Source: an uncultured Chloroflexia bacterium
GTDB lineage: Bacteria; Chloroflexota; Limnocylindria; QHBO01
Assembly (NCBI GenBank): GCA_963827475.1
Contig: CAWHAZ010000005.1
Coordinates: 736,001-800,000 of the forward strand
Length of the DNA stretch: 64,000 bases
Reading direction: 5' to 3'
Positions 1 to 64,000 of the stretch are shown here, one piece after another (within the stretch, counting starts at the first letter, position 1; each line of letters opens with the position of its first letter). The position numbers were made by a program, and so were the translations under genes. The notes under the pieces were generated by a model. The model did no database searches. It was not told where the DNA came from and saw only the letters and a list, made by a program, of their open reading frames with translations.

Positions 1-2261
1 CTCTGCCCGGCCCGCCCGGAGCTCACCGATCGCCGTGCGGCGTGGGGCGGTGGCCGGCGGAGTTTCTCGAGCGTGGTCCTCGATCCGCTGCCGGCGGACG
101 CGACCGGACAACTCGTCGATCACCTGCTCACGGTCGAGGACCTTCCCGAGGATCTCCATGCGCGGATCGTCGAGCGCGCGGGCGGCAATCCGTTCTTCGT
201 CGAAGAGATCCTCCGACACCTCATCGACGGCGGGCACATCGTCCGCACGGCGACTGGCTGGCGCGCCGAGTCAGGGGTAGGCGAAGTCGCCATCCCGGAC
301 ACCGTGCAGGGAGTGCTCGCTGCGCGCATCGACCTCCTTGACGGCGCCGAGAAGCGGGCTCTCCAGGCGGCGGCGGTCGTGGGTCGCGTGTTCTGGCCGG
401 CCCCGGTGGCGCGATTCCTCGGATCCCGGCCCTCGGACCTCGACGGTCCGCTTCGCAGCCTCGAGGCCGCGACCTCGTCCTCCCACGACTGGCCTCGACG
501 ATGGCGGGGCAGCCGGAGTTCATCTTCAAGCACGCCCTCGTCCGTGACGTCGCCTACGAGAGCATTCCACGCCGGGACCGGGCCGAGGCGCATCTCCAGG
601 TGGCGGCGTGGATCGAGGAGGTCATCGGCGAGCGGCGACTGGAAGTCGTCGAGCTGCTGGCCTACCACTATGCGGAGGCCCAGCGCGCCGTCGCTTGGGC
701 GAACGTCGAACCAGACAGGCGGGACGAGATTCGGGCGCGCGCCGTGACCGTTCTCTACGAGGCTGCCTGGGAGGCGGCTCGCCATGTCGCCATGGAGCGG
801 GCCCGCGAGCGCGCGGAGACGGGACTCGAGCTGGCGAGCGAGCCCTCTGGAGCGGGCCCGCGGACTGGAGATCCTCAGCCCCTTGCACCTGTGGGTCGAT
901 GACGGTGATCTCGCATGGCGCCTGGCATGCGAGGCCATCGACCTGCGGTCGGCCGCCGGGCCGCGGGACGCCGAAGAGCGCCGGGCCATCGCCGCGGCAT
1001 GCGTCCAAGCGCTGGCGATCCCGACCCGATGGCCGGGGATCATGCGCACGCTCCCGACCCGTGACGAGGCGGCTCCGTACCTCGAGCTCGGCATGCGCAA
1101 CCTGGCCGAGGGCGACAACGAGGAACGCGTCGGGATGCTCATGGCGCAGGGCGCCTGGAGCTGGGGATTCGGCGAGGCGATCACCGATCCCGACGTCCTG
1201 GCCGCTGACCGCCGTGCGGCCGAGGAGGCGGTGGCGATCGCCCGGCGGATGGGGAATTCCCACCTGCTGTCGGGAGCGCTCGACACGCTTGGGGCCACCG
1301 GCAGTCTGCTCGATGGGTATCGCGGGGTCTTGGCTCCCCAGCTGGAGCGTCTGGAGCTCATCCCGCAGTTGGATGACGTCGCGGAAATCACGGATATCTA
1401 TGGCACGAGCGCCTGGGGCCTGGCCCACATCGGCGAATTCCGACGGGCAGCCGAGTTCGGTCAGCTCGGGCATGCAGGTGGTCGAAGAGATGCGGCACTT
1501 GAACTACGTCCCCGGCGGGTTCCTCGGCTTCAGTCAATATCCGGCTCGGCGAATGGGACCGTTTCTGGGACACGTTCGGCCGGGTCGATGCCCTGTTCGC
1601 CGCTGATCGGGCCCTGCGCTACCACGCCTTTCGCATCTACGGCGTGGCGGCGTACATCAGCGAGATCACCGGGGACTCCGATGGGGCGGATCGGTTCATC
1701 CAGCGACTCGACGGTTCGCAGGAGGCACTCGGCGCGGTCGGCGTATCCGGCGCGCGGCGTGGATCGCCGGTGTCCTGGTCCGGCGCGGCTTGTTCGCCGC
1801 GGCTCGTGAGCGATTGGCCGTCGTCGATCCTGTCCGCGAAATCCAGAATCGCGATCTCGATTACGAAGCGTGGGCCGATCTGATCGCAGCCGAGGGCACG
1901 TGGGACGAGGCGCCGCCGGTGGTCCGTGGATCGCGCGAATGGGCGGCGAGCACGGGGCTCCGGTTCCTTCCCGCGGTCGCCGATCGGCTCGACGGGCCAG
2001 GCCGCGCTGGCCGCCGGCCGATCCGCAGGGGGCGATTCCTGCCCTCGAACAAGCCCGGACCACCTTCCTCGAGCTCGAGGCTCCGTGGGACCGCGCCAGG
2101 ACCGAGCTCGCCCTCGCCCGTGCCCTCGCGGCTGTCGGCCGGCCGGCGGAGGCGCGCCGAGCCTGGCGCGCGCCGCACTGGACACGTTCACGAACCTTCG
2201 CGCGACGCGCGAAACGGGGGAGGCCGAAGGACTGCTGGCGGAGACCGCCGCACCGGCCTGA
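1..2261 (+). CDS. C-terminal part of a large AAA-ATPase/TPR (adenylate cyclase-associated) regulator; frameshifted, 5' end outside window
   Basis: Motifs 'RAGGNPFFVEE', 'IPDTVQGVLAARID', 'FIFKHALVRDVAY' and helical TPR-like segments spread across ORFs 73-747, 501-902, 784-1809 and later frames; last stop at 2259-2261. Confidence 0.8.
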
Positions 2262-2324
2262 GCGTGACCGTTCTAGGTCGGCGACCGAGCGCGCGCGAGT
2301 GCGCGAGATGCTCGAGCGGGTCCC

Positions 2325-3569
2325 CTACGGGAGGTTGGCGAGCAGCTCGCCCAGCGATTGTTCCAGGCGGTCGTACCCGAGGTGGGCCTGGCCGATCGCG
2401 AAGTTGTGCTCGGCGTCCGCCTCGATCTGCGCCGGATCGGCGAGGAGGGCGCGGACGGCCGCGGCGGTCGCATCGGTGACCACGCCGTCGATCTCGACGA
2501 ACCGGAAGCCGAGCGGGCGGATATCGGCCTCATACACCGGGTAGCGGTTCACGAACACCGGCTTGCCGAAGAACACCGCCTCGAGCAGCGCGTTGCCGAA
2601 TCCCTCGTACAGGCTGGGATAGGCGATGAGATCGGCAGCGACATACGCCTCGGTGAGGGAGTGCGCCGGTCCGATCGGCCGGCCCTCGTGGTCGGGCGCG
2701 AACCGGTCAGCCGCGTAGCGCAGGTTGACCTTGGCGCGCTCCGCTCGCCGCTCGAGGGAGATCAGGTAGTCGAGGCCCTCGTCGCCGGCGGGACTGGTGA
2801 TGAGCACCACCGCGTCGGGGTCGCCGACCTTGCCGGCGAGGTCGATCGTCAGCTCGATGCCCTTGCGCGGCACGACCCGCGTGGGCTGGACGATGAGGAG
2901 CCCGGCCTCGCCCATGCCGAGCTCGGCCCGCATGTCCCGCCGCACATCCGGGCGCGGCGCCGGGCGCGGATGGTCGAAGTCGAAGACGTTGGGGATGACC
3001 GTGGAGGCCGCGCCGGTCCGCTGCTGGAGACTGGCCGCGGCGAGGGAGCTGATGCTCACGTGCCGAACGCGCGGAAGGATCGGCGGAAAGGCCGCATCGA
3101 GGACATCGGGAACGACGCAGTGGGCGAAGCGTTCGCGCTCCCACCAGTAGTCGTGGTTGTGACTGATCGTCGGCAGGCTCGTCTTCTCGACGAGCTCGCG
3201 CAGGGCCACGGCCAGCGGCAGCTGCATCGGGATGGCCCACGCGTTCTCGACGATCAGCAGTTGGAGGCGCTCGGTCTCGACCCAGGCGTCGAGCACGGGA
3301 AGCAGCTGGTCGGCCAGGCGCTGGATCTCGCGCCGCACGGCATCCGCGTCACTGTCCGGGTCGAAGGCGGCGGCCGTGACCCGGGCCGCCGGAGGGTGCG
3401 CGAAGTGCATGGCCGGCACCAGCCGGGCGGTGGAGCGGAGGGCGTCGACCTCTCCGGCGCAGAGGCGCACGTGGTGCCCCATCCGTTCCAGGACCACCTC
3501 CCACTTGGCGGTCTCGAAGGTCACGCCGTCAACACCGGCCAGCCGGGTGGCCACGATTCCAATCCGCAT
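2325..3569 (-). CDS. GT4 family glycosyltransferase (mannosylglucosylglycerate synthase-like)
   Basis: 'GVDGVTFETAKW', 'HDYWWER', 'QPTRVVPRKGIE', 'YPSLYEGFGNALLEA'. Confidence 0.85.
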   Translation of the reverse strand: MRIGIVATRLAGVDGVTFETAKWEVVLERMGHHVRLCAGEVDALRSTARLVPAMHFAHPPAARVTAAAFDPDSDADAVRREIQRLADQLLPVLDAWVETERLQLLIVENAWAIPMQLPLAVALRELVEKTSLPTISHNHDYWWERERFAHCVVPDVLDAAFPPILPRVRHVSISSLAAASLQQRTGAASTVIPNVFDFDHPRPAPRPDVRRDMRAELGMGEAGLLIVQPTRVVPRKGIELTIDLAGKVGDPDAVVLITSPAGDEGLDYLISLERRAERAKVNLRYAADRFAPDHEGRPIGPAHSLTEAYVAADLIAYPSLYEGFGNALLEAVFFGKPVFVNRYPVYEADIRPLGFRFVEIDGVVTDATAAAVRALLADPAQIEADAEHNFAIGQAHLGYDRLEQSLGELLANLP

Positions 3570-3627
3570 GGACCGATCCTAGCGACCCTCGAAGGTCCTT
3601 CGAGCCGGTCGCTACACTCCCCGGGCC

Positions 3628-5070
3628 ATGCCGCCATCCCAGTCGCTGCCCGTGGTCGCCATCGTCGGCCGCCCGAACGTGGGCAAGTCGACGCTGTTCA
3701 ACCGCATGGTCGGGGAGCGTGCGGCCATCGTGGAAGACACGGCGGGCACGACCCGGGACCGGGTCTATGGCGAGTCGGACTGGAACGGCCGCCGGTTCAT
3801 GATGGTCGACACCGGCGGGCTCGAGCTCGAGCCGGGCACGAGCATCGAGGAGCGGGTCCAGGACCAGGCACGGGTCGCGATCGAGGAGGCCGATGTCGTC
3901 CTGTTCGTGGTCGACGCCGCGGCCGGGCTGGCCCCGCTGGACCACGAGGTCGCGGACCGCCTGCGACGGGCGCACCGCCCGACGATCCTGGTCATCAACA
4001 AGGCCGACAACCCGCGACGCGAGGCGGAGGGCGCCGAGTTCTACGCGCTCGGGTTCGACCCGGCGATCACGATCAGCGCCCAGCACGGGCGGAACACCGG
4101 AGACCTCGCCGATCTCATCGTCGAGCACCTGCCACCGGCTCCGGCGGAGCCGGAGCCATCGGTCTCCGTGGACGACCTTGCGGACGACCCGCCGACCGAT
4201 GACGAGCTGGCCGAGCTGGCGGAGACCGATGTCGGTCCGCCGCGGGTGGCGATCGTCGGCCGGCCGAACACCGGCAAGTCGACCCTGGTCAACCGCGTCC
4301 TCGGCCACGAGCGGATGATCGTGAGCGACGTGCCGGGCACGACCCGGGACGCGATCGATGCCGAGGTCGTGGTCGAGGGCGAGCCGATGGTGCTGGTCGA
4401 CACGGCCGGCATCCGGCGCCGCGGCTCCATCCAGCGTGGGACGGAGAAGTACAGCGTGCTGCGCAGCCTGAAGGCGATCGATCGAGCGGACGTGGCGGTG
4501 GTCCTGACCGATGCCATCGAGGGCTTCACCGCCCAGGACGCCCACGTGGTGGGGTACGTGCTGGAGGCGGGCAAGGGCCTGGTCCTGGTCATCAACAAGT
4601 GGGACGCGATCGAGCGCGACGAGAAGACCGCCGACGACTGGCTCCGGAAGCTGCGGCGCGACGCCCCCTACCTCGAGTGGGCCGAGATCATGTTCGCCTC
4701 CGCCCTGACCGGGCACCGGGTGGACCGCATCCTGCGCCAGGCGCGCCGCGTGGCCGAGGAGCGCTACCGACGGGTGCCGACCGCGGACGTCAACCGGGTG
4801 GTCGGGGACGCGGTCGCCGCCCATACGCCGCCCACGGCACGGGGGAAGCGGGCACGGGTCCTGTACGCCACCCAGGTCGCGGTCGCGCCACCGACGTTCG
4901 TGATCTTCGTCAACGACCCCGAGCTGTTCCACTTCTCGTACCGGCGCTACCTCGAGAACCGGCTGCGGGACGCGTTCGGCTTCGCGGGCACGCCAATCCG
5001 GCTCCGGTTCCGTGCCCGGGCCAACGGGGAACGCCCGCGCCGGGGCCGCGCGCGGGCCTCGGCCCGCTAG
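3628..5070 (+). CDS. der: Ribosome biogenesis GTPase Der (EngA)
   Basis: Two G-domains (GRPNVGKS/DTGG/NKAD and GRPNTGKS/DTAG/NKWD) plus C-terminal KH-like 'YRRYLENRLR...GTPIRL'. Confidence 0.97.
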   Translation: MPPSQSLPVVAIVGRPNVGKSTLFNRMVGERAAIVEDTAGTTRDRVYGESDWNGRRFMMVDTGGLELEPGTSIEERVQDQARVAIEEADVVLFVVDAAAGLAPLDHEVADRLRRAHRPTILVINKADNPRREAEGAEFYALGFDPAITISAQHGRNTGDLADLIVEHLPPAPAEPEPSVSVDDLADDPPTDDELAELAETDVGPPRVAIVGRPNTGKSTLVNRVLGHERMIVSDVPGTTRDAIDAEVVVEGEPMVLVDTAGIRRRGSIQRGTEKYSVLRSLKAIDRADVAVVLTDAIEGFTAQDAHVVGYVLEAGKGLVLVINKWDAIERDEKTADDWLRKLRRDAPYLEWAEIMFASALTGHRVDRILRQARRVAEERYRRVPTADVNRVVGDAVAAHTPPTARGKRARVLYATQVAVAPPTFVIFVNDPELFHFSYRRYLENRLRDAFGFAGTPIRLRFRARANGERPRRGRARASAR

Positions 5071-5094
5071 CCGGCGCGGCGTACCCTTCGCCGC

Positions 5095-6094
5095 GTGACG
5101 GAGCGGATCGCGGTCATCGGCGCCGGGGCGTGGGGGACGACCCTCGCCCGCATGCTGGCCGGTGCCGGGCATCCCGTCACGTTGTGGGCCCACCGGCCCG
5201 AGGCGGCGGCCGAGATGGCCCGCGACGGCCAGAACCGCCGCTACCTGCCCGACCATCCCTTTCCCGAGGGCCTGACCGTGACCGGCGAGGCGGCGGACCT
5301 CGGCGGCGCGCACGAGCTGTATGTCCTGGCCGTGCCCTCCGCCCACGCCCGGGCCACGCTGCAGCGGATCGGCGCTTCCTTGGCGCCGGGCGCCCCGTTC
5401 CTGTCGGTGGTCAAGGGGATCGAGGCCGGCAGCCAGGCGCGGATGAGCGAGGTGATCGCGGCGGAGGCGCCGGGTCGGGAGGTGGCCGTCCTCTCCGGGC
5501 CGAACCTGGCGGCGGAGATCGCCGCCGGTCGACCGGCCGGGTCGGTCGTGGCGGCATCGGATGTCGGACTGGCGGAGGAGGTGGCCGGCCTGCTCGGCTC
5601 GGATCGGTTCCGGGTCTACACCAACCCCGACCTCGTCGGCGTGGAGCTGGCGGGTGCCCTGAAGAACGTCATCGCCCTGGCGGCCGGGATGGTGGACGGC
5701 CTCGCGCTGGGCGACAGCGGGAAGGCGGCGATCATCACCCGCGGGCTGGCCGAGATGACCCGCCTGGGGGTGGCGGCCGGGGCCGATGCCCGCACGTTCG
5801 CCGGCCTCGCCGGCGTCGGAGATCTCATCGCCACCTGCATGAGCCAGCTGTCGCGCAACCGGCGCGCCGGGGAGCTGCTGGCGGCCAACCTGGCCTGGGA
5901 CGACGTCGCGGCGCGCCTCGGCGGGGTGGCCGAGGGGGAGTCGACCGTGACCGGCGCGATTGCGCTGGCGCGAGCGGCACGGGGTCGAGATGCCGATTGC
6001 CGAGCAGGTGGACGCGGTGATCCACCGCGGCCGCGCCCCGCTCGAGGCGCTCGCCACCCTCATGGCCCGCGCCCAGAAGGACGAGCTCAGCTGA
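5095..6094 (+). CDS. gpsA: NAD(P)H-dependent glycerol-3-phosphate dehydrogenase; one frameshift near 5975
   Basis: GAGAWG, SGPNLA, 'GALKNVIA', 'GDLIATC...SRNRR'; C-terminus 'VEMPIAEQV...MARAQKDELS*' in another frame. Confidence 0.93.
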
Positions 6095-8156
6095 TCTTCG
6101 GGGCCCCGTTGAGGTGGTACGGGACGTCGATCACGACCGTGTTCGCGCGCCAGAAGAGGCGCAGCTTGAGCCGGAGCGCCGTCTGGTTGTGGAGCGGGTA
6201 CTCCCACAGGTGGCGAGGCACGAACTCGGCGAGGACGACCGTCGTCGGACGGGTGGGGTCCATGGTCTCGGTGGCATCCAGGTAGGCGAGCAGCGGGGCC
6301 ATCAGGGCCCGGTACGGTGACTCGAGGATGACGAGCTTGACCGGGCCGCCCCACGCCTCCCATCGCTCGCGCATGGCGATCACCGCCTCGCCGTCGGTCG
6401 CGACGTGGACCGCGGTCACGTCATTCGAGATCGCGCGGGCGTAGGCCAGCGCGCCCAACGCGGCGCGGTCGATGCGGCTGACCGGGACGACCACCCGTGG
6501 CTCGCGCTGGGGCAGGGTCTCGCCGGTCTGGGTGACGGCGAGCATCCGTTCCACCGATCGGTAATGGCCATGGATGGCGGCCATGAGGCCCACCAACACC
6601 GGGATCAGGAGCAGGACCACCCACGCCCCAAGCCCGAACTTCGCGGCGCCGACCATGACCGCGACCGCCCCGGTCACCACGGCGCCGGCGCCGTTCAGCG
6701 CCGCCCGCCACCGCCAGCCCTGCTGCTCGAAGCGCAACCGCCACCAGTGGACGACCATCCCGGACTGGCTCAGGGTGAACGCGATGAACACGCCGATCGT
6801 GTACAGCGGGATGAGGTTCGTGACGCTGCCCTCGAAAGCGACGATCAGAAGCGCCGCCAAGCACCGACGAGGACCATGATCCCGACGCTGAACGACAGCC
6901 GGTCGCCGCGGAACTGGAACTGCCGCGGCATGAACCCGTCCTTGCCGAGGATGCTGGCCAGCCGCGGGAAGCCCGCATACGCGGTGTTGGCGGCGAGCAC
7001 CAGGAGCAGCGCCGTCGTCAGCTGCATGGCGTAGTGGAAGGGGCTGCCGGCGCCGACGAGGGTGCGCGTGATCTGGCTGATGACGGTCTCCTGTTCGGTC
7101 GGGTCGGGCACGATCCCGAGCTGGCTGGCGAGGAAGCTGATGCCGAGGAAGATCGTCGCGAAGAGCGCACCCATCATGATGCAGGACGCGCCGCGCGTTG
7201 CGTTGTCTCCGGCGGCCTGAAGGCCGGCACGCCGTTGGAGACGGCCTCGGTCCCGGTCAGCGCCACGGATCCGGACGCGAAGGCGCGAAGGATGAGCAGG
7301 ATGCCCGAGCGCCTGCGATCCATGGGCTTCGGCCCAGCCTGGCGGCGGGACATACGGTGGGAAGCCCATTCGCCGGCGTACAGCCAGAGGCCCAGGCCGA
7401 TCAGGGCGTAGATCGCCGACCAGGTAGACGAAGATCGGGAGCGCGAACACGTTCGCGCTTTCCCGGATGCCCCGCAGGTTGCCGATCCACAGCACCGCGA
7501 CGAAGCCGACGCCGAGCAGCACGCGGTAGTCGAACAGCCCGGGAAAGATCGATGTCAGGGCGGCCACCCCGGCCGCGATCGAGACGGCCACGGTGAGCAC
7601 GTAGTCGGTCATCAGCGCTCCCGCCGCGATCAGTCCCGCGCGGCGGCCGAGGTTCTCGCTGAGCCACGATGTACGAGCCGCCGCCGTTCGGGATAGGCGT
7701 GGATGGTCTGCTGGTAGCTGGTGACGACCACCGCCAGCACGATGACGATCGCGATGGTGAGCGGCATGGTGAGGGCCAGCGCGCCGGCCCCGGCCAGGAC
7801 GAGGACGCGCATGATCTCCTCGGTGGCATAGGCCGACGAGGAGATGTTGTCGGAGGCGAACACCGCCAGCCCCTTGACCGGCCCGACCCGCTCGTCGAGC
7901 TCGCGATCGCTCGCGATCCGGCGGCCGATCGCCACCCGCTGGAGGCGATGCGACCGCGCGGGCGACGAACGCCGGTGGGCTCGAGCACCCGCTCGGAGGC
8001 GACGAGGTGGCCCGGCGCCTCGCGCCGGAAGTCATCGGCGAACGGCTCGACGACCCGGACGTAGTGGTCGCCCGCGAGCCGGCCCTGGATCGGTCGGAGC
8101 TGGCGCAGATCGTGCGCCGGCTGGTGCGCGGCGTCGCCCTCCGCGGTCTCGGTCAT
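6087..8156 (-). CDS. APC family permease, KimA/YdaO-like K+ transporter; several frameshifts
   Basis: 'FASDNISSSAYATEE', 'GGGSYIV', 'AANTAYAGFPRL', 'LIPLYTIGVF', 'LESPYR', 'LHNQTALRLK'. Confidence 0.88.
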
Positions 8157-8407
8157 CGGACGGCCTCGACGGTGATGTCGCACCCGGTGTCGTCCGAGGG
8201 CCAGACGGCCCGGGCGGTGAGGCCCGCTTCCGCGGACATCGCCTGGGCGATCGGCAGCAGTCGCTCCGCGTCGTGGAACCCGATCAGGGTGACCTTCTGC
8301 GCCCCTCCGGCGACGATGAGGTCGATCGCCGAACGAACGTGTTGCAGGCCAGGATCGCGGTCGGTGATCTGCGCGCCGACGGTGATCGGTATGGCTGAGG
8401 CATCCAT
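8153..8407 (-). CDS. Small hypothetical protein, first gene of the APC permease operon
   Basis: 84-aa ORF with GAGGA RBS, stop overlapping the permease start. Confidence 0.6.
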   Translation of the reverse strand: MDASAIPITVGAQITDRDPGLQHVRSAIDLIVAGGAQKVTLIGFHDAERLLPIAQAMSAEAGLTARAVWPSDDTGCDITVEAVR

Positions 8408-8461
8408 ATCCTCACGATGTCACCGCCGCCAAGAGGAAACGGCGCTCCGACCCCTGTCAGA

Positions 8462-8479
8462 CGCTCAAGTTCCGCTCAA
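8462..8479 (-). promoter_or_regulatory. Tandem direct repeat TTGAGCG-N4-TTGAGCG, candidate OmpR/KdpE-type binding site
   Basis: Two identical 7-mers with 11-bp period upstream of the small ORF-APC operon and directly downstream of a KdpE-like gene. Confidence 0.5.
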
Positions 8480-8495
8480 ACTCGCCCGTGCTCGG

Positions 8496-9209
8496 CTAGG
8501 GCGGATTCCGAACTCGGTAGCCGACTCCCGGCTCCGCCACGAACAGATCAGCGAGCCTTCCGGTGCGGTCCGCGGCCGCCAGCTTCTTTCGGATCTGGCT
8601 GACGTACACGTGGATGTAGTGGTCCTCGCCGGCGTACGCCTCGCCCCACACCGCGCGGAGGAGCCGTCCGCGAGTCACCAGCCGACCGGGATGCGCCACC
8701 AGCTCGGACAGGATCTGGAACTCGCGCGGCACGAGGGCCACCGGAGCGTCGTCGACCCGCACCTCGTGGCGCACCGTGTCGATCTCCAGCGATCCGTTGC
8801 GGATGACGCCGCCCTGATCGGCGGCCGCTCCTCCGGTCCGCCGGAGGACGGCGCGGATTCGGGCGTGCAGCTCGGCGGTGCTGAACGGCTTGGTGACGTA
8901 GTCGTCCGCGCCGCGTTCCAGGGCCTCGACCTTGGTGGCCTCGCCGCCGCGTGCCGAGAGGACGACGATCGGGACCGTCCCTTCCTTCCGGATCCGCCGG
9001 ATGACGTCGAGCCCGTCGCGATCGGGCAGCCCCAGGTCGAGGAGCACGGCATCCGGCCGCCGAGCCGCCCACGCGCGCAGGGCGGCGGCGGCGGTAGCCG
9101 CCTCCGCCACCTGGTAGCCGTGGCCGCGCAGATTGCGGACGAGCTCGGCGCGCGTGCCCTCGTCGTCCTCAACGAGCAGGACCGTCGGGCCGGTGGTCTC
9201 CGCCGTCAT
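8496..9209 (-). CDS. kdpE: OmpR/KdpE-like response regulator
   Basis: REC domain 'LLDLGLPDRDG', 'GADDYVTKPF'; winged-helix 'YIHVYVSQIRKKL...EPGVGYR'. Confidence 0.88.
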   Translation of the reverse strand: MTAETTGPTVLLVEDDEGTRAELVRNLRGHGYQVAEAATAAAALRAWAARRPDAVLLDLGLPDRDGLDVIRRIRKEGTVPIVVLSARGGEATKVEALERGADDYVTKPFSTAELHARIRAVLRRTGGAAADQGGVIRNGSLEIDTVRHEVRVDDAPVALVPREFQILSELVAHPGRLVTRGRLLRAVWGEAYAGEDHYIHVYVSQIRKKLAAADRTGRLADLFVAEPGVGYRVRNPP

Positions 9210-9212
9210 CGG

Positions 9213-10775
9213 TCAGGCCCCGACTTCGGGCGGCTGGGGAGCGGCCGGCAGGTCGACCTCGACCGCCAGCCCGCCGAGCTCGCTCGGTAGCGCGCGCACG
9301 TCGCCGCCCATGGCCTCGACGAGGCCACGGACGACCGCCAGCCCCGTTCCGGTGCCCGTTCGTGCTCCGCCCGCGGGCGTTCCAGCCCGGTAGAACTTCT
9401 CGAACAGGTGGGGGAGCGCGTCTGCGGCAACGCCGGGGCCGCTGTCCTCGACGCGGATGCGGACCACCCCGTCCACCGGAGCTGCCCCGATCCGGATGCG
9501 ACCACCCGCTGGGACGAAGGCCGCGGCGTTGTCGAGCAGGTTGGCCAGGACCTGTCCCAGGAACACGGGATCGGCATACACCGGGGGCAGGTCATCCGGC
9601 CAGTCGTAGGCGAGCTGGCGACCGGTGAGACTGCTTCGGTATCGGTCCACCGCGCTGGTCACCGCCTCGTCAATGGCCAGGACCTCGCGATCCGCCCGCA
9701 GCGACCCGCCCTCGATCCGACCCAGATCGAGAAGGTTGGTCACCATCCGATTCAGGTGATCCGCCTCGCGGTCGATGGCCTCGGCGCTGGCCAGGCGATC
9801 CGCCTCCGGCACCGCTTCGGGCCCTTCGAGGATGGTCCCGGCGGCCGCGCGGATGGTGGCCAGCGGTGTCCGCAGATCGTGCGACACCGACTCGAGGAGG
9901 GCGGTCTTGGCCGCGTCACTCCGGCGCGCGACCTCCGCCGTCCGCGCTTCCGCGGCAAGCCGGTCCTGTTCGTAGGCCTGGCCGATCTGGTCGGCGGCGG
10001 CCGCGAGCAGGCGGGTCGCGCTCCGCCCCGGCTCACCGTCGTGCCGCGCGCGGACGGCCCAGATCGATCCCAAGCTCTCGCCGGCCGCCTCGATCACGAC
10101 GCGATACGCGCGCTGGTCCTGCTCCGTCGGCCTCGGGCCGGCCGGCGGATGGACCTGGATCCATCGCGCAGGCGTGTCTCCCGGCATGCGCCGCAGGACG
10201 ACGTGATCGACCGATGCGTCGGGCACGGCTCCCAGACCACCCGTATCGGTCACCACCCGCTCCCTGCCGCTCGGCCGAGCGAGCGCGACGAGGACCCGTT
10301 CCAGATCCGCCTCGGCCCGCACCGTGCCGGCGAGGTCTGCGAGCACGGTCGCCGTATCGGGCCGCGTCGCGAGTGTCCGGCTGATCCGGAACAGTGCCGT
10401 CGCTTCGTGCTCGCGCTCGATGGCCGCCTGGGCTCGGCTCCGCTGGGCGGCGGCCAGCTGTCCCACCGCGATCCCCAGGACGAGCAAGAGGATCAGGTTG
10501 AGCAACTCCCCCGGGTCGGAAACGGCCAGGGTGAAGTTCGGGTGGACGAAGAGGAAGTTGTAGAGCAGAAACGCGCCGATGGCGGTCGCGATCGCCGGCC
10601 ACACGCCGAGGTACACCGCGCTGGCCAGCACGGCGAGCAGGTACGTGGACGACGCATCGGGCACGCCGACCCCCCGCTCGAGGATCGCGACCAGCACCGA
10701 TGTCGCGGCCAGAAGCAGCGCGACCCCGATCGCGGCCCTGACCGCCGGGACCACCCAGGATCCCCGGATTGCCAC
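9213..10775 (-). CDS. KdpD-like sensor histidine kinase (DUF4118 membrane domain, GAF-like region, HisKA/HATPase; lacks N-terminal KdpD/Usp domains)
   Basis: 'YNFLFVHPNFTL' TM region, 'SVSHDLRTPLA', 'NLLDNA', 'DSGPG', 'GTGLA'; GTG at 10775 preceded by TACCAT. Confidence 0.87.
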   Translation of the reverse strand: MAIRGSWVVPAVRAAIGVALLLAATSVLVAILERGVGVPDASSTYLLAVLASAVYLGVWPAIATAIGAFLLYNFLFVHPNFTLAVSDPGELLNLILLLVLGIAVGQLAAAQRSRAQAAIEREHEATALFRISRTLATRPDTATVLADLAGTVRAEADLERVLVALARPSGRERVVTDTGGLGAVPDASVDHVVLRRMPGDTPARWIQVHPPAGPRPTEQDQRAYRVVIEAAGESLGSIWAVRARHDGEPGRSATRLLAAAADQIGQAYEQDRLAAEARTAEVARRSDAAKTALLESVSHDLRTPLATIRAAAGTILEGPEAVPEADRLASAEAIDREADHLNRMVTNLLDLGRIEGGSLRADREVLAIDEAVTSAVDRYRSSLTGRQLAYDWPDDLPPVYADPVFLGQVLANLLDNAAAFVPAGGRIRIGAAPVDGVVRIRVEDSGPGVAADALPHLFEKFYRAGTPAGGARTGTGTGLAVVRGLVEAMGGDVRALPSELGGLAVEVDLPAAPQPPEVGA

Positions 10776-10851
10776 GCGAGCATGGTAGGCGGCGCCGGGG
10801 ACTCGATCCGGCGGCTTCTCGTGGCGCCCGTGGCATACTGGCCCGACTCGA

Positions 10852-10929
<78 letters not shown>

Positions 10930-10947
10930 TCAATCTGAGCACGAAAT

Positions 10948-10977
10948 GGCCCCTCTCGGCCCGACGCCGGAGGGGCC
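10948..10977 (+). terminator. Hairpin after tRNA-Pro
   Basis: GGCCCCT...AGGGGCC inverted repeat followed by TCTCGTT. Confidence 0.55.
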
Positions 10978-11011
10978 TCTCGTTGGGCCTGTAACGGCCA
11001 GGATGCGCTCA

Positions 11012-11051
11012 CGACCTCTCGAAGAGCCTAGGAAGCCCAGGTGGGCGTCGA
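11012..11051 (+). repeat. Island repeat copy R1 (diverged)
   Basis: CGACCTCTCGAAGAGCCTAGGAAGCCCAGGTGGGCGTCG. Confidence 0.75.
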
Positions 11052-11120
11052 GATCTGACGCATACTGCGCCGCGTGGAGCGGGAGCTCCCCAGCGGAGCC
11101 CTTCGGAGGACGGAGCGACC

Positions 11121-11693
11121 ATGACGGCAATCGGACTACCTCGGACCGCAGCCGAGCGGACTCTCGGGCTCCAATGGGTTCTCGCAGTCGTGATCGGCTG
11201 GGTCATCGGTTTCTTCGTGTGCGAATGGCTCGAAGAGTTCCTGTCCACAGCCTTCGTTGATGGGCTGGTCATTGGCACCGCCGTGGGCATCGCCCAGGGA
11301 CTCGTCCTTCGGAAGGGGATCGCTCCCGTCCTCCCTTGGGTGGCGCTTAGCATCGTGGGCTTCGCGATCGGGAAGCTCGTGAGCGATCTCGTCGGCCAGG
11401 CCATGCCGGAGCCGCTCGGAGTGGTCCTGGGAGGGGCCGTGATCGGTCTGTCGGCGGGAATGGCCCAGTGGCTGATCCTGAGGCGCCGATTCCCCCAGGC
11501 GGGGTGGTGGATCGGGGCCAATGTACTGGGCTGGGCCGCAGGCTGGAGCCTGATCACCGCTGCGGAGGGTTCCGATGTCTCCGTCGCGATGATCTATGCG
11601 CTAGGAGCAGCGGGCGCTGCGCTGGTCGGAATCGTCACAGGCATCGCCCTCATTGGCTTGGTACGCGAGCCGATTGCCACTCCCGAGCGGTGA
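11121..11693 (+). CDS. Multi-pass membrane protein (hypothetical)
   Basis: About 6 hydrophobic helices with repeated 'G.AQ.L.LR' motif. Confidence 0.75.
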   Translation: MTAIGLPRTAAERTLGLQWVLAVVIGWVIGFFVCEWLEEFLSTAFVDGLVIGTAVGIAQGLVLRKGIAPVLPWVALSIVGFAIGKLVSDLVGQAMPEPLGVVLGGAVIGLSAGMAQWLILRRRFPQAGWWIGANVLGWAAGWSLITAAEGSDVSVAMIYALGAAGAALVGIVTGIALIGLVREPIATPER

Positions 11694-11694
11694 T

Positions 11695-11741
11695 CGCCTC
11701 TCGGGGAGCCTAGGGAACCGAGGTAAGCGTCGGGAGCCGGC
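11695..11741 (+). repeat. Island repeat copy R2
   Basis: CGCCTCTCGGGGAGCCTAGGGAACCGAGGTAAGCGTCGGGAGCCGGC, starting 1 nt after the stop of the preceding gene. Confidence 0.85.
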
Positions 11742-11779
11742 TGTAATACCCATGTTCAGGCCACCCGGACACCCCTAGA

Positions 11780-13104
11780 GTGGCCGACGTGCCACACGAG
11801 GAAATCTCAATTCGGCATCGGTTGGGCACGTGGGTCCACCAGCACCAGCGGGCTGGCGGAATCGGCCTCACGCTGGCGGCCTTCGCCCTTCTCGGCATCG
11901 CGGTTCTCATTGGCTGGGCGATCGTGACTGGGTCGCCGCCGCCATCCGCAAGCGTCGGCCCTTTGAGCACTCCAGAACAACCGTCATCGGTCGAGCCAAC
12001 GCAAGCTGCGACAGCCACCCCGAGCCTATCCCTAAGCCCTGCCCCGGCCGCCGGATGGACGCCGGTCGTAATCCCTGGAATCGCCTACCTGAACAGCATC
12101 GCCGAGCACGATGGCCGGCTGCTCGCCGCCGGCTTCAGCGCGGGCGTCAGCGCCGGCGTCGGGTCCTTGGCCACCAGCGACGATGGCGTGACCTGGACAT
12201 CGGTGCTGGACCCCGGGTACCAGTTCTTCTCCGTGGCAGCTGGCGAGCCGGGCTTCATCTCCGTGGCAACGCGGTACGCGGTGCCGATGGGAATGCCGGA
12301 ACACGCGTACCTGTACTCCGATGACGGCCGTACGTGGCATGAGGCAGTTCCACCCGCGGAATGCTTCGCAGGGTCGATTGAGCCTTACGAGGGGGGGTTC
12401 ATCGGGCTCGGTGGAGAGTGCCGGGCCGAGGGAGATTTTCGGCCGAGCGCGCTCCATATGATCGGCTCGCCAGACGGCCGCTCTTGGACGTCGCAGATCA
12501 ACGACCAGATGCTCGCGGACTCGTGGGCCACCGATGGCCGCCGATTAGTGCTCTTCCAACACGACCGGAGTGGCCAGGCACCCCCCGAGATCTGGATCAG
12601 CGACGACGCGGCACAGAACTGGCGCAATGTGCCAGGTGCCCTTCCGGCCGGCGTTCACGTGGGCTGCTGTGAGTATGGGCACGGGCAGTTTCTAGCACCG
12701 GGAGGCTGGCTGAGGCGCGAAGGCGATCCAGATCCCGCGGTCTGCGTCTCCGCCGATGGGGAGCGTTGGAGTTGCGAGGTCATCCCACCGCTCAGCGGCG
12801 AACTGGCTGGCCGTGGCTATCTGGGGCGCGCAATCGCGGTCACGCCGACGGGTTATGCGTCGCTGGTGGAGTACACCAAGAATCCGTTCCCCCGTACGAC
12901 TTTTCGACTGACATGGTCAGCGCGAGCTCGCGGGACGGGCTCCACTGGAGTTTCGAATTGGTGCCGGAGCTCGCCAACAAGCTGCCGACCGGTCTCGTGT
13001 GGACCAGCTACGGCCTCTTTGCCTGGGGCGGGACCGTCCCGAACGTGCAGATCGGGGACCTTTCGGAACCGTACATCGACGTGCAGCGGGCTCCGCTGCC
13101 GTGA
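11780..13104 (+). CDS. Membrane-anchored extracellular BNR/Asp-box (beta-propeller-like) protein; frameshift near 12890
   Basis: N-terminal TM plus Pro/Ser/Thr linker; repeated S.DG..W motifs (SDDGVTW, SDDGRTW, SPDGRSW, SADGERW, SRDGLHW). Confidence 0.75.
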
Positions 13105-13220
13105 CCTTCGTTGCGCGGGCGAATGGGTCGAGCTTGACAGTGGCGCAAGGCCCATGGCAACCCCCGGGTCGCTCCATACCCCCATAACGTAGGTTCGCCC
13201 CGGCGGAGCTCCCGGCGGTT

Positions 13221-13268
13221 CGACCTCTCGGGGAGCTGCAGGAACCGAGGTGGGCGTCGGGAGCCGGC
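13221..13268 (+). repeat. Island repeat copy R3
   Basis: 48 nt, identical to R5. Confidence 0.92.
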
Positions 13269-13444
13269 TAATCCGGCGGTGCTGCGTCGCACCACATTTC
13301 CCACTAGGCGCAGTCTGATCGGGTTTCGGCCTGTCATAGTGACTGGGTCCGGCATCGACGAGATGCGTCGGCAACCCTTGGAATGGGGGGCGTGCATTCG
13401 TCGGATGGCGGCGATTCGAAGGGCTCAGGCGCTGGAGGAAGTCC

Positions 13445-14173
13445 ATGAAGCGCCTCTCCATAATCGTCGCGGTCGCCGCGATGGCAGCGTTGATCTCGGC
13501 TCCGGTCGCTGCCGCAAAGCCGTTCCAGAATGTCTTCATCTCGAATGCGGCCGCCCTTGTCGCTTCGATCGCCCCCAACGATGGCCGGAATACGCAGCTA
13601 CTCATCCTTGGCAGCGACTATCGTGAGGTTTCTGGCGGGGTAAATGGATCCGGCGGAAGCTTCGCCCAGAGCTTCGCCTTTGTGGATGGCATCCAGCGGT
13701 ATTGCGACGCTGCGTCCAACGACCTAATCACTCGCAACATCAATGGCTTGAATCTCGAGGTCGGAGCAGCTGGTGTCACAGTCCATCGACTCGGGAATTC
13801 TGGTCGGATCCAGGCCGTCTTGGCTGACGTTCTAGTCTCTGAATTCCATCTCCATTATCCGGAGCCTGGCTGCACCGGCCTCGACCCCGTGCTCACATTT
13901 GAGTTCGGGACGGCGACGATCACCCTCGACGTCACCTTCAGCTCAACGGCCCCGACCAGTCCAGCACCGCCACTCACGCTGACCCTTCCATACAAACCGG
14001 GTCTGGGGGTTGACGTCAGCATCAGCAGTCAATTGCAGGCGCCAGCTGTGCTATCCGGAACAGTTCACGCGACCGATCCAGATTGGGACATCGGTGACGT
14101 CAGCTCGGTCCCGGCGTCACAGTGCTTCATCGCAAAGAGCAGCAACCTCGCAATAACCGTGCGGACACCTTAG
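13445..14173 (+). CDS. Secreted hypothetical protein
   Basis: GGAGG RBS; signal peptide 'MKRLSIIVAVAAMAALISAPVAAA'; atypical codon usage. Confidence 0.75.
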   Translation: MKRLSIIVAVAAMAALISAPVAAAKPFQNVFISNAAALVASIAPNDGRNTQLLILGSDYREVSGGVNGSGGSFAQSFAFVDGIQRYCDAASNDLITRNINGLNLEVGAAGVTVHRLGNSGRIQAVLADVLVSEFHLHYPEPGCTGLDPVLTFEFGTATITLDVTFSSTAPTSPAPPLTLTLPYKPGLGVDVSISSQLQAPAVLSGTVHATDPDWDIGDVSSVPASQCFIAKSSNLAITVRTP

Positions 14174-14223
14174 CGGCGCTCCCAGAAACCTGAGACCGCG
14201 CCCAGACACCGATTGACGGTCTC

Positions 14224-14272
14224 CGACGGCTGAAACGAGCCAGTAGCCGAGGCGGGCGTCGGGAGCCGGCTA
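14224..14272 (+). repeat. Island repeat copy R4 (right half conserved)
   Basis: CGAC...CCGAGGCGGGCGTCGGGAGCCGGCTA; the final CTA is the stop of the minus-strand gene. Confidence 0.78.
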
Positions 14273-14612
14273 CGGCTCCGTTGGAGCGGCGTCTGTCATG
14301 CGACCCGCCGTGTCGTGGTCGCAGACTCGGCATTCGTAGACACCCTTGGACTTGCTCCACCATTGGCCGAACAGTACGGAGCCGCAGTTGGTGCAGACCG
14401 GCTGTGGACCGCTCCGCTGAGTGGCCGCAACGGTCCTTCCCAGCCCGACCACGAGAAGGACGCCCATCCCCGCCATCCACAACATGATCGGTAGGAGGAC
14501 TCCGATGTACCTCGCCGCCCGACCTCGGGTCGCTATAGATCTGGACAACCCAGAGACCCATCACGAGGGTCAGGATGCCGACGGCGGCCAGCCAACGGGC
14601 GAGAGTATTCAC
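14270..14612 (-). CDS. Small membrane protein with C-terminal zinc ribbon; probable frameshift near 14550
   Basis: TAGGCT-6nt-GTG start at 14612, two TM helices, CTNC...CRVC. Confidence 0.6.
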
Positions 14613-14672
14613 GGCGACAGCCTAATACGACATGGGGCGCGAATATGCGCCCCGGCTCATGCGGTCAGCCTG

Positions 14673-14720
14673 CGACCTCTCGGGGAGCTGCAGGAACCGA
14701 GGTGGGCGTCGGGAGCCGGC
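14673..14720 (+). repeat. Island repeat copy R5
   Basis: 48 nt, identical to R3. Confidence 0.92.
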
Positions 14721-14754
14721 CTAGCCCGATTGCGACAGGCCAAACACTTACGGG

Positions 14755-15114
14755 CTAGCTGATGTCCCAGATCACGGCGCCGACGAGCGGTCGCAAGACC
14801 GAGAAGCTGTACTGTGCCCCGATCGGCAGGTCCATGAATGCCGTCGCCTCGCGATTGAGCCTGCCCCAGTCGCTATCAGGGTCCCTTGCCGCCTCCTCCA
14901 TCGCGTCGAAGGTGGCCATCGAATCGAAGCGCCACAGCAGCCGGTATTCGCCGGCCTTCTTCTCGGAGCTGAAATACACGATATAGGTTCCGAGGTACTC
15001 GACCCCTGGAGGACTGACTTCCTTGGTGAGCCGGTCGGTCTCTTCGGTCCACTTTTGGAACGCCTCTTCTTGACCGCGCTTGACGTTGAACCCTTGCTCG
15101 ACGATCAGTGACAC
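14755..15114 (-). CDS. Hypothetical protein (possible dimeric alpha+beta barrel/NIPSNAP-like fold)
   Basis: GAAGGAG RBS; 'FNVKRGQEEAF..W', 'RFDSMATFDA'. Confidence 0.65.
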   Translation of the reverse strand: MSLIVEQGFNVKRGQEEAFQKWTEETDRLTKEVSPPGVEYLGTYIVYFSSEKKAGEYRLLWRFDSMATFDAMEEAARDPDSDWGRLNREATAFMDLPIGAQYSFSVLRPLVGAVIWDIS

Positions 15115-15179
15115 CTCAAGACTCCTTCAGGTGCGGGATTGCTGGTGGCGTCGATCTTAGGTCTGGGTACCATCCCGGG

Positions 15180-15419
15180 GTGTCAGGACTCACCATCGCA
15201 CCGCTTGGCTGGGCTCAGGGCGACGACGCCCGGTGGCATCGGATCTACGCCGTATCCGGCTTCCTGAAGAGCGGCGATCTGTGGGTCGCCAACTGCTCCT
15301 CCAGCGTCACGCCGTCCGAGTCCGCCCTCCTCGAGGAGGTCCCGACCGGTGGCGTCGGCCCGAGCTGCCGGGCGGCGGACAACGAGGTCGCGCTGGCGAT
15401 CGACCATCTGCTCCTGTGA
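15180..15419 (+). CDS. Small hypothetical protein
   Basis: TACCAT-6nt-GTG leaderless-type start, about 79 aa. Confidence 0.45.
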   Translation: MSGLTIAPLGWAQGDDARWHRIYAVSGFLKSGDLWVANCSSSVTPSESALLEEVPTGGVGPSCRAADNEVALAIDHLLL

Positions 15420-15427
15420 GGTAGGTA

Positions 15428-15712
15428 ATGGACTACATGGAGAGCATGCCCACCGAGATCCCACGGGACCGGGTGCTCGTCCACAACAACGTCAAGCCCA
15501 CCCGGCACCTGGGCGCTCGTGGGTTCCGGGCATGGTTCCAGGCATCGGTGGCCAGGTTGGAGCCGTGCCCTTGCGACTGGTCCGGCCTCAGGCACTACCG
15601 GGTCACGCCGCAGCGAGCCGTAGGGCCATCGGTACACTCCAACCGATGTCCCGGCCTCCCGCCTCCGAGCCGCGCTGCCTCCGCTGCGACATTGCCACTG
15701 ACCGTCCTGTAA
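15428..15712 (+). CDS. Small hypothetical protein with His/Cys motif
   Basis: GAGGT RBS; 'VLVHNNV...GFRAW...CPCDW...HYR'. Confidence 0.55.
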   Translation: MDYMESMPTEIPRDRVLVHNNVKPTRHLGARGFRAWFQASVARLEPCPCDWSGLRHYRVTPQRAVGPSVHSNRCPGLPPPSRAASAATLPLTVL

Positions 15713-15812
15713 CCCTTTCTGTAGCCCTTAGCGCGTGGTTTTGGGGGCTACGGATACTCGCCCCTGGACGGTTTGCACGCTCAAATCGAACCGCCCGAGC
15801 GTGGCTGCGCGA

Positions 15813-15861
15813 GAATGGGGTTCAAGAGGTCGCTGGTTCGAATCCAGTCGCCCCGACCATC
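15813..15861 (+). repeat. att-like duplicate of tRNA-Pro 3' half
   Basis: Identical to 10883-10931. Confidence 0.95.
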
Positions 15862-16000
15862 TTTGTGGCCAAGGGTAGGACCCTTCCCAAGGCGATCCTG
15901 CGGGTGTAGCGTTCAGACGGCGCATGCCCAGCGCCGAGGGCAGACAGGCTCGGTGGGGCGACCTTCACGTGTCCGAAGCCACCGCTGAATCGAGTTCCTC

Positions 16001-16282
16001 ATGCTTGGCCGAGTACGCTGCCCCGGTAGTCAGACCCCTCGGCACACGCGTGCCCGGGCCCTGGGGAGAAAGGGGAGGGACACGCCTCTCACGATTGTCA
16101 ATCGGACCAAGACGGTCCGATGGGTTGGCACGCGCCAGGCCCACGCCTATCCCATGGGCAAGGACTACATCGGCTCTCGGTCATTGTGTGGCCGGGAGGA
16201 GCTCATCGAGGGCCTCCGAGTGTCGATGGACAGTGGGAATCCCAGGTGCGCCGACTGCCAATGGCTACTCGCAAGAGTGTGA
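16001..16282 (+). CDS. Small zinc-finger-like protein, paralog 1 (start uncertain)
   Basis: 'VRWVGTRQAHAYP...SLCG...CADC'. Confidence 0.6.
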   Translation: MLGRVRCPGSQTPRHTRARALGRKGRDTPLTIVNRTKTVRWVGTRQAHAYPMGKDYIGSRSLCGREELIEGLRVSMDSGNPRCADCQWLLARV

Positions 16283-16480
16283 CTTGACCCCGAGGCCCGG
16301 AGCTTGCCCCTCCGGGCCTTGTGGTTTCCGGCCCCAGCGCCGCTGCTCGGTGGTGCGATCTTTACGTTTGCGAAGCCACGCCTGAATCGAGTTCCCCCAT
16401 GCTTCGCCGGGTACGCTGCCCGAACAGATCTGGCCCCTCGGCAGACGCGTACCTGCGCCGAGGGGTCTTTCCGACCCAAG

Positions 16481-16691
16481 GTGGACGAAACGCCTCTCAC
16501 GATTCTCCATCGGACCAGGACGGTCCGATGGGTTGGCACCCGCCAATCCCACGCCTATCCCATGATCAAGAACTACATCGGCTCCCGTTCGTTGTGTGGT
16601 CGGGCGGAGCTCATCGAGGGCCTCCGAGTGTCCATGGACAGTGGAAATCCCGAAGTGCCCCGAATGCGAATGGCTGCACGCAAGAAAGTGA
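16481..16691 (+). CDS. Small zinc-finger-like protein, paralog 2; +1 indel near 16650
   Basis: 'VRWVGTRQSHAYP...SLCG...NP' then 'KCPECEWLHARK*' in the next frame. Confidence 0.6.
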
Positions 16692-16701
16692 CGACGACCA
16701 G

Positions 16702-16908
16702 GTGAACCGAATCCGACTTCTCCGCCGCTCCCGGGTCCGCTGGCTTGGCGTCCGCCAGGCCCACGCCTATCCCATGACCAGGGATCTCATTGACTCCAAG
16801 TCGCTGTGCGGCGCAGAAGAGCTCCTGCTCGGGGTTCGCGCCTCACGGGATAGTCGCTATCCCAAGTGCCCCCAGTGCGAGTGGCTGGACGGCCAGAGCG
16901 CCGCGTAA
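16702..16908 (+). CDS. Small zinc-finger-like protein, paralog 3
   Basis: 'VRWLGVRQAHAYP...SLCG...CPQC'. Confidence 0.65.
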   Translation: MNRIRLLRRSRVRWLGVRQAHAYPMTRDLIDSKSLCGAEELLLGVRASRDSRYPKCPQCEWLDGQSAA

Positions 16909-16969
16909 CCCCCACGAGCGCCCACCTGCACGCTGACATCGGGGTCCCGAGCGTGGTCTAGACTGACGC

Positions 16970-17005
16970 GGTTCAGGAGGTCGCTGGCTCGAACCAGTCG
17001 TGACC
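16970..17005 (+). repeat. Degenerate second copy of tRNA-Pro 3' end (older att scar)
   Basis: GGTTCAGGAGGTCGCTGGCTCGAA-CCAGTCG vs tRNA GGTTCAAGAGGTCGCTGGTTCGAATCCAGTCG (2 mismatches, 1 gap). Confidence 0.75.
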
Positions 17006-17019
17006 GTCCGACGGGGGCC

Positions 17020-17397
17020 GTGAGGAGGTATGGCATGGGATTTCTCGTCGCCGTCCTGGTCAACACGGCAGCCCTGTGGGTGGCCGTGTATCTGCTCCCC
17101 GGGCTCGAGTTCCAGGGCGAGTGGTACCAGTGGCTCATCCTCGGCCTGATCTTCGGGGTGGTGAACGCCATCGTGAAGCCGATCCTGAAGCTCCTCACCT
17201 TCCCGATCACGATGGTCACCCTCGGGCTGTTCCTGCTCGTCCTCAACGCGCTGATGCTGTACCTCACCAGCGCCCTGGCCGGACCGATCCTGTCGGCGTT
17301 CACGATCAGCAGCTTCGTGGACGCGCTCCTGGGCGCGATCATCATCGCGGTGGTCGGGATGGTCCTCCACGCCGGCGCGCGGCGGATGGGCGTCTAG
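17020..17397 (+). CDS. 4-TM 'phage holin family'/YvlD-like membrane protein
   Basis: 'GVVNAIVKPILKLLTFPI...TLGLF.LVLNALML'. Confidence 0.88.
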   Translation: MRRYGMGFLVAVLVNTAALWVAVYLLPGLEFQGEWYQWLILGLIFGVVNAIVKPILKLLTFPITMVTLGLFLLVLNALMLYLTSALAGPILSAFTISSFVDALLGAIIIAVVGMVLHAGARRMGV

Positions 17398-17439
17398 CCG
17401 CCCGTTCGCGGCCGCTCTGCCCGTCCCGCGACTCCACGC

Positions 17440-18096
17440 GTGCGCACGCCGCCCCGGGTCGCCTGGCTCTTCGCGCTGTGGGTCGGCGTCCTGACCCTGC
17501 TCACCGGTCCGCTGCTGCTGATCAACCCGCTGTTCATCGGCTGGCTGCAGGACCGCCATGACGTGGCCGACGGGCTGCACCTGCCCCAGGACGAGCTCGA
17601 CCGAATCAACGGCGAGATCGTGTGGGACATCTTCTCCGGCGGCGACTTCGACGTGACGTTCGACAACGGCGACCCGGTCCTCGACGCCGATGAGCGATCG
17701 CACATGGGCGATGTCAGCCGCCTGGTCCGCATCCTCGTCATCCTCGATGCGGTGGCCATCGCCTTCGCCGCCTGGGGCGGGAGGCTGCTGCGGACCGATC
17801 CCCACCGCCTGGGACGAATGCTCATCGCGGGCGCGGGCACGGTCGGCGTGGCGACGGTGGTGATCGGCGTCCTCGCGGTCGTGGCGTGGGACAGCGTCTT
17901 CACCCTGTTCCACGAGCTGCTGTTCCCGCCCGGGACGTGGTCGTTCCCGCCGGACTCGACGATGATCCTGCTCTATCCGCCTGACTTCTGGTTCGAGGCG
18001 GCCATGATCGCCGCGGTCCTGGTCCTCGCCACGTCGGCGACGCTTTCGTACGGCGGATGGCTGCGCCTGCGCGAGGCGGACGAGGCGGCCGCGTGA
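17440..18096 (+). CDS. DUF1461 (TIGR01906-like) membrane protein
   Basis: 'ERSHMGDV', 'FTLFHELLF...W.F...MI.LYP..FW'. Confidence 0.82.
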   Translation: MRTPPRVAWLFALWVGVLTLLTGPLLLINPLFIGWLQDRHDVADGLHLPQDELDRINGEIVWDIFSGGDFDVTFDNGDPVLDADERSHMGDVSRLVRILVILDAVAIAFAAWGGRLLRTDPHRLGRMLIAGAGTVGVATVVIGVLAVVAWDSVFTLFHELLFPPGTWSFPPDSTMILLYPPDFWFEAAMIAAVLVLATSATLSYGGWLRLREADEAAA

Positions 18097-19299
18097 TCAC
18101 TGTCGAGGAGGCGCGCGAGCGCCTGCTGGCCATCAGGCCGGCGACACGAACCGAACTCGTTTCCCTGACCGATGTGGTGGGCCGCGTCCTGGCCCAGCCT
18201 GCGATCGTGGCCCCGATCGACGTGCCCCCGTTCGCGAACTCGGCGATGGACGGATACGCGGTCCGAGCGGCGGATCTCCCCGGACGGCTGCGAATCACCG
18301 GTGAGGTGGCCGCCGGCGCCGGTCAGCTGCCGGACGTCGAGGCCGGGACCGCGGTCCGAATCTCCACCGGCGCGCCGATGCCACCGGGCGCCGACGCGGT
18401 GGTGCCGATCGAGCAGGCAACCGACACCGGTGAAGACATTGAGGTCACCGAGCCCGTCGCCGTCGGTAACCACGTTCGCGCGGCGGGCCACGATACGCGG
18501 AAGGGTGACGAGATCGGTATCTCGTCCCCACTGTCGCCCGCCGGCATTGGCGTCCTCGCGTCCCTTGGCCTGTCGGACGTGACGGTGCGTGCTCGGCCGC
18601 GGGTGGCGATCCTCTCCAGCGGGGAGGAGCTGACGGCTCCCGGGGCACCGCTGGCGGAGGGCCACATCTACGACGCGAATGACCCGGCCCTGCAGGCCGC
18701 GGTCACCGAGATGGGCGGAGAACCGGTCGCGCTCCCGCGAGTCGGCGACGACCTTTCGGCGGTCGAGGCCGCCCTTCGCGACGCGAGCCACGGGGCGGAC
18801 CTGGTGGTGACCTCCGGCGGGGTCAGCGTCGGGGCCCACGACCACATCCGCGACGCCATCGAGCGCCTCGGCCAGCTCGACTTCTGGCGCATCGCCATGC
18901 AGCCGGGCAAGCCGCTGGCGGTCGGTCGCATCGGCGAGACCACCGTCATCGGTCTACCGGGCAATCCGGTCAGTGCCCTGGTCGTGGCCGAGCTGCTGGT
19001 CCGGCCCCTGGTCCGGGCCGTCCTCGGTCTTGCCGGGGATGGGCGCCGGCACGTCCACGCGACCCTCGACCAGGACATGCGCAAGGATCCCGAGCGCGCG
19101 GCATATCTGCGGGTGGTCGTGCGCCAGACCGATGCCGGCTGGGCCGCGAGCCCAGCCGGGGGCCAGCTCTCGTCGCAGCTCCGCTCGCTGGCCGCGGCCA
19201 CGGGGCTGCTCGTCGTCCCGGTTGGGGAGCCCGCTGGACGAGCGGGGCACGCCTACGACACGATCCTCGCTGTCCGATCCCGATCCGGTGGAAGGCTGA
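18093..19299 (+). CDS. moeA: Molybdopterin molybdenumtransferase MoeA
   Basis: 'PPFANSAMDGYAV', 'STGAPMPPGADAVV', 'SGGVSVG', 'PGKPL', 'LPGNPVS'; probable true stop 19299 via a late indel. Confidence 0.92.
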
Positions 19300-19304
19300 C
19301 GTCG

Positions 19305-19784
19305 ATGAAACCGACCCATCTCGACGACGAGGGCGCGCCACGCATGGTCGACGTCAGCGCCAAGCCGATCACCGATCGACGCGCGGTGGCGGAGGCGACT
19401 GTCCGGATGCGCCCCGAGGTGCTGGCCACGCTCCTGGACGCCGCCGGCCCGAAGGGTGACGCCCTGGTCGTGGCACGGCTGGCGGGCGTGGCGGCCGCGA
19501 AGCGCACGGCCGAGCTCATCCCCCTCGCCCACCCGCTTCCCCTCGACGTGGTCGAGGTCGAGCCCACCGCGGATCGCGAGGCGGGGACGCTGACCCTGCG
19601 CGCCGAGGTCCTGGCGACGGCACGAACCGGAGTCGAGATGGAAGCGCTGACCGCCGCCGCCATCGCGGCGCTCACGATCTACGACATGGCCAAGGCGCTT
19701 CAGCGCGACATCGTCGTCGAGCGGGTCCGCCTCCTGGAGAAGTCGGGCGGTCGCAGCGGCGACTTCCGCGCCGAGGACGCCTGA
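19305..19784 (+). CDS. moaC: Cyclic pyranopterin monophosphate synthase MoaC
   Basis: 'THLD..G..RMVDVSAK', 'LIPLAHP', 'TGVEMEAL', 'YDMAK', 'KSGGRSG'. Confidence 0.95.
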   Translation: MKPTHLDDEGAPRMVDVSAKPITDRRAVAEATVRMRPEVLATLLDAAGPKGDALVVARLAGVAAAKRTAELIPLAHPLPLDVVEVEPTADREAGTLTLRAEVLATARTGVEMEALTAAAIAALTIYDMAKALQRDIVVERVRLLEKSGGRSGDFRAEDA

Positions 19785-19787
19785 CCG

Positions 19788-20288
19788 ATGACGCGCCCGC
19801 GGCTGATGCCCGAGGCAGTGGTCGTGGTCGTCTCGACCCGCGCGGCCGCCGGCACCCGCGCGGACACAGTCGGCCCGGCCCTGGTGGACGAGCTCAAGGC
19901 CGCCGGGTGGGACGTCGCCCTCGACCCGATCGTCGTCCCCGACGACGAACCACAGCTGGTGGAGCTCCTCGAGCAGCTATCCGATGACGGGCATCGTCTG
20001 GTCGTGACCACCGGCGGCACGGGACTGACGCCGACCGATCGGACGCCGGAGGCCACCTCGTGGGTGGCCGATCGGCTCGTCCCGGGTCTCGCGGAGCTCA
20101 TGCGAGCGGAAGGCGTCGCTTCGACGCCGCTCGCCGCGCTATCCCGCGGCGTGGTCGGCACTCGGGGCGCGACGCTCATCGTCAACCTGCCCGGTTCGCC
20201 CGATGGGGCCCTCGAGTCGCTTCACGCCGTCATGCCCGTCCTGCGCCACGCGGTGGATCAGCTGGCCGGCGGAGACCACCATGGCTGA
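19788..20288 (+). CDS. mog: MogA/MoaB molybdopterin adenylyltransferase
   Basis: 'TTGGTG.TPTD.TPEA', 'SRG', 'NLPGSP'. Confidence 0.9.
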   Translation: MTRPRLMPEAVVVVVSTRAAAGTRADTVGPALVDELKAAGWDVALDPIVVPDDEPQLVELLEQLSDDGHRLVVTTGGTGLTPTDRTPEATSWVADRLVPGLAELMRAEGVASTPLAALSRGVVGTRGATLIVNLPGSPDGALESLHAVMPVLRHAVDQLAGGDHHG

Positions 20289-21651
20289 CGCCGCAGGTAT
20301 CCCGGGCTTCGCCGGAGCGGTGATGGGTCCGTCTGACGACGGGTACGACACCCACCGCGAGGTGTGGAACGCGATGGTCGACCACCGACCGGCGGTGATT
20401 GCCCAGGCGTCGAGCGCGGCAGATGTGGCAGCTGCGATCCGCTTCGCTCGCCGGCACGATCTCGACATCGGCGTGAAGTGCGGCGGGCACAGCGTGCTCG
20501 GGCTTTCAGTGCCGGAAGACGGGCTGATGATCGACCTGACCCCGATGGGGGAGGTTCGGATTGATAGCGAGCAACGCCGCGCCTCCGTCGGAGGTGGAGC
20601 GCTGCTCCGCTACCTCGACCAGGCGTCGCTCGAACATGGCCTGGCCACGACCGCCGGGAACGTTTCGCACACCGGTGTCGGTGGCCTGACGCTGGGCGGC
20701 GGGATGGGATGGCTCGCTCGGCAATTTGGGCTCGCCTGTGACAACGTGGAGCGCTTCGAGGTCGTGACCGCCGACGGCGACGTCGTGCAGGCCACCAGCT
20801 CCGAGCATGACGACCTGTTCTGGGGCCTCCGCGGCGGGGGCGGTAACTTCGGGGTCGTCACCGAGTTCGAGTTTCGGCTCCACCCGGTCGTGAACCAGGC
20901 CCTGGCCGTCGACCTGATCTTTGACCCGGACGAGGCTGTCGAGCCCTTGCGGCGCTGGCGCGATCTGCTTCCCGACGCTCCCCGTGAGGCGACGCTGACC
21001 GCCGACGCGGTGACCAGCGATGGACGGCCGATCGTGGCCATCGGGTTCGTGTGGGTCGGCGATACCGGAAGCGCGCGCGGGCGTATCTGCGAGACGATGC
21101 GAAGCATCGGATCCCCGCGCAGCGAATCGGTCCAGGAGATGAGCTACCTGGACCTCCAGCGGATCGGCGATGACCGTCATCACCACGGCATGCGGCGATA
21201 CTCCGCCGGCCATTACCTCGTCGAGTTCCCGGATGCCGCGATCGACGCTTTCCTCAGCCGCGGCGTGTCATCTGGCGAGGCGGTCGATTGGACTCGGGTG
21301 GCGGGCGGAGGCTTCCAGGCCTACGGTGGGGCGATCGGCGAGGTCGCGAACGATGACTCGGCGTTCAGCCATCGTGATGCCCTTATCGAGTTCTTCGCGG
21401 GCCAGACCTGGGTAGACCCCGCGGAGGATGCTGCGCGCATGGCCTCCGCGCGAGCATTTGGTGCGGCGCTGGCCCCGTTCGCCAGCGGCGTGTACGTCAA
21501 CGTGGTCTTCGATCAGAGCCCGGCAGAGCTCACCCGCGCCTACGGGGAAGCGAAGCTGGCTCGCCTGGCGGCACTCAAGCACCGCTGGGACCCGGACAAC
21601 GTCTTCCACCTGAACCAGAACATCGCCCCACGGCCCGATAGCAAAGAATGA
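20281..21651 (+). CDS. FAD-binding oxidoreductase (BBE-like)
   Basis: 'KCGGHS', 'GLTLGGG.G', 'DLFWGLRGGGGNFGVVT', 'YVN', 'K..WDPDNVF..NQN'. Confidence 0.92.
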   Translation: MADAAGIPGFAGAVMGPSDDGYDTHREVWNAMVDHRPAVIAQASSAADVAAAIRFARRHDLDIGVKCGGHSVLGLSVPEDGLMIDLTPMGEVRIDSEQRRASVGGGALLRYLDQASLEHGLATTAGNVSHTGVGGLTLGGGMGWLARQFGLACDNVERFEVVTADGDVVQATSSEHDDLFWGLRGGGGNFGVVTEFEFRLHPVVNQALAVDLIFDPDEAVEPLRRWRDLLPDAPREATLTADAVTSDGRPIVAIGFVWVGDTGSARGRICETMRSIGSPRSESVQEMSYLDLQRIGDDRHHHGMRRYSAGHYLVEFPDAAIDAFLSRGVSSGEAVDWTRVAGGGFQAYGGAIGEVANDDSAFSHRDALIEFFAGQTWVDPAEDAARMASARAFGAALAPFASGVYVNVVFDQSPAELTRAYGEAKLARLAALKHRWDPDNVFHLNQNIAPRPDSKE

Positions 21652-21727
21652 CAAGGCGGGCCCTTCGGTAGACCCATACCGTGTGATCGACATCGGAGCA
21701 CCCGATGACGACGAACGCGGAAGAGGG

Positions 21728-22276
21728 ATGGATACCGATCTCGTGGTTCGAGCCCAGCACGGTGACAGGGGGGCATTCGCCAGCCTTGCCACCGAGGTAG
21801 CTGATCGGTTCCTGGCCGTGGCCCGCAAGATCTTGCGTGACCACGATCTTGCCGAGGATGCGACGCAGCAGGCGCTGCTCAGCATCTGGCAGGACCTCCC
21901 GCAGCTGCGCGACCCGGCACGCTTTGAGGCCTGGTCGTATCGGCTCCTCGTGCACGCCTGCTATGCCGAGAGCCGGAGGCAGCGACGCTGGACACCGAAC
22001 ATTCGGCTGCTTCCTACCGATGAGCCGATCGCGGACGATGACCTGAGCTCGGTTGTCGATCGCGACCTGCTCGAGGCTGGATTCCGTCGCCTCTCGATCG
22101 ATCACCGAACGGTGGTGGTGCTGCACCACTACCAGGACCTGCCGCTCGATCGGGTCGCCGAGATCCTCGGCATCCCGGTCGGGACGGCTCACTCTCGACT
22201 TCATCATGCGATGCGTGCGCTGCGCGCGGCGCTCGACGCCGACGCCCGGCCGGAGGCGCGGGAGGCTGCTCGATGA
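21728..22276 (+). CDS. ECF sigma-70 factor 1
   Basis: 'LAEDATQ', 'FEAWSYR', region 4 'AEILGIPVGTAHSRLHHA'. Confidence 0.93.
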   Translation: MDTDLVVRAQHGDRGAFASLATEVADRFLAVARKILRDHDLAEDATQQALLSIWQDLPQLRDPARFEAWSYRLLVHACYAESRRQRRWTPNIRLLPTDEPIADDDLSSVVDRDLLEAGFRRLSIDHRTVVVLHHYQDLPLDRVAEILGIPVGTAHSRLHHAMRALRAALDADARPEAREAAR

Positions 22277-23196
22277 GCACCGAACGCGACCCCCAGCGCA
22301 TCGTCCTGTCGTGGCTCCGCTCGGACGAGCACGTGTCCGCGGATCGACTCCTCGACATCGTGCTCTTCGCAGTGGACACGACCCCACAGCGCCAGTCCTC
22401 TTGGCTGGCGTGGAGGTCACCCTTCATGAGTAACACCGTTCGCATCGCCCTCGCGGCAGCAGCCGTGGTGGTGGTGGCGCTCATCGGCTACCAGCTGCTG
22501 GTCGCCCCAACAACTGTCGGCGGCCCTCCGCCGTCTCCATCTCCCTCCGAAACACCGACTCCGTCCCCGGCGGCGACGCCGGCGACGCCTGCGGCCGTCG
22601 TGGACTTCACGGCCCACGCCGGCGGGGGCGCCGAGCTGGTCCCGGGCCAGTACCGCATCACGACGGCCCCGCCGGTCGGGGTCGTGATCACGGTGCCCGA
22701 TGAGCCGTTCGGCGGATGCCCTTCGGCCTGGTTCAAGGCCCTGTACGACTGGGGCCCGTGGCACCAGACCAACGAGGCACGGCTTGGCGTCGTTGACGTC
22801 TCGAACCTGTACGCCAACCCCTGCCGCGCGCCGGAGCAGGGCCTCCGCGACCCTGCGATCGGTCCGACGGTCGCCGACCTGGCCTCGGCCCTCGGCACGA
22901 TCCCGGAAGTTTCGGCCACCGCCCCCGTAGACGCCCAGTTGGACGGCATCTCTGGGCAGCTTGTAGAGCTCACGGCGGGCGACCGAACTGATTCGTGCGT
23001 CGACGACTCGTTCATGTGGAGGTCGACGTATTCCGGTCCGAGTTTGCTGGCCCCCGATCCTGGTGATTTGACCCGAGTCTGGATCCTGGACGTTGGGGGC
23101 ACCCGGCTGGTGGTCTGGGCAAGCGAAGACGCGGAATTCACCGATCACGAGGCCATGCAGACCCTGGTGGACTCGATCCAGATCGAAGCGCCGTAA
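22273..23196 (+). CDS. Putative single-TM anti-sigma factor 1
   Basis: Coupled to the ECF gene (ATGA overlap); short cytoplasmic N-terminus, one TM, Pro-rich linker, extracellular domain. Confidence 0.75.
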   Translation: MSTERDPQRIVLSWLRSDEHVSADRLLDIVLFAVDTTPQRQSSWLAWRSPFMSNTVRIALAAAAVVVVALIGYQLLVAPTTVGGPPPSPSPSETPTPSPAATPATPAAVVDFTAHAGGGAELVPGQYRITTAPPVGVVITVPDEPFGGCPSAWFKALYDWGPWHQTNEARLGVVDVSNLYANPCRAPEQGLRDPAIGPTVADLASALGTIPEVSATAPVDAQLDGISGQLVELTAGDRTDSCVDDSFMWRSTYSGPSLLAPDPGDLTRVWILDVGGTRLVVWASEDAEFTDHEAMQTLVDSIQIEAP

Positions 23197-23346
23197 CTAA
23201 TCCTCCGCTGGCGGGGCCCGGCACGGACCCCGCCAGCCTCCCTGACCCGCTCTGCCCTCTGCACCCGGGATTGAAGGATCCGCCGCCGCCGGCGGCACAT
23301 ACCGGGTGATCGTGCCGGAATCAACCGGCGCACCATGCGGTGAGGG

Positions 23347-23892
23347 ATGGACACAGACCTCGTGATAGCGGCTCAGCGCGGGGACGAAGAAGCCTTTGCC
23401 ATGCTGGTCGTGGCGCACGGCGGGCGGCTGCAGGCCGTGGCGCATCGGATCCTTCGCGACTTCGACCTGGCCGAGGACGCCACACAGCAGGCCCTGGTGC
23501 GGATCTGGAAGAGCCTCCCCAAACTGCGGGACCCCGCGCGATTCGAGGCTTGGTCCTACCAGCTCCTGGTCCGCGCCTGCCACGCTGAGGCTCGCCGGAG
23601 CCGCCGCTGGACACCCGGGCTGCGCCTGGTCGAGACCGATGAGCCAACAGTTGACCCGCTCGGCGTAATCGCGGACCGCGACCAGCTCGAGCGGGCGTTT
23701 CGCGGCCTATCGGTGGACCACCGGGCCGTGGTTGTCCTTCACTACTACCTCGACCTACCCCTCGCCGAGGTGGCCGACGTGCTCGGCATCCCGGTCGGCA
23801 CCGCCGGATCGCGTCTCCACTACGCCATCAGGGCGCTCCACGCTGCGCTCGACGCCGCGGCTCGACCGACGCTGCAGGAGGCCACCCAATGA
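23347..23892 (+). CDS. ECF sigma-70 factor 2 (paralog of ECF1)
   Basis: 'LAEDATQQAL', 'LRDPARFEAWSY', 'LGIPVGTAGSRLHYA'. Confidence 0.93.
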   Translation: MDTDLVIAAQRGDEEAFAMLVVAHGGRLQAVAHRILRDFDLAEDATQQALVRIWKSLPKLRDPARFEAWSYQLLVRACHAEARRSRRWTPGLRLVETDEPTVDPLGVIADRDQLERAFRGLSVDHRAVVVLHYYLDLPLAEVADVLGIPVGTAGSRLHYAIRALHAALDAAARPTLQEATQ

Positions 23893-25094
23893 ATCACTCG
23901 GAAGCGGAGCGTGCGCGTGCTATCCGCGCCTGGCTGAGCGAGGGAAGCAGTGAGCTCTCGCCGCGAGTCCTCGACGGCGTTCTGCACGAAGTTCCCGCGA
24001 CGCCCCAGGACCGGCCGTTCTGGTCATCCCGCTGGCCAGGGATGAGCACGTTCGCCGCGGTGGCCGCCGTGGCTGCGGCCCTGGTCGTCGTGGTAGTGGG
24101 TATCAGCCTGTTGGGCGGCGTAGCCCCGGGTGGCGAGGGACCGGCGGCAGCATCTCCACCGCCGACGCTGGCTCCGAAGACGGACCTCGGGGTGTTCGAG
24201 TCGGCGCGGGGGCGAATCGTCTTCCGAGCGTCGTTCCACCTTGAGGCAATTGACCCATTCGATCCGACCTCGCGGCAGGTCATCGAGCTGCCCGCCACCG
24301 TCGACATGCCCAGGTGGATGCCGGTCGGCTTTTCGGCGGATGGTTCGCTTCTCGCGTTCACCGACGAGGACCGAGGTCGGATGTACGTGATGGATGCCGC
24401 CGGTTCGGCGCGCCGGATCCCGATCGAGGAGCTGCAGCTCGGCATGGGCTGCTGCTCTTTCGTGGACTCCAACTGGCTGTCACCTGACGGGACCTCGGGG
24501 CTCGCCTTTGCGCCATCCGAATCGGGGATGGGAAGGCTGCACGTGCTGAATCTCGATGACATCGCCGCCAGTCGGGTAGTCGAGGTGCGGGCCGAGGGGG
24601 GTAACGACCAGCCATGGATGCCCGTATGGTCTCCGGACGGGTCGCAGGTCGCCTATGTCTGGAGCAAAGACGGCGGCATGGCCACGCCTGCTGTCGGGAT
24701 TGTCGACCTGGCCAGCGGAAGCAGCCGCGAACTGGTCTCGGGCTTGGGTCTGATCAGGCAGCTGGCCTGGTCTCCGGACGGATCCCAGCTTCTGGTCGTC
24801 GCCGGTCGCGACGCCCACCCTACGCCGTGGCCTCAGGCGGCCAGCCTCTACGTGGTTGACATCGACGACGGAGAGCCTCACCAAATCGCCTCAGGCCACT
24901 ACATCTCCGCCGCCTGGTCGCCCGAAGGCACGCAAATCGCCGCGATCGACTTCAGCGGCGTCGGGATGCGAGAAGTGCGGGAAGTGGTTGTCGTCGACGC
25001 TGACGGTTCAGTTGGCCGTCAGCTACTGGCCACGATTCCCTCCGGCGACCCCTTCACCGGAGTGGTGTGGCACCCCGTGTCGGCACCCGAGTGA
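23889..25094 (+). CDS. Putative anti-sigma factor 2 with TolB/PD40 beta-propeller
   Basis: ATGA overlap; one TM; repeated WSPDG/WSPEG/FSADG motifs. Confidence 0.78.
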   Translation: MNHSEAERARAIRAWLSEGSSELSPRVLDGVLHEVPATPQDRPFWSSRWPGMSTFAAVAAVAAALVVVVVGISLLGGVAPGGEGPAAASPPPTLAPKTDLGVFESARGRIVFRASFHLEAIDPFDPTSRQVIELPATVDMPRWMPVGFSADGSLLAFTDEDRGRMYVMDAAGSARRIPIEELQLGMGCCSFVDSNWLSPDGTSGLAFAPSESGMGRLHVLNLDDIAASRVVEVRAEGGNDQPWMPVWSPDGSQVAYVWSKDGGMATPAVGIVDLASGSSRELVSGLGLIRQLAWSPDGSQLLVVAGRDAHPTPWPQAASLYVVDIDDGEPHQIASGHYISAAWSPEGTQIAAIDFSGVGMREVREVVVVDADGSVGRQLLATIPSGDPFTGVVWHPVSAPE

Positions 25095-25162
25095 GCGACG
25101 ATCAAAATACTCTCGGGGAGGCCCTCCATGTGCTAACGCCCGCCGGCTAGCATGCTCGGCGC

Positions 25163-27400
25163 ATGCCGCCGAATCCGCCGGAGCTGCCGTACTACCCGCT
25201 GATCGTCGTCCCGCTGGCGATCGCCATCTTCCTGTTCTGGCGCCGGAGCCGGCTCCACTGGGCGGTGCTCCGCGCCGGCCGGCCGCTGCCGCGCCTGGAC
25301 AAGCCCCGGGAGCGGATCTGGAGCGTGATCCGCTACGTCATCGCCCAGGAGCGGCTCCTGCGCGACCCGGTTCCCGGGCTCATGCACGCGTTCGTGTTCT
25401 GGGGCTTCCTCGTCCTGCTGGTCACGACCGGCAACTACCTGACCAACGGCCTGGTCGAGCGCATCGTCACCGCCATCCCGATCGTCGGCGGCCTGCTGTG
25501 GGCGCTCGCCATCTTCGGCGCCAACGTGTTCATCGGTCTGGTCCTGGTGGGGATCGGCTACTCGGTCATCCGCCGGATCGTCATCCGGCCTGCTCGCCTG
25601 GCCCTGAGCCGGGATGCGTTCGTGATCCTTGGCCTCATCGGTCTGGTGGTCGTCACCGAGGCCTTTGCCGACGCGTTCGGCTACGTCCTCGAGCCCGACA
25701 ACCCGACCCGGATCGTGGCCGTCATCGCCGGACCGTTGAGCCTGGTGCTGGAGCTGTTCGGAACCGACCGTCGCGGCGTGGGGGTTCGCGATCTTCGCCT
25801 GGGCCCACGTCATGGCGGTCATGGCCTTCGGGACGTACCTGCCGTACAGCAAGCACCTCCACATCATCACCAGCGAGCCGAACGTCTACCTCATGAACCT
25901 CGAGCCGCGCGGCGCGCTGCGGAAGATGGACCTCGAGGCCGACCCGCCGCCCGGCGGGGGAGCGACGTTCGGCGCCGCCGCACTCCGCGACCTCACCTGG
26001 CGCCACCTCCTCGACCCGCTGGCCTGCACCGAGTGCGGCCGCTGCATGGAGTTCTGCCCCGCGTCGTACAGCGGCAAGACGCTGTCGCCCAAGCACCTGA
26101 TGGAAGGGCTGCGTGACCAGATCGTGGCCGCCGAGACGGCGCTGGTGGCCGCCGCCGGCGCCCAGCGGGCGGCGAAGGGTGCGGCGAACGGGACCAACGG
26201 CGGATCGACCGATGGCGCCGCTGCGGCGGAGGTCGGCCTGTCGCATGGCGAAGCAGCGTGCGCTCGAGGCCCTGAGCCTGCCCCTGGTCGACAACGCCAT
26301 CCCCGAAGAAGCGGTCTGGCAGTGCACGACCTGCGGCTGGTGCGTCGAGGGCTGCCCGGTGCTCATCGAGCACGTCGACACCATCGTCGAGATCCGCCGC
26401 AACCTCGTGCTGGAGGAGAGCCGCTTCCCGCGCGAGCTGGCCGGCGCCTTCCGCAACATGGAGACCGCCGGCAACCCGTGGGGCCAGCCACGAGCTTCGC
26501 GCCTGGACTGGGCCAAGGGCCTGGACGTATCGGTCCTCGGCAAATCCAATGGCCACGCGAACGGCCAGACGGCCGGACAGACCGATGGCGAGGCGGCAAC
26601 CGATCCGGCATCGGCTCCGGAAGGGGTCCTGTACTGGGTCGGCTGCGCCGGCGCGTTCGACGAGCGGAACCGAAAGGTGGTGCGGGCGATGGCCGCCCTC
26701 CTGCGCCAGGCCGAGATCCCGTTCTGGGTGCTGGGCAGCGGCGAGACCTGCTCCGGCGACCCGGCCCGGCGAGCGGGCAACGAGTACCTGTTCCAGATCC
26801 TGGCCGAGGAGAACGTGGCGACCCTCACCGCAGCCCACGACGAGCACGGGATCCGCACCATCGTGGCCTCCTGCCCGCACTGCTTCAACACCATCCGCAA
26901 CGAGTACCCGCAGTTCGGCCTGACCGGGATCGAGGTCATCCACCACACCCAGCTCCTGGAGCGGCTGGTGACCGAGGGCCGGCTGAAGCCGATGTTCGGC
27001 GTCTCCCATCGGGCCATCGCCTACCACGACGCCTGCTACCTCGGGCCGCTACAACGACGTCTACGAGCCCGGCCGCCAGGTCGTCGAGAGCGTGCCGGGC
27101 AACGAGGTGGTCGAGATGGACCTCCACCACCGGAAGGGCATGTGCTGCGGGGCGGGCGGCGCCCGGATGTGGATGGAGGAGCACGAGGGGCGGCGGATCA
27201 ACCACGTCCGCACCGAGCAGGCGCTGGGCACCGGGGCGGCGGCCATCGCCACCGCCTGCCCGTTCTGCCTGGTCATGCTCCGCGACGGGACGACGGACCT
27301 GCGCCGGGACGACGTGCCGGTGCGGGACGTCGCCGAGCTGCTGGCGGACGCCACCGGCGTGTGGATCCGCGACGCCAATGGTCCTGCCCGGCTGACCTGA
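25163..27400 (+). CDS. FadF-like membrane Fe-S oxidoreductase (HdrD/CCG domains); about 3 frameshifts
   Basis: TM N-terminus, CTECGRC..CP, CTTCGWC..CP, 'GNPWG', 'SCPHC', 'YHDACYL', 'CCGAGG', 'ACPFC'. Confidence 0.88.
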
Positions 27401-27417
27401 GCGGCAGGGTATCCTCG

Positions 27418-27450
27418 CCCGAACCGCACCCGAACTGCACCCGAACCGCA
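27418..27450 (+). repeat. 3 x 11-bp tandem repeat CCCGAACYGCA
   Basis: Located between TATCCT (-10-like, 27410) and the AGGAG RBS of the aminotransferase. Confidence 0.85.
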
Positions 27451-27463
27451 TCACAGGAGTCGC

Positions 27464-28867
27464 ATGGCGATCACCGAGACGACCCGCATCAACCGCCAGC
27501 GCCTGGCCGGTCTTGCCGACCGCGAGCAGGCGTCGTACGTGGCCCGCACCGCGCGCTCGCGCGAGCTGCTGGAACGGGCGAAGGCCGCGTTGCCGATGGG
27601 GATCGCCAGCTCGTTCCAGAACTACGACCCGTACCCCACGTTCATGCGCGAGTCGCTCGGCTCGCGGATCTGGGACGCCGACGGCAACGAGTACATCGAC
27701 TTCGACATGGCCTTCGGGGTGCTGGCCGCCGGTCACTCCCACCCGGAGGTGGTGGAGGCGGTCCGCGAGCGGGTCGGGCGGGGCACGATCTTCACCTTCC
27801 CCTCGGAGGAGACCGCGGTCGCGGCGGAGGAGATCAAGCGCCGATTCGGGATGGACCTCGTGCGGTTCGGCAACTCGGGGACCGAGGTCACGATGGACGG
27901 GATCCGGATCGCCCGCGGCTTCACCGGTCGCGACAAGATCCTGAAGTTCGAGGGCGGCTACCACGGCCACCACGACGACGTCCTGGTGAGCATCGTGCCG
28001 CCCGCCCAGCTGATGGGCCCGGTGGACGCCCCGAACACGGTTCCGGCCACCGCCGGCATCCCGCGCTCCCGGCTGGCGGACACGGTCGTCGCGCCGTTCA
28101 ACAACGCGGACGCGCTGGAGGCGATCCTCGACCGCAACCGGGGCGAGATCGCGGCCATCATCGTGGAGCCGATCCAGTACAACATCGGCGTCGTCCCGCC
28201 GCTCCCCGGGTTCCTCGAGCGCGTCCGCGAGCTGGCCACGGCCCACGGCATCGTGCTCATCTTCGACGAGGTCAAGACCGGCGTCGTCATCGCCTACGGC
28301 GGCGGGACCGAGCGATACGGCGTGGTGCCGGACATGGTGTGCCTGGCCAAGAGCATCGGTGGCGGACTGCCGGTGGCGGCCATCGCCGGTCGCGAGGCGG
28401 TCATGCGGGCCATCGAGGGCGGGGCGACGGCCACCACCCTGGGCACCGCCGAGTACGTCGCGCACCAGGGCACCTACAACGGGAACCCGGTCTCGATGGC
28501 GGCCACCGTCGCCACCCTGACCCGGGTGCTGACGCCGGACGTCTACCCGGAGCTCGAGCGGCGCGGCGACCGCCTCACCGCCGGCTGCCAGGCCATCCTC
28601 GAGGAGTACCGCCTGCCCGGATACGCGATCAATGTCGGCGCCAAGGGCGCCGTCCTGTTCAGCCCCAAGCGGGTCACGAACTACCGCGACTTCATCGGTA
28701 TCGACGAGGAGCTGTGGACCGCGTTCTACTTCTTCCTCGCCAACCGGGGCATCCTCCTGCCGCCGGGCTCCGACGAACAGTGGACCCTGTCCGTGGCGCA
28801 TACCGATGAGGACATCGAGCGCCACATCGAGGTCTTCGGCGAGTTCGCCAGGGAGCTGAACGGCTAG
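27464..28867 (+). CDS. Class III aminotransferase, glutamate-1-semialdehyde aminomutase-like
   Basis: 'WDADGNEYID', 'NSGTE', 'KFEGGYHG', 'LIFDEVKTG', 'AKSIGGGLP', 'GTYNGNP'. Confidence 0.88.
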   Translation: MAITETTRINRQRLAGLADREQASYVARTARSRELLERAKAALPMGIASSFQNYDPYPTFMRESLGSRIWDADGNEYIDFDMAFGVLAAGHSHPEVVEAVRERVGRGTIFTFPSEETAVAAEEIKRRFGMDLVRFGNSGTEVTMDGIRIARGFTGRDKILKFEGGYHGHHDDVLVSIVPPAQLMGPVDAPNTVPATAGIPRSRLADTVVAPFNNADALEAILDRNRGEIAAIIVEPIQYNIGVVPPLPGFLERVRELATAHGIVLIFDEVKTGVVIAYGGGTERYGVVPDMVCLAKSIGGGLPVAAIAGREAVMRAIEGGATATTLGTAEYVAHQGTYNGNPVSMAATVATLTRVLTPDVYPELERRGDRLTAGCQAILEEYRLPGYAINVGAKGAVLFSPKRVTNYRDFIGIDEELWTAFYFFLANRGILLPPGSDEQWTLSVAHTDEDIERHIEVFGEFARELNG

Positions 28868-28915
28868 GTCTGGCCCGTGGTGAGCGCCGGCCCGGCCTGC
28901 TAGGCTGCGGCTGGC

Positions 28916-29782
28916 ATGCTGGAGCGAGCTGGAGCTCCATTCCGCGGCTTCGGGGACTGGCTCGCGCGCGCCGTCGACGCCGTCTACCGCGTGCTCGGTC
29001 GGCCCGGGAAATGGCTCCAGGACTTCGTCAACGGTTCGTGGCTCGGGCACCCGGTCCACCCGGTCCTGACCGACGTCGTCATCGGCGGCGCGACCCTGCT
29101 GGTTCTCTTCGACCTGGCGACGCTCTTTCTCGGTACGAACGACCTCGAGACCGCCTCGCTGGTGGCCGTCGGCCTCGTCGCCCTGGCCGCCATCGGCGCC
29201 ACCCTGACCGGGCTCACGGAGTTCAAGGACACCCACACCGGGGACGAGCGGAACGTGGTCGTGCTCCACGGGCTGATCAACATCGCGGCCACCGCGGCCT
29301 ACATCGTCTCGTTCTTCGTCCGGCTGGGTGGGGCGGAGGACCTTGGGATCTGGTTCGCGCTCGCCGGGTTCGCGGTCCTGACCGTTGGCGGGTTCATCGG
29401 CGGCCATGTCGTCTTCAAGTACGGCTACACGGTGAACCGCAACGCGTTCGCCAAGGGACAGCGGGCGAAGGAGTTCACCCCGATCATCGCCGCGGCCGAC
29501 GTGCCGGAGGCCACCCCGACCAAGGTCATGCTCGGCAGCACGGCACTCGTCGTCGTCCGCCGGGGCGACGTGGTCCACGTCCTGAAGAACACGTGCTCGC
29601 ACGCCGGCGGCCCCCTGGACGAGGGGGAGCTGGTGGGGGACACGATCGTGTGCCCGTGGCACTCCTCGGCCTTCCGCCTGACCGATGGCGCCGTCCGCCA
29701 CGGACCGGCCACGACCCGCCAGGTGACCTATCGCTCGCGGGTCAATGACCTCCAGGTCGAGGTCCAGGGACCGGTCGACTGA
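28916..29782 (+). CDS. DUF2231 membrane domain + Rieske 2Fe-2S protein
   Basis: 'WLGHPVHP', CSH..GPL and CPWH..F Rieske motifs. Confidence 0.9.
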   Translation: MLERAGAPFRGFGDWLARAVDAVYRVLGRPGKWLQDFVNGSWLGHPVHPVLTDVVIGGATLLVLFDLATLFLGTNDLETASLVAVGLVALAAIGATLTGLTEFKDTHTGDERNVVVLHGLINIAATAAYIVSFFVRLGGAEDLGIWFALAGFAVLTVGGFIGGHVVFKYGYTVNRNAFAKGQRAKEFTPIIAAADVPEATPTKVMLGSTALVVVRRGDVVHVLKNTCSHAGGPLDEGELVGDTIVCPWHSSAFRLTDGAVRHGPATTRQVTYRSRVNDLQVEVQGPVD

Positions 29783-29807
29783 GCGGGTCGGGTAGACTCG
29801 CGCCGAT

Positions 29808-31004
29808 TTGGCCAGTCCCCCCGTGACCCAGGGCGTGCCGGCGACCCCCTATCGGCTCACGCGTGAGCACGACGAGCTGCGGGCGCTCGTCCGGCAGCTG
29901 GCCGAGGAGCGGATCGCGCCCCGGGCGGCGGAGATCGACGCCACGGCGGAGTACCCCTGGGATCTCAAGCAGCTGCTCGCCGAGCACGACCTGCTCGGAA
30001 CCGGCTTCGAGGAGCGGTACGGCGGAACCGCGCTCGACGGGATCGGCCAGGCGATCGTGGTCGAGGAGGTCGCCCGGGCAGACGCCACGACCAGCCTGAT
30101 CCCGGTCATCCAGAAGCTCGGCGCGCTGCCGATCATGCTCGCCGGCACCGACGAGCAGAAGGATCGGTATTTCCCGCGCCTCGCCTCCGGGGAGTGGCTG
30201 CCGGCGTTTGCCCTGACCGAGGCCGGGGCGGGGAGCGACGTGGCGAGCATGCGGATGCGGGCGAGCCGCGACGGGGACGACTACCTGCTGTCGGGGACGA
30301 AGCGGTTCATCACCGGCGGCTCGGTCGCGAACATGCTCACCGTGTTCGCCCTGACCGATCCGGAGGCCGGCGGCCGGAAGGGGATGAGCGGGTTCATCGT
30401 GGAGACCGATACGCCCGGCTTTGCCGTCGCTCGCCTCGAGCACAAGATGGGCATCCGCGGCTCGCCCACCGCCGAGCTGACGTTCGACGACGTGCGGGTG
30501 CCGGCGGCGAACCGGCTGGGCGAGGAGGGAGACGGCTTCAAGATCGCGATGGCCACCCTCGATCGGTCCCGCCTCGCGATCGCGTCCCAGGCGGTCGGCA
30601 TCGCCCAGGGCGCGACCGACGCGGCACTCGCGTACGCGGCCGAGCGGCGGCAGTTCGGGGATCGGATCATCGATTTCCAGGCCATCCAGTTCATGCTCGC
30701 CGACATGGCCTCCCTGACGGAGGCCGCCCGCCAGCTGACGTACGCCGCCTGCGCCCGGGTCGATGACGACGACCCGAACCTCGCCTACTGGACCAGCGCC
30801 GCCAAGCTGATCGCGGGCGACACCGCGATGAAGGTCACCACCGACGCGGTCCAGGTCTACGGCGGCTACGGCTACTCGTCGGAGTACCCGGTCGAGCGGA
30901 TGATGCGTGACGCGAAGATCACCCAGCTGTACGAGGGCACTCAGCAGATCCAGCGCCTGGTCATCGCTCGGCGGCTGATGGCGATGGCCGGCATCGGCCG
31001 ATGA
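29808..31004 (+). CDS. Acyl-CoA dehydrogenase
   Basis: 'FALTEAGAGSD', 'GTKRFIT', 'KMGIRGS', 'RRQFG', 'GGYGY..EYPVERMMRDAKITQLYEGT'. Confidence 0.95.
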   Translation: MASPPVTQGVPATPYRLTREHDELRALVRQLAEERIAPRAAEIDATAEYPWDLKQLLAEHDLLGTGFEERYGGTALDGIGQAIVVEEVARADATTSLIPVIQKLGALPIMLAGTDEQKDRYFPRLASGEWLPAFALTEAGAGSDVASMRMRASRDGDDYLLSGTKRFITGGSVANMLTVFALTDPEAGGRKGMSGFIVETDTPGFAVARLEHKMGIRGSPTAELTFDDVRVPAANRLGEEGDGFKIAMATLDRSRLAIASQAVGIAQGATDAALAYAAERRQFGDRIIDFQAIQFMLADMASLTEAARQLTYAACARVDDDDPNLAYWTSAAKLIAGDTAMKVTTDAVQVYGGYGYSSEYPVERMMRDAKITQLYEGTQQIQRLVIARRLMAMAGIGR

Positions 31005-31780
31005 AGATCGTCGTCTGCGTCAAGCAGGTGCCGGCGACGACCTCCGAGAAGCGCTACACCTCCGACTACCGCCTCGACCGCGCCGCCACCGAGGCCATCG
31101 TCAATCCCCTCGACGAGTACGCCATCGAGCAGGCGCTGCGACTGAAGGAGGCCGGCGCCGCCGACGAGGTCTCGTACCTGACCATGGGTCCGGAGCCGGC
31201 CGCGGAGGCCGTGCGGCGCGCGCTGGCCATGGGCGGGGATGCGGGCTACCACGTCACCGACCCGGCCCTGGCCGGGGCCGACGAATGGGTCACCGCGCGC
31301 GTGCTGGCCGCGGCCCTCGACCAGCTGGCGCCCGACGTCAGCCTGATGGGCATGGCCTCGGACGACGCGCGCGGGTCGCTGGTGCCGGGCGCGGTGGCGG
31401 CCATCCGCGGCGTGCCCCTGCTGGCCTACGGCGCCGAGCTGCGCCTGACCGATGGCGCCGCCCAGATCCGCCGCCTGAACCCGACCGGGTTCGACATCCT
31501 CGAAGCGCCGTTGCCGGTCGTGGCCAGCGTCACCGACCAGGTGGGGGAGCCGCGCTACGCGAGCCTGAAGGGGATCATGGCCGCGCGGCGGCTGGAGCTC
31601 ACGACCTGGTCCCTCGCCGATCTCGAGCTGGACGCGGCCGGCCTGACCTCGCGAACGCGGGTGGTCGAGGCCACGCCGCCGGCGGCGAAGCCGCCGGCCG
31701 AACGGATCACCGGGGTCGGCGCCGACGAGGCCGCCACGCGGATCGCGGACTGGCTCGCCGCGCGGAAGCTCATCGCCTGA
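31001..31780 (+). CDS. etfB: Electron transfer flavoprotein beta subunit
   Basis: 'MKIVVCVKQVP', 'NPLDEYAIE', 'EPRYASLKGIMAA'. Confidence 0.95.
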   Translation: MKIVVCVKQVPATTSEKRYTSDYRLDRAATEAIVNPLDEYAIEQALRLKEAGAADEVSYLTMGPEPAAEAVRRALAMGGDAGYHVTDPALAGADEWVTARVLAAALDQLAPDVSLMGMASDDARGSLVPGAVAAIRGVPLLAYGAELRLTDGAAQIRRLNPTGFDILEAPLPVVASVTDQVGEPRYASLKGIMAARRLELTTWSLADLELDAAGLTSRTRVVEATPPAAKPPAERITGVGADEAATRIADWLAARKLIA

Positions 31781-32748
31781 TGGCGGACGTCGCGTTCCTG
31801 GCCGAGTTCGCCGAGGGCCAGCCCACCCGTGCCGCGCTCGAGCTGGCCGCGGGTGCCGCGGAGCTGGCCGCCGGGGGCGCGGCGATCGGACTGGCCTACG
31901 GTCCCGGCGCTGCGGATGGGGCCGGCAGCCTGGGAGCGGCCGGGGCCGGCCGGGTGCTCGTCCTCGACTCGTCGGGCGCGCCGGCGGTGACCGTGGCCGG
32001 CCAGCTGATCAGCTCCGTCCAGGCCGAGGCGCCAGCCGCCGTGCTCGTCCCGGCTACGCCGAACGGCCGCGACCTGGCCGCGGTACTCGTCGGCGCCCTG
32101 GGTCTGCCGGCCTTCGGCCCCATCCGCGCAGTACGAATGGATGGTGGTCACATCCGGTGCGAGATGTCCACACTTCAAGGGTCCGTGATCACGATTTCCG
32201 AACCGGCTGGTGACGCGCCACCCACCGCGGTCATCCTTGTCAGCGCGGGGACCTACTCCCCCCGCCAGGACGGCAGCGGCAGCGCCGCGGTGACCATCGT
32301 CGACGCGGTCGACTCGCCGCAGGCCACCGTCCGGATCGTGGAGTCCGCCACCGAGGCGGCGGCCATCGCCGCGCTCGAGGAGGCGGATGTCATCGTGGCC
32401 GGCGGACGAGGCGTGGGCGGCGCGGCCGGATTCGAGGAGCTCGAGAAGCTGGCCGCCGCTCTCGGCGGCGTGGTCGGCGCCTCGCGGGCGGCTGCGGACG
32501 CGGGCTGGGTTCCGTATCAGCTCCAGATCGGTCAGACTGGCAAGGTCGTGAAGCCCGCCCTGTACCTGGCCGTCGGCATCAGCGGCGCGATCCAGCACCG
32601 CGTGGGCATGCAGGCGGCCGACAACGTGGTCGCCATCAACCGAGACCCCGACGCGCCCATCGGCGAGTTCGCTGACCTGTTCGTGGTCGGCGACCTGTTC
32701 GAGATCGTGCCGCGCCTGACGGCCGAGATCGAGCGGCGAGGAGCGTGA
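31780..32748 (+). CDS. etfA: Electron transfer flavoprotein alpha subunit
   Basis: 'VAGGRG', 'GASRAA.DAGW', 'QIGQTGKVV', 'GISGAIQH..GM'. Confidence 0.95.
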   Translation: MADVAFLAEFAEGQPTRAALELAAGAAELAAGGAAIGLAYGPGAADGAGSLGAAGAGRVLVLDSSGAPAVTVAGQLISSVQAEAPAAVLVPATPNGRDLAAVLVGALGLPAFGPIRAVRMDGGHIRCEMSTLQGSVITISEPAGDAPPTAVILVSAGTYSPRQDGSGSAAVTIVDAVDSPQATVRIVESATEAAAIAALEEADVIVAGGRGVGGAAGFEELEKLAAALGGVVGASRAAADAGWVPYQLQIGQTGKVVKPALYLAVGISGAIQHRVGMQAADNVVAINRDPDAPIGEFADLFVVGDLFEIVPRLTAEIERRGA

Positions 32749-33265
32749 AGGACGTGACCGTCTTCCGCCGTCGCGCCTCGGATCACGTCGACACCGCGCA
32801 GCTCCAGGCCTACCGCGCGTTTCTGTCGCCCCATTTCGAGCAGATCGAAGGGCATCTGCGACAGCGTCGGGAGAGATCGCCGATGACCTCCGTCGCCGGA
32901 TCCGCGAGCCCGACGAGGTGTCGAGCGGGCTGACCGCCGCCGAGGCGCAGCTCGACGAGATCGCCCTGGCGGTGGCCGAGCAGGCCGCCCCCGAGCCGCT
33001 GCGTGCCCTCCATGCCGAATTTGACGCCAACCTCGAGCGCGCCCTGCGCGGGGTGGTGACCATCGAGCGCGGCTGTGGCCTCACCCGCCTGCCGCACGCG
33101 TCGATCTACGACGACGAGCCGCAGGCGTACTGGAAGCGCGGCCACCTGAACATCATTCACGCCCAGATGCGCATGCGCGAGATCGCCGACATCCTGTTCG
33201 CCTGGAAGGCGGGCATGCCGGCGGAGACCTCGGTCGCCGCCCGCATCCAGCAGATGGGAGCCTGA
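32745..33265 (+). CDS. Hypothetical protein; frameshift near 32880-32915
   Basis: GTG overlapping the etfA stop; ORFs 32745-32933 and 32918-33265 appear to join. Confidence 0.5.
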
Positions 33266-33280
33266 GCCCAGGGGCTGACA

Positions 33281-33326
33281 ACGGCACATCTTGTGGTATC
33301 GTTGCCATCGGTACCACCCGTGGTGT
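33281..33326 (+). promoter_or_regulatory. Putative tandem NrdR boxes
   Basis: ACGGCACATCTTGTGG (33281) and GTACCACCCGTGGTGT (33311), imperfect matches to acaCwAtATaTwGtgt, immediately upstream of nrdR. Confidence 0.5.
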
Positions 33327-33348
33327 AGTCCGTGCCGGAGAGGAGCCC

Positions 33349-33819
33349 ATGCGCTGTCCTCGCTGCAGCGAGTCGAGCACCCGCGTCATCGATTCCCGCG
33401 ACCTGGAGAACGGCAGCACCATCCGCCGCCGGCGCGAGTGCGAGCTGTGCGCGTATCGATTCACGACCTACGAGCGGCCCGAAGGTGCGCGCCTCCTGGT
33501 GGTCAAGCGCGACGGCTCGCGGCAGGAGTTCGAGCGGGCGAAGCTGCTGGAAGGGTTGATGAAGGCCTGCGAGAAGCGGCCGGTGACCCTGGTCCGCCTC
33601 GAGGAGGCGGCCGACGAGATCGAGACCCGGCTCCGGGAACGGGGCGACGCGGAGGTCACCTCCAAGGAGATCGGCAAGCTGGCCACCGAGGCCCTGCGCG
33701 GGATCGACCAGCTGGCCTACATCCGGTTCGCTTCGGTCTATCACAGCTACGAGGACATCTCGACCCTCAAGCGCGAGGTGGACCGCCTCATCCGCCACCG
33801 GAGCGGGCCCAGCGAGTGA
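33349..33819 (+). CDS. nrdR: Transcriptional repressor NrdR
   Basis: 'MRCPRC...VIDSR...IRRRREC..C..RFTTYE', ATP-cone, 'AYIRFASVY'. Confidence 0.97.
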
Positions 33820-34406
33820 TCCTGTCCGACCGGGACATCCGGGCGGAGCTGGCGGCCGGCCGGATCGTGATCGAGCCGTTCGACCCGGACGCGGTGCAGC
33901 CGTCGAGCGTGGACCTGCACCTGGATCGGTCCTTTCGCGTCTTCCGCAACACCCGCTACCCGTTCATCGACGTGCGCGAGGAACAGCCAGACCTCACCGA
34001 GCTGGTCACCGTCGACGGCGACGATCCGTTCATCCTCCATCCGGGCGAGTTCGTGCTCGGCTCCACGTTCGAGCGGGTCGCCCTGCCCGACGACCTGGTG
34101 GCCCGCCTGGAGGGCAAGTCCAGCCTCGGCCGGCTCGGACTGCTCATCCATTCGACCGCGGGCTACGTGGATCCCGGGTGGGACGGGAACCTGACCCTCG
34201 AGCTGTCGAATGTGGCCAACCTGCCGATCACGCTGTTCGACGGGATGAAGATCGGCCAGATCAGCTTCCAGCGCCTGTCCAGCCCGGTCGAGCGGGCGTA
34301 CGGCGATCCGAGCCTGGGCTCCCGCTATCGCGGACAGACCGATCCGACCGCGAGCCGCTACTTCGCCGATTTCTCGCGGACACGGGCCCGGCGGCCCGGC
34401 TCCTGA
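33816..34406 (+). CDS. dcd: dCTP deaminase
   Basis: 'ILSDRDI', 'QPSSVDL', '[10 protein letters not shown]', 'DPGWDG.LTLE', 'YRGQ'. Confidence 0.95.
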
Positions 34407-34431
34407 CGCCGCCCGGGCGGGCTCTGCGGGC

Positions 34432-35301
34432 ATGAACGAGCCGCCGTACGAGATCACCCCACCGGATCAAGCCCGGCTGTTCGGCGGCGGGGTCTCGGTC
34501 CGCGTCGTGCGGGCCGGCAGGTTCCGCCCGGATGCCGGCGGCTTTTTCGGCGTCGTGCCAAGGCCGTTGTGGGAGCGCCTGGTCGAGACCGACGACCGCG
34601 GGCGGATCCTGTGTAGTTTGAACCTGCTCATCCTCGATGCGGGCGGCAAGCGGATCCTGGTCGAGACCGGCACCGGGCTGCGGATGACGGCCCGCGAGCG
34701 GGACATCAAAGGCGTGGAAGGGGGCGATCCGGTCGCCGCGCTCGAGGCGGTAGGCGTGGACCCGGCATCCATCGACTACGTCGTGGTCAGCCATCTCCAC
34801 TACGACCACGCCGGCGGGATGATCGACGGCGACGGTCGGCCGGCGTTCGCCAACGCCCGGTATGTCGTGCAGCGCGACGAGGTCCAGGCCGCGCACGGGG
34901 ACGAGCTGCGGCTGGCCGGGATCATGGAGCGGGACCAGCTCGACATCATCCAGGCGGCCGGCCAGCTGGCCGAGGTCCACGGCACGGTGGAGCTGGTCGA
35001 GGGCGTCACCGTGGCCCGAACCGGCGGCCATACCCGTGGCTCGCAGGCGGTCCTCCTCGGGCGAGAAGGCGACGGGGACCGGGGCGTGTTCTTCGGCGAC
35101 CTGGTCCCGACCCGCTGGCAGCTGCCGATCCGCTGGACGAGCGCCTTCGACGACTACCCGATCGACGCGGTCGAAACGCGTCGCGAGCTCCTGACTCGCG
35201 CCGCCGACGAGGGGTGGTGGTGCTACTTCACCCACGACCCCGGCGAGATGCCGATCCGGATCGAGGCCACGGAACGGGGGATCCTGGTTCGGGCCGAATG
35301 A
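34432..35301 (+). CDS. MBL-fold metallo-hydrolase (YtnP-like)
   Basis: 'D.G..FGVVPR.LW', HLHYDH, 'GGHT', 'GDL.P', 'HDP'. Confidence 0.9.
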   Translation: MNEPPYEITPPDQARLFGGGVSVRVVRAGRFRPDAGGFFGVVPRPLWERLVETDDRGRILCSLNLLILDAGGKRILVETGTGLRMTARERDIKGVEGGDPVAALEAVGVDPASIDYVVVSHLHYDHAGGMIDGDGRPAFANARYVVQRDEVQAAHGDELRLAGIMERDQLDIIQAAGQLAEVHGTVELVEGVTVARTGGHTRGSQAVLLGREGDGDRGVFFGDLVPTRWQLPIRWTSAFDDYPIDAVETRRELLTRAADEGWWCYFTHDPGEMPIRIEATERGILVRAE

Positions 35302-35391
35302 CCGCGTGGGTGGTCCTCCCGGGCTGACCCATCAGTACCGTGCCGGTCGCGCGACCGGGTGTGGCATTCTGGCAACGGGTCAATGGAGTTC

Positions 35392-35853
35392 ATGCGTTCT
35401 CATTACCGATCCTGGCCGTCCCCGCCGCTTCGTGCGGTGGGGATCGCGCTTGCGCTGCTCATCGCGCTGAGCGCCTGCGACGCGCTCGGCGGCAGCGGCT
35501 CACCCACGCCCGACCCATCGGATCGCGCCGCGGCCACGCCGCGACCGACGCCACTGCCCAGCCCTCCGGCCGGCGCGGTCATGCTCGAGGCGCGCAACCG
35601 GCAGTACTCCACCGCCACCATCGAAGGCGTGGCCGGCGTCCCGACCATCATCTACTTCACGAACAACGACGACCAGAACCACAACGTGACGATCTACCGC
35701 AACGCGTCGAAGGACTTGGAGCTCTTCCGCGGCGTGGTGTTCGTCGGCCCCGAGGTCACGGTCGTGTACGAGGTGGATGCGCTCCCGGCCGGGGAGTATT
35801 ACTTCGCCGACCTGGTGACTCCGTCCATGCACGGGACGTTCATCGTCCGCTGA
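35392..35853 (+). CDS. Cupredoxin-fold lipoprotein with degenerate copper site
   Basis: Lipobox LSAC; 'HNV.IY'; 'YYFADLVTPSM.G' where C-x2-H-x2-M is expected. Confidence 0.78.
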   Translation: MRSHYRSWPSPPLRAVGIALALLIALSACDALGGSGSPTPDPSDRAAATPRPTPLPSPPAGAVMLEARNRQYSTATIEGVAGVPTIIYFTNNDDQNHNVTIYRNASKDLELFRGVVFVGPEVTVVYEVDALPAGEYYFADLVTPSMHGTFIVR

Positions 35854-35895
35854 TCCCGGTTCGCCGGGCGGGTTCGCCGCGTATCATCCCGGCTC

Positions 35896-36291
35896 GTGCG
35901 CACCTCGATCTCCCTCCGACCCGCCTGGGTGCTGCTGGCCGCCGCCCTCCTGCTGGCGGCCTGCGGCGGCGGCAGCCCGTCGGGCTCGGCCGAATGCCGT
36001 GCCGCGGTGGACGGGGAGCTGACCATCACCGCCGACGACCTGGCCTTCGACACGGCCTGCATCGCGCTGCCGGCCGACGAGGCCATCACCCTCATCCTGG
36101 TCAATGACGACACCGATCCCCACAACGTCGCGATCTACACCGATTCGTCCAAGGACACCGAGCTGTTCGCCGGCGTGATCATCGATGGCGGCGAGACGAT
36201 CTAGTACGAGGTCCCGGCCCTGGAGGCGGGGACGTTCTACTTCGACTGCACCGTCCACCCGGCCATGAACGGCAGCGTGGTGGTCGAATAG
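35896..36291 (+). CDS. Cupredoxin lipoprotein interrupted by an in-frame TAG (36202-36204)
   Basis: Lipobox LAAC; 'PHNVAIY'; after the TAG the same frame continues 'YEVPALEAGTFYFDCTVHPAMNG'. Confidence 0.8.
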
Positions 36292-36310
36292 GCGGTACCC
36301 TGTTCGGCGG

Positions 36311-36386
36311 GCCCCCGTAGCTCAGTGGATAGAGCGGCACCGTCCTAAGGTGCGCGTCGGCGGTTCGAGTCCGTCCGGGGGCGCCA
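36311..36386 (+). tRNA. tRNA-Arg (CCT)
   Basis: GCCCCCG/CGGGGGC stem, anticodon arm GCACC-GTCCTAA-GGTGC, GGTTCGAGTCC, CCA. Confidence 0.93.
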
Positions 36387-36452
36387 CTTTCCCTTTCGCC
36401 GGTGGCCGCTGAGGCATACCATTCGACTCCTGCACCTACGGAGAGAGGGGTC

Positions 36453-36689
36453 ATGATCGAACGGCTTCTGAGCGTCGGGACCGGAGCGCTGGTCACCTAC
36501 CTGGCGCTCGTCATTCTCAATCCCACCGACAGCCTGGACCCCAACGGCGATTACCTCACCGCGGTCCTGATCGGCGCGGCCACCAGCCTGATCTGGCCGC
36601 TGGTGTGGCTGTTCCTGATCCGACGCCGACGGCAGAACAAGATGGACGAGAAGGTCGCCGAAGAGGTCGCCAAGCAGACGGGCGGCTGA
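36453..36689 (+). CDS. Small 2-TM hypothetical protein
   Basis: GAGGGG RBS; two hydrophobic segments and a charged tail. Confidence 0.6.
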   Translation: MIERLLSVGTGALVTYLALVILNPTDSLDPNGDYLTAVLIGAATSLIWPLVWLFLIRRRRQNKMDEKVAEEVAKQTGG

Positions 36690-36714
36690 TCCGCACGGTC
36701 GCCCTGCACGCAGC

Positions 36715-37507
36715 CTACGGCTCGGGCTCGCCGATGCGCTGCTGGAGCTCGATCAGCGGCCGCTGACTGACCTGCAGGAAGCCCTCACGCGGTCGGTCGA
36801 GATCAACGATCAGCGTTAACGTGGCGCCCAGGGCGACGATCATGATCGTCGCCGTGACGATGCTCCGCTTGCCTGCCTGCCCCGCGCCGAAACCGACCAT
36901 CCCGATCGAACCGAATGCGAGCAGCAGGAGGAATACGAGGATGGTGTCGGGCACCCGAGCATAGATGCCTGCGGTCACGCGCTGTGCGCTGACCGTGATG
37001 ATGTCGTTCACCGACTCGACATAGAGCGCGATGATGTCCGAGCGATCCAGCTCGATGGCGACCTCCTCGGTCACCGCCCATAGCTCGTCATGGATCTCGT
37101 TCGACTCGCGCGAGGTTGGCCAGTTCGGTGGCGATGTCCGGATCCTCAGGGACGATCCGGAGCGGGACGTACTCGCGGAGCAGGTTCCGGATTTCGGACT
37201 GGTATGGGTCCGGCAGGTACCCCGCCCGCAGGTACGTGGTGTTGATCGTGGTCGCCTCCTCCAAGACAAGGCCCCGCCTGGCGTCGAACCGATCGGCGGC
37301 GATGCCCATCGCGATGGCGAGCAGGAACGCAAGCAGGCCGAGCAGCGCGCCAACCAGCGTGCCACTGGCGCCTTCGTGCTCGTCCGGGTTCCGGGCCTTC
37401 CGCCAGCGGCCGATCCGGAATCCGATCTCGAACGTGAGCAGCGAGACCAGGACGAAGCCGAAGAAGACACCGATGATCGGGATGGGATCGAGGAGCGCCT
37501 GGGGCAT
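36715..37507 (-). CDS. DUF4239/bestrophin-like membrane protein; frameshift near 37110
   Basis: 'GLLAFLLAI..G.A..RFD.RR', 'YLRA', 'IVDLDRP..G.LQVS'. Confidence 0.8.
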
Positions 37508-37833
37508 CAGTTGTGGGCTCCCGAGAGGTTCAGCACGATGACGCCGAGCACGATCAGGGCGATGCCGGCGATGCCGACCCACCCCAACGTTTCGCGGAAG
37601 AATACGACGCCGATGATCGCGATCGCGGCCGTCCCGATGCCCGACCACACCGCGTAGGTGACGCCCAGCGGGATGTCGCGAAGGGTGAGCGACAGGAAGT
37701 AGAAGCTCGCCGCGTAGCCGATCACGACCACGATCGCCGGCGCCAGGCGGGTGAAGCCGTCGGACGCCTTCAGCGCGCTGGTGGCGACGACCTCCGAGCC
37801 GATGGCGAGCAGGAGCCACACGACTGGTTGCAT
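37507..37833 (-). CDS. SMR family small multidrug efflux transporter
   Basis: 'AI.SEV.AT..LK.S.GFT', 'IPLG.TYAVWSG.G'. Confidence 0.92.
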   Translation of the reverse strand: MQPVVWLLLAIGSEVVATSALKASDGFTRLAPAIVVVIGYAASFYFLSLTLRDIPLGVTYAVWSGIGTAAIAIIGVVFFRETLGWVGIAGIALIVLGVIVLNLSGAHN

Positions 37834-37905
37834 CGGTTCGTTAGCATGGCAAATCGAGCGATGCTGCGGCATCTCGTTCCGGCGTCGCCGATATGGGAGG
37901 GTCAC

Positions 37906-38580
37906 ATGCAAGGCTCTGTTCCCGCGGTCGTAGCCGAAGCCATCGGCACGTTCCTGTTCTTCTTCATCGCCGCCGGCGCGGCGCTGCTGGCCACCGGAGA
38001 CCCGGCGGCCGCGCTCCTGATCGTGGCAATTGCCCACGGCGTCGTGCTCGCCGTCCTCGTTTCGTCCTTCGGCGCCGTCTCCGGAGGGCACTTCAACCCG
38101 GCGGTCACCCTCGGCCTGTTGGTCGCGGGCAAGATCGATGCGGTCAAGGGCGTCGTCTACATGGTGGCCCAGCTGTTCGGCGGAGCCGCGGCAGGATTCG
38201 CGCTGGCCTACTTCCTCGGTGACGTCGACCGGCGCGGTCCCGGCCCTCGGGGAGGGCGTGGACGTGACCGAGGGCATCATCATCGAGGCGATCATGACCA
38301 CGGTCCTGCTGTTCGCCGTGTTCGGCACCGCCGTCGATTCGCGGGGCCCGAAGATCGGCGGCCTGGCCATCGGCCTCGCGGTCGCGGTCGACATCCTGAT
38401 GGGCGCCACGCTCACCGGGAGCCGCCATGAACCCCGCCCGCTGGTTCGGGCTGGCGGTCGCCGGCCGGCGACTACGACAACTGGTACGTGTGGTGGATCG
38501 GCCCGTTCCTGGGCGCCATCGTGGTCGCGCTCCTGTATCGATTCCTGCTGGCTCCCCCGACGAGGCTCGAGGCCGCCTAG
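37906..38580 (+). CDS. MIP/aquaporin family channel; frameshifted
   Basis: 'SGGHFNPAVT' and second 'MNPAR' in another frame, 'WYVWWIGP..G'. Confidence 0.88.
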
Positions 38581-39258
38581 AGGAAGAACTCGCCGAACAG
38601 CCCGGCCAGGGCGGTGAACGCGTCGAGCACGATCAGCGCGCCCACCGCCATCACCGCCACGCCGGACGCGACCCGGATCGGGCGCTCGTGGGCCCGCAGC
38701 CAGCCGATGGCCGGCTTGACCCTGGGCAGGAACGCCGCCGCGGCGAGGAACGGGAGCGCGAGCCCGGCGGAGTAGGCGACCAGGAGGAGCGTCGCGGCGG
38801 CCACGTCCTGGGTCGAGGCGCCCATGGCCAGGATGGCTCCCAGCACCGGACCGATGCACGGGGTCCACCCCACCGCGACCAGGGCTCCCAGGCCGAGCGC
38901 TCGCGGCCCCACGGCGCCGGACTGCGGCGCAAGCCCGACCGGGTGACGGCACGCGGTCGAGGACCGGCCCGAACAGGCCGGTCATCAGCAGGCCCAGACC
39001 GATGACGATGAGGCCCGCGACCTGGCGGACGATCGGCTCCCGAAACAGGGTCATGCCGATCAGGCCGACAGACACGCCGAGCACGATGAACACGAGGCTG
39101 AAGCCGAGGGCGAACAGGGCCGCCGGGCCAAGCACCGATCGGCCACCGACCGCTGCCTCGGCGAGGACGGCCACGTAGACCGGGACGAGGGCCAGGACGC
39201 ACGGGGTGAGGAACGAGACCACGCCGGCCGCGAAGGCCAGCGCGAGGCTCAGCTCCAC
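38577..39258 (-). CDS. ccdA: Cytochrome c biogenesis protein CcdA; frameshifted
   Basis: 'AG..SFLTPCVL.LVP', 'GWTPCIGPVL', 'YSAGLA.PF'. Confidence 0.88.
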
Positions 39259-39262
39259 GGCG

Positions 39263-40778
39263 TCAGACCGGCTCGACGACGATCGGCTGGGCGATGATCC
39301 ACAGGGACAGGATGGTGTAGCCGATCATCAGCGCGACCAGCGGCAGGCCGGCCAGGATCGGTCGCGACGCCTGGTCGCGGAGGCCCACCCGATGGGCGAG
39401 GACCACCGCCGCGATGTGCCCGCCGACGATGGCGGCCACCGACAGGTACCAGATGAAGGCGGTGGGGATCCAGTCGATCACCGGCGCGAGCGCGTTCGGA
39501 TCGACGATCAGCATCGGCAGCCAGACGATCCCCTCGATAACGAACGTCAGGTAGTGGGCGACGAGGTAGCCCGCGGCGATGGGCAGCAGGGTCGGCCCGT
39601 AGGTGCCCGCCAGTCGGCCCAGTGTCGGGCGCGCCCCGCCCAGCCTGCCCACGGAGATGCGTCGGGTGAGCCACACCGCCGCCGCGAAGGCCGCCACGAA
39701 GAAGGCGAACAGCCCCGTGAGCATGAGGACGGGGGCGAGGTAGCTCGCCGCCAGCGGACCGAACAGGATCGAGAGCGGCGTGAACAGGGCGGACAGGATC
39801 TGGGCCCCGAGCGAGGTCTGCTGGAGGCCGTCGAAGGTGACCCCGGCCAGGAGCGAGGATGATGAACGCGGCGTCACTCCATCGGCCCGGCACCCGCTCG
39901 GTGAGGCCGGTGATCCACCACCGCAGGTCGACGACCTGGTCGCCACCGTCGCGCGCGGCGATGCACTCGGCGCAGTCGACGCAGTGGTCGGGCCGGCACT
40001 CCTCGGTGCAGCCGGCGCACAGTTCCGTGCGCTCGGTGCGGCGTCCCGCGGGCCCGACACGCCCGAACCAACCGTTCAGGATCTCGAAGATCTCGAACGA
40101 GCGGAGCCACGTCACGCTGCCGAACACGACCATGCCGACGAGGGTCAGGACGGTGTAGGCGACCAGGACCGAGGCCAGGGAGACGGGGTTCAGCCGATCG
40201 GGCCAGATGAGCTCGAGGATGAGGAAGACGAACAGGATGGCCACCGCCGGACCGCGTCCGAGGTTGGGGATCCGCACCCCGAAATCGAGGCGCCGACCGC
40301 CGGCGACCCAGCGCACGAGCGCGTCGATCGCGTCATAGGTCGTCCGGAATGGGCTGAGCGACGGCCACGGGTTGCCGAACAGCGCGGCGGCCATCGGGAT
40401 GCCCACCCAGATCCCAACCCAGAACAGGACGGCGGGCAGGTAGGTGATGCCGCCGATGACGAATCCGGTGGCGATGGCCCCGTACCACCAGGCCAGGCCC
40501 AGCAGTCGCAGGACGATCCCCCCGACGCGAGCCACGCCTTCGTGCATGGGCCGAGTCGGGTAGCGCGGCGGGTCGCCGGGCGGCTTGACCACGACCACCG
40601 CCACCACGAACGACGCCCCGACCGCCACCGCCGCGGCGGCGAGGTACAGCCAAAGCGGGAGCGGGAGCGGGAACGCGGATCCGAATGCGTGGGCCGCGGC
40701 TGGCTGGGGGACGAGGGCTCCCAGCCCCGCCGCCGCGAGGGCCGCCGCGGCCGACGCCGCCCGGCGCCTACGGCTCAT
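39263..40778 (-). CDS. Polytopic membrane protein ('fenitrothion hydrolase'-annotated type) with a Cys-rich loop; one frameshift near 39855
   Basis: 'AHAFG...LPLPLWLY', 'W..LSPFRT', 'TL.PIA.GY.VAHYL', 'GGH..AV..AH', 'M..YT..SLW'. Confidence 0.7.
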
Positions 40779-41136
40779 TGACCGTGAGTACGCCGACTTC
40801 CGTGCTCTCGCCGCCCGAGTGGTCATGGAGCTCGATGATGAACTGCCCGGCGCGGTCGGCCGTGAACTCGAGGGTCGTGACCTCTCCCGGCTCGAGGGAC
40901 GTGGCCGGCACCTGCTCGTCGTAGCCATGAATGTGGAACACCCCGTCAGTCTCGCTTGTGACCTCGAGGGAGACGTCCTGGTCACGACAGGCCGTCAGGG
41001 TGGACGGATCCATGGCCGTATCGGTGACGGTGACCTCCAGGCTGACCGATGGCTCCGCGCAGGCCGGATCACCGGGCACGCAGCCGGCGGCGATGAGCCC
41101 GACGGCCAGCATCGCGACCAGCCTGCGATGCCGCAT
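40768..41136 (-). CDS. Cupredoxin-like lipoprotein
   Basis: Lipobox AAGC; 'FHIHGYD', 'F.ADRAG.F.IELH'. Confidence 0.78.
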   Translation of the reverse strand: MRHRRLVAMLAVGLIAAGCVPGDPACAEPSVSLEVTVTDTAMDPSTLTACRDQDVSLEVTSETDGVFHIHGYDEQVPATSLEPGEVTTLEFTADRAGQFIIELHDHSGGESTEVGVLTVNEP

Positions 41137-41159
41137 GGACCATTGACCTCCGGTGATGC

Positions 41160-43475
41160 TCAGGGCGAGGCCTGCGGGGCCTCGTACGGCCAGCGCGAGC
41201 GAAGGAAGCTCACCAGCTCCCACCGCTCGGTCTCCAACAGCGTAGAGCCAAAGGCCGGCATCTGCGTCCCGGCTACGCCCGCCCCGATGGTCCACGCCAG
41301 CTCGCCGTCGAGCCGATGGGGGACGGTGTCGGCCAGGTCCCCGGGCGGTCGAGCCAGGTCGCCGACGGCGGGACCATCGCCGGCCCCGGTGGCGCCGTGG
41401 CAGCTGGCGCAGTTGGCGCGGTACAGGTCCTCGCCCGCCGGGACGGACGCCGGATCGTCGGCCAGGGGGTTCGTGGCCGCCAACCACTCCTCGGGCGGTC
41501 GGTTGGCAACCGCGACCACGTCCCGGGCCAGGAGCGAGACGCCGACCACGACCCCGGCGCCGACGATTGCCAACCGGACGACCCGCACCGCCACTTGGCG
41601 TTCGCCGGGCGCCGTTCGCCGCCGTTCCAGGGCCAGGACCGCGGCTGCCAGCCCGAGGAGGACCACCGGGACCACCCACCCGGCAGCGCCCGGCGGCAGG
41701 CCCGCGGTGGGGGCTGCGAACGCGCCGAGCACCTGGCTGCCGGTGGTCGGCGGAGGGAGGGGCAGCGGGCGCACGACCTGGCGCACGTCGAGCGGCACCA
41801 TCATCCGGTCCTCCACCAGCGGCCCGCGGCGGACGAGGATCTCCAGCTCCCAGCTGCCCACCACTGGCGTATACGCGCCGCGGAGGGTCCAGATCCACGG
41901 CTGCCGGGTGGGCACCGCCAGCTGAGGGCTCGGCGGCAGGTCTGAGCCCGGCGGCGGGAAAAAGGTCACGGTGACCTGGCCCACGTCGCTCCGTCCGGCG
42001 CCGGTCTCCGGGTCCGCCACGGCGAACGAGTACGACTGCACGCCGGGCTCGGGCAGATCGACGATCCCGTGCACCGTGGACTCGCCGCCCTCGGCGTACA
42101 GGTGCGCGACCCCGAGGCGCGGATCCACCGTCGCCGGCGGCCGGTCGGCCGCCGGCTGGATGCTCACCATCGTCGTCCCGACCAGGACCGCCACCACAGC
42201 CAGCGCCGCCTCGCCTCCGGTCAGGACCGCAAGCCGGCGTGGGCTCGCCCCGCGGGCCAGGAAGTAGTTCGCGGCACCCAGACCCAGCGCGAGCGACACG
42301 AGCCCGGCCTTGGCCAGCAGCAGGTTCCCGTACCCGGCCGCGGCGAGCTCGCGCGGGTCGTCCACCACCAACGGTGAGTTCGCGAGCCCGGTCAGGACGA
42401 CCAGCGGCGCGGCGACGAGCGCCACCCGGGCGTGGACGGTGAACGCCGACCGCCCGTCGCCGGATCGTCGGGCGAGGAGAACCAGGGCCGGCAGCGCGCC
42501 CAACCAGGCGGCGATGGCAAAGAGGTGCAGGGCGTCGACCGCGGCCCACACCGGCCCGCCGAGGGCCGCGGCATGCCCGGTCAGGCTCAGCCCGAGGAGC
42601 ATCAGGCAGGCCGACAGACCGATCGCCGCCAGCCGCCAGCGGCCGGCCGCCCGTCCGGCGGTGACCGAGAGCACGACGGCGGCGACGGCGCCGAGGAGCG
42701 AGATCCGCAGCGCGATCGCGAAGGGTGTCCAGCCGAACGGGGCCACCGGATCGAGCGGGAGGCCGTCCACGTGCCCGCCGTGGCCGCCGGCGAAGGCCAC
42801 GGTCGCGGATCGGGCCACGTAGGCGAGGAGGCTCACCAGCGCCGCCAGCGCCAGCCCGCCGAACACCCACCTCGGGACCGGGACCCGGTCCTCGGCGCCG
42901 ATCCATCGGCGATGGAACAGCCAGACCGCTGCCGAGCCGGCGAGGAGCAGTCCGGCGAGGGTGGTGACCCAGCGCGCCGCGATGGTGGCCGGGTCCGGTG
43001 GGCTGGTCGGCTCCGTCGGCAGCGGGAGGCTCGGTGGTGGCTCGGTTCCGGTCGGATCCACGACGAACGCGAAGACCTGGTCGGCCGGGTGCCCATCGAC
43101 CGCGGAGACGAGGTGGTACTCGACGGTGTAGGTGTCCGGGTCGAGCTCGGGCAGGTCCGCGCTGACGACCTGACCGGTGGCATCCAGCCGCGGGGCCCCC
43201 ACGCCGACGACCGGGCGCCCGTCCGAATCCACGACGCGAACGTTGAAGCTCTGCGCGTCGACAGCCTCGCTGAAGAACAGGGTGAGCTGCGACGGAGAGG
43301 CGGGAATGACGCTGTTCGGCGCCGGGTTGGCGTCCACCAGCAGCGCGTGGCCAAGGGCTGGCGGGGGGAGCAGCAGGGGGCCGGCCTGGAGCCCGAGCGC
43401 GAGGCCGACGACGAGGCCCAGCTGGCGGGCCCGCCGCCATCGGTCAGTCTTCGGCAAAGAAGGGATCGTCGCCAT
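41160..43475 (-). CDS. CopC-CopD-cytochrome c fusion (copper uptake/resistance)
   Basis: 'HALLVDANP', 'S.VDGHP' (CopC); 'GHAA', 'H..A...W.G', 'YG..L..K' (CopD); C-terminal CASCH and 'GTQMPAF'. Confidence 0.85.
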   Translation of the reverse strand: MATIPSLPKTDRWRRARQLGLVVGLALGLQAGPLLLPPPALGHALLVDANPAPNSVIPASPSQLTLFFSEAVDAQSFNVRVVDSDGRPVVGVGAPRLDATGQVVSADLPELDPDTYTVEYHLVSAVDGHPADQVFAFVVDPTGTEPPPSLPLPTEPTSPPDPATIAARWVTTLAGLLLAGSAAVWLFHRRWIGAEDRVPVPRWVFGGLALAALVSLLAYVARSATVAFAGGHGGHVDGLPLDPVAPFGWTPFAIALRISLLGAVAAVVLSVTAGRAAGRWRLAAIGLSACLMLLGLSLTGHAAALGGPVWAAVDALHLFAIAAWLGALPALVLLARRSGDGRSAFTVHARVALVAAPLVVLTGLANSPLVVDDPRELAAAGYGNLLLAKAGLVSLALGLGAANYFLARGASPRRLAVLTGGEAALAVVAVLVGTTMVSIQPAADRPPATVDPRLGVAHLYAEGGESTVHGIVDLPEPGVQSYSFAVADPETGAGRSDVGQVTVTFFPPPGSDLPPSPQLAVPTRQPWIWTLRGAYTPVVGSWELEILVRRGPLVEDRMMVPLDVRQVVRPLPLPPPTTGSQVLGAFAAPTAGLPPGAAGWVVPVVLLGLAAAVLALERRRTAPGERQVAVRVVRLAIVGAGVVVGVSLLARDVVAVANRPPEEWLAATNPLADDPASVPAGEDLYRANCASCHGATGAGDGPAVGDLARPPGDLADTVPHRLDGELAWTIGAGVAGTQMPAFGSTLLETERWELVSFLRSRWPYEAPQASP

Positions 43476-43986
43476 AGACGTCCAGCCAGGAGCGGCGCAT
43501 CTGGCGGATGGTGGCGACCAGCACGGCCTCCGGCGTGCCGGCCGGCAGGAGGGACGCGACTCCGGCCCGCACGCGTTCGCTGCTTTCGGTTCCGAGCAGG
43601 CCGAGGTAGTCGGCCACCCGTTGGGCAGGCGTCCGGCCCTCGCCCCGCATGCGGACCATCACCACGGCCTCGTGGACAAGGGCGCCCTCGTAGTCGCTCT
43701 CCGGCCGCTCGAGCTCGGCCAAGAGGGCCGGCACCGCGTCGATCCTTGGATCGGAGTACGCCCAGCGCACGAAGGAGTCGAGCGACCCCGCCTCGCGTTC
43801 CGCATGCCCGTGATGGAAGCCCTGCAGGTAGCGCTCACGCTCGGCGTCGGTCCGGGTCAGGGCGATCTGCGCGATCTGCCGCATCTCCGGCGTCCAGCGC
43901 CGGAGCGACTCCACGAACTGCCGGAGCGTGAGGGACCCGGCCGGCTGGTGCCGGAAGCGGTGTTCATGGGCCTGCTCCACGGGCAC
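43444..43986 (-). CDS. Hypothetical protein
   Basis: 180-aa ORF with typical codon usage, upstream in the cop operon. Confidence 0.55.
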   Translation of the reverse strand: MPVEQAHEHRFRHQPAGSLTLRQFVESLRRWTPEMRQIAQIALTRTDAERERYLQGFHHGHAEREAGSLDSFVRWAYSDPRIDAVPALLAELERPESDYEGALVHEAVVMVRMRGEGRTPAQRVADYLGLLGTESSERVRAGVASLLPAGTPEAVLVATIRQMRRSWLDVYGDDPFFAED

Positions 43987-44055
43987 CTATACTACCGGCC
44001 GTGCGCCGCCGATCGACGACGCCGGCCTGGTCCCGGAGCCGCCCTTGACCCTGGC

Positions 44056-45615
44056 ATGCGCCGCCTGAGCGCGGCGGCCGCGCTGCTCCTGGCGGCCCTC
44101 ACCCTCATCCTCGTCACCGTTCCCGCCGTCCAGCCCGCGGCCGCCGGCGATCGTCCCCTGCGCTACCTGGCCGGTCCGGCCGGGACGCTGGACCCCGCGT
44201 TCATCTCGAGCGCCAGCGATGTGCAGCTGCTCCTCCAGCTGTACGCCGGCCTGACCAGGATCGCGGAAGACGGGTCGGTCTATGCCTCCCTGGCGGAGGA
44301 CTGGGCGGTGAGCGACGAGGGCCGGACCTACACCTTCCGCCTCCGGGACAGCCTCGCGTTCAGCGACGGCTCGCCGCTCACCGCGGAAGACGTTCGCCGC
44401 TCGTGGCTCCGCGTGCTGGATCCGGCTACCGGGGCGCTGGCCCCCGACGTCCTCACCGTCATCGAGGGCGCGGGCGCCTGGCGATCAGGAGCCGGATCGG
44501 CGGAGGACGTGGGGATCGAGGCACCGGACGAGCGGACCCTCGTCGTCCGTCTCGAGCATGCCGCCAGCCACTTCCCGGCGCTCGCCGCCACGCCCACGGC
44601 CTTCGTCGTGCCGTCGGCGGCGGACGCGTCGTCCGACTGGCAGACGGTGGACGGCTTCGTCGGCTCCGGCCCGTACGCCGTGGAGCGGCTCGACGGGCTG
44701 GACCTCGTCCTCGCGGCCAATCCGGAATACGTGGCCGGTCCGCCGCCGATCGACGAGATCGTGTGGGTGTCCGAGGTCGAAACCAGCGCCCCCGAGGCGT
44801 TCGTCGCCGAGCAGGTGGACCTCGTCAACGTCTTCTCGGGCGATGCGTCGTGGATCCGCTACGACCGCGCGCTCGGACCGTTCCTCCACGAGGCCGCATC
44901 CCTGAGCGTGCAGTACTTCGGATTCGACACGACCCGGCCGCCCTTCGACGATCCGCGGGTGCGGCGGGCGTTCGCCCTCGCCCTCGACCGACCTCGCCTG
45001 GTCGAGCTGTCATCCGGCGCGGCCGCCACCGCGGCCACCAGCCTCGTTCCGCCGGCCCTGTGGCCCGACGGGGCGCCGACCGACGAGGATGCGGATCCGG
45101 ATGCGGCCCGCGACCTGCTGGTCGAGGCCGGGTACGCCTCCGGCGCGGAGCTGGGGACGATCACGGTCAATGCCAACGGCCTGGACGTCGGGCCGGCGGC
45201 CGAGGTGTGGCGCGAGGAGCTCGGGGTCGACATCGCCATCGAGTCCATGGAGTTCGGGGACTATCTCAGCCTCCTGCCACAGCGTCCGCCACCGATCTTC
45301 ACGATCAACTGGATCACGGACTACCCGTCGCCGTACGCGCTGTACGGCCTCCTCCTGCTCCCGGACGCGGCATCGAACTACGGGCACTGGACCGATGACG
45401 AGTTCGTCGAGCTGATGGAAACGGCCGCGCGGACGACGGACCCGGCGGAGCAGCGCGAGGCGTATCTCGCGGTCGAGGACCGGGTCGACGCCGAGGCGCC
45501 GGTGATCACCTGGTCGTGGGACGCATCGCACTGGCTCGTCCGCGACGGGCTGAACGGGGTCGGCACCCTCACCGTCGGGCTGCTCGACTTCGGGAGGGTG
45601 TCGTGGGCCGACTGA
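44056..45615 (+). CDS. Peptide ABC transporter substrate-binding protein (family 5)
   Basis: Signal peptide; 'LDPA', 'LAE.W.VS..G.TYTF.LR...FSDG.PLTA.D', 'GSGPY', 'PFDD.RVRRA'. Confidence 0.9.
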   Translation: MRRLSAAAALLLAALTLILVTVPAVQPAAAGDRPLRYLAGPAGTLDPAFISSASDVQLLLQLYAGLTRIAEDGSVYASLAEDWAVSDEGRTYTFRLRDSLAFSDGSPLTAEDVRRSWLRVLDPATGALAPDVLTVIEGAGAWRSGAGSAEDVGIEAPDERTLVVRLEHAASHFPALAATPTAFVVPSAADASSDWQTVDGFVGSGPYAVERLDGLDLVLAANPEYVAGPPPIDEIVWVSEVETSAPEAFVAEQVDLVNVFSGDASWIRYDRALGPFLHEAASLSVQYFGFDTTRPPFDDPRVRRAFALALDRPRLVELSSGAAATAATSLVPPALWPDGAPTDEDADPDAARDLLVEAGYASGAELGTITVNANGLDVGPAAEVWREELGVDIAIESMEFGDYLSLLPQRPPPIFTINWITDYPSPYALYGLLLLPDAASNYGHWTDDEFVELMETAARTTDPAEQREAYLAVEDRVDAEAPVITWSWDASHWLVRDGLNGVGTLTVGLLDFGRVSWAD

Positions 45616-46938
45616 GGACGCCGTCCGCGGCCATCCTGCTGGCCGCCGCACTCGCTGGCGGCCAGCCTCGGCTCGGCTCGGCTTGGCGGGGCCGGCCCAT
45701 GCCGGAGGCGGCTTCGCCGCGCTCGAGGCGGACGCCACGTTCGGCGTCGAGATGACCTTCAGCGCGACCTGGGACGGCGGCGAACCGGACTACGTGGAGC
45801 TGCTCCTCGGTTTCGGCGGCGAGGATCGGCTGGTCGTCCCCGTCGAGCTGGACGACGGGCGGCTCGAGCACCAGCGCGACATGACCGATGACTTACGTCC
45901 CGCCGAACACCACGGTCGCGTACCGATGGCGCGCCGTGACCGGCACGCAGGTCACCCTCAGCCCGGAGCAGGAACTGCTGTACGACGATGACCGGCCGCA
46001 GTTCGACTGGGACCAGGCCCGGGTCGGGTCGGCCACCGTCCACTGGTACGCGGAGAACGAGGAGATCGCCCGCCGATTCGGGGACCTGGCCGGTGGTGCG
46101 GCCGATGCGGCGGCCGACCTGCTCGGCCGGCCCCTTGCCGACCCGATCGAGATCTTCGTCTACGAGGGCCGTGAGGACTTCCTCGGCGCGGTCGGCCCCG
46201 GCGCCCGGGAGTGGGTCGGCGCCGCGACGTACCCGAACATTCGCTCGGTCTACATGTGGCTCGAAGCGGGATCCACCGCCTTCCTCGAGACGACCATCAC
46301 CCACGAGGTCACCCACGTCGTGTTCCACGACGCCAGCGACAACCCGTTCCACGAGCCCCCGAGCTGGATGAACGAGGGCACCGCCACCTGGGCCGAGGTG
46401 GGGAACGCCGAGACGGAGGAGGACATCGTCCGCTCCGAGGCCGGCAGCGCGGACGGCCTGATGGCCTTCGAGGCACTCACCGACCAGTTCCCGATCGACA
46501 CCCGTGGCGCCACCCTGGCCTACGCCCAGGGGGCGACCATGGTCGACCACCTCCTGGCCGAGTACGGGAGCGACGCCCTGGCCGCGATCATGGACGCGTA
46601 CCGATCGGGAGCGACCGATGACGAGGCGATCGCCGCCGGCACCGGGAGCACCTTCGACCAGATCCGGGCCGACTACTTCGCCTCGTTCGGGGTCAGCGAG
46701 CCGGAGCCGGTGGAGGCGCAGCCGCTCGGCATCTCGGACGTGCCGCTCCCGCCCCAGCCGGGCGGGGTGCCGGGCGCGTCCGACGCGACCGGATCCGCAG
46801 CCCGGACCGACCGACGGTTCGCAGGACGTGGTGTGGTGGATCATCATCGGCTTCGTGGTTGTCGGGGCACTGTTCTTCGGCGTGGTGATCTGGCGTGCCC
46901 GCCGCGCGACACCGCCGGCCGGGGGTGATACGCCGTGA
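45612..46938 (+). CDS. Peptidase MA-family metallohydrolase, membrane anchored; frameshifted, start uncertain
   Basis: HEVTH + 'W.NEG.A', 'AYAQG'; C-terminal TM in another frame. Confidence 0.78.
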
Positions 46939-47696
46939 CGGCAGACCCGTCGCCCCGAGGGCGAATCCGGATCCGGTCCGGCTGGATCCTGAGCATGGCG
47001 CTCGCGCTCGGGGCGCTCGGCTTCGTGGCCGCCGCCCAGTGGAACAGCGAGGTCCAGCGGACCTCGTACACGACCAACGCGCAGCGGACCCTTGCCGAGC
47101 AGGCGATCGACCTGGAGGAGGAACAGGAGCTGCTCCAGGCCCAGCTGGCCGGGGTCGAAGCCGAGCTGGCCGACATCCTGGCCGCGAGCGAGGGGTCGCA
47201 GACGGCACTCGCCGAGGTCAACGAACAGCTGGCCGAGACCCGCCTGGCGGTGGGCCTGACCGAGGTCACCGGCCCCGGCGTGGTCATCGAGATCGCGGAC
47301 TCCCGGCGCGTGCTGCCGGTGGGGGAGAACCCCGCCAACTACATCGTCCTGGCCGACGACCTGCGCGACCTGGTCGCCGCGCTGTGGAGCGCCGGGGCGG
47401 AGGCGATCGCGATCAACGGCGAGCGCCTGGTGGCGACCACCTCGATCTACGGGGTCGGTTCGTCCGTACTGGTGAACACCGCGTTCCTCTCTCCGCCGTT
47501 CCGGCTGGAGGCGATCGGCCCCGGCGAGCTCGAGGAGCGATTCCGGGTGGAGCCCGCCTACCTGGGACGGGTCGCGCAGCGGATCGACGCCTTCGACCTG
47601 GAGTTCGCCATGGTGTCGAGCACCGAGCTCCGCCTGGCGCCGTTCATCGGTTCAACCGGCCTGCGCTGGGCGGTCCCGGTGGAGGAGGGCGGATGA
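46935..47696 (+). CDS. DUF881 domain protein
   Basis: TM + coiled coil; 'G.T.V.GPGV...I.D', 'L..AGAEAIAINGER'. Confidence 0.9.
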   Translation: MTADPSPRGRIRIRSGWILSMALALGALGFVAAAQWNSEVQRTSYTTNAQRTLAEQAIDLEEEQELLQAQLAGVEAELADILAASEGSQTALAEVNEQLAETRLAVGLTEVTGPGVVIEIADSRRVLPVGENPANYIVLADDLRDLVAALWSAGAEAIAINGERLVATTSIYGVGSSVLVNTAFLSPPFRLEAIGPGELEERFRVEPAYLGRVAQRIDAFDLEFAMVSSTELRLAPFIGSTGLRWAVPVEEGG

Positions 47697-48367
47697 TGGG
47701 CACGCCAATCGCCCGCTGGAGCCTGGCCGTGATCGCGTTCCTCATCGGGTTCGTACTGGTCGCGCAGTTCCGCTCGCAGACCCGGCCGACCGAGCTGACC
47801 AGCCTGCCGGTGGCCGAGCTGTCAACCCGGATCCAGACCCTGTCCGACGCGAACGCCCAGCTGCGGACCGCCCTGGCCGAGCAGCGCGGCCTGCTGGCGG
47901 AGTACCAGGCCGCGGGCGCCCAGGGCTCGAGCGCGCTGGACGTCAGCCGGGAGGAGCTGCGCCGCATCCGCGCCTACTCCGGGCTGGCCCCGATCGAGGG
48001 GCAGGGGATCATCGTCCGCGTCAACGGCGACCTGGACGCGATCGCCCTGAACGACCTCGTCAACGAGCTGCGCAACGCCGGCGCGGAGGCGCTGGCCGTG
48101 GACGAGACCCGGCTCACCGCCCGCTCGGTGGTGACCGAGGGATCCCGGGCGCTGGAGATCGACGGCGTGCCCATCGAGCGGACGTTCACCCTGCTCGCCG
48201 TCGGTGATCCGGACGGGCTGGTGGCCGCGCTCCAGCGGCCCGGCGGGATCGTGGCCCAGCTCGAGCAGTTCGTGAGCGCAACGGTCACCATCAGCCAGAC
48301 CGATACCCTGCGCCTGCCCGCCACGGTCATGGATCTCGCCCCACAGGCCGCCACCCCGGTGGAATGA
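47693..48367 (+). CDS. DUF881 domain protein (second)
   Basis: 'VNELRNAGAEA.AV', 'A.GDP..L..AL..PGG'. Confidence 0.88.
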   Translation: MMGTPIARWSLAVIAFLIGFVLVAQFRSQTRPTELTSLPVAELSTRIQTLSDANAQLRTALAEQRGLLAEYQAAGAQGSSALDVSREELRRIRAYSGLAPIEGQGIIVRVNGDLDAIALNDLVNELRNAGAEALAVDETRLTARSVVTEGSRALEIDGVPIERTFTLLAVGDPDGLVAALQRPGGIVAQLEQFVSATVTISQTDTLRLPATVMDLAPQAATPVE

Positions 48368-48377
48368 TCGGAGACCG

Positions 48378-49829
48378 ATGATGGATGACCTGATCGACCG
48401 CGCGATCGACACGGCCACCGGCTCGGGTGCGTCCTACGCCGATGTGCGGGTGGTGGAGCACCAGACCGAGTCGCTCACCGTGAAGAACGGCTCCCTGGCA
48501 GCGGCTTCCAGCGCGCGGTCGGCCGGCTTCGGCGTGCGCGCCCTGGTCGACGGGGCGTGGGGGTTCGCCTCGAGCCAGGACCTGGAGCTCGCGGAGGCGG
48601 AGGCGGTCGCCCGCCGGGCCGTGGCCATCGCTCGCGCCAGCCAGCTGGCCGGCGGGCCACCGGTGCAGCTCGACGACACGGCGCCGCAGACCGGGGAGTG
48701 GGCCACGCCCTTCCTCGAGGACCCGTTCACCGTCCCACTGGACGAGAAGCTCCGGATCCTGTTCGAGGCCGACGCGGCGATGGCGCGGGCGACGGGGATC
48801 TCGCTGCGCGAGACGACCATGGAAGCCGCCCGCGACCGAAAGCGCTTCGGGTCGAGCGAAGGGACGCGGGTGGACCAGGACCTCGTGTCGTGCGGAGCCG
48901 GCATGTCGGCGACGGCCGTGAACGACAACGAGAGCCAGGAGCGCAGCTATCCCAAGTCCCTCGGTGGGCAGGTCGAGGGCGCCGGCTTCGAGGCCATCCG
49001 CGCGATGGACCTCCCGAATCACGGCCAGCGGATCGCCGAGGAGGCCGTGGCCCTGCTCGACGCCCCGCAATGCCCGTCGGGGGAGATGGACGTCATCCTC
49101 GAGGCATCACAGGTCGCGATCCAGGTCCACGAGTCGTGCGGCCACCCGACCGAGCTGGACCGGGTGCTGGGCATGGAAGCCTCGTTCGCCGGCACCAGCT
49201 TCCTCACCACCGACCGCCTCGACAACTTCCGGTACGGGTCGCCGATCGTGAACATCGACGCCGATGCCACCGCTCCCGGCGGCCTGGGCACCTTCGGCTG
49301 GGACGACGAGGGGGTGCCGGCCCAGAACGTGCCGCTCGTGAGCGCCGGCCAATTCGTCGGCTACCTCACCTCGCGGGAGACGGCTCCGGTCATCGGCCGG
49401 CGCTCGATGGGCAGCAGCCGGTCGGCGAGCTGGCGCAACCTCCCGCTCATCCGGATGACGAACGTGAGCCTCCGCCCCGGGGATGCGGGCACCCTCGACG
49501 ACCTGATCGCGGACACCGATGACGGCCTCCTGCTCGGCACGAACCGCTCGTGGTCGATCGACGAGCGCCGCCTGAACTTCCAGTTCGGGACCCAGATCGG
49601 CTGGCTCATCAAGCGCGGCAAGCTGGCAGGCATGGTCCGCAACCCGACCTACACCGGCATCACGCCGCGCTTCTGGGGCTCGTGCGACGCGATCTGCGGA
49701 CCGAGCGAGTGGCAGCAGTGGGGTGAGCCGTACTGCGGCAAGGGCGAGCCGATGCAGACGGCCGCGGTCGGGCACGGCGCGGCACCCGCGCGCTTCCGCG
49801 GGGTCCAGGTCGGAGTAGGCCGATGGTAG
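48378..49829 (+). CDS. tldD: TldD family metalloprotease
   Basis: 'HESCGHPTELDR', 'WDDEG', 'RMTN', 'CGKG.P'. Confidence 0.92.
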   Translation: MMDDLIDRAIDTATGSGASYADVRVVEHQTESLTVKNGSLAAASSARSAGFGVRALVDGAWGFASSQDLELAEAEAVARRAVAIARASQLAGGPPVQLDDTAPQTGEWATPFLEDPFTVPLDEKLRILFEADAAMARATGISLRETTMEAARDRKRFGSSEGTRVDQDLVSCGAGMSATAVNDNESQERSYPKSLGGQVEGAGFEAIRAMDLPNHGQRIAEEAVALLDAPQCPSGEMDVILEASQVAIQVHESCGHPTELDRVLGMEASFAGTSFLTTDRLDNFRYGSPIVNIDADATAPGGLGTFGWDDEGVPAQNVPLVSAGQFVGYLTSRETAPVIGRRSMGSSRSASWRNLPLIRMTNVSLRPGDAGTLDDLIADTDDGLLLGTNRSWSIDERRLNFQFGTQIGWLIKRGKLAGMVRNPTYTGITPRFWGSCDAICGPSEWQQWGEPYCGKGEPMQTAAVGHGAAPARFRGVQVGVGRW

Positions 49830-51167
49830 GTCGCGAGGTGGCGGCCGCCGCCCTGGCCCGGATCGACGCGGGCATGGAGGGCGAGGCGACGGTCACCGAG
49901 CGCGACCTGGCCCTGACCCGCTTCGCGGGCTCGCGGATCCACCAGAACCTCGCCGAGCGTGACGTGACCCTGCGGGTTCGCGTCCGCCGCGACGCGCGGA
50001 CCGGCGTGGCCTCCACCAACCGCCTCGACCCGGACGGCATCGCGGAGGCCGTCTCGCGGGCGACCGCCATCGCCGCCCTCGCCGCGCCCGAGCCCGATCC
50101 GCCGCCCCTGGCCGCCGGCGCGGGCACCGACTCGGAGCTGGGGTGGGTCGAAGCCACGGCCGGCGCCGACCCGAGCGATCGGGCGGCGGCGGCCCGTGTC
50201 GTCATCGCCGCCGGCGTCGCCCGCGGACTGACCGTGAGCGGCGCCTACTCGATGGAAGCTCAGCGGCTGACGGTGGCCAACACCACCGGCCTCGCCGCAT
50301 CGCACCGGGCGACGCAGGCCAAGCTGGTGACGGTGATGCTCGCGCCCGCCGGCGAGACCGGATACGCCCAGGCGATCAGCACCGACCATCGGACTATCGA
50401 TCCAGAGGCGGTGGGGGAGGAGGCCGCCGATCGGACGGCGCGGGCCGCGTCGCCCGGCGACCTGGGCCCGGGCGAGTACCCGGTCGTGCTCGGCGAGTAC
50501 GCCGTGGCCGAGGTCCTCGAGTACCTCGCATTCATGGCCTTCTCCGGCCTGGCCATCGAGGAGGGCCGCGCCTGCGTCGAGTTGGGCAAGCAGGCATTCG
50601 GCTCCAATGTGACGATCTGGGACGACGGCGGCGATGCCACCGGCATCCCCGCGACCATCGACTTCGAGGGCGTGGCCAAGCGTCGGGTCGGCGCTGGTGG
50701 ACGACGGCGTGGCGCGCGAAACGGTCCACGACACGGGGACCGCGCACCGGGCCGGAGTGGCCCCCACCGGGCACGGGCTGCCGGCCCCGAACACCTTCGG
50801 CCCGCTGTGCTGGAACCTGTTCATGGCGCCCGGTGCCGCGGCCCGCGCCTCCCTCGTCGAGGGCATCGAGCGCGGCCTGCTCATCACCCGATTCCACTAC
50901 GTGAACATCGTCCACCCCAAGAAGGGGATCCTCACCGGCATGACGCGGGACGGGACGTTCCTCATCGAGGACGGCGTGGTCGGCCGGCCGGTCCGCAACC
51001 TCCGCTTCACGCAGTCGATTCCCGACGCCTTCTCGCGGATCTCCGCCATGGCCGACGACACGCGCCTGGTCGGGGCGGAGTACACCGGCATCGTCAGCCG
51101 CGTGCCCGCGGTGCGCATCGACGGCTGGAACTTCACCGGCGTCACCGCCAACGAGGCCACCGTCTGA
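49823..51167 (+). CDS. pmbA: TldE/PmbA family protein; frameshift near 50690
   Basis: 'TRFA...IHQN', 'DFEG', 'TGH', 'LTGMTRDG', 'NLRF'. Confidence 0.85.
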
Positions 51168-51376
51168 TGGGCGTCCCGGTGGACCTGCGCCTCGGCGACC
51201 GGATCACCCTGCGCAAGCCGCACCCGTGTGGCGGCCACGAGTGGTCGGTCGTGCGCCTCGGCGCCGACATCGGTCTGGTCTGCGCCCGCTGCGAACATCG
51301 GATCCTGCTCGACCGGCTGGAGGTCGAGCGCCGCTACACCGGTCACCTCGAGCACGGGCCGGAGTCGGCGGCATGA
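51167..51376 (+). CDS. DUF951 domain protein
   Basis: 'GD...[10 protein letters not shown]...R.GADI...C..C.H'. Confidence 0.9.
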
Positions 51377-52758
51377 CCCACATCGAAATCGCCGAGGACG
51401 TTCAGCCGGGGAGCCTTCCTCCTGGAACGAGCAGCGTCTTCCGCAACCGGAACTTCGTGTTGTTGTGGACGGCCCAGGTCCTGAGCCAGCTGGCGAGCAA
51501 CATGGTCCTCGCCGCGCTCATGGCGGTGGTGGTCGGGACGACCGGCTCGAACACGGCGAACGCCATCCTGATCCTGACCTTCCTCGCCCCGGCGGTCGTC
51601 TTCAGCGCCGTCGCCGGCGTCTTCGTCGAACGCAGCGACGCGCGGATGATCATGCTGCTGTCGAACCTGGGCCGCGCGGTCGGCACGGCCCTGTTCATCG
51701 CCGTCGGCGCGAACGTCTTCCTCATCCTGGTCCTGAACTTCGTGATCTCGACCATCAGCGCATTCTTCGGTCCGGCGGAGCTGATCGCGATCACCCGGCT
51801 CCTCGAGCGCCGGCACCTGATGGCCGCGAACTCGGTGTTCATCCTCACCGTGAATGCCACCTTCGGGATCGGCTTCGGGCTGGTGGGGCCGCTGATCCTG
51901 ACCACGCTCGGCGCGAACGCGGTGTACGTCGTGGTGTCCGTGATGTTCGCGCTCGCCGCGCTGGCGATCGTGCCGCTGCCCAGCGTCAAGCCCGAGAAGG
52001 CGCCGCGGCCGTTCGACGCCCGCATGCTCACCCACGTCGTCGAGGAGCTTCGGGAGGGGATTGCCTTCGTCCAGCGCACCCCGAGGATCGCCTGGTCGCT
52101 GCGCTACCTCGGCATCGGGGCCTCGATCATCGGTGTCCTCGGCGCGCTCGGCCCGGGCTACGCGACCAGCGTCCTCGGCCTCAGCGCGGAGGACATCTTC
52201 TTCATCATGGGCCCGGCCGGCCTGGGCGCGGTGATGGGCATCCTGTTCCTGAACTCGTTCGGGCAGTACATCCCGCGCCGGCTGCTGATCGACGTCGGCC
52301 TGATCCTGGTCGCCGTCATGCTGCTCGGGATCGCGCTCGTGCAGCCGCTGGTCGCCGTGCTCAGCCCCGCGCTGCAGCCGATCGAGGAGAACCTCCCCGA
52401 CCTGCTCGGCGCGCTGCTGTCGGTGATTGCCCTGGTGATCGCGATTGCCTTCGGCGCCGGGATCGCCTACGCCCTGATCGCGATCCCGTCCCAGACCGCG
52501 CTCCAGGAAGAGCTCCCGCCGGACGTCCGCGGCCGAATCTTCGGCATCCTGAACACGCTGCTCTCGGTCGCCAGCTTCCTGCCGGTCCTCGCCGCTCCGA
52601 TCCTGGCCGACGTGATGGACATCTTCTTCCCGGGGCTGGGCATCCCGATCGTCCTGTTCGCGCTGTCCGCCTTCATGATGTGGGTCGGCGCCGTCTCCTG
52701 GCGCAACAACGCGAGGGACGGCCTGCACCGGCGCGAGGAGCCCGGCCAGCCCGCCTGA
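51373..52758 (+). CDS. MFS transporter
   Basis: About 12 TMs; 'RN..F..LW.AQ..SQ', 'QTALQ...P...RGR.FG'. Confidence 0.9.
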   Translation: MTHIEIAEDVQPGSLPPGTSSVFRNRNFVLLWTAQVLSQLASNMVLAALMAVVVGTTGSNTANAILILTFLAPAVVFSAVAGVFVERSDARMIMLLSNLGRAVGTALFIAVGANVFLILVLNFVISTISAFFGPAELIAITRLLERRHLMAANSVFILTVNATFGIGFGLVGPLILTTLGANAVYVVVSVMFALAALAIVPLPSVKPEKAPRPFDARMLTHVVEELREGIAFVQRTPRIAWSLRYLGIGASIIGVLGALGPGYATSVLGLSAEDIFFIMGPAGLGAVMGILFLNSFGQYIPRRLLIDVGLILVAVMLLGIALVQPLVAVLSPALQPIEENLPDLLGALLSVIALVIAIAFGAGIAYALIAIPSQTALQEELPPDVRGRIFGILNTLLSVASFLPVLAAPILADVMDIFFPGLGIPIVLFALSAFMMWVGAVSWRNNARDGLHRREEPGQPA

Positions 52759-52846
52759 TCCCGCTGCGCTCACCCCGCGGCCTGACCCGGTCCGCTCGAG
52801 CTTCGACCCTTGCGGCCGCGGCGTACCATGCCGCGAGGAGTTGAGC

Positions 52847-53104
52847 ATGACCGACCCCAAGGACCCGTCCCGGTCATTCGACATTGACACCGGCGAGACG
52901 ACACCGGTCGGTCCGGGCTGGAAGTCGTCGACCTTCGACCCGCACGTCGTCGACTTCGGCCACTACGCCGGGCGCTCCATCGAGGAGCTGGGGGAGACCG
53001 ATCCGGCGTACCTCTACTGGCTCGCCCGCCATCCTGCGGGCGCTCGCTACCGGGAGGAGATCGCCCGCGTGCTCGGGAACCTGCGAGCCCCGGCCGAGTA
53101 CTAG
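52847..53104 (+). CDS. Small protein with FGxY...DP.YL.WL motif (DUF3820/ExoX C-terminal-like)
   Basis: 'DFGHYAGRSIEEL...DPAYLYWL'. Confidence 0.65.
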   Translation: MTDPKDPSRSFDIDTGETTPVGPGWKSSTFDPHVVDFGHYAGRSIEELGETDPAYLYWLARHPAGARYREEIARVLGNLRAPAEY

Positions 53105-53111
53105 CCGGGCG

Positions 53112-53381
53112 CTAGGCCACGGCCGCCAGCGTCGTGAAGGCGCCGATCAGGCCACTGCCCGCCGAAAGCCACAGCCAGCCGCGACGCCGGCCCACGATCA
53201 GGGCGGCGACCAGGGCGCCGGCAACCTTGACCGCCGCCACCAGCGGCAGTCCGCCCACCGCGAACAGCTCGCGCGCGACGGGGTTCGCCTCGCCGGCGAT
53301 GCCATAGAGACCGATGGCCAGGCCGAACACCGCGAGATCGGCGAGATGGGTGGCGATGGTGGCGGTAACCGGGCCGGTCAT
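53112..53381 (-). CDS. Small membrane protein (DUF5658-like)
   Basis: 'D...F......GEANP', hydrophobic. Confidence 0.55.
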   Translation of the reverse strand: MTGPVTATIATHLADLAVFGLAIGLYGIAGEANPVARELFAVGGLPLVAAVKVAGALVAALIVGRRRGWLWLSAGSGLIGAFTTLAAVA

Positions 53382-53462
53382 GATTCATCCTCGGGTGCGG
53401 GGTCACCGTACTCCGGACCGGCGCATGCTCGCTGGCCAGGCGGCTGATTCGCGGTCCCTGAA

Positions 53463-53492
53463 TTGACCGTCCGCGGCGCGGTCCGGCACAAT
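53463..53492 (+). promoter_or_regulatory. Sigma-70 promoter of tRNA-Val
   Basis: TTGACC-N18-CACAAT, 11 nt upstream of the tRNA. Confidence 0.65.
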
Positions 53493-53503
53493 CGGCTCCC
53501 CTC

Positions 53504-53580
53504 GGGCGGCTAGCTCAGCTGGTTAGAGCACTTGCTTGACATGCAAGAGGTCACTGGTTCGAGTCCAGTGTCGCCCACCA
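53504..53580 (+). tRNA. tRNA-Val (GAC)
   Basis: Anticodon arm CTTGC-TTGACAT-GCAAG, GGTTCGAGTCC, CCA. Confidence 0.97.
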
Positions 53581-53632
53581 CTACCGATTCACCCTCCGCG
53601 TCAGCGCCTGAGCGCGTCTAGACTCTCGGCCC

Positions 53633-54016
53633 ATGCCGCGCGACCCGAACATTCCCGAGGCATTCGACGTCTACACGCTGGTCCTGCTGCGTCGACCGCC
53701 CGATGCGCCGGAGATGTCCGACGAGGAGCTCGACGCCCTCCAGGCCCGCCACCTCGCGTACCGAGCGGAGCTCCGTCGCCAGGGCATGCTGGTCGTCAAC
53801 GGCCCGTTGGGCGAGCAGTCTGACACGACCTTGCGCGGCCTCTCGATCTTCGCCTGCGGCCTCGATGAAGCCGCGCGGCTCAGTGACGCCGATCCATCGG
53901 TCCAGGCCGGGCGCCTGGCGTACGACCTCATGGAGTGGTGGGTGGCGGCCGACACCCTCGCGTTCCCGGGAGCGCAGCAGACGGTCGGTGTCCGGCGCGC
54001 GTTGCCCGAGGACTGA
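53633..54016 (+). CDS. YciI family protein
   Basis: 'HLAY', 'GP', 'DP.V.AG'. Confidence 0.8.
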   Translation: MPRDPNIPEAFDVYTLVLLRRPPDAPEMSDEELDALQARHLAYRAELRRQGMLVVNGPLGEQSDTTLRGLSIFACGLDEAARLSDADPSVQAGRLAYDLMEWWVAADTLAFPGAQQTVGVRRALPED

Positions 54017-54083
54017 TCCTCGCAAGGCGCCTCGACCCTTGAAGGCTCGGACGACCTCCAGGAGCAGAGGCTAGGCTTCAGGC

Positions 54084-55946
54084 GTGCCTCTGACCACGGA
54101 ACCCGCGACGGCGGTGCGCACGGACCTGCGCAACCTCGCGATCATCGCCCACGTCGACCACGGCAAGACGACGCTGGTGGACGCCATGCTGCGCCAGACC
54201 GGGACGTTTCGCGCCAACGAGGCGCTGGTCGATCGGGTCATGGATTCCATGGATCTCGAACGGGAGCGCGGGATCACGATCCTCGCCAAGCAGACGACCG
54301 TGGACTACCAGGGCGTCCGCCTGAACATCGTCGACACGCCCGGCCATGCCGATTTCGGGGGCGAGGTGGAGCGGTCCCTCCTGATGGTGGACGCCGTGCT
54401 GCTGCTGGTCGACGCCTCGGAGGGCCCATTGCCGCAGACCCGCTACGTCCTGCGCAAGGCGATGGAGCACCGCCTCCCGGTGATCGTGGCGCTCAACAAG
54501 ATCGATCGGTCCGACGCCCGCCCGGCAGAGGTGCTGGATGACGTCTACGAGCTGTTCATCGACCTCGGCGCCGACGAGCACCAGATCGAGTTCCCGGTCG
54601 TGTACACCAACGCCAAGGCGGGGACGGCCACCCGGGATCTGGGAACGCCCGGCACGGACCTGCGCCCGCTGCTGGACGTCCTGGTCGCGGTGACTCCCGC
54701 ACCGACCTATACCGATGGCCATCCGCTCCAGCTGCTCGTGACCAACCTGTCGGCCAACGACTACGTCGGGCGGATGGCCGTGGGGCGGATCCGGAACGGG
54801 ACGATTCGGACCGGGCAGCGGATCACCGTCGTCCGCGAGGAAGCCGCCGATACCGCCGGGGAGGTCGAGCCGGGTCGAACCGTGACCCTCGCCGGGACCG
54901 TCACCGCGCTCCAGACCGCGCGCGGGATCGACCGGGTGGACATCGCCGACGCCGGGCCGGGAGACATCGTGTCCGTGGCCGGCCTTCCCGAGGTGACCAT
55001 CGGCGACACCCTGACCGATCCAGCCGACCCGCGACCGCTGCCCCGGTTGGACGTGGACGAGCCCACCCTGCGGATGACCTTCGGGGTGAACACCTCGCCC
55101 CTTGCCGGTCGCGACGGGAAGCGGCTCACCACCCGCCAGATCCGGTCGCGGCTCGAGAAGGAGGTGCTGGGCAACGTCTCGATCGAGTTCGCGCCGACCG
55201 CCACCGAGGACGTGTTCGAGGTTCGGGGCCGTGGAGAGCTCCAGCTGGCCGTCCTGATCGAGCAGATGCGCCGCGAGGGGTACGAGCTGACCGTCAGCCG
55301 ACCCGAGGTGATCCTGCGGACGGTGGACGGGGAGACCGAGGAGCCGTACGAGCGGATCACGGTCGACATCCCGCCCGACTACATCGGTCCGGTCCAGACC
55401 GCGCTGGCGGCCCGGAAGGCCCGCCTGGAGCAGATGACGACCGATGCGGACGGGCGTGTTCGGCTCGAATACATCATTCCCACCCGCGGCCTGATCGGGT
55501 ATCGCGGCCAGCTCCTGACCGAGACGCGGGGGACGGCGCTGCTCCACCAGATCGGCGAGGGGTATGGGCCGTGGGCCGGCGAGGTCACCCACCGGACGAA
55601 TGGGGTCCTGGTGGCCGATCGGTCGGGGACCTCCACCGCCTATGCCCTGTTCAACCTCCAGGAGCGCTCCGAGCTGCTCATCGGCTCGGGGGAGGAGGTC
55701 TACGAGGGCATGATCGTGGGCGAGAACGCGCGGAGCGGCGACATGGACGTGAACCCCACCAAGGAAAAGAAGATGTCCAATGTCCGGTCCCATGGCCCGG
55801 AGGACTCGCTCCGGCTGACGCCGCCGCCGCCCGTGACCCTGGAGTCGGCGATCGAGTTCATCGCCGCCGACGAGCTGGTCGAGGTGACCCCCAGCGCGAT
55901 CCGGATGCGGAAGCGGGTTCTTCGCCGAGACGATCGCCCGCGCTGA
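54084..55946 (+). CDS. typA: Translational GTPase TypA/BipA
   Basis: '[13 protein letters not shown]', '[11 protein letters not shown]', 'GRGELQL', 'PTRGLIG', 'VEVTP..IR.RK'. Confidence 0.97.
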
Positions 55947-55976
55947 ACGGGCGGTGGTCCGGCTATCCTCCGGCCC

Positions 55977-56525
55977 ATGCAGCACGCCGCCACTGGCACG
56001 CACGACCCGGACCCGATCGACGAGCCAAAGGCCTACCAGGATCTGCTCGTCGGGCTCGTCGGCGACGACGACCCGGCCGAGGTCCAGGCCGCCACGCCCG
56101 GCGTCATGCGGGCCATCCTCGCGGAGGCTGGGTCCGACGCGAGGACCAGGCCGGAGGCGGGGGAGTGGTCGGTCCTCGAGTGCGTGGCGCACATCAGCGA
56201 TGCCGAGATCGTCTATGCCGGCCGCTACCGATGGATCCTGGCCCACGACCAGCCCGAGCTCATCGGCTACGACCAGGACCTGTGGGTCGACCGGCTTCAT
56301 CAGCCGGTCGAAGACGCCGCGCAGCTGCTCGCCCTGTTCGAGCCCCTTCGACAGGCGAACCTCGCCCTCTGGGCGCGGACGCCCGCTGCCGACCGCGAGC
56401 GGGTCGGTCTCCATCGCGAGCGGGGACCGGAGAGCTTCGCGCTGTCCTTCACCCTGATCGCGGGGCACGACCGGCTCCACCTCGCGCAGGCGCGGCGCGC
56501 CCTCGAGCAGGTGCGAGGGGGCTGA
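55977..56525 (+). CDS. DinB family protein
   Basis: 'P..GEWS..E...H..D.E', 'H...H'. Confidence 0.85.
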   Translation: MQHAATGTHDPDPIDEPKAYQDLLVGLVGDDDPAEVQAATPGVMRAILAEAGSDARTRPEAGEWSVLECVAHISDAEIVYAGRYRWILAHDQPELIGYDQDLWVDRLHQPVEDAAQLLALFEPLRQANLALWARTPAADRERVGLHRERGPESFALSFTLIAGHDRLHLAQARRALEQVRGG

Positions 56526-56528
56526 TCG

Positions 56529-56969
56529 CTGACCATCCTGCTCCTGATCCACGTCATCGCCGCGATCGTGGCGGTCGGCGCCAACCTGACGTATGCGATC
56601 TGGTTCCGCGCGGCGGGCACCGACCAGGATCGGCTCGTGTTCGTGATCCGGACCGTGCGCGCGATCGACAGCCGGGTCGCGAACCCGGCCTACATCGTGC
56701 TGCTGATCACCGGCGTGCTCATGGTCCTGAGCGGCGCCTACAGCTTCACGACCGGTTGGATCCTGGCGGCCATCGGCCTGTACATCGCGACCGCGGTGAT
56801 CGGGATCGCGGCCTTTGGTCCGGCCATCCGGCGCCAGCTGGTCGAGGCCGAGCGTGGCGTGGACTCGGACGCCTACCGGGCCGCCGCCTCGCGCTCAACG
56901 GCGTTCGGCATCCTGACCACCGTCCTCGTCCTGCTCATCGTCGTGCTGATGGTGACCAAGCCGTTCTGA
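56529..56969 (+). CDS. DUF2269-like membrane protein (start uncertain)
   Basis: 'HV.AAIVA.G', 'LMVTKPF' C-terminus. Confidence 0.78.
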   Translation: MTILLLIHVIAAIVAVGANLTYAIWFRAAGTDQDRLVFVIRTVRAIDSRVANPAYIVLLITGVLMVLSGAYSFTTGWILAAIGLYIATAVIGIAAFGPAIRRQLVEAERGVDSDAYRAAASRSTAFGILTTVLVLLIVVLMVTKPF

Positions 56970-57030
56970 CCCCGGTCCGCGGTACCTATCTCCCATATCG
57001 GGCGGAGGCTCCGCCCGCCACCCTCCGGCC

Positions 57031-57207
57031 ATGCCGTTCCTGCCGGCAGAGCCGATCACCATCCTGTTGACCCTCGGTGGCCTCATCCTGGGCACCATGG
57101 CCTACGCTCGCATCCTGCGCCGGCGCCACCAGGTCCGGCGGATGGATCGCGAGGCGGACGCCGAGCAGCTCCGAGGCCTCGTCCGCGTCACCCTGATCGG
57201 CCACTGA
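57031..57207 (+). CDS. 58-aa single-TM hypothetical protein
   Basis: MPFLPAEPITILLTLGGLILGTMAYAR...; below the ORF-track cutoff. Confidence 0.4.
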   Translation: MPFLPAEPITILLTLGGLILGTMAYARILRRRHQVRRMDREADAEQLRGLVRVTLIGH

Positions 57208-57272
57208 GCCGCCTCCGGCGCGTGGCGCCGGACCCTTCCCGCGCGGACGCGCCGGCGCTACCATGAGCGGCC

Positions 57273-57695
57273 ATGGACGTCGAAGCCGCGCTCGCGGCCA
57301 CCCCACTCCTGTCGAGCATCGACAAGAAGACGATCAAGCGCCTCGCCGAGCAGGGAAAGCACCGCCACTACGAAGCCGGCGAGACGATCGTGCGCGAAGG
57401 TGCGCCGGCATCCGCGCTGTACATCATCCTGAGCGGCAAGGTTCACGTCGAGCGGTCGGAGGGGGACGGCGCCCCGGTCGCGCTGCTGGGCCCGGGCGAC
57501 TTCTTCGGGGAGCTGGCGCTCATCGAGGAGCACCCCCGCAGCGCGAGCTGCGTGGCGGACACCCCGACCGATTGCATCCTGTTCGTGGCCTGGGAGTTCA
57601 CCGCGCTGCTGAAGGAATACCCGGACATGGCGATCCCGCTCATGAACGCGCTGATCGCCCGCCTCCACCGCCGCGAGCACCACATCATCCCCTAG
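57273..57695 (+). CDS. Cyclic nucleotide-binding domain protein
   Basis: 'I.REG......YII..G', 'GD.FGELALI...PRSA'. Confidence 0.92.
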   Translation: MDVEAALAATPLLSSIDKKTIKRLAEQGKHRHYEAGETIVREGAPASALYIILSGKVHVERSEGDGAPVALLGPGDFFGELALIEEHPRSASCVADTPTDCILFVAWEFTALLKEYPDMAIPLMNALIARLHRREHHIIP

Positions 57696-58294
57696 GGCTG
57701 GAGCCGCCTCCGGTCCCACCCGCCGTCCGGTCGGCGGCGATACTCGATTCGGTCGTGCAGCCGGTCCTCCCGGCTTTCCCACAGCTCCACCACCTCCGGC
57801 ATGAGCCGATAGCCGCCCCAGAAGGGCGGCCGCGGGATGGGCCGGTCAGCGAACCGGGCGGCCGTGGCCTCCACCCGGGCCTCCAGCGCCGCCCGATCCG
57901 CGATCGGCTCGCTCTGCGCCGATGCCCAGGCCGCGAGCTGGTGGCCGGCCGGCCGTGAGGCCCAGTAGGCGTCAGATTCGGCGTCGGGGAGCGGCTGCAC
58001 CGGACCGCTGACCCGGACCTGGCGGTTCGTGCGCTCCCACCAGAACACGGCGGCGGCGTACGGGTTGACGACCAGGTCACGGCCCTTGGCGCTGTCGCGG
58101 TTGGTGTAGAAGCGCAGGCCGTCCGGCTCGATCCCGCCGAGCAGCACGAACCGCGCGCTGGGTCGGCCGTCCGCATCCGAGGTGGCCAGCGCGAATGCGG
58201 TCGGGAGCCGATGTCCGGCCGTCTCCGCCTCCGTCACCCAGTCCGCCAGCTCGACGAGCGGGTCGGAGTCGAGATCGTCCGGGTCCAGGGGCAT
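57692..58294 (-). CDS. pdxH: Pyridoxine/pyridoxamine 5'-phosphate oxidase
   Basis: 'P..R.VL', 'FYTN..S.K', 'RQVRV.G', 'S.QS', 'RLHDR', 'RLQP'. Confidence 0.95.
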   Translation of the reverse strand: MPLDPDDLDSDPLVELADWVTEAETAGHRLPTAFALATSDADGRPSARFVLLGGIEPDGLRFYTNRDSAKGRDLVVNPYAAAVFWWERTNRQVRVSGPVQPLPDAESDAYWASRPAGHQLAAWASAQSEPIADRAALEARVEATAARFADRPIPRPPFWGGYRLMPEVVELWESREDRLHDRIEYRRRPDGGWDRRRLQP

Positions 58295-58297
58295 CGG

Positions 58298-59525
58298 TCA
58301 GGACGGGGCTGAGGCCGGTCGCTCGGTGAGCACCTCGAGCAGGGCGTTGGCGAGGCGCTCGAACTGGTCGAGGTCGTTGTGGAGCGCGGCGCTGATCCGG
58401 ACCAGCCTTCGCCATGGGCCGCCGTCGGGGCGCTGGGGCCACGGAGTGACCATGACCTGGAAGCCACGGGCCAGCAGTCCGTCGTGGACCGGGTCCCCGT
58501 ACAGGTCCACGCCCTGGACCCGGCCCGCGGCCGACTCCTCGGGGAGCGGGACGCTGGCCATCGAGCCGATCATCGCGTCCGGAGCCGGCGCGGTGATGGC
58601 CAGCGCGGTGCACAGCAGGTCGCGGCCGCGAAGGGCGAGGTCACGGTTCCGCAGCCTGACCGCCGGCCACCCACCGGGCAGCAGCCCGCCGAGGAGCTCG
58701 ATGGCCTGTCGGGACCGCGAGCCACGCGCTCGGGTCGCGGGTGCCGGTCCAGTCGGACTCGAGCCGGAACCGCGACCGATCGGTCCGCTCGGAGTTCGCC
58801 CCGTGGCTGACGACCAGCGGGTGGAAGCTGTCTTGACGGTCGCGCCGGACGTGGATGAACGCCGCGCCCTTCGGGGCGCAGACCCACTTGTGCAGGTTGC
58901 CGGCGTAGTACGCCGCACCCAGCCGGTCGAGCTGGACGTCGAGCATTCCCGGCGCATGGGCGCCGTCGACGAGGGTATCGACCCCGCGGGCCGACAGCTC
59001 CGCCACCAGCTCGTCGACGGGGAAGGCAAGTGCGGTGGCCGAGGTGACGTGATCGACCACGGCGAGGCGGGTGCGCGGGGTGACCGCGGCGAGGACTCGG
59101 TCCAGTACGTCCTCGGGGCCGATGACCGGGAAGGGAAGCGGAACGGTCACCACCCGGGCACCGGCCGTGGCGGCCGCGGCCGCCAGGACGTTGCGGCAGG
59201 CGTTGTACTCGTGGTCGGTGGTCAGCAGCTCGTCGCCGGCGTGCAGCGGGAGCCAGCGGAGGACGGCGTTCACGGCCGTGGTCGCGTTGTCGACGAAGGC
59301 GAGGTCGTCCGGATCGGCGCCGACAAACGTGCCGAGCGCGCCGCGCGCCTCGTCGAGCAGGCCCTCCAGGTCGCGGGAGAAGAACGCGATCGGCTCCCGC
59401 TCCATCCGCTGCCGGATCGCGGCCTGGGCGTCGAGGACGGCGGTGGGAGTGGCGCCGAAGGTGCCGTGGTTCATGAAGTCGACCGTGGGGTCGAGCGGCC
59501 ACAGGGGTCGGAACTCGGACGGCAT
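58298..59525 (-). CDS. Class V aminotransferase (isopenicillin N epimerase/EgtE-like); frameshift near 58710
   Basis: 'NHGTFGA.P', 'VDGAHAPG', 'GNLHKW..APKG', 'WTGT.D', 'VRISA'. Confidence 0.88.
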
Positions 59526-59545
59526 GCGGCGGCTATCGTAGAACG

Positions 59546-60230
59546 ATGGCCTCGCCGCTCACCCCGGTCCTCTCCCCGCCGGCGGCGGTGATCTGCGACC
59601 TCGACGGGACGCTGGTGGACACCGTTCCGACGCGCATCGAGGCATGGATGGAGACGTTCGCCGCGGTCGGCCTGCCGGCCGACCGCGACCACGTCGCGTC
59701 CCTCATCGGCTCCGACGGGAAGTGGCTCGCGCGAGCGCGTTGCCGAGCGCGCGGACCGTGCCCTGACCGCCGACGAGGCCGAGGCCATCGATCGGCGCGC
59801 GGGAGCGCGGTACGGGGAGCTGAACACCGATCCCCAGCCGTTGCCCGGAGCCGGCGCGTTCCTCGATGCGCTCGAGGCAGCCCGGATCCCGTGGGCGGTG
59901 GCGACCTCCTCGCGGCCCGCCCAGGTCCAAGTGTCGGTCATCGCCCTCGCTCGAGAGACGGAGCCGGTGGTGGTCGACGGCCTCGCGGTCGAGCGGGCGA
60001 AGCCCGAACCGGATCTCCTGCTCGCGGCCGCCGACCGCCTGGGGATCCGCCCGGAGGATTGCTGGTGCGTCGGTGACTCCCGCTGGGACGTGCTCGCCGC
60101 CGTGGCCGCCGGCATGATCCCGGTTGGGGTGGTCACCGGCGCCGCCTCGGCGACCGACCTGCGCGCTGCCGGCGCGGTGGCCGTCGTCGATCGCCTGGAC
60201 GACCTCATCGGTCACCTTCGACCCGGCTGA
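59546..60230 (+). CDS. HAD family hydrolase; frameshift near 59735
   Basis: DLDGTL, 'ATSS', 'KPEPD', 'VGDS..D'. Confidence 0.88.
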
Positions 60231-60232
60231 CG

Positions 60233-62881
60233 ATGCCCCTCGAGACCTACCGGTCCAAGCGCGACTTCGGCAAGACGCCTGAGCCTGCGGGCGCCGTTCC
60301 GGTCGAGACCAGCGGCCGCTTCGTCGTCCAGCGGCATCGGGCTACCCGGCTGCACTACGACCTCCGGCTGGAGATGGACGGCGTGCTCGCCAGCTGGGCC
60401 GTGCCGCGCGGTCCGACCCTGGACCCGGACGAGCGCCGCCTCGCGATGAAGACCGAGGACCACCCGATCGAGTACCTCGAGTTCGAGGCGGTGATCCCAA
60501 AGGGCCAGTACGGCGCGGGGGACATGATCGTCTGGGACTGGGGCACGTTCGAGCCGGAGGAGACCGATGACCCGGCGGCCGCGGTGGCCGCCGGCGAGCT
60601 GAAGTTCCGCCTCCACGGCGAGCGGCTGCGCGGCCGCTTCACCCTGGTGAAGACCCGGGGCCGGACCGATGAGCGGGGACGGACCGAAGGCGGCGACCCG
60701 TGGCTCCTCATCCACAAGCGCGACGAGTACGCGGAGGACGGCTTCGACGCCGAAACCCAGCCGCGGAGCGTCATGACCGGCCGGACCAACGACGAGCTGG
60801 CCGCGGGGCGTGAGCCGCGATTCGAGGCGTCGCCGCCGGCGCCGGAAGGGCCGCTCGACCTGTCGGCCGCCCGGGAGGCGCCATTCCCCGAGTTCATCCC
60901 GCCCATGCTCGCCACGGCGGGGGAGCATCCGTACGAGGACGCGAACTGGCTCCACGAGGTGAAGTGGGACGGCTACCGGGTCCAGGCCGTCGTCCGTGGC
61001 GGGAAGGCCAGGCTGTGGACCCGGAACCGGGCCGACGGGGCGATGTACTTCCCGGAGCTCGCCGGGCCGCCAACCTGGATCGACGCCGCGGAGGCGGTGG
61101 TGGATGGCGAAGTCGTCGCCTTCGGGACCGATGGCCAGCCGAGCTTCTCCGCCCTCCAGGAGCGGACCGGGCTGATGGGCCTCGAATCCCGGACCGGACG
61201 ACGGCGCCCACGCACCAAATCTGACGGTGCGACGCCACCTGAGCGGAGCGCGCCGGCACCGATCATCTACCAGGCCTTCGACCTGCTGTACCTCGATGGG
61301 CGGTCGCTCTTCGACGTCCCCCTCGAGTCCCGCAAGCGGCTGCTCCACCGCGTGCTGCGGCCGCACCCGCTGGTCCGGTTCGCCACCCACGTCGCCGGCG
61401 AGGGATCCGCGTTCCTCGACGCCGCCCTGGCCGGCGGCCTGGAGGGCGTCGTCGCCAAGAGGCGGACAAGCCGTTACCGCCCGGGCGAGCGCTCAGCGGA
61501 CTGGGTGAAGATCAAGATCAAGGCGGAACAGGACGTGGCGGTCATCGGCTGGCTGCCGCGACAGGGGAGCACCGACGACCTCGGTTCGCTGATCGTGGCG
61601 GTGATGAGCCCCGACGGACTGGTGCACGCCGGCCAGGTGGGCAGCGGGCTTGGCGGGAAGGTCCGTCGTGAGCTGTTGAACGCGTTCGCGGACAGCGCCC
61701 GTTCGGACCCGCCGGTCGCGACCGCGCCTGCGCTCCCTGAAGCCCGGTGGGTCGAGCCACGGATCGTGGCCCGCGTGGAGTTCGCCGAGTGGACGCACGA
61801 CGACCTGCTGCGGCAACCGACGTTCCTCGGCGTCCAGGTCGATCGCGACGTGGACTCGACAGTCCGTCAAGATCCCCCCGTGCGCGCCCGCCGCTCGACC
61901 CCGAAGGCACCGCCTGCGTCGCCGGGAGCGGCGCCGGGCGCGAGCGACGAGGAGCAGGCGGCCCTCGACGCGCTGGAGAAGGAGGGCAGCTGGGAGATCG
62001 GTGGGCAGGTCGTCCGCCTCACCAACCTGGACAAGATCCTGTTCCCGGCCCGCGACGATGATCCCGGCCCCCTCACGAAACGTGACCTCGTCCGCTACTA
62101 CACCTCCGTCGGCGAGTTCCTCATCCCGCACCTCCGCCACCACGGCCTGACCCTCCAGCGCTTCCCCGACGGGGTCGAGCGCAAGGGCTTCTGGCAGAAA
62201 GACCTCCCGTCCCACACACCGCCATGGATCAGCCGCCGGGAGCTGACCGACAGCGAGGGCACAAAGCAATACGTCGTCGTCGACCGGGTGGCGACCCTTG
62301 CCTGGCTGTCCCAGGAAGCGGCCATCGAGCTCCATCCATGGACGGCGACGGTCGAGGCCCCGGACCAGCCGCGGTTCGCGCTCATCGACATCGACCCCGG
62401 CGAAGCCACGACGTGGGAGGAGGTCCTCGTACTTGCTCGCCTGTTCCGCGCCGCGCTCGATCATCTCGGGGTCATCGGACTGCCCAAGACCACGGGGAAG
62501 CGCGGCATCCAGGTGTGGGTCCCGATCGCCGACCACTATTCATTCGACCAGACCCGCGACTGGGTCGAGGGGCTGTCCCGGGCGGTGGGCCAGACGGTCC
62601 CCGACCTGGTCAGCTGGGCGTGGACCAAGCGCGACCGGCGTGGTCGGGCCCGTCTCGACTACACCCAGAACGCGCCGATCCGGACCCTCGTGGCGCCCTA
62701 CAGCGTGCGGCCGTCGCCCGGTGCGCCGGTGTCGGCGCCGATCACCTGGGACGAGCTCGAGGACCCCGAGCTCGGGCCCGAGCGGTGGACGATTCGCACC
62801 CTCCCGGCCCGCCTGGCGGAGGTCGGCGACCTCTTCGCTCCCGCCACGACGCTGCGCCAGGAGCTGCCGCCGCTCGGTTGA
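60233..62881 (+). CDS. ligD: NHEJ DNA ligase D (phosphoesterase-ligase-polymerase)
   Basis: PE 'YR.KRDF..TPEP...H.ATRLHYD.RLE'; ligase 'EVKWDGYR', 'EGVVAK'; Pol 'TN.DK', 'KT.GKRG', 'PYSVR'. Confidence 0.95.
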   Translation: MPLETYRSKRDFGKTPEPAGAVPVETSGRFVVQRHRATRLHYDLRLEMDGVLASWAVPRGPTLDPDERRLAMKTEDHPIEYLEFEAVIPKGQYGAGDMIVWDWGTFEPEETDDPAAAVAAGELKFRLHGERLRGRFTLVKTRGRTDERGRTEGGDPWLLIHKRDEYAEDGFDAETQPRSVMTGRTNDELAAGREPRFEASPPAPEGPLDLSAAREAPFPEFIPPMLATAGEHPYEDANWLHEVKWDGYRVQAVVRGGKARLWTRNRADGAMYFPELAGPPTWIDAAEAVVDGEVVAFGTDGQPSFSALQERTGLMGLESRTGRRRPRTKSDGATPPERSAPAPIIYQAFDLLYLDGRSLFDVPLESRKRLLHRVLRPHPLVRFATHVAGEGSAFLDAALAGGLEGVVAKRRTSRYRPGERSADWVKIKIKAEQDVAVIGWLPRQGSTDDLGSLIVAVMSPDGLVHAGQVGSGLGGKVRRELLNAFADSARSDPPVATAPALPEARWVEPRIVARVEFAEWTHDDLLRQPTFLGVQVDRDVDSTVRQDPPVRARRSTPKAPPASPGAAPGASDEEQAALDALEKEGSWEIGGQVVRLTNLDKILFPARDDDPGPLTKRDLVRYYTSVGEFLIPHLRHHGLTLQRFPDGVERKGFWQKDLPSHTPPWISRRELTDSEGTKQYVVVDRVATLAWLSQEAAIELHPWTATVEAPDQPRFALIDIDPGEATTWEEVLVLARLFRAALDHLGVIGLPKTTGKRGIQVWVPIADHYSFDQTRDWVEGLSRAVGQTVPDLVSWAWTKRDRRGRARLDYTQNAPIRTLVAPYSVRPSPGAPVSAPITWDELEDPELGPERWTIRTLPARLAEVGDLFAPATTLRQELPPLG

Positions 62882-62944
62882 GCACAAACGAAGGCGCCAC
62901 GGCCGATGTGATGACCGTGGCGCCTCCCCCCCGGGTGGATTAGA

Positions 62945-62974
62945 CCGTGCGTCCGATAATCGGACGCGGAACGG
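62945..62974 (-). terminator. GC-rich hairpin downstream of the micropeptide (also downstream of convergent ligD)
   Basis: GCGTCCGAT-A-ATCGGACGC perfect inverted repeat, extendable by CCGT/ACGG. Confidence 0.65.
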
Positions 62975-63013
62975 TTAACGGGGCCAACCACCCCCGGTAG
63001 TCGCGGAGCTCAT
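62975..63013 (-). CDS. Candidate 12-aa micropeptide MSSATTGGGWPR
   Basis: GGGAGAA-6nt-ATG RBS, TAA stop, hairpin immediately 3'; divergent from an HTH-TPR regulator. Confidence 0.5.
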   Translation of the reverse strand: MSSATTGGGWPR

Positions 63014-63209
63014 GTGGTCTTCTCCCGTCGGTTTGTGGCTCACCCAGACGAGTGAGTGCCACGCACCCAGACACTCGCAGGCAGAAGTCCGCCGCGACAA
63101 TGGCCCGGGGGTACCGTCCCGCTCCACTGGGGCCAGTACTTTCCTCCGCCGATTTCGGCGGTGGAACCGGTCAAGTAGGGCTTGCCCGACCGGTGTAGAC
63201 TCACGGCCA

Positions 63210-64000
63210 ATGCCGCGGACCCGGACCCCGGTAGATTCGACCGAGCAGGACGCCGCGCTCGAACTGGCGCGGCGTGTTGGTGAGCGGATCCGGGTTGCCC
63301 GCCGCCGCGCCGGACTGACCCAGACCCAGCTGGCCGGCGATCGGTACACCAAGGCCTACATCAGCGCCCTCGAAACCGGGATCACCCGCCCGTCGATGGT
63401 CGCCCTCAACTACGTCTCGGAGCGGCTCGGCCTGCCGGCCAGCCACTTCCTCGGCGATACGAACCCGACATGGACCCGGCTGGAAGTCGACATGCGGCTC
63501 GCCGCCGGCGACTGGGCCCGGGCCGCCGATGGCTACCGCACGTTATTGGGCGAGGCGCTCGGCGACGTGGCGCGGGCCGAGGTCCTGCGAGGCCTGGCCG
63601 AGGCGGAATCCCGACAGGACCACGGACGCGAGGCGATCGCCGCCGCCGCGGAGTCGGCCCGGCTGTTCGGCGCCCTGGGCCGCGCCGCGGACGAGGCGCT
63701 GGCCCGCTACTGGCTGGCATACGGCACCTACCTGACGGACAACGAGGCGGATGCACGGACCCAGCTCCAGGCGCTGCTCGGCCAGACCCGCGAGGGGCTC
63801 CGAGTGGAGCCGGAGTTCGAAATGCGCGTCCTCACCGCCCTCGCCGCGGTCGAGTCACGAGTGGGGGAGCACGCGCGGTCGCTGGCGTATCTCGAGGAGG
63901 CGCGGGGACTGGCTGACGACCTCGACGACCGGCGGCGCGCGACATTCCTGTTCAACCTGGCCATCAGCTACCGCGAGACAGGGGACGTGGAGGCGGCCAT
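63210..64000 (+). CDS. XRE-HTH + TPR transcriptional regulator (RRNPP-like architecture); runs off window
   Basis: 'GERIR.AR..AGLTQ.QLA...YTKAYISALETG..RPS' followed by TPR-like helices; TAGACT 8 nt before ATG; absent from the ORF track because no stop lies in the window. Confidence 0.9.
   Translation, partial: MPRTRTPVDSTEQDAALELARRVGERIRVARRRAGLTQTQLAGDRYTKAYISALETGITRPSMVALNYVSERLGLPASHFLGDTNPTWTRLEVDMRLAAGDWARAADGYRTLLGEALGDVARAEVLRGLAEAESRQDHGREAIAAAAESARLFGALGRAADEALARYWLAYGTYLTDNEADARTQLQALLGQTREGLRVEPEFEMRVLTALAAVESRVGEHARSLAYLEEARGLADDLDDRRRATFLFNLAISYRETGDVEAA

What the first reader, a model, noticed from the sequence alone, without database searches (positions are those of the whole stretch)
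11012..14760. Cassette-like array: five same-orientation ~48-bp repeats alternating with single unrelated genes inside a tRNA-Pro island
Seen: repeats at 11012, 11695, 13221, ~14224 and 14673, with consensus CGACCTCTCGGGGAGCTGCAGGAACCGAGGTGGGCGTCGGGAGCCGGC. R3 and R5 are identical over 48 nt, R2 differs at about 7 positions, and R1 and R4 are more eroded. Exactly one gene lies between successive copies (membrane protein, BNR-repeat protein, secreted protein, Zn-ribbon membrane protein), in either orientation. R2 starts right after a stop codon, R4 ends on the stop codon of the next gene, and the repeat boundaries are sharp. The repeat is an imperfect hairpin (CGAC..GTCG, ACCT(CT)CGG..CCGAGGT). 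It lacks the integron attC RYYYAAC/GTTRRRY ends, and its 0.4-1.5 kb spacers are whole genes, so it is not CRISPR. No full copy was seen elsewhere in the window. Inference: a recombination site used for repeated gene-cassette accretion at a tRNA locus by a recombinase encoded elsewhere, i.e. a non-integron cassette system. Alternative: the repeat reads RPLGELQEPRWASGAG* on +, so it may be the 3' tip of a mobile-element gene left behind at each insertion.
Basis: partly seen in the sequence, partly recalled or inferred. Interest (0 to 1): 0.85.

Follow-up and report, generated by a model that had tools for sequence, protein, structure and literature searches.

The report
Hairpin repeats bounding portable gene cassettes
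A 65-70 base hairpin-forming repeat, seen only in one group of soil Chloroflexota, sits at the end of small swappable genes and strings them into same-direction arrays much like integron cassettes, although no integron enzyme is present.

Summary
The five repeats are real and far beyond chance. The 48-mer is the 3' two-thirds of a 65-70 nt imperfect hairpin. Base-pair covariation supports the hairpin, and G-T wobbles occur only on the repeat's sense strand. The element is confined to one genus-level lineage whose named relatives are Limnocylindria MAGs, with 1-12 copies per genome. It is always intergenic. It usually occurs in same-strand clusters 0.4-2.4 kb apart around one to three small genes of no known family. 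Units of 5'UTR + ORF + downstream hairpin recur in different neighbourhoods, genomes and even genera, and homology stops at the hairpin's 3' end. That is cassette-like behaviour with attC-like architecture. However, there is no AAC/GTT core and no integron integrase, transposase or reverse transcriptase; only XerC- and XerD-like genes were found. Truncation points vary, and some variable loci have no hairpin. The window's array lies in a 4.9 kb insert bounded by 49-nt tRNA-Pro direct repeats, so it probably arrived as a block rather than by accretion at the tRNA. Best reading (0.45): a DNA-level joining or recombination site of a non-integron cassette pool. Main rival: a REP-like hairpin shuffled by homologous recombination. 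The coding-tip alternative is rejected.

The parts
10853..10929 (+). tRNA-Pro(GGG). Its last 47 nt, plus 2 nt beyond the gene (10883-10931), form the left copy of the insert's direct repeat.
   Evidence: ARAGORN; Rfam tRNA, 63 bits; repeat D3; 100% match of 751813-751861 to query positions 104-152.
11001..11063 (+). It is eroded, its outer 5' arm is missing, and its centre is CCTAGG.
   Evidence: 73% to R3; covariance model hit of 21.8 bits, E=0.14.
11121..11693 (+). Cargo gene 1: 190 aa with five hydrophobic segments and no family match.
   Evidence: Pieces at about 97% identity, with hairpins on both sides, are present in a soil-type metagenome run.
11679..11745 (+). Hairpin copy H2 (R2). 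It is full length but diverged, and its 5' arm overlaps the end of gene 1.
   Evidence: 81%; model hit of 45.4 bits.
11780..13104 (+). Cargo gene 2: a TM anchor plus Asp-box-like repeats. It is frameshifted near 12.88-12.92 kb, and the C-terminal part is read in the frame of ORF 12766-13104.
   Evidence: no family match.
13171..13207 (+). Upstream module shared by a subset of copies. It is promoter-like (TANNNT followed by a GC-rich run), and its function was not tested.
   Evidence: Homology to three copies in the second array starts at 13171-13181; alignment A4; repeats D8 and D10.
13208..13272 (+). Hairpin copy H3 (R3). It is full length with centre CTGCAG.
   Evidence: Model hit of 83.3 bits; fold -16.2 kcal/mol on the sense strand against -11.5 on the antisense strand.
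13445..14173 (+). Cargo gene 3: 242 aa with a signal peptide-like N-terminus and no family match.
14219..14274 (+). Hairpin copy H4 (R4). Only the 3' half is kept.
   Evidence: 65%; 3 mismatches in 28; model hit of 18.1 bits, E=0.75.
14270..14548 (-). Cargo gene 4: a TM segment plus two CxxC motifs, antisense to the hairpins. Relatives lie next to hairpins at two other loci.
   Evidence: a 98.5% identical contig piece in a metagenome run.
14665..14724 (+). Hairpin copy H5 (R5). It is identical to H3 over 48 nt, and its outer 5' arm is missing.
   Evidence: 100%; model hit of 54.6 bits.
14755..15114 (-). Cargo gene 5: 119 aa, with no family match.
15108..15712 (+). Two small genes (103 and 94 aa). 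In G013 their homologues lie between two hairpins at an unrelated locus.
   Evidence: 88% nt identity over 443 nt (15168-15610), against about 74% for flanking core DNA; map of L052.
15813..15861 (+). Right copy of the 49-nt tRNA-Pro direct repeat, marking the end of the 4.9 kb insert. A third, degenerate copy lies at 16970-16993.
   Evidence: (D3, D6).

Best explanation
The repeat is a 65-70 nt imperfect DNA hairpin. From base to tip it has a 14-bp outer stem with one bulged A, an asymmetric internal loop, an 8-bp inner stem, a 3x3 internal loop, and a variable, usually perfectly palindromic tip. It forms the 3' end of small portable gene units (short 5'UTR + one to three ORFs + hairpin). These units are exchanged within one Limnocylindria-like genus, and occasionally beyond it, and are stacked head-to-tail in hypervariable spots downstream of conserved genes.

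Most likely the hairpin is the joining site at which units are gained, lost and reshuffled. The junction falls between the tip and the invariant 3' end, so the 5' arm and tip travel with the upstream gene, as an attC travels with its ORF. Shown: the structure, its strand asymmetry, its distribution, the uniform orientation, the unit boundaries and the transfer. Inferred: that a recombination reaction acts at the hairpin, and which enzyme performs it. The candidates are the host's XerC- and XerD-like recombinases, an enzyme supplied in trans by an element not in these assemblies, or an unrecognised protein.

The array in this window was probably delivered as a block inside a 4.9 kb element that integrated into the 3' end of tRNA-Pro(GGG).
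For: Structure.
- On 13 full-length copies, 7 of 20 pairs show changes on both sides, against 2.9±1.1 in shuffles; 0 of 500 shuffles reach this, and slid controls give at most 4.
- On 44 model-aligned copies, 12 of 17 pairs show such changes, against 5.0±1.2; 0 of 500 shuffles reach this, and slid controls give at most 6.
- Two positions are G-U/U-G in 32 and 33 of 44 copies, so only the sense strand pairs fully.
- The sense strand folds better than the antisense strand in 11 of 12 copies.
- G:T mispairs favouring one strand, and three unpaired features, are what the attC paper describes for attC (PMC5027507, passages).

Arrays.
- 29 of 29 adjacent copies no more than 3 kb apart share orientation.
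- The ORFs between them run both ways (24 sense, 13 antisense). Of the 29 intervals, 16 hold one ORF.

Units.
- The family-A lipoprotein gene and its downstream hairpin are homologous in G008, G002 and metagenome contig L196.
- This homology starts right after the upstream hairpin's last bases (L196 against G002) and ends at the downstream hairpin's 3' end. The three neighbourhoods are different.
- Two close copies of another unit (95% aa identity; G007 and L194) share the hairpin's 3' part but have different tips and 5' arms.

Transfer.
- Window 15168-15610 is 88% identical to a hairpin-flanked pair of genes in G013, against 74% for core DNA.
- G085 belongs to another genus; its core proteins are 39% and 62% identical to G000's. 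It carries a hairpin beside genes that are 78% and 91% nt-identical to genes of this genus.

Distribution.
- 14 of 18 genus genomes have the element, with 1-9 hits each at E<=0.05. Outside the genus, 2 of 55 sampled genomes of the family have it.
- There were 0 hits in viral contigs.
- Arrays of 2-4 copies occur on metagenome contigs.
Against: - No dedicated recombinase was found. G000 (90% complete) has only XerC- and XerD-like PF00589 genes. It has no resolvase, Y1 or Y2 transposase, rve, TnpB or RT.
- G013, G015 and G008 also have only two PF00589 hits each.
- No integron integrase was found in 61 genomes of the family. That model's control rang in none of the 14 control genomes, so this search is weak.
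- No circular or excised form was seen.
- Truncation points of partial copies vary. One, in G012, looks like a microhomology deletion rather than a site-specific event (my reading).
- The hairpin's 3' half is nearly invariant, so RecA-type crossovers there would give the same unit boundaries.
- Variable loci also vary without any hairpin. These are the GroEL-downstream locus in G000 and 6 of the 12 genomes examined at the RseP-NusA interval.
- Fold energies are ordinary for this GC content: sense-strand z-scores run from -3.06 to +0.61, and only 1 of 12 is below -2.
- The 13-copy alignment was chosen for full-length copies, and the 44-copy alignment was fitted to the model.
- ORFs were called with my own crude GC3 picker.
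Confidence: 0.45

Rival explanations
1. A REP-like structural hairpin, acting as an mRNA 3' stabiliser, insulator or weak bidirectional terminator, that is inherited with each gene. In this reading the arrays and unit shuffling arise passively. RecA-dependent crossovers in the invariant ~30 nt 3' half, after transformation or between paralogous loci, would move units, keep the copies in direct orientation and homogenise the 3' half.
For: - 36 of 58 hairpins lie just after the stop of a same-strand gene, at a median of 47 nt.
- The gene and its downstream hairpin are co-inherited.
- No recombinase was found.
- The 3' half is nearly invariant.
- Tandem duplication is visible in the second array, with paralogous cyclase and 128/133-aa genes.
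Against: - Orientation follows the neighbouring hairpins (29 of 29 pairs), not the genes (13 of 37 ORFs are antisense).
- There is no T-run.
- The lineage's ordinary terminators look different: a conserved GAGCACGAAA lead followed by a perfect GC hairpin after tRNA-Pro and RseP.
- Neighbouring copies in one array are of different tip types, which argues against simple local homogenisation.
- 64 nt is a short substrate for frequent RecA exchange.
Confidence: 0.3
2. A sense-strand RNA element. It would be a 5' leader or small RNA driven by the promoter-like upstream module, or a 3'UTR structure with a specific protein or RNA partner. The palindromic tip could allow loop-loop pairing between copies.
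For: - Covariation with conserved G-U pairs on one strand.
- 25 of 60 hairpins lie a median of 56 nt upstream of a same-strand start.
- A subset has a TANNNT-like motif about 10-20 nt upstream, and this motif also occurs without a hairpin in front of a gene.
Against: - No Rfam family matches.
- The 5' arm is often missing while the 3' arm is kept.
- Orientation is independent of the flanking genes.
- The element is restricted to variable, transferred DNA.
- No expression data could be obtained; only contigs were available, at small shares.
Confidence: 0.12
3. A miniature non-autonomous transposable element (MITE- or PATE-like), or the left-behind end of a larger element, that inserts by itself into intergenic DNA. 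The genes between copies would then be incidental.
For: - It is a long imperfect palindrome with terminal complementary arms and a sharp 3' end.
- Nested fragments exist: a 5' half beside a 3' half in G002 and G014, and a 5' half alone in G085.
Against: - I saw no target duplication at the ends of the full copies (by eye).
- The 5' boundary is fuzzy and continues into modules shared by subsets of copies.
- No transposase of any of the families searched was found.
- There are at most 12 copies per genome.
- I found no orthologous intergenic site that differs only by the hairpin.
Confidence: 0.06
4. The repeat is the conserved 3' coding tip (RPLGELQEPRWASGAG*) of a mobile-element gene, left behind at each insertion.
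For: The frame is open in R3 and R5 and ends in a stop just after the repeat.
Against: - Copies differ by single-base indels in the middle of that frame (gap columns), so the peptide is not conserved.
- Changes are compensatory for pairing, not for coding.
- In R2 a different gene's stop codon lies inside the unit.
Confidence: 0.02

Closest known systems
Integron attC sites and CALIN arrays (clusters of attC sites lacking an integron integrase)
   Same: - Same-strand arrays of structured sites separated by one or a few small genes of unknown function.
- The site lies at the 3' end of each unit and travels with the upstream ORF.
- The hairpin has a bulged base, an unpaired central spacer and a variable tip.
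- One strand is favoured by G:T pairs.
- No integrase is nearby, as in CALIN.
Sources: PMC4889954 and PMC5027507, passages read.
   Different: - There is no RYYYAAC/GTTRRRY core and no AAC triplet at the base of either strand.
- No IntI was found in this genome or in the 61 family genomes searched (weak control).
- A third of the ORFs are antisense.
- The favoured strand is the one that is sense to most ORFs, whereas the attC paper describes the recombined strand as the bottom strand.
- Many copies are 5'-truncated.
- There are several small arrays per genome at unrelated loci rather than one platform with attI and Pc.
- IntegronFinder's attC model could not be run here.
REP/BIME elements with RAYT (TnpA-REP)
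   Same: GC-rich imperfect palindromes that are intergenic, often lie just after genes, and are lineage-specific (PMC8266576, passages read).
   Different: - REPs are 20-50 nt, preceded by a conserved GTAG, present in hundreds of copies, paired in inverse orientation as BIMEs, and associated with a Y1 transposase.
- Here the unit is 65-70 nt with no conserved GTAG head and at most 12 copies per genome.
- All 29 adjacent pairs are direct.
- There is no PF01797 hit.
Xer-dependent modules (Acinetobacter dif modules) and IMEX elements such as CTX phage
   Same: - Gene modules are bounded by short sites used by the host's own XerC/XerD, with no recombinase of their own. For these papers I saw only the search listing and the starts of the abstracts.
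- XerC- and XerD-like genes are the only site-specific recombinases found here.
- Use of a folded single strand as the Xer substrate by CTX phage is recalled, not from a call.
   Different: - The hairpin has no AT-rich dif-like core.
- A relaxed dif pattern recalled from memory finds nothing in G000, so the lineage's dif is unknown and likeness to it could not be tested.
- dif modules are, from recall, flanked by inversely oriented sites and sit on plasmids. Here the sites are direct and chromosomal.
Neisseria intergenic mosaic elements (dRS3 repeats) and 'minimal mobile elements' (recalled; no paper read)
   Same: Short conserved repeats punctuate variable intergenic or whole-gene cassettes between conserved genes, with exchange by transformation and recombination.
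   Different: Those repeats are about 20 bp and are not long covarying hairpins. The comparison rests on memory only.

Membership tests
Integron attC / CALIN | At least two sites on one strand within 4 kb, with no nearby intI (the CALIN definition; PMC4889954) | tested here: inconclusive
   The arrangement is met: five same-strand copies in 3.7 kb and no PF00589 hit in the island. However, the sites must score with IntegronFinder's attC model, which is not available here.
Integron attC / CALIN | Conserved R boxes RYYYAAC / GTTRRRY, with the AAC cleavage triplet (PMC5027507) | tested here: not met
   The consensus of 13 and of 24 copies starts ...CCGGACTCCCGG and ends ...GGGAGCCGGC. There is no AAC or GTT at the base on either strand.
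Integron attC / CALIN | A folded single strand with extrahelical bases, an unpaired central spacer and a variable terminal structure, and with one strand favoured | tested here: met
   There is a bulged A, an asymmetric loop and a variable tip. The sense strand is more stable in 11 of 12 copies. This shows likeness of form, not homology.
Integron attC / CALIN | An integron integrase (IntI) somewhere in the genome or lineage | tested here: not met
   TIGR02249 is over cut-off in 0 of 61 family genomes, but the control rang nowhere, so this search is weak. The two G000 recombinases score best as XerC and XerD, with 121-125 bits on the IntI model against a cut-off of 265.
REP/BIME-RAYT | A 20-50 nt palindrome preceded by a conserved GTAG (PMC8266576) | tested here: not met
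   The unit is 65-70 nt. GTAG is present upstream of only some copies and at varying distance.
REP/BIME-RAYT | Hundreds of dispersed copies, often as inverted pairs | tested here: not met
   There are 12 copies in G000 and 1-9 hits per genome in the genus. All 29 adjacent pairs are direct.
REP/BIME-RAYT | An associated Y1 transposase (tnpA-REP) | tested here: not met
   PF01797 gives 0 hits in G000, which is 90% complete.
Xer-dependent dif modules / IMEX | Sites resembling the host dif (two 11-bp arms around a 6-bp centre) | tested here: inconclusive
   No canonical AT-rich dif pattern is found in G000 (the pattern was recalled from memory), so the host dif is unknown. The arms next to the hairpin's centre are mismatched 3x3.
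Xer-dependent dif modules / IMEX | Host XerC and XerD present | tested here: met
   Two PF00589 genes score best as XerC (304 bits) and XerD (319 bits), each just under its equivalog cut-off; the second exceeds the generic tyrosine-recombinase subfamily cut-off.
Intrinsic terminator | A GC hairpin plus T-run at the 3' end of a gene, oriented with that gene | tested here: not met
   No T-run follows the repeat. 22 of 58 hairpins have an opposite-strand gene on their 5' side. The native terminator motif differs.
CRISPR | Short regular repeats with 25-50 nt spacers | tested here: not met
   Spacing is 91-2437 nt and the intervals are filled with ORFs.
MITE | Terminal inverted repeats plus a target-site duplication, and presence/absence of the element alone | tested here: inconclusive
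   Complementary termini are present. I saw no duplication by eye in the flanks, and no site differing only by the element. This was not searched exhaustively.

The most novel reading that the evidence does not exclude
A second, independent version of the integron principle in Chloroflexota. In this reading, gene cassettes carry a folded single-strand hairpin site of their own kind. They are inserted and excised by the host's XerC/XerD or by a recombinase family not yet recognised, with no IntI, attI or AAC/GTT core.
Probability: 0.25. Interest if true: 0.85.

Novelty: new variant of a known kind. Interest (0 to 1): 0.62.

Why it matters
Integrons are the only well-understood system in which single genes move as cassettes through a folded DNA site. 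They are reported as rare or absent in several large phyla and in small genomes (PMC4889954). Here, streamlined (~2 Mb) soil Chloroflexota have almost no mobile-element enzymes, yet they hold a shared pool of small secreted, membrane and signalling genes. Each gene is tagged by the same covarying hairpin, and the tagged genes are stacked in direct arrays at several hot spots and exchanged across genera.

If the hairpin is a true recombination site, this would be a new cassette system, possibly driven by housekeeping Xer proteins. It would also make gene flow in an abundant uncultured soil lineage directly testable. If the hairpin is only a structural repeat shuffled by homologous recombination, it is still a clean marker of the flexible genome of this lineage, and a warning that CALIN-like patterns can arise without integrons.

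Tried and rejected
Searches and ideas that led nowhere:
- Rfam at E<=1 over 10000-18000 found only the tRNA.
- The viral contig scan gave 0 hits.
- The 19-mer scan of species genomes gave 112 stretches, of which 80 were returned as loci. Only 12 loci hold the hairpin by the model, and all 12 carry Limnocylindria or 'uncultured Chloroflexia' titles. The rest (Streptomyces and others) are chance matches of a GC-rich word. The remaining 32 stretches were not seen.
- Public runs: four runs hold at most 0.06 of the sampled words, all kept as contigs. When laid, they show higher summed depth on the repeats, pieces of genes 1, 4 and 5 at 95-99% identity, and short-sided joints between repeat copies. 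This cannot show transcription, circles or habitat, and I do not use parts without cover.
- Replication-strand bias as the cause of uniform orientation: G015 contig 2 has + - + + copies within 100 kb, so I did not pursue it.
- ECF-sigma promoter inside the repeat: the GGAAC...CGTC spacing is 9 nt, which is too short (my reading; the consensus is recalled).
- tRNA-derived origin of the upstream module: only an 8-11 nt likeness to the tRNA-Pro acceptor end, and no Rfam hit. Left open.
- Retroelement-like 5' truncation: no RT was found.
- dif mimicry: no canonical dif was found.
- The palindromic tip: 40 of the 51 copies where my anchor found the centre have a perfect palindrome of at least 6 nt in a 22-nt window, against 35% of random genome windows. 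Copies are related, so this is suggestive only. It remains unexplained; possible causes are template-switch correction, easier cruciform extrusion, or loop-loop pairing.
- Cargo function: no Pfam, PHROG or NCBIfam match for 9 island proteins or the family-A protein.
- Literature: searches found nothing on such a repeat in Limnocylindria. Supplements were not seen.

Full report

The repeat finder returns one family of five same-strand 48-nt copies at 11012, 11694, 13221, 14223 and 14673. Identity to the copy at 13221 is 73, 81, 100, 65 and 100%. A 28-nt piece with up to 3 mismatches occurs 4 times in the window, against 0 in 100 shuffles. tRNA-Pro(GGG) lies at 10853-10929.

One ORF lies between successive copies. 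In order they are a 5-TM protein, a TM-anchored protein with Asp-box-like repeats, a signal-peptide protein and a TM protein with two CxxC motifs. None of these, nor five further island ORFs, matches Pfam, PHROGs or NCBIfam. The second gene is frameshifted near 12.88-12.92 kb.

2. WHAT THE REPEAT REALLY IS

Copies from the rest of the genome and from relatives show that the 48-mer is the 3' two-thirds of a 65-70 nt unit. The unit folds as follows:
- an outer stem of about 14 bp with one bulged A;
- an asymmetric internal loop;
- an 8-bp inner stem;
- a 3x3 internal loop;
- a variable tip.

Covariation supports the two stems.
- On 13 full-length copies, 88.6% of cells pair. Seven of 20 pairs change on both sides, against 2.9±1.1 in shuffles. 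None of 500 shuffles reaches this, and slid controls give at most 4.
- On 44 model-aligned copies, 12 of 17 pairs change on both sides, against 5.0±1.2. None of 500 shuffles reaches this, and slid controls give at most 6.

Two caveats apply. The 13 copies were picked for being full length, and the 44 were fitted to the model.

Two pairs are G-U/U-G in 32 and 33 of 44 copies. The sense strand folds better than its complement in 11 of 12 copies. The energies themselves are ordinary for 70% GC: sense z-scores run from -3.06 to +0.61. RNAalifold on a mixed set that included truncated copies did not recover the hairpin.

The tip is usually a perfect 6-10 nt palindrome of changing sequence (CCGCGG, CTGCAG, CCTAGG and longer ones). 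Forty of 51 copies have a palindrome of at least 6 nt in the central 22 nt, against 35% of random windows. I cannot explain this.

The 3' arm is almost invariant and ends sharply. The 5' arm is often missing, cut at several different points.

3. WHERE IT OCCURS

G000 is 1.92 Mb in 7 contigs, 70% GC and 90% complete. It has 12 copies:
- five in the window;
- one between RseP and the NusA region;
- six on the minus strand in a second array around tRNA-Ser(GCT), at the end of the same contig.

A covariance model finds the element in 14 of 18 genomes of the genus, with 1-9 hits each. It finds it in 2 of the 55 sampled genomes of other genera of the family. The 24-mer pattern gave 11 of 61 genomes, and its reversed control gave 0.

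Among named species genomes, only records titled Limnocylindria or 'uncultured Chloroflexia' hold it: 12 of the 80 loci returned from 112 word matches. Viral contigs gave none. Thirteen metagenome contigs hold it, several as arrays of 2-4 copies. Rfam has no matching family.

4. THE ISLAND

The last 47 nt of the tRNA plus the next 2 nt (10883-10931) recur perfectly at 15813-15861, and in degenerate form at 16970-16993. GC falls from 0.70-0.76 to 0.59-0.68 across 10.8-17.2 kb.

In the 12 relatives where the tRNA and the downstream 218-aa gene lie on one contig, the gap is:
- 434-484 nt in seven (G004, G006, G008, G013, G015, G016, G017);
- 0.9-2.0 kb in five.

In G000 the gap is 6.5 kb. None of the larger gaps shares the interior of G000's insert, except for 149 nt next to the right repeat in G010. 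None holds a hairpin.

So the array sits in a 4.9 kb insert that looks like one integration event at the tRNA, with no integrase left in it. A second 1.1 kb insert follows it. This does not fit stepwise accretion at the tRNA.

5. CASSETTE-LIKE BEHAVIOUR

I took 63 model hits: 43 of the 44, dropping the one hit I call noise, plus all 20.
- All 29 adjacent pairs no more than 3 kb apart share orientation. Spacing is 91-2437 nt.
- By my crude GC3-based ORF picker, 16 of the 29 intervals hold one ORF, six hold two, three hold three and four hold none.
- Of the 37 ORFs in these intervals, 24 are sense and 13 antisense to the hairpins.
- 36 of 58 hairpins follow the stop of a same-strand gene, at a median of 47 nt. 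25 of 60 precede a same-strand start, at a median of 56 nt.

The same few families recur beside hairpins at unrelated loci:
- a ~180-aa lipoprotein-like family, at five loci plus one metagenome array;
- a Zn-ribbon membrane family that includes window gene 4;
- a 96-aa membrane family;
- ECF sigma and anti-sigma pairs.

For the lipoprotein unit, homology between G002 and contig L196 starts right after the upstream hairpin's last bases. It runs through the 5'UTR and the ORF, and ends at the 3' end of the downstream hairpin. G008 shares the ORF and downstream hairpin. The three neighbourhoods differ.

In another unit, two copies with 95% identical proteins share the hairpin's 3' part but have different tips and 5' arms. 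The 5' arm and tip therefore go with the upstream unit, and the junction lies between the tip and the 3' end.

Evidence of transfer:
- Window 15168-15610 is 88% identical to two genes lying between hairpins in G013, where flanking core DNA is about 74% identical.
- G085 belongs to another genus; two of its core proteins are 39% and 62% identical to G000's. It has a hairpin beside genes that are 78% and 91% nt-identical to genes of this genus.

Hot spots:
- The RseP-NusA interval measures 0.49-7.2 kb across the genus. Hairpins or partial copies are present in G000, G002, G007, G009 and G012, and weakly in G014. None is present in the other six genomes.
- The GroEL-downstream site holds hairpin units in G008 and G014 but unrelated genes with no hairpin in G000.

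Variability therefore does not depend on the hairpin.

6. NO ENZYME

G000 has two PF00589 genes. They score best as XerC and XerD, and sit beside topA and the NAD kinase gene. It has no resolvase, Y1 or Y2 transposase, rve, TnpB or reverse transcriptase. The Y2 control rang nowhere.

G013, G015 and G008 also have only two PF00589 hits each. G010 has a third, partial one 6 kb from its array, and G006 has seven. No integron integrase passes the cut-off in 61 family genomes, but that control also rang nowhere.

7. READING

Several features point to a DNA-level, directional joining site that works like an attC:
- the form of the hairpin;
- its strand asymmetry;
- its position at the 3' end of portable units;
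- uniform orientation within arrays, independent of gene direction;
- mixed tip types within one array;
- cross-genus sharing.

I give this 0.45. That a recombination reaction occurs, and which enzyme performs it, are inferences.

The main rival (0.30) is a REP-like structural hairpin carried by each gene, with RecA crossovers in the invariant 3' half doing the shuffling. It accounts for the missing enzyme and the invariant half. It accounts less well for orientation following neighbours rather than genes.

An RNA role (0.12) and a self-inserting miniature element (0.06) are not excluded. The coding-tip idea is rejected (0.02).

Points against my reading:
- Truncation points vary, and one (G012) looks like a microhomology deletion.
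- No circle or empty-site allele was seen.
- The public runs gave only contigs at small shares.

8. COMPARED WITH KNOWN SYSTEMS

The pattern is closest to integron cassettes and CALIN arrays (PMC4889954 and PMC5027507, passages read). It fails two defining tests: the R-box/AAC core and IntI.

It is not REP/BIME (PMC8266576, passages read). Its length, its lack of a GTAG head, its copy number, its direct rather than inverted arrangement and the absence of a Y1 transposase are all unlike REP/BIME.

Likeness to Xer-dependent modules is only that Xer is the sole recombinase present. The lineage's dif could not be found.

My three literature searches on this lineage and such repeats found nothing relevant.

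9. VERDICT

This is a real, lineage-specific, covarying hairpin repeat that marks portable gene units. It is a new variant of the attC/CALIN or REP kind, and its mechanism is unproven. All genomes are MAGs, ORF calls are my own approximation, and G016 (unpublished) enters the genus counts.

Noticed in passing
window 15862-16993: A second 1.1 kb insert lies between the second and third tRNA-Pro fragments. It consists of three tandem ~400 nt repeats (88% identical over 174 nt). Each encodes a small protein ending in a conserved ...AHAYPM...SLCG...CxxCxWL motif, with no family match.
   Followed up: partly
window 12880-12920: The Asp-box-like gene of the second cassette is frameshifted. The N-terminal frame turns into Arg/Cys-rich junk, while the frame of ORF 12766-13104 continues with another SxDGxxW repeat. 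This is either a pseudogene or an assembly indel.
   Followed up: partly
window 10934-10980; also after RseP in G006, G007, G009 and G002: A conserved native terminator type: a GAGCACGAAA lead followed by a perfect GC-rich hairpin. It occurs after tRNA-Pro and after RseP in several species, and is clearly different from the repeat studied here.
   Followed up: no
L001 13617-13644, 13772-13799, 15797-15836 (G000 contig 5, second array): The promoter-like upstream module of some hairpins also occurs without a hairpin. Two such copies flank tRNA-Ser(GCT), and one lies 42 nt before the start of an alpha/beta-hydrolase gene. It has an 8-11 nt likeness to the tRNA-Pro acceptor end.
   Followed up: partly
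whole genome G000: No canonical AT-rich dif-like motif occurs anywhere in the 1.92 Mb assembly, although XerC- and XerD-like genes are present. Either dif is unassembled or it is unusual in this lineage.
   Followed up: partly
RseP-NusA interval, G000 contig 5 899912-901511, and relatives: This interval is a hypervariable hot spot. It measures 0.49 kb in G017 and 7.2 kb in G007, and holds different gene sets: a 621-aa gene in three genomes (proS is only my guess), a Zn-ribbon gene in four, and others.
   Followed up: yes
L064 6773-7370 (G085) against L048 4613-5210 (G002): A 598-nt stretch of a ~205-aa gene is 91% identical between two genera whose RseP proteins are only about 62% identical. 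This suggests recent transfer.
   Followed up: partly
L001 7975-9740 and L048 7704-8815: An ECF sigma factor followed by a Kelch-repeat protein recurs next to hairpin arrays in two genomes. ECF sigma genes lie within 3.5 kb of hairpins at five loci.
   Followed up: no
L049 560-624 and L050 21-85 (two contigs of G002): Two contigs of one MAG share the same 20 nt plus hairpin and diverge exactly at the hairpin's 3' end. This is either an assembly fork at a repeat or two alleles in the population.
   Followed up: no

Follow-up and report, generated by a model that had tools for sequence, protein, structure and literature searches.

The DNA analyzed here (hereafter, the window) is a stretch of 64,000 nucleotides, near the end of which two genes face away from each other. 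The smaller one, pep1, is an ORF of 12 codons on the minus strand (62975..63013), which encodes MSSATTGGGWPR and ends with TAA. When read from the letters, its ATG occupies positions 63013-63011 and its TAA positions 62977-62975, and the last 8-9 residues form a conserved core. A Shine-Dalgarno (SD) site, GGGAGAA, is located 6 nt upstream of the ATG (63020..63026, minus strand), and the plus-strand block at this site, TCTCCCG, is kept in 14 loci of the same genus. The larger gene, on the plus strand, encodes a regulator of 434 amino acids with an XRE-type HTH and a TPR region. Its first 263 codons lie in the window (63210..64000); the gene extends 511 nt past the window end, and the remainder is found on the same contig (G000:C5, where G000 is the genome of the window) up to position 800511. 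The two ATG codons are separated by 196 nt. The neighboring gene upstream of the regulator is ligD, which is convergent with pep1. The first-pass annotation had pointed out the minus-strand ORF, its SD site, a strong hairpin just past its stop and, 196 nt away, the divergent HTH-TPR gene, and all of these were confirmed in the letters. It had also considered the host likely to be a member of Chloroflexota. This assignment proved correct: the loci with 94-95% identity belong to Candidatus Limnocylindria (Chloroflexota).

Two hairpins follow pep1 on the minus strand. The 8-bp hairpin at 62949..62967 begins 8 nt past the stop codon. As judged by eye in an alignment, it is present in 13 of the 14 same-genus loci with compensating changes from U-A to C-G, and it was missing in one (L013); RNAalifold paired this region differently. 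The hairpin at 62890..62927 has 15 pairs; in the alignment of the 14 same-genus loci, all 14 pairs are kept in 13-14 of them. One terminator-like site was counted in this region as compared with 0.2 in shuffled sequences. This hairpin is probably the terminator of pep1, common to the convergent ligD, and the pep1 transcript is predicted to end near 62885 on the minus strand. On the plus strand it is followed by a C-run without a T-run, and a T-rich tail exists only on the minus strand. Thus, the hairpins do not serve ligD alone; a role solely as the ligD terminator had been named beforehand as an argument against the module. A further hairpin was predicted from a single-sequence fold at 63035..63062 (minus strand), in the putative 5′ leader of pep1. 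Its sequence varies among relatives, while the stem-forming segments recur, as judged by eye and without a pair count.

The alignment of 83 intergenic regions revealed two conserved boxes at 63098..63145, CAATGrCCCnnnnGTAC and, after approximately 20 nt, GTACnTTCGG, to which no strand is assigned. We infer that these boxes are a candidate operator to which the regulator may bind. In the same alignment, GGTCAAnT..gcTTGCC is followed by GTAnACT 7-9 nt before the ATG of the regulator (63169..63201, plus strand). This element is probably the promoter of the regulator, whose mRNA would then have no leader or almost none; no SD site was observed in front of the regulator ATG. No sigma-70 consensus promoter was found. 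The CAATGrCCC..GTAC box occurs at one further place in G000 (C4:23769, before an aminotransferase-like gene), where it overlaps the TACACT element of that gene; this occurrence was judged to be a chance match. No regulon could be inferred by motif search of G000 with this box or with the GTAAGC triple repeat described below. The regions 62700-63400 and 62000-64000 were also scanned for known RNAs. No tRNA was found, and the four Rfam matches were all far under the gathering scores.

RNA contigs from four rhizosphere libraries of one study, which are 90-99% alike to the window, span the small ORF and the intergenic region (X1, 62699-63102; X3, 62000-63102; X7, 62808-63484). Two of them share an end at 63102, both being from that one study. 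These contigs carry neither strand nor level, their coverage extends to every bin, ligD included, and they may stem from carried-over DNA. Thus, they are not evidence for expression of the small ORF.

An ORF of this size with an SD site is not rare. The 64-kb window contains 20 ATG ORFs of 8-20 amino acids with a 4-mer SD site and seven with a 5-mer SD site. Thus, the pep1 ORF and its SD site, taken alone, are not above chance expectation, and pep1 is regarded as a real gene because it is conserved among relatives. The first-pass annotation had suggested that homologous regulators be searched for small ORFs with a GG(G)-aromatic-Pro end upstream on the opposite strand, and had named the lack of a conserved small ORF there as a point that would refute the module. 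This test came out in favor of the module. We collected 91 distinct regulator loci of Candidatus Limnocylindria whose upstream sequence measured 350 nt or more; in 87 of them, a small ORF with the end G-G-G-(D)-W/F-P was detected in divergent orientation. The distance between the start of the small ORF and that of the regulator is 164-202 nt, and 322-338 nt in three loci. With a strict motif filter, 80 of the 91 loci were positive on the opposite strand and none of the 91 on the same strand; none was positive downstream, and five of 1820 dinucleotide shuffles passed.

The short ORFs keep their start, 12-codon length and stop position in 45 of 45 loci. For codons 7-11 (GGGWP), the entropy was 0.03, 0.03 and 0.73 at codon positions 1, 2 and 3, respectively. 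Single-base codon differences among the 45 short ORFs were 2286 synonymous to 824 non-synonymous in frame, whereas the two other frames of the sense strand gave 913:2708 and 818:2177. One antisense frame was also rich in synonymous differences (2588:1316), as expected where third positions coincide. These alignments show that the pep1 ORF is under selection as a peptide. Since the related loci are not independent, the short form should be counted as about three lineages rather than 46 loci. More distant HTH-TPR homologues (25-32% identity) show the same arrangement with other cores. A small ORF with a signal peptide adjoins the regulator gene in four of four cases within the class and in 13 of 19 across the phylum, as compared with two such ORFs in 70 kb elsewhere in the same loci.

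The 87 loci fall into two forms. In 46 loci, the small ORF has 12 codons, and in 41 it has 37-43 codons. In the long form, the N-terminus is basic and is followed by some 20 hydrophobic residues, by V-x-A and by the core that the short form also has; this form was assigned a Sec-type signal peptide by rule. Its conservation is concentrated in the polar C-terminal core and not in the hydrophobic part. The two forms align at the SD site, the ATG and the core, with a single internal gap of 81-84 nt. As judged from this alignment, the short form is the long-form gene minus the signal-peptide segment of approximately 81-84 nt. All class- and phylum-level relatives have the long form. Therefore, the change appears to have been a loss, not a gain, of the signal peptide, in approximately three separate lineages. 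A regulator tree rooted on two homologues of 30% identity placed the root inside the genus of the window with branches of 4.5 substitutions, and it was not trusted.

The 12-residue peptide of the window had been described as having no signal sequence, which holds. Neither a hydrophobic segment nor a propeptide-type secretion signal was found in pep1, and the highest hydropathy over 11 residues was at most 1.01 in the short peptides versus at least 2.22 in the long forms. The ultrasmall ORF has no leader or cleavage sites and consists of Met, one variable residue and the long-form core. Residue 2 is Arg in most relatives and Ser in the window. In some long forms, a Cys directly follows the hydrophobic stretch (V-A-A-C), which resembles a lipoprotein box. 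The cores of distant relatives are rich in Cys and could be cross-linked.

A second, unlinked peptide gene, pep2, is present in the same genome (G000:C2:87417-87464). It encodes 15 amino acids with the same core as pep1, ATTGGGWP. In each of six genera, the pep2 core agrees with the pep1 core of the same genome at eight of eight residues, while the agreement between genera is 3-6 of eight. Among 29 genomes, 23 have short forms and six have long forms of both genes, and none is mixed. From this distribution, pep2 is judged to have shed its signal peptide in the same lineages as pep1. In the pep2 promoter (G000:C2:87290-87420), the conserved element is a different one, namely three copies of GTAAGC spaced 11 nt apart, so pep2 may answer to another regulator. 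Three further triple-GTAAGC matches in G000 lie inside long open reading frames and were read as coding sequence. An EamA transporter gene upstream of pep2 was considered as an exporter and rejected, since this neighbor is not conserved among relatives. No exporter gene linked to pep1 or pep2 was found at either locus.

Intact orthologues of the regulator occur in 15 of 17 genomes of the same genus, and 407 relatives were found in contigs of one genome per species. Only generic TPR and HTH models of Pfam matched the regulator: TPR_12 was over the cut-off (E 5.4e-14), and HTH_3/HTH_19 were just under theirs (E 3-4e-4). No NCBIfam model reached its cut-off. In the AlphaFold2 model (mean pLDDT 88.1), the HTH occupies residues 10-73 and 18 helices follow. 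When a profile of 20 orthologues was compared with solved structures, the best match was PlcR (2qfc, E 4.2e-9, HTH part), and SinR and ComR were also matched. The matches to PlcR, ComR and Rgg (4yv6, E 0.0065) are confined to the HTH, while RapH and RapJ matched over approximately 90 TPR residues (E 2e-5 and 3e-3). In a Foldseek search with the model, generic TPR proteins (LGN/Pins) held ranks 1-10. The PlcR-PapR-DNA complex appeared at rank 23 (E 9.5e-8), and Rap-Phr of pLS20 and Rap of phi3T were also listed; the TM-scores of these RRNPP matches were low (0.37-0.55). A co-fold of the TPR domain with the 41-aa propeptide of a long-form relative scored 0.15 against a mark of 0.32 and counts neither way. 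The best reading is that pep1 would encode a leaderless ligand and that the regulator would be its RRNPP-like receptor.

The pep1 peptide and the regulator probably form a ligand-receptor pair, whether it acts between cells or within one cell. We propose that the pep1 peptide is the ligand of the adjacent cytoplasmic HTH-TPR regulator in an RRNPP-like module of Candidatus Limnocylindria. The ancestral gene would have encoded approximately 40 residues, namely a Sec-type signal peptide, a V-x-A cleavage-type site and a core of 9-11 residues, x-T-G-G-G-(D)-W/F-P-x. In the genus of the window, the 81-84 nt coding for the signal peptide would have been lost; therefore, the ribosome would make Met, one residue and the core. 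The ATTGGGWP core would also be supplied by pep2. The peptide may bind inside the TPR superhelix, on its concave face, and thereby alter the action of the regulator at the conserved GTAC boxes. These boxes lie between the divergent promoters, and autoregulation would result. The first-pass annotation had suggested a peptide-signaling module analogous to RRNPP systems. The gene layout and the conserved peptide (87 of 91 loci, 41 of them with a propeptide build) speak for such a module, while homology to the RRNPP family was not established.

Tentatively, and at somewhat short of an even chance, we favor by analogy the reading in which the leaderless peptide is still a ligand that acts between cells. 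It would be released through lysis or along a non-Sec route and taken up again by a permease of the Opp/Dpp type, as has been shown for the leaderless SIP/LCP peptides of streptococci; this intercellular part is proposed with less confidence than the rest. Since the peptide is hydrophilic and Gly-rich, unlike the hydrophobic leaderless peptides of streptococci, it is not obvious that it could be exported passively or in a PptAB-like manner. For the return, G000 has at least four genes for binding proteins of the Opp/Dpp family, one of which lies in the window (44278-45369); SBP_bac_5, a generic family, gave 10 matches in this genome, four of them at 137-239 bits.

The same ligand-receptor pair might instead be cell-autonomous, the peptide being retained after the loss of its signal peptide. 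We regard this as possible but doubtful. Such a private switch, for example a feedback or bistable one, would take as its input how fast the peptide is synthesized relative to its turnover by peptidases and its dilution through growth. The coordinated state of pep1 and pep2 favors this explanation: joint loss of the signal peptide at two unlinked genes in about three lineages looks like a mode change of the whole system rather than the decay of one gene. The short peptides without a hydrophobic stretch and the lack of a linked exporter point in the same direction. Furthermore, a 2026 preprint reports that intracellularly expressed peptides drive cognate Gram-positive regulators (10.64898/2026.10.03.755986). 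However, a missing signal is no proof of retention, because leaderless peptides of streptococci are still secreted (PMC10518010). In addition, the benefit to a receptor of a ligand from its own cell is not obvious. We consider it unlikely that the peptide serves a different purpose, for example outside the cell, in the envelope or as a precursor for modification, with the HTH-TPR protein controlling its expression without sensing it. The distinct repeat element of the pep2 promoter, the V-A-A-C box of some long forms and the Cys-rich cores of distant relatives would suit this explanation. However, neither pep1 nor pep2 has a conserved neighbor that encodes a modifying enzyme or a transporter, and a secreted function leaves the unchanged core after signal-peptide loss unexplained. 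Moreover, the TPR is a peptide-binding fold that is intact wherever the peptide gene is present, and the pairing of an HTH-TPR gene with a small peptide gene recurs across the phylum with unrelated cores.

The remaining two explanations are far less probable. The long forms, with about 40 amino acids, one hydrophobic helix and an adjoining XRE-family gene, resemble some toxin-antitoxin layouts, so a small membrane toxin with an XRE-type antitoxin or repressor was considered. This is very improbable: conservation resides in the polar core, the short form discards the hydrophobic part entirely and retains the core, and the regulator has a TPR domain of 350 residues. It is slightly more improbable still that no peptide is made and that pep1 is a conserved RNA element or a chance ORF. 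The 20 chance ORFs of the window, the highly structured transcript and the synonymous excess in the antisense frame could be cited for it, but the three-base period of core variation, the invariant start, stop and length of the short ORFs, and the lack of an Rfam family match argue against it. Moreover, the pep1 peptide is homologous to the C-terminal part of longer ORFs as well as to pep2, whose flanking DNA differs, which also argues against this explanation.

Returning to the ligand-receptor pair, RRNPP signaling with its cytoplasmic receptors is ascribed in the papers cited here to Bacillota and the mobile elements of this phylum; for example, a structural phylogeny presents the family as Bacillota-encoded (PMC12700828). 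According to PMC10075063, the working definition of RRNPP_detector comprises a TPR-type receptor of 250-500 amino acids and a small adjacent peptide gene of 10-100 amino acids, and the tool was applied only to Firmicutes and viruses. An N-terminal HTH of the PlcR/NprR/Rgg/PrgX/AimR types and a propeptide with a secretion signal also belong to this picture; the orthologous long forms have such a signal by rule, and pep1 does not. The regulator (434 amino acids, TPR_12) and pep1 (12 amino acids) lie within these sizes, and an N-terminal HTH is indicated by the sub-cut-off Pfam matches, the PlcR profile match and the modeled helices. The host, Candidatus Limnocylindria of Chloroflexota, lies outside the Bacillota in which, along with their mobile elements, such systems have been described so far. 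In our literature search, no report of such a peptide-receptor module was found for Chloroflexota. This gene logic is found throughout a class of uncultured Chloroflexota that are abundant in soil and freshwater. These lineages offer a natural experiment, in which the same receptor and peptide occur in one case with a secretion signal and in the other without it, with approximately three switches and two loci changing in concert. Thus, the consequence of a public signal turning leaderless is directly testable. Such work would not depend on a cultured host, because the receptor is amenable to heterologous expression and the peptides are short and predicted to be unmodified. A quorum-sensing circuit may conceivably, at rather less than even chances, have turned into a private intracellular switch, with both genes leaderless in about three lineages of Limnocylindria. 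If so, a ribosomal peptide of 12-15 residues would be a cell-autonomous ligand and would thus resemble a second messenger that is encoded in the genome. The receptor of this switch would then correspond to one that hears a secreted signal in sister lineages.

These features can be compared with known systems. PlcR-PapR and NprR-NprX of the Bacillus cereus group combine a cytoplasmic HTH-TPR receptor with an adjacent small gene for a peptide with a Sec-type signal peptide, and the active part of PapR and NprX is located in or close to the C-terminal end. Relatives of the window with the long form, a signal peptide followed by a short C-terminal core, show the same build, whereas the peptide of the window has no signal peptide and its gene and the regulator gene diverge instead of forming a tandem. 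With its approximately 18 repeat helices, the regulator exceeds PlcR in length (the solved PlcR chain has 293 residues), and outside the HTH it is similar to PlcR only as TPR proteins generally are. In Rgg-SHP of streptococci, the receptor and peptide genes are divergent and autoinduction depends on the peptide; the layout and the autoinduction logic proposed here are alike. SHPs are hydrophobic peptides that are exported by PptAB and processed by Eep. In contrast, the chemistry of the pep1 peptide is opposite, and no PptAB- or Eep-type genes are linked to it here.

The closest parallel in the peptide itself is RopB-SIP/LCP. As described in PMC10518010, for which RopB homologues were sought in 129,001 genomes and 9,421 MAGs, the leaderless 8-aa peptides encoded adjacent to RopB are made mature, and are nevertheless secreted and re-imported. 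In both cases, an ultrasmall ORF beside the receptor gene encodes a mature peptide without a secretion signal or propeptide (for RopB, PMC10518010), and the receptor is a cytoplasmic protein with an HTH and helical repeats. However, LCP is a hydrophobic peptide of eight residues, whereas the pep1 peptide has 12 residues and is hydrophilic and Gly-rich. The regulator has no detectable homology to RopB/Rgg past the HTH (4yv6, E 0.0065) and is not counted as a RopB homologue, and the host is a member of Chloroflexota, not of streptococci or other Firmicutes. Compared with RopB-SIP/LCP, the leaderless form here appears to have been derived from a Sec-type propeptide approximately three times, and a second, unlinked gene carries the same core.

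The 12-codon open reading frame pep1 (MSSATTGGGWPR) was read from the minus strand, with its ATG at 63013 and its TAA at 62977-62975. A Shine-Dalgarno (SD) sequence, GGGAGAA, lies 6 bases 5' of the ATG, and an 8-bp hairpin (62949-62967, minus strand) begins 8 bases past the stop codon. The divergent gene for an HTH+TPR protein, hereafter the regulator, starts at ATG 63210 on the plus strand and extends beyond the window end; the ATG-to-ATG distance is 196 nt. Thus, the ORF, the ribosome-binding site, the hairpin and the 196-bp head-to-head spacing described in the first-pass annotation are all present. In the 64-kb window, 20 ATG-initiated ORFs are 8-20 aa long and have a 4-mer SD; the pep1 ORF and its SD taken alone are not above chance, and the case depends on the relatives.

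Further downstream, a terminator scan flagged a 15-pair hairpin with a T-rich tail (62890-62927) on the minus strand alone (1 site versus 0.2 expected). The gene convergent to pep1 is ligD, in which all four LigD domains were found. On the ligD strand, positions 62881-62930 form a strong hairpin followed by a C run, with no T-tract. The first-pass annotation had considered that the hairpin might act solely as the ligD terminator, which does not hold because the T-rich tail is found on the minus strand only. Since this tail is opposite to the ligD strand, the hairpin appears made for the small gene, with ligD sharing it. Of 14 same-genus loci, 13 have the hairpin 3' of the pep1 stop, in which compensating changes occur, and all 14 have the terminator hairpin. 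Rfam and tRNA scans gave nothing at threshold.

Of 17 same-genus genomes, 15 have an intact regulator orthologue (81-95% identity), and matches at E <= 1e-10 were found in 34 of 41 relatives. Scanning contigs of one genome per species gave 407 regulator relatives. The best 80 of these 407 were kept; nearly all have Candidatus Limnocylindria, Chloroflexota or "uncultured Chloroflexia" in the record title, and only a few MAGs are labelled otherwise. This agrees with the Chloroflexota host proposed earlier. From 110 pooled loci, four with <350 nt upstream were removed and those with identical last 300 nt were merged, leaving 91 distinct loci. These were filtered for ORFs that span 8-70 aa, follow an SD and have the C-terminus G-x-G-x(0-2)-[FWY]-P. 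The upstream opposite strand was positive in 80/91 loci, the same strand in 0/91, the downstream region in none on either strand, and dinucleotide shuffles in 5/1820. Because the filter itself demanded an SD, the SD count in relatives is not independent. Inspection of the 11 negative loci by eye recovered seven: one with a lost stop and a 10-residue extension, one with an SD outside the pattern, four with GGADFP and one with GGGPPPFA. Thus, the expectation of opposite-strand small ORFs ending in GG(G)-aromatic-P beside homologous regulators was borne out at 87 of the 91 loci; the remaining four are 30%-identity homologues.

The distance from the pep1-type start to the regulator start was 164-202 nt in 83 loci and 322-338 nt in three. 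In at least one of these three (L023, 1188-1502; by eye also in L024 and L025, all of one family), a gene for a 104-aa stand-alone XRE HTH protein lies between the propeptide and HTH-TPR genes. This is a three-gene variant of the module.

Codon usage was analyzed in the 45 loci with exactly 12 codons, whose starts are 44 ATG and 1 GTG, and whose stops are 38 TAG, 6 TAA and 1 TGA. Over codons 7-11 (G-G-G-W-P), column entropy was 0.03 at each of the first two codon positions and 0.73 at the third. When codons differing by a single base were compared pairwise in frame, 2286 differences were synonymous versus 824 non-synonymous, and the ratios in the other two sense frames were 913:2708 and 818:2177. 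One antisense frame also showed a synonymous excess (2588:1316), as expected where third positions coincide; unlike for that frame, the conserved start, SD and stop all lie on the minus strand.

The 87 loci comprise 46 with the leaderless short form and 41 with a long form of 37-43 aa. In the alignment of the long forms, a basic N-terminus (consensus MRxxRIxRS) is followed by about 20 hydrophobic residues, V-x-A, and the core x-T-G-G-G-D-F-P-x(0-3) or a variant. Judged by rule, this layout is that of a propeptide exported by Sec, with the last 9-11 residues as the predicted mature part. In five propeptides (L021, L082, L085, L091 and L095), Cys directly follows the hydrophobic stretch (..V-A-A-C-S-N-G..), resembling a lipoprotein box; those lineages might anchor the mature peptide by a lipid or cleave it with signal peptidase II.

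In DNA alignments of short versus long loci, the SD, ATG, second codon and core match, and the only internal gap is 81-84 nt long. A quick maximum-likelihood tree was built from 88 regulators (three rows were left out, as the estimated start met a stop); on it, the short/long label needed 2-3 changes, against a shuffled mean of about 30. The short form occurs at three places: 16 rows belong to the window's genus, 30 make up another clade, and a single row lies beside long-form sisters, the last confirmed by two further genomes with the pep1 sequence MQHVTNGSGFPA. Outgroup rooting of this tree is unreliable owing to long branches. Since all class-level (48-56% identity) and all phylum-level relatives have hydrophobic N-termini, the changes are read as losses, and the signal peptide would have been lost about three times.

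The full-length regulator (434 aa) was taken from the host genome (G000; 1.92 Mb, 7 contigs, 90% complete), in which the window occupies C5:736001-800000. Pfam detected TPR_12 (E 5.4e-14), with HTH_3/HTH_19 sub-threshold, and no NCBIfam model reached its cut-off. The AlphaFold2 model (pLDDT 88.1) has an HTH at residues 10-73 and 18 further helices. In a sequence-profile comparison with solved structures, PlcR was top (E 4.2e-9), over the HTH only. ComR (6.6e-5), Rgg (6.5e-3), RapH (2e-5) and RapJ (3.3e-3, TPR residues 337-429) also matched, and the ComR, Rgg and Rap matches were interspersed with kinesin light chains and designed TPRs. In the fold search, LGN/Pins TPR domains came top (E about 1e-9), PlcR-PapR-DNA ranked 23rd (9.5e-8), and Rap-Phr of pLS20 and Rap of phi3T were lower. 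Thus, of the earlier RRNPP-like assignment the HTH+TPR architecture stood, while homology to RRNPP receptors was not established past the HTH.

When 1.84 billion representatives were searched with the profile, 237 clusters matched at E <= 1e-30. Of 301 genomes sampled evenly from the phylum, 45 had a regulator match at E <= 1e-15, among them 15/15 from the window's family, 8/15 from a second family in its class and, at 25-31% identity, 21 genomes belonging to other families. Twenty distant loci were fetched, one of which lacked the match on re-check. Among the other 19, 13 have an ORF of 26-32 aa with a signal-peptide-like N-terminus ending <=300 nt upstream, versus a background of 2 such ORFs per 70 kb elsewhere in those loci. 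They fall into two conserved types, divergent ending ..GGH or ..PGWK, and same-strand ending ..GCC. The four 30%-identity class homologues also have signal-peptide-like small ORFs, three with an A-C-D-P..G.C core. The distant cores (L028, L030, L031; L147-L166) have two Cys (A-C-D-P..G.C) or end in ..G-C-C or ..G-G-H, which points to several "languages" of peptide, some of which may have disulfide bonds. In a protein atlas, look-alike HTH_3+TPR_12 clusters of 420-460 aa were most frequent in Actinomycetota, with 830 members, and in Candidatus Dormiibacterota, with 366, 177 and 100; as a lead, the receptor type may extend beyond Chloroflexota.

In 83 intergenic regions, the ordered blocks CAATGrCCCnnnnGTAC, ~20 nt, GTACnTTCGG, ~20 nt, GGTCAAnT..gcTTGCC, ~8 nt and GTAnACT were conserved, GTAnACT lying 7-9 nt from the regulator ATG. 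No SD precedes this ATG, which suggests a leaderless regulator mRNA. The GTAC pair is a candidate operator. At G000:C4:23725-23790 (L113), a CAATGGCCC..GGTAC copy of the box lies over a TACACT element 7 nt before an aminotransferase-like ATG; it is probably a chance occurrence, but could be a second regulator site.

A six-frame search of the host genome for the core gave one additional match, pep2 (MSTPSGATTGGGWPA, 15 aa, core ATTGGGWP, GAGGA SD), at G000:C2:87417-87464 (L112 1118-1165), outside the window. It is flanked by an EamA-family gene and an E1_dh + Transket_pyr gene. A pep2-type ORF was present at the same locus in 24/24 family-level genomes fetched and in 10/10 further genomes; it was not found at a 25th locus, from a weak class-level match. 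The 8-residue cores of pep2 and pep1 agree at 8/8 within a genome in six genera and at 3-6/8 between genomes; over 20 genomes, mean agreement was 7.35 own versus 5.72 cross, a comparison in which the G003 row was scored on a wrong ATG ORF, the real GTG-start ORF having a matching core. Within the window's genus, some pairs differ (W versus F). The forms also agree: 29 genomes with both genes are 23 short/short, 6 long/long and 0 mixed, and in a 30th pep1 was not found in the fetched locus. Without the unpublished genomes G016 and G021, the counts are 21 short/short and 6 long/long, with 8/8 in five genera; no claim depends on these two alone. The highest 11-residue hydropathy was <=1.01 in short forms and >=2.22 in long forms, consistent with the earlier remark that the 12-aa peptide has no hydrophobic signal.

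Upstream of pep2 lies a different element, three GTAAGC-type repeats 11 nt apart, in all aligned loci; elsewhere in G000, none was found outside stretches spanned by long open frames. A different regulator may bind there, and the 11-nt period suggests a response-regulator-type binding site. A TATCAT element lies 3' of pep2, just 5' of the ATG of the TPP-dependent E1-like gene. The E1_dh/Transket_pyr gene (G000:C2:87549-89836; L114 1801-3749) is in two frames in G000 and shortened in the few-contig genomes G001 and G008. Among 18 same-genus loci, 13 have it as a single frame of at least 648 codons, and in two shorter ones the frame reaches the locus end after 530 and 220 codons. The break probably reflects an indel introduced in long-read assembly rather than a true disruption.

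We consider it likely that the peptide and the HTH-TPR regulator are a ligand-receptor pair. The pep1 peptide would bind the cytoplasmic receptor, autoregulation would act through their common intergenic region, and pep2 would supply the same ligand. How the ligand reaches the receptor can be read in two ways. The peptide may be secreted and re-imported, which by analogy we regard as possible but tentative. Opp/Dpp-type binding proteins are encoded in G000; one gene of this family, SBP_bac_5 (239 bits), is found at 44278-45369, 18 kb away from the module, and the genome has three more strong copies. Alternatively, the peptide may be used cell-autonomously, a reading we hold as rather doubtful. 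The hydrophilic peptide, the absence of an exporter linked to the peptide genes and the joint loss of both signals fit a switch to such use; however, the streptococcal SIP/LCP peptides are secreted although leaderless (PMC10518010).

In the portions of the literature retrieved with RRNPP, PlcR, NprR, Rgg and quorum-sensing peptide terms combined with Chloroflexota or Limnocylindria, and in the consulted parts of papers on RRNPP and leaderless peptides (PMC10075063, PMC10518010, PMC12700828), no RRNPP-like system was reported in Chloroflexota. A 2026 preprint describes a Chloroflexota homologue of the ComQ prenyltransferase, which belongs to another type of system. Compared with the HTH-type RRNPP receptors such as PlcR, the regulator has the same architecture, with sequence similarity to the PlcR HTH only. 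The pep1 peptide is leaderless and hydrophilic, and in being leaderless it resembles the SIP/LCP peptides of streptococci, which remain secreted and re-imported signals.
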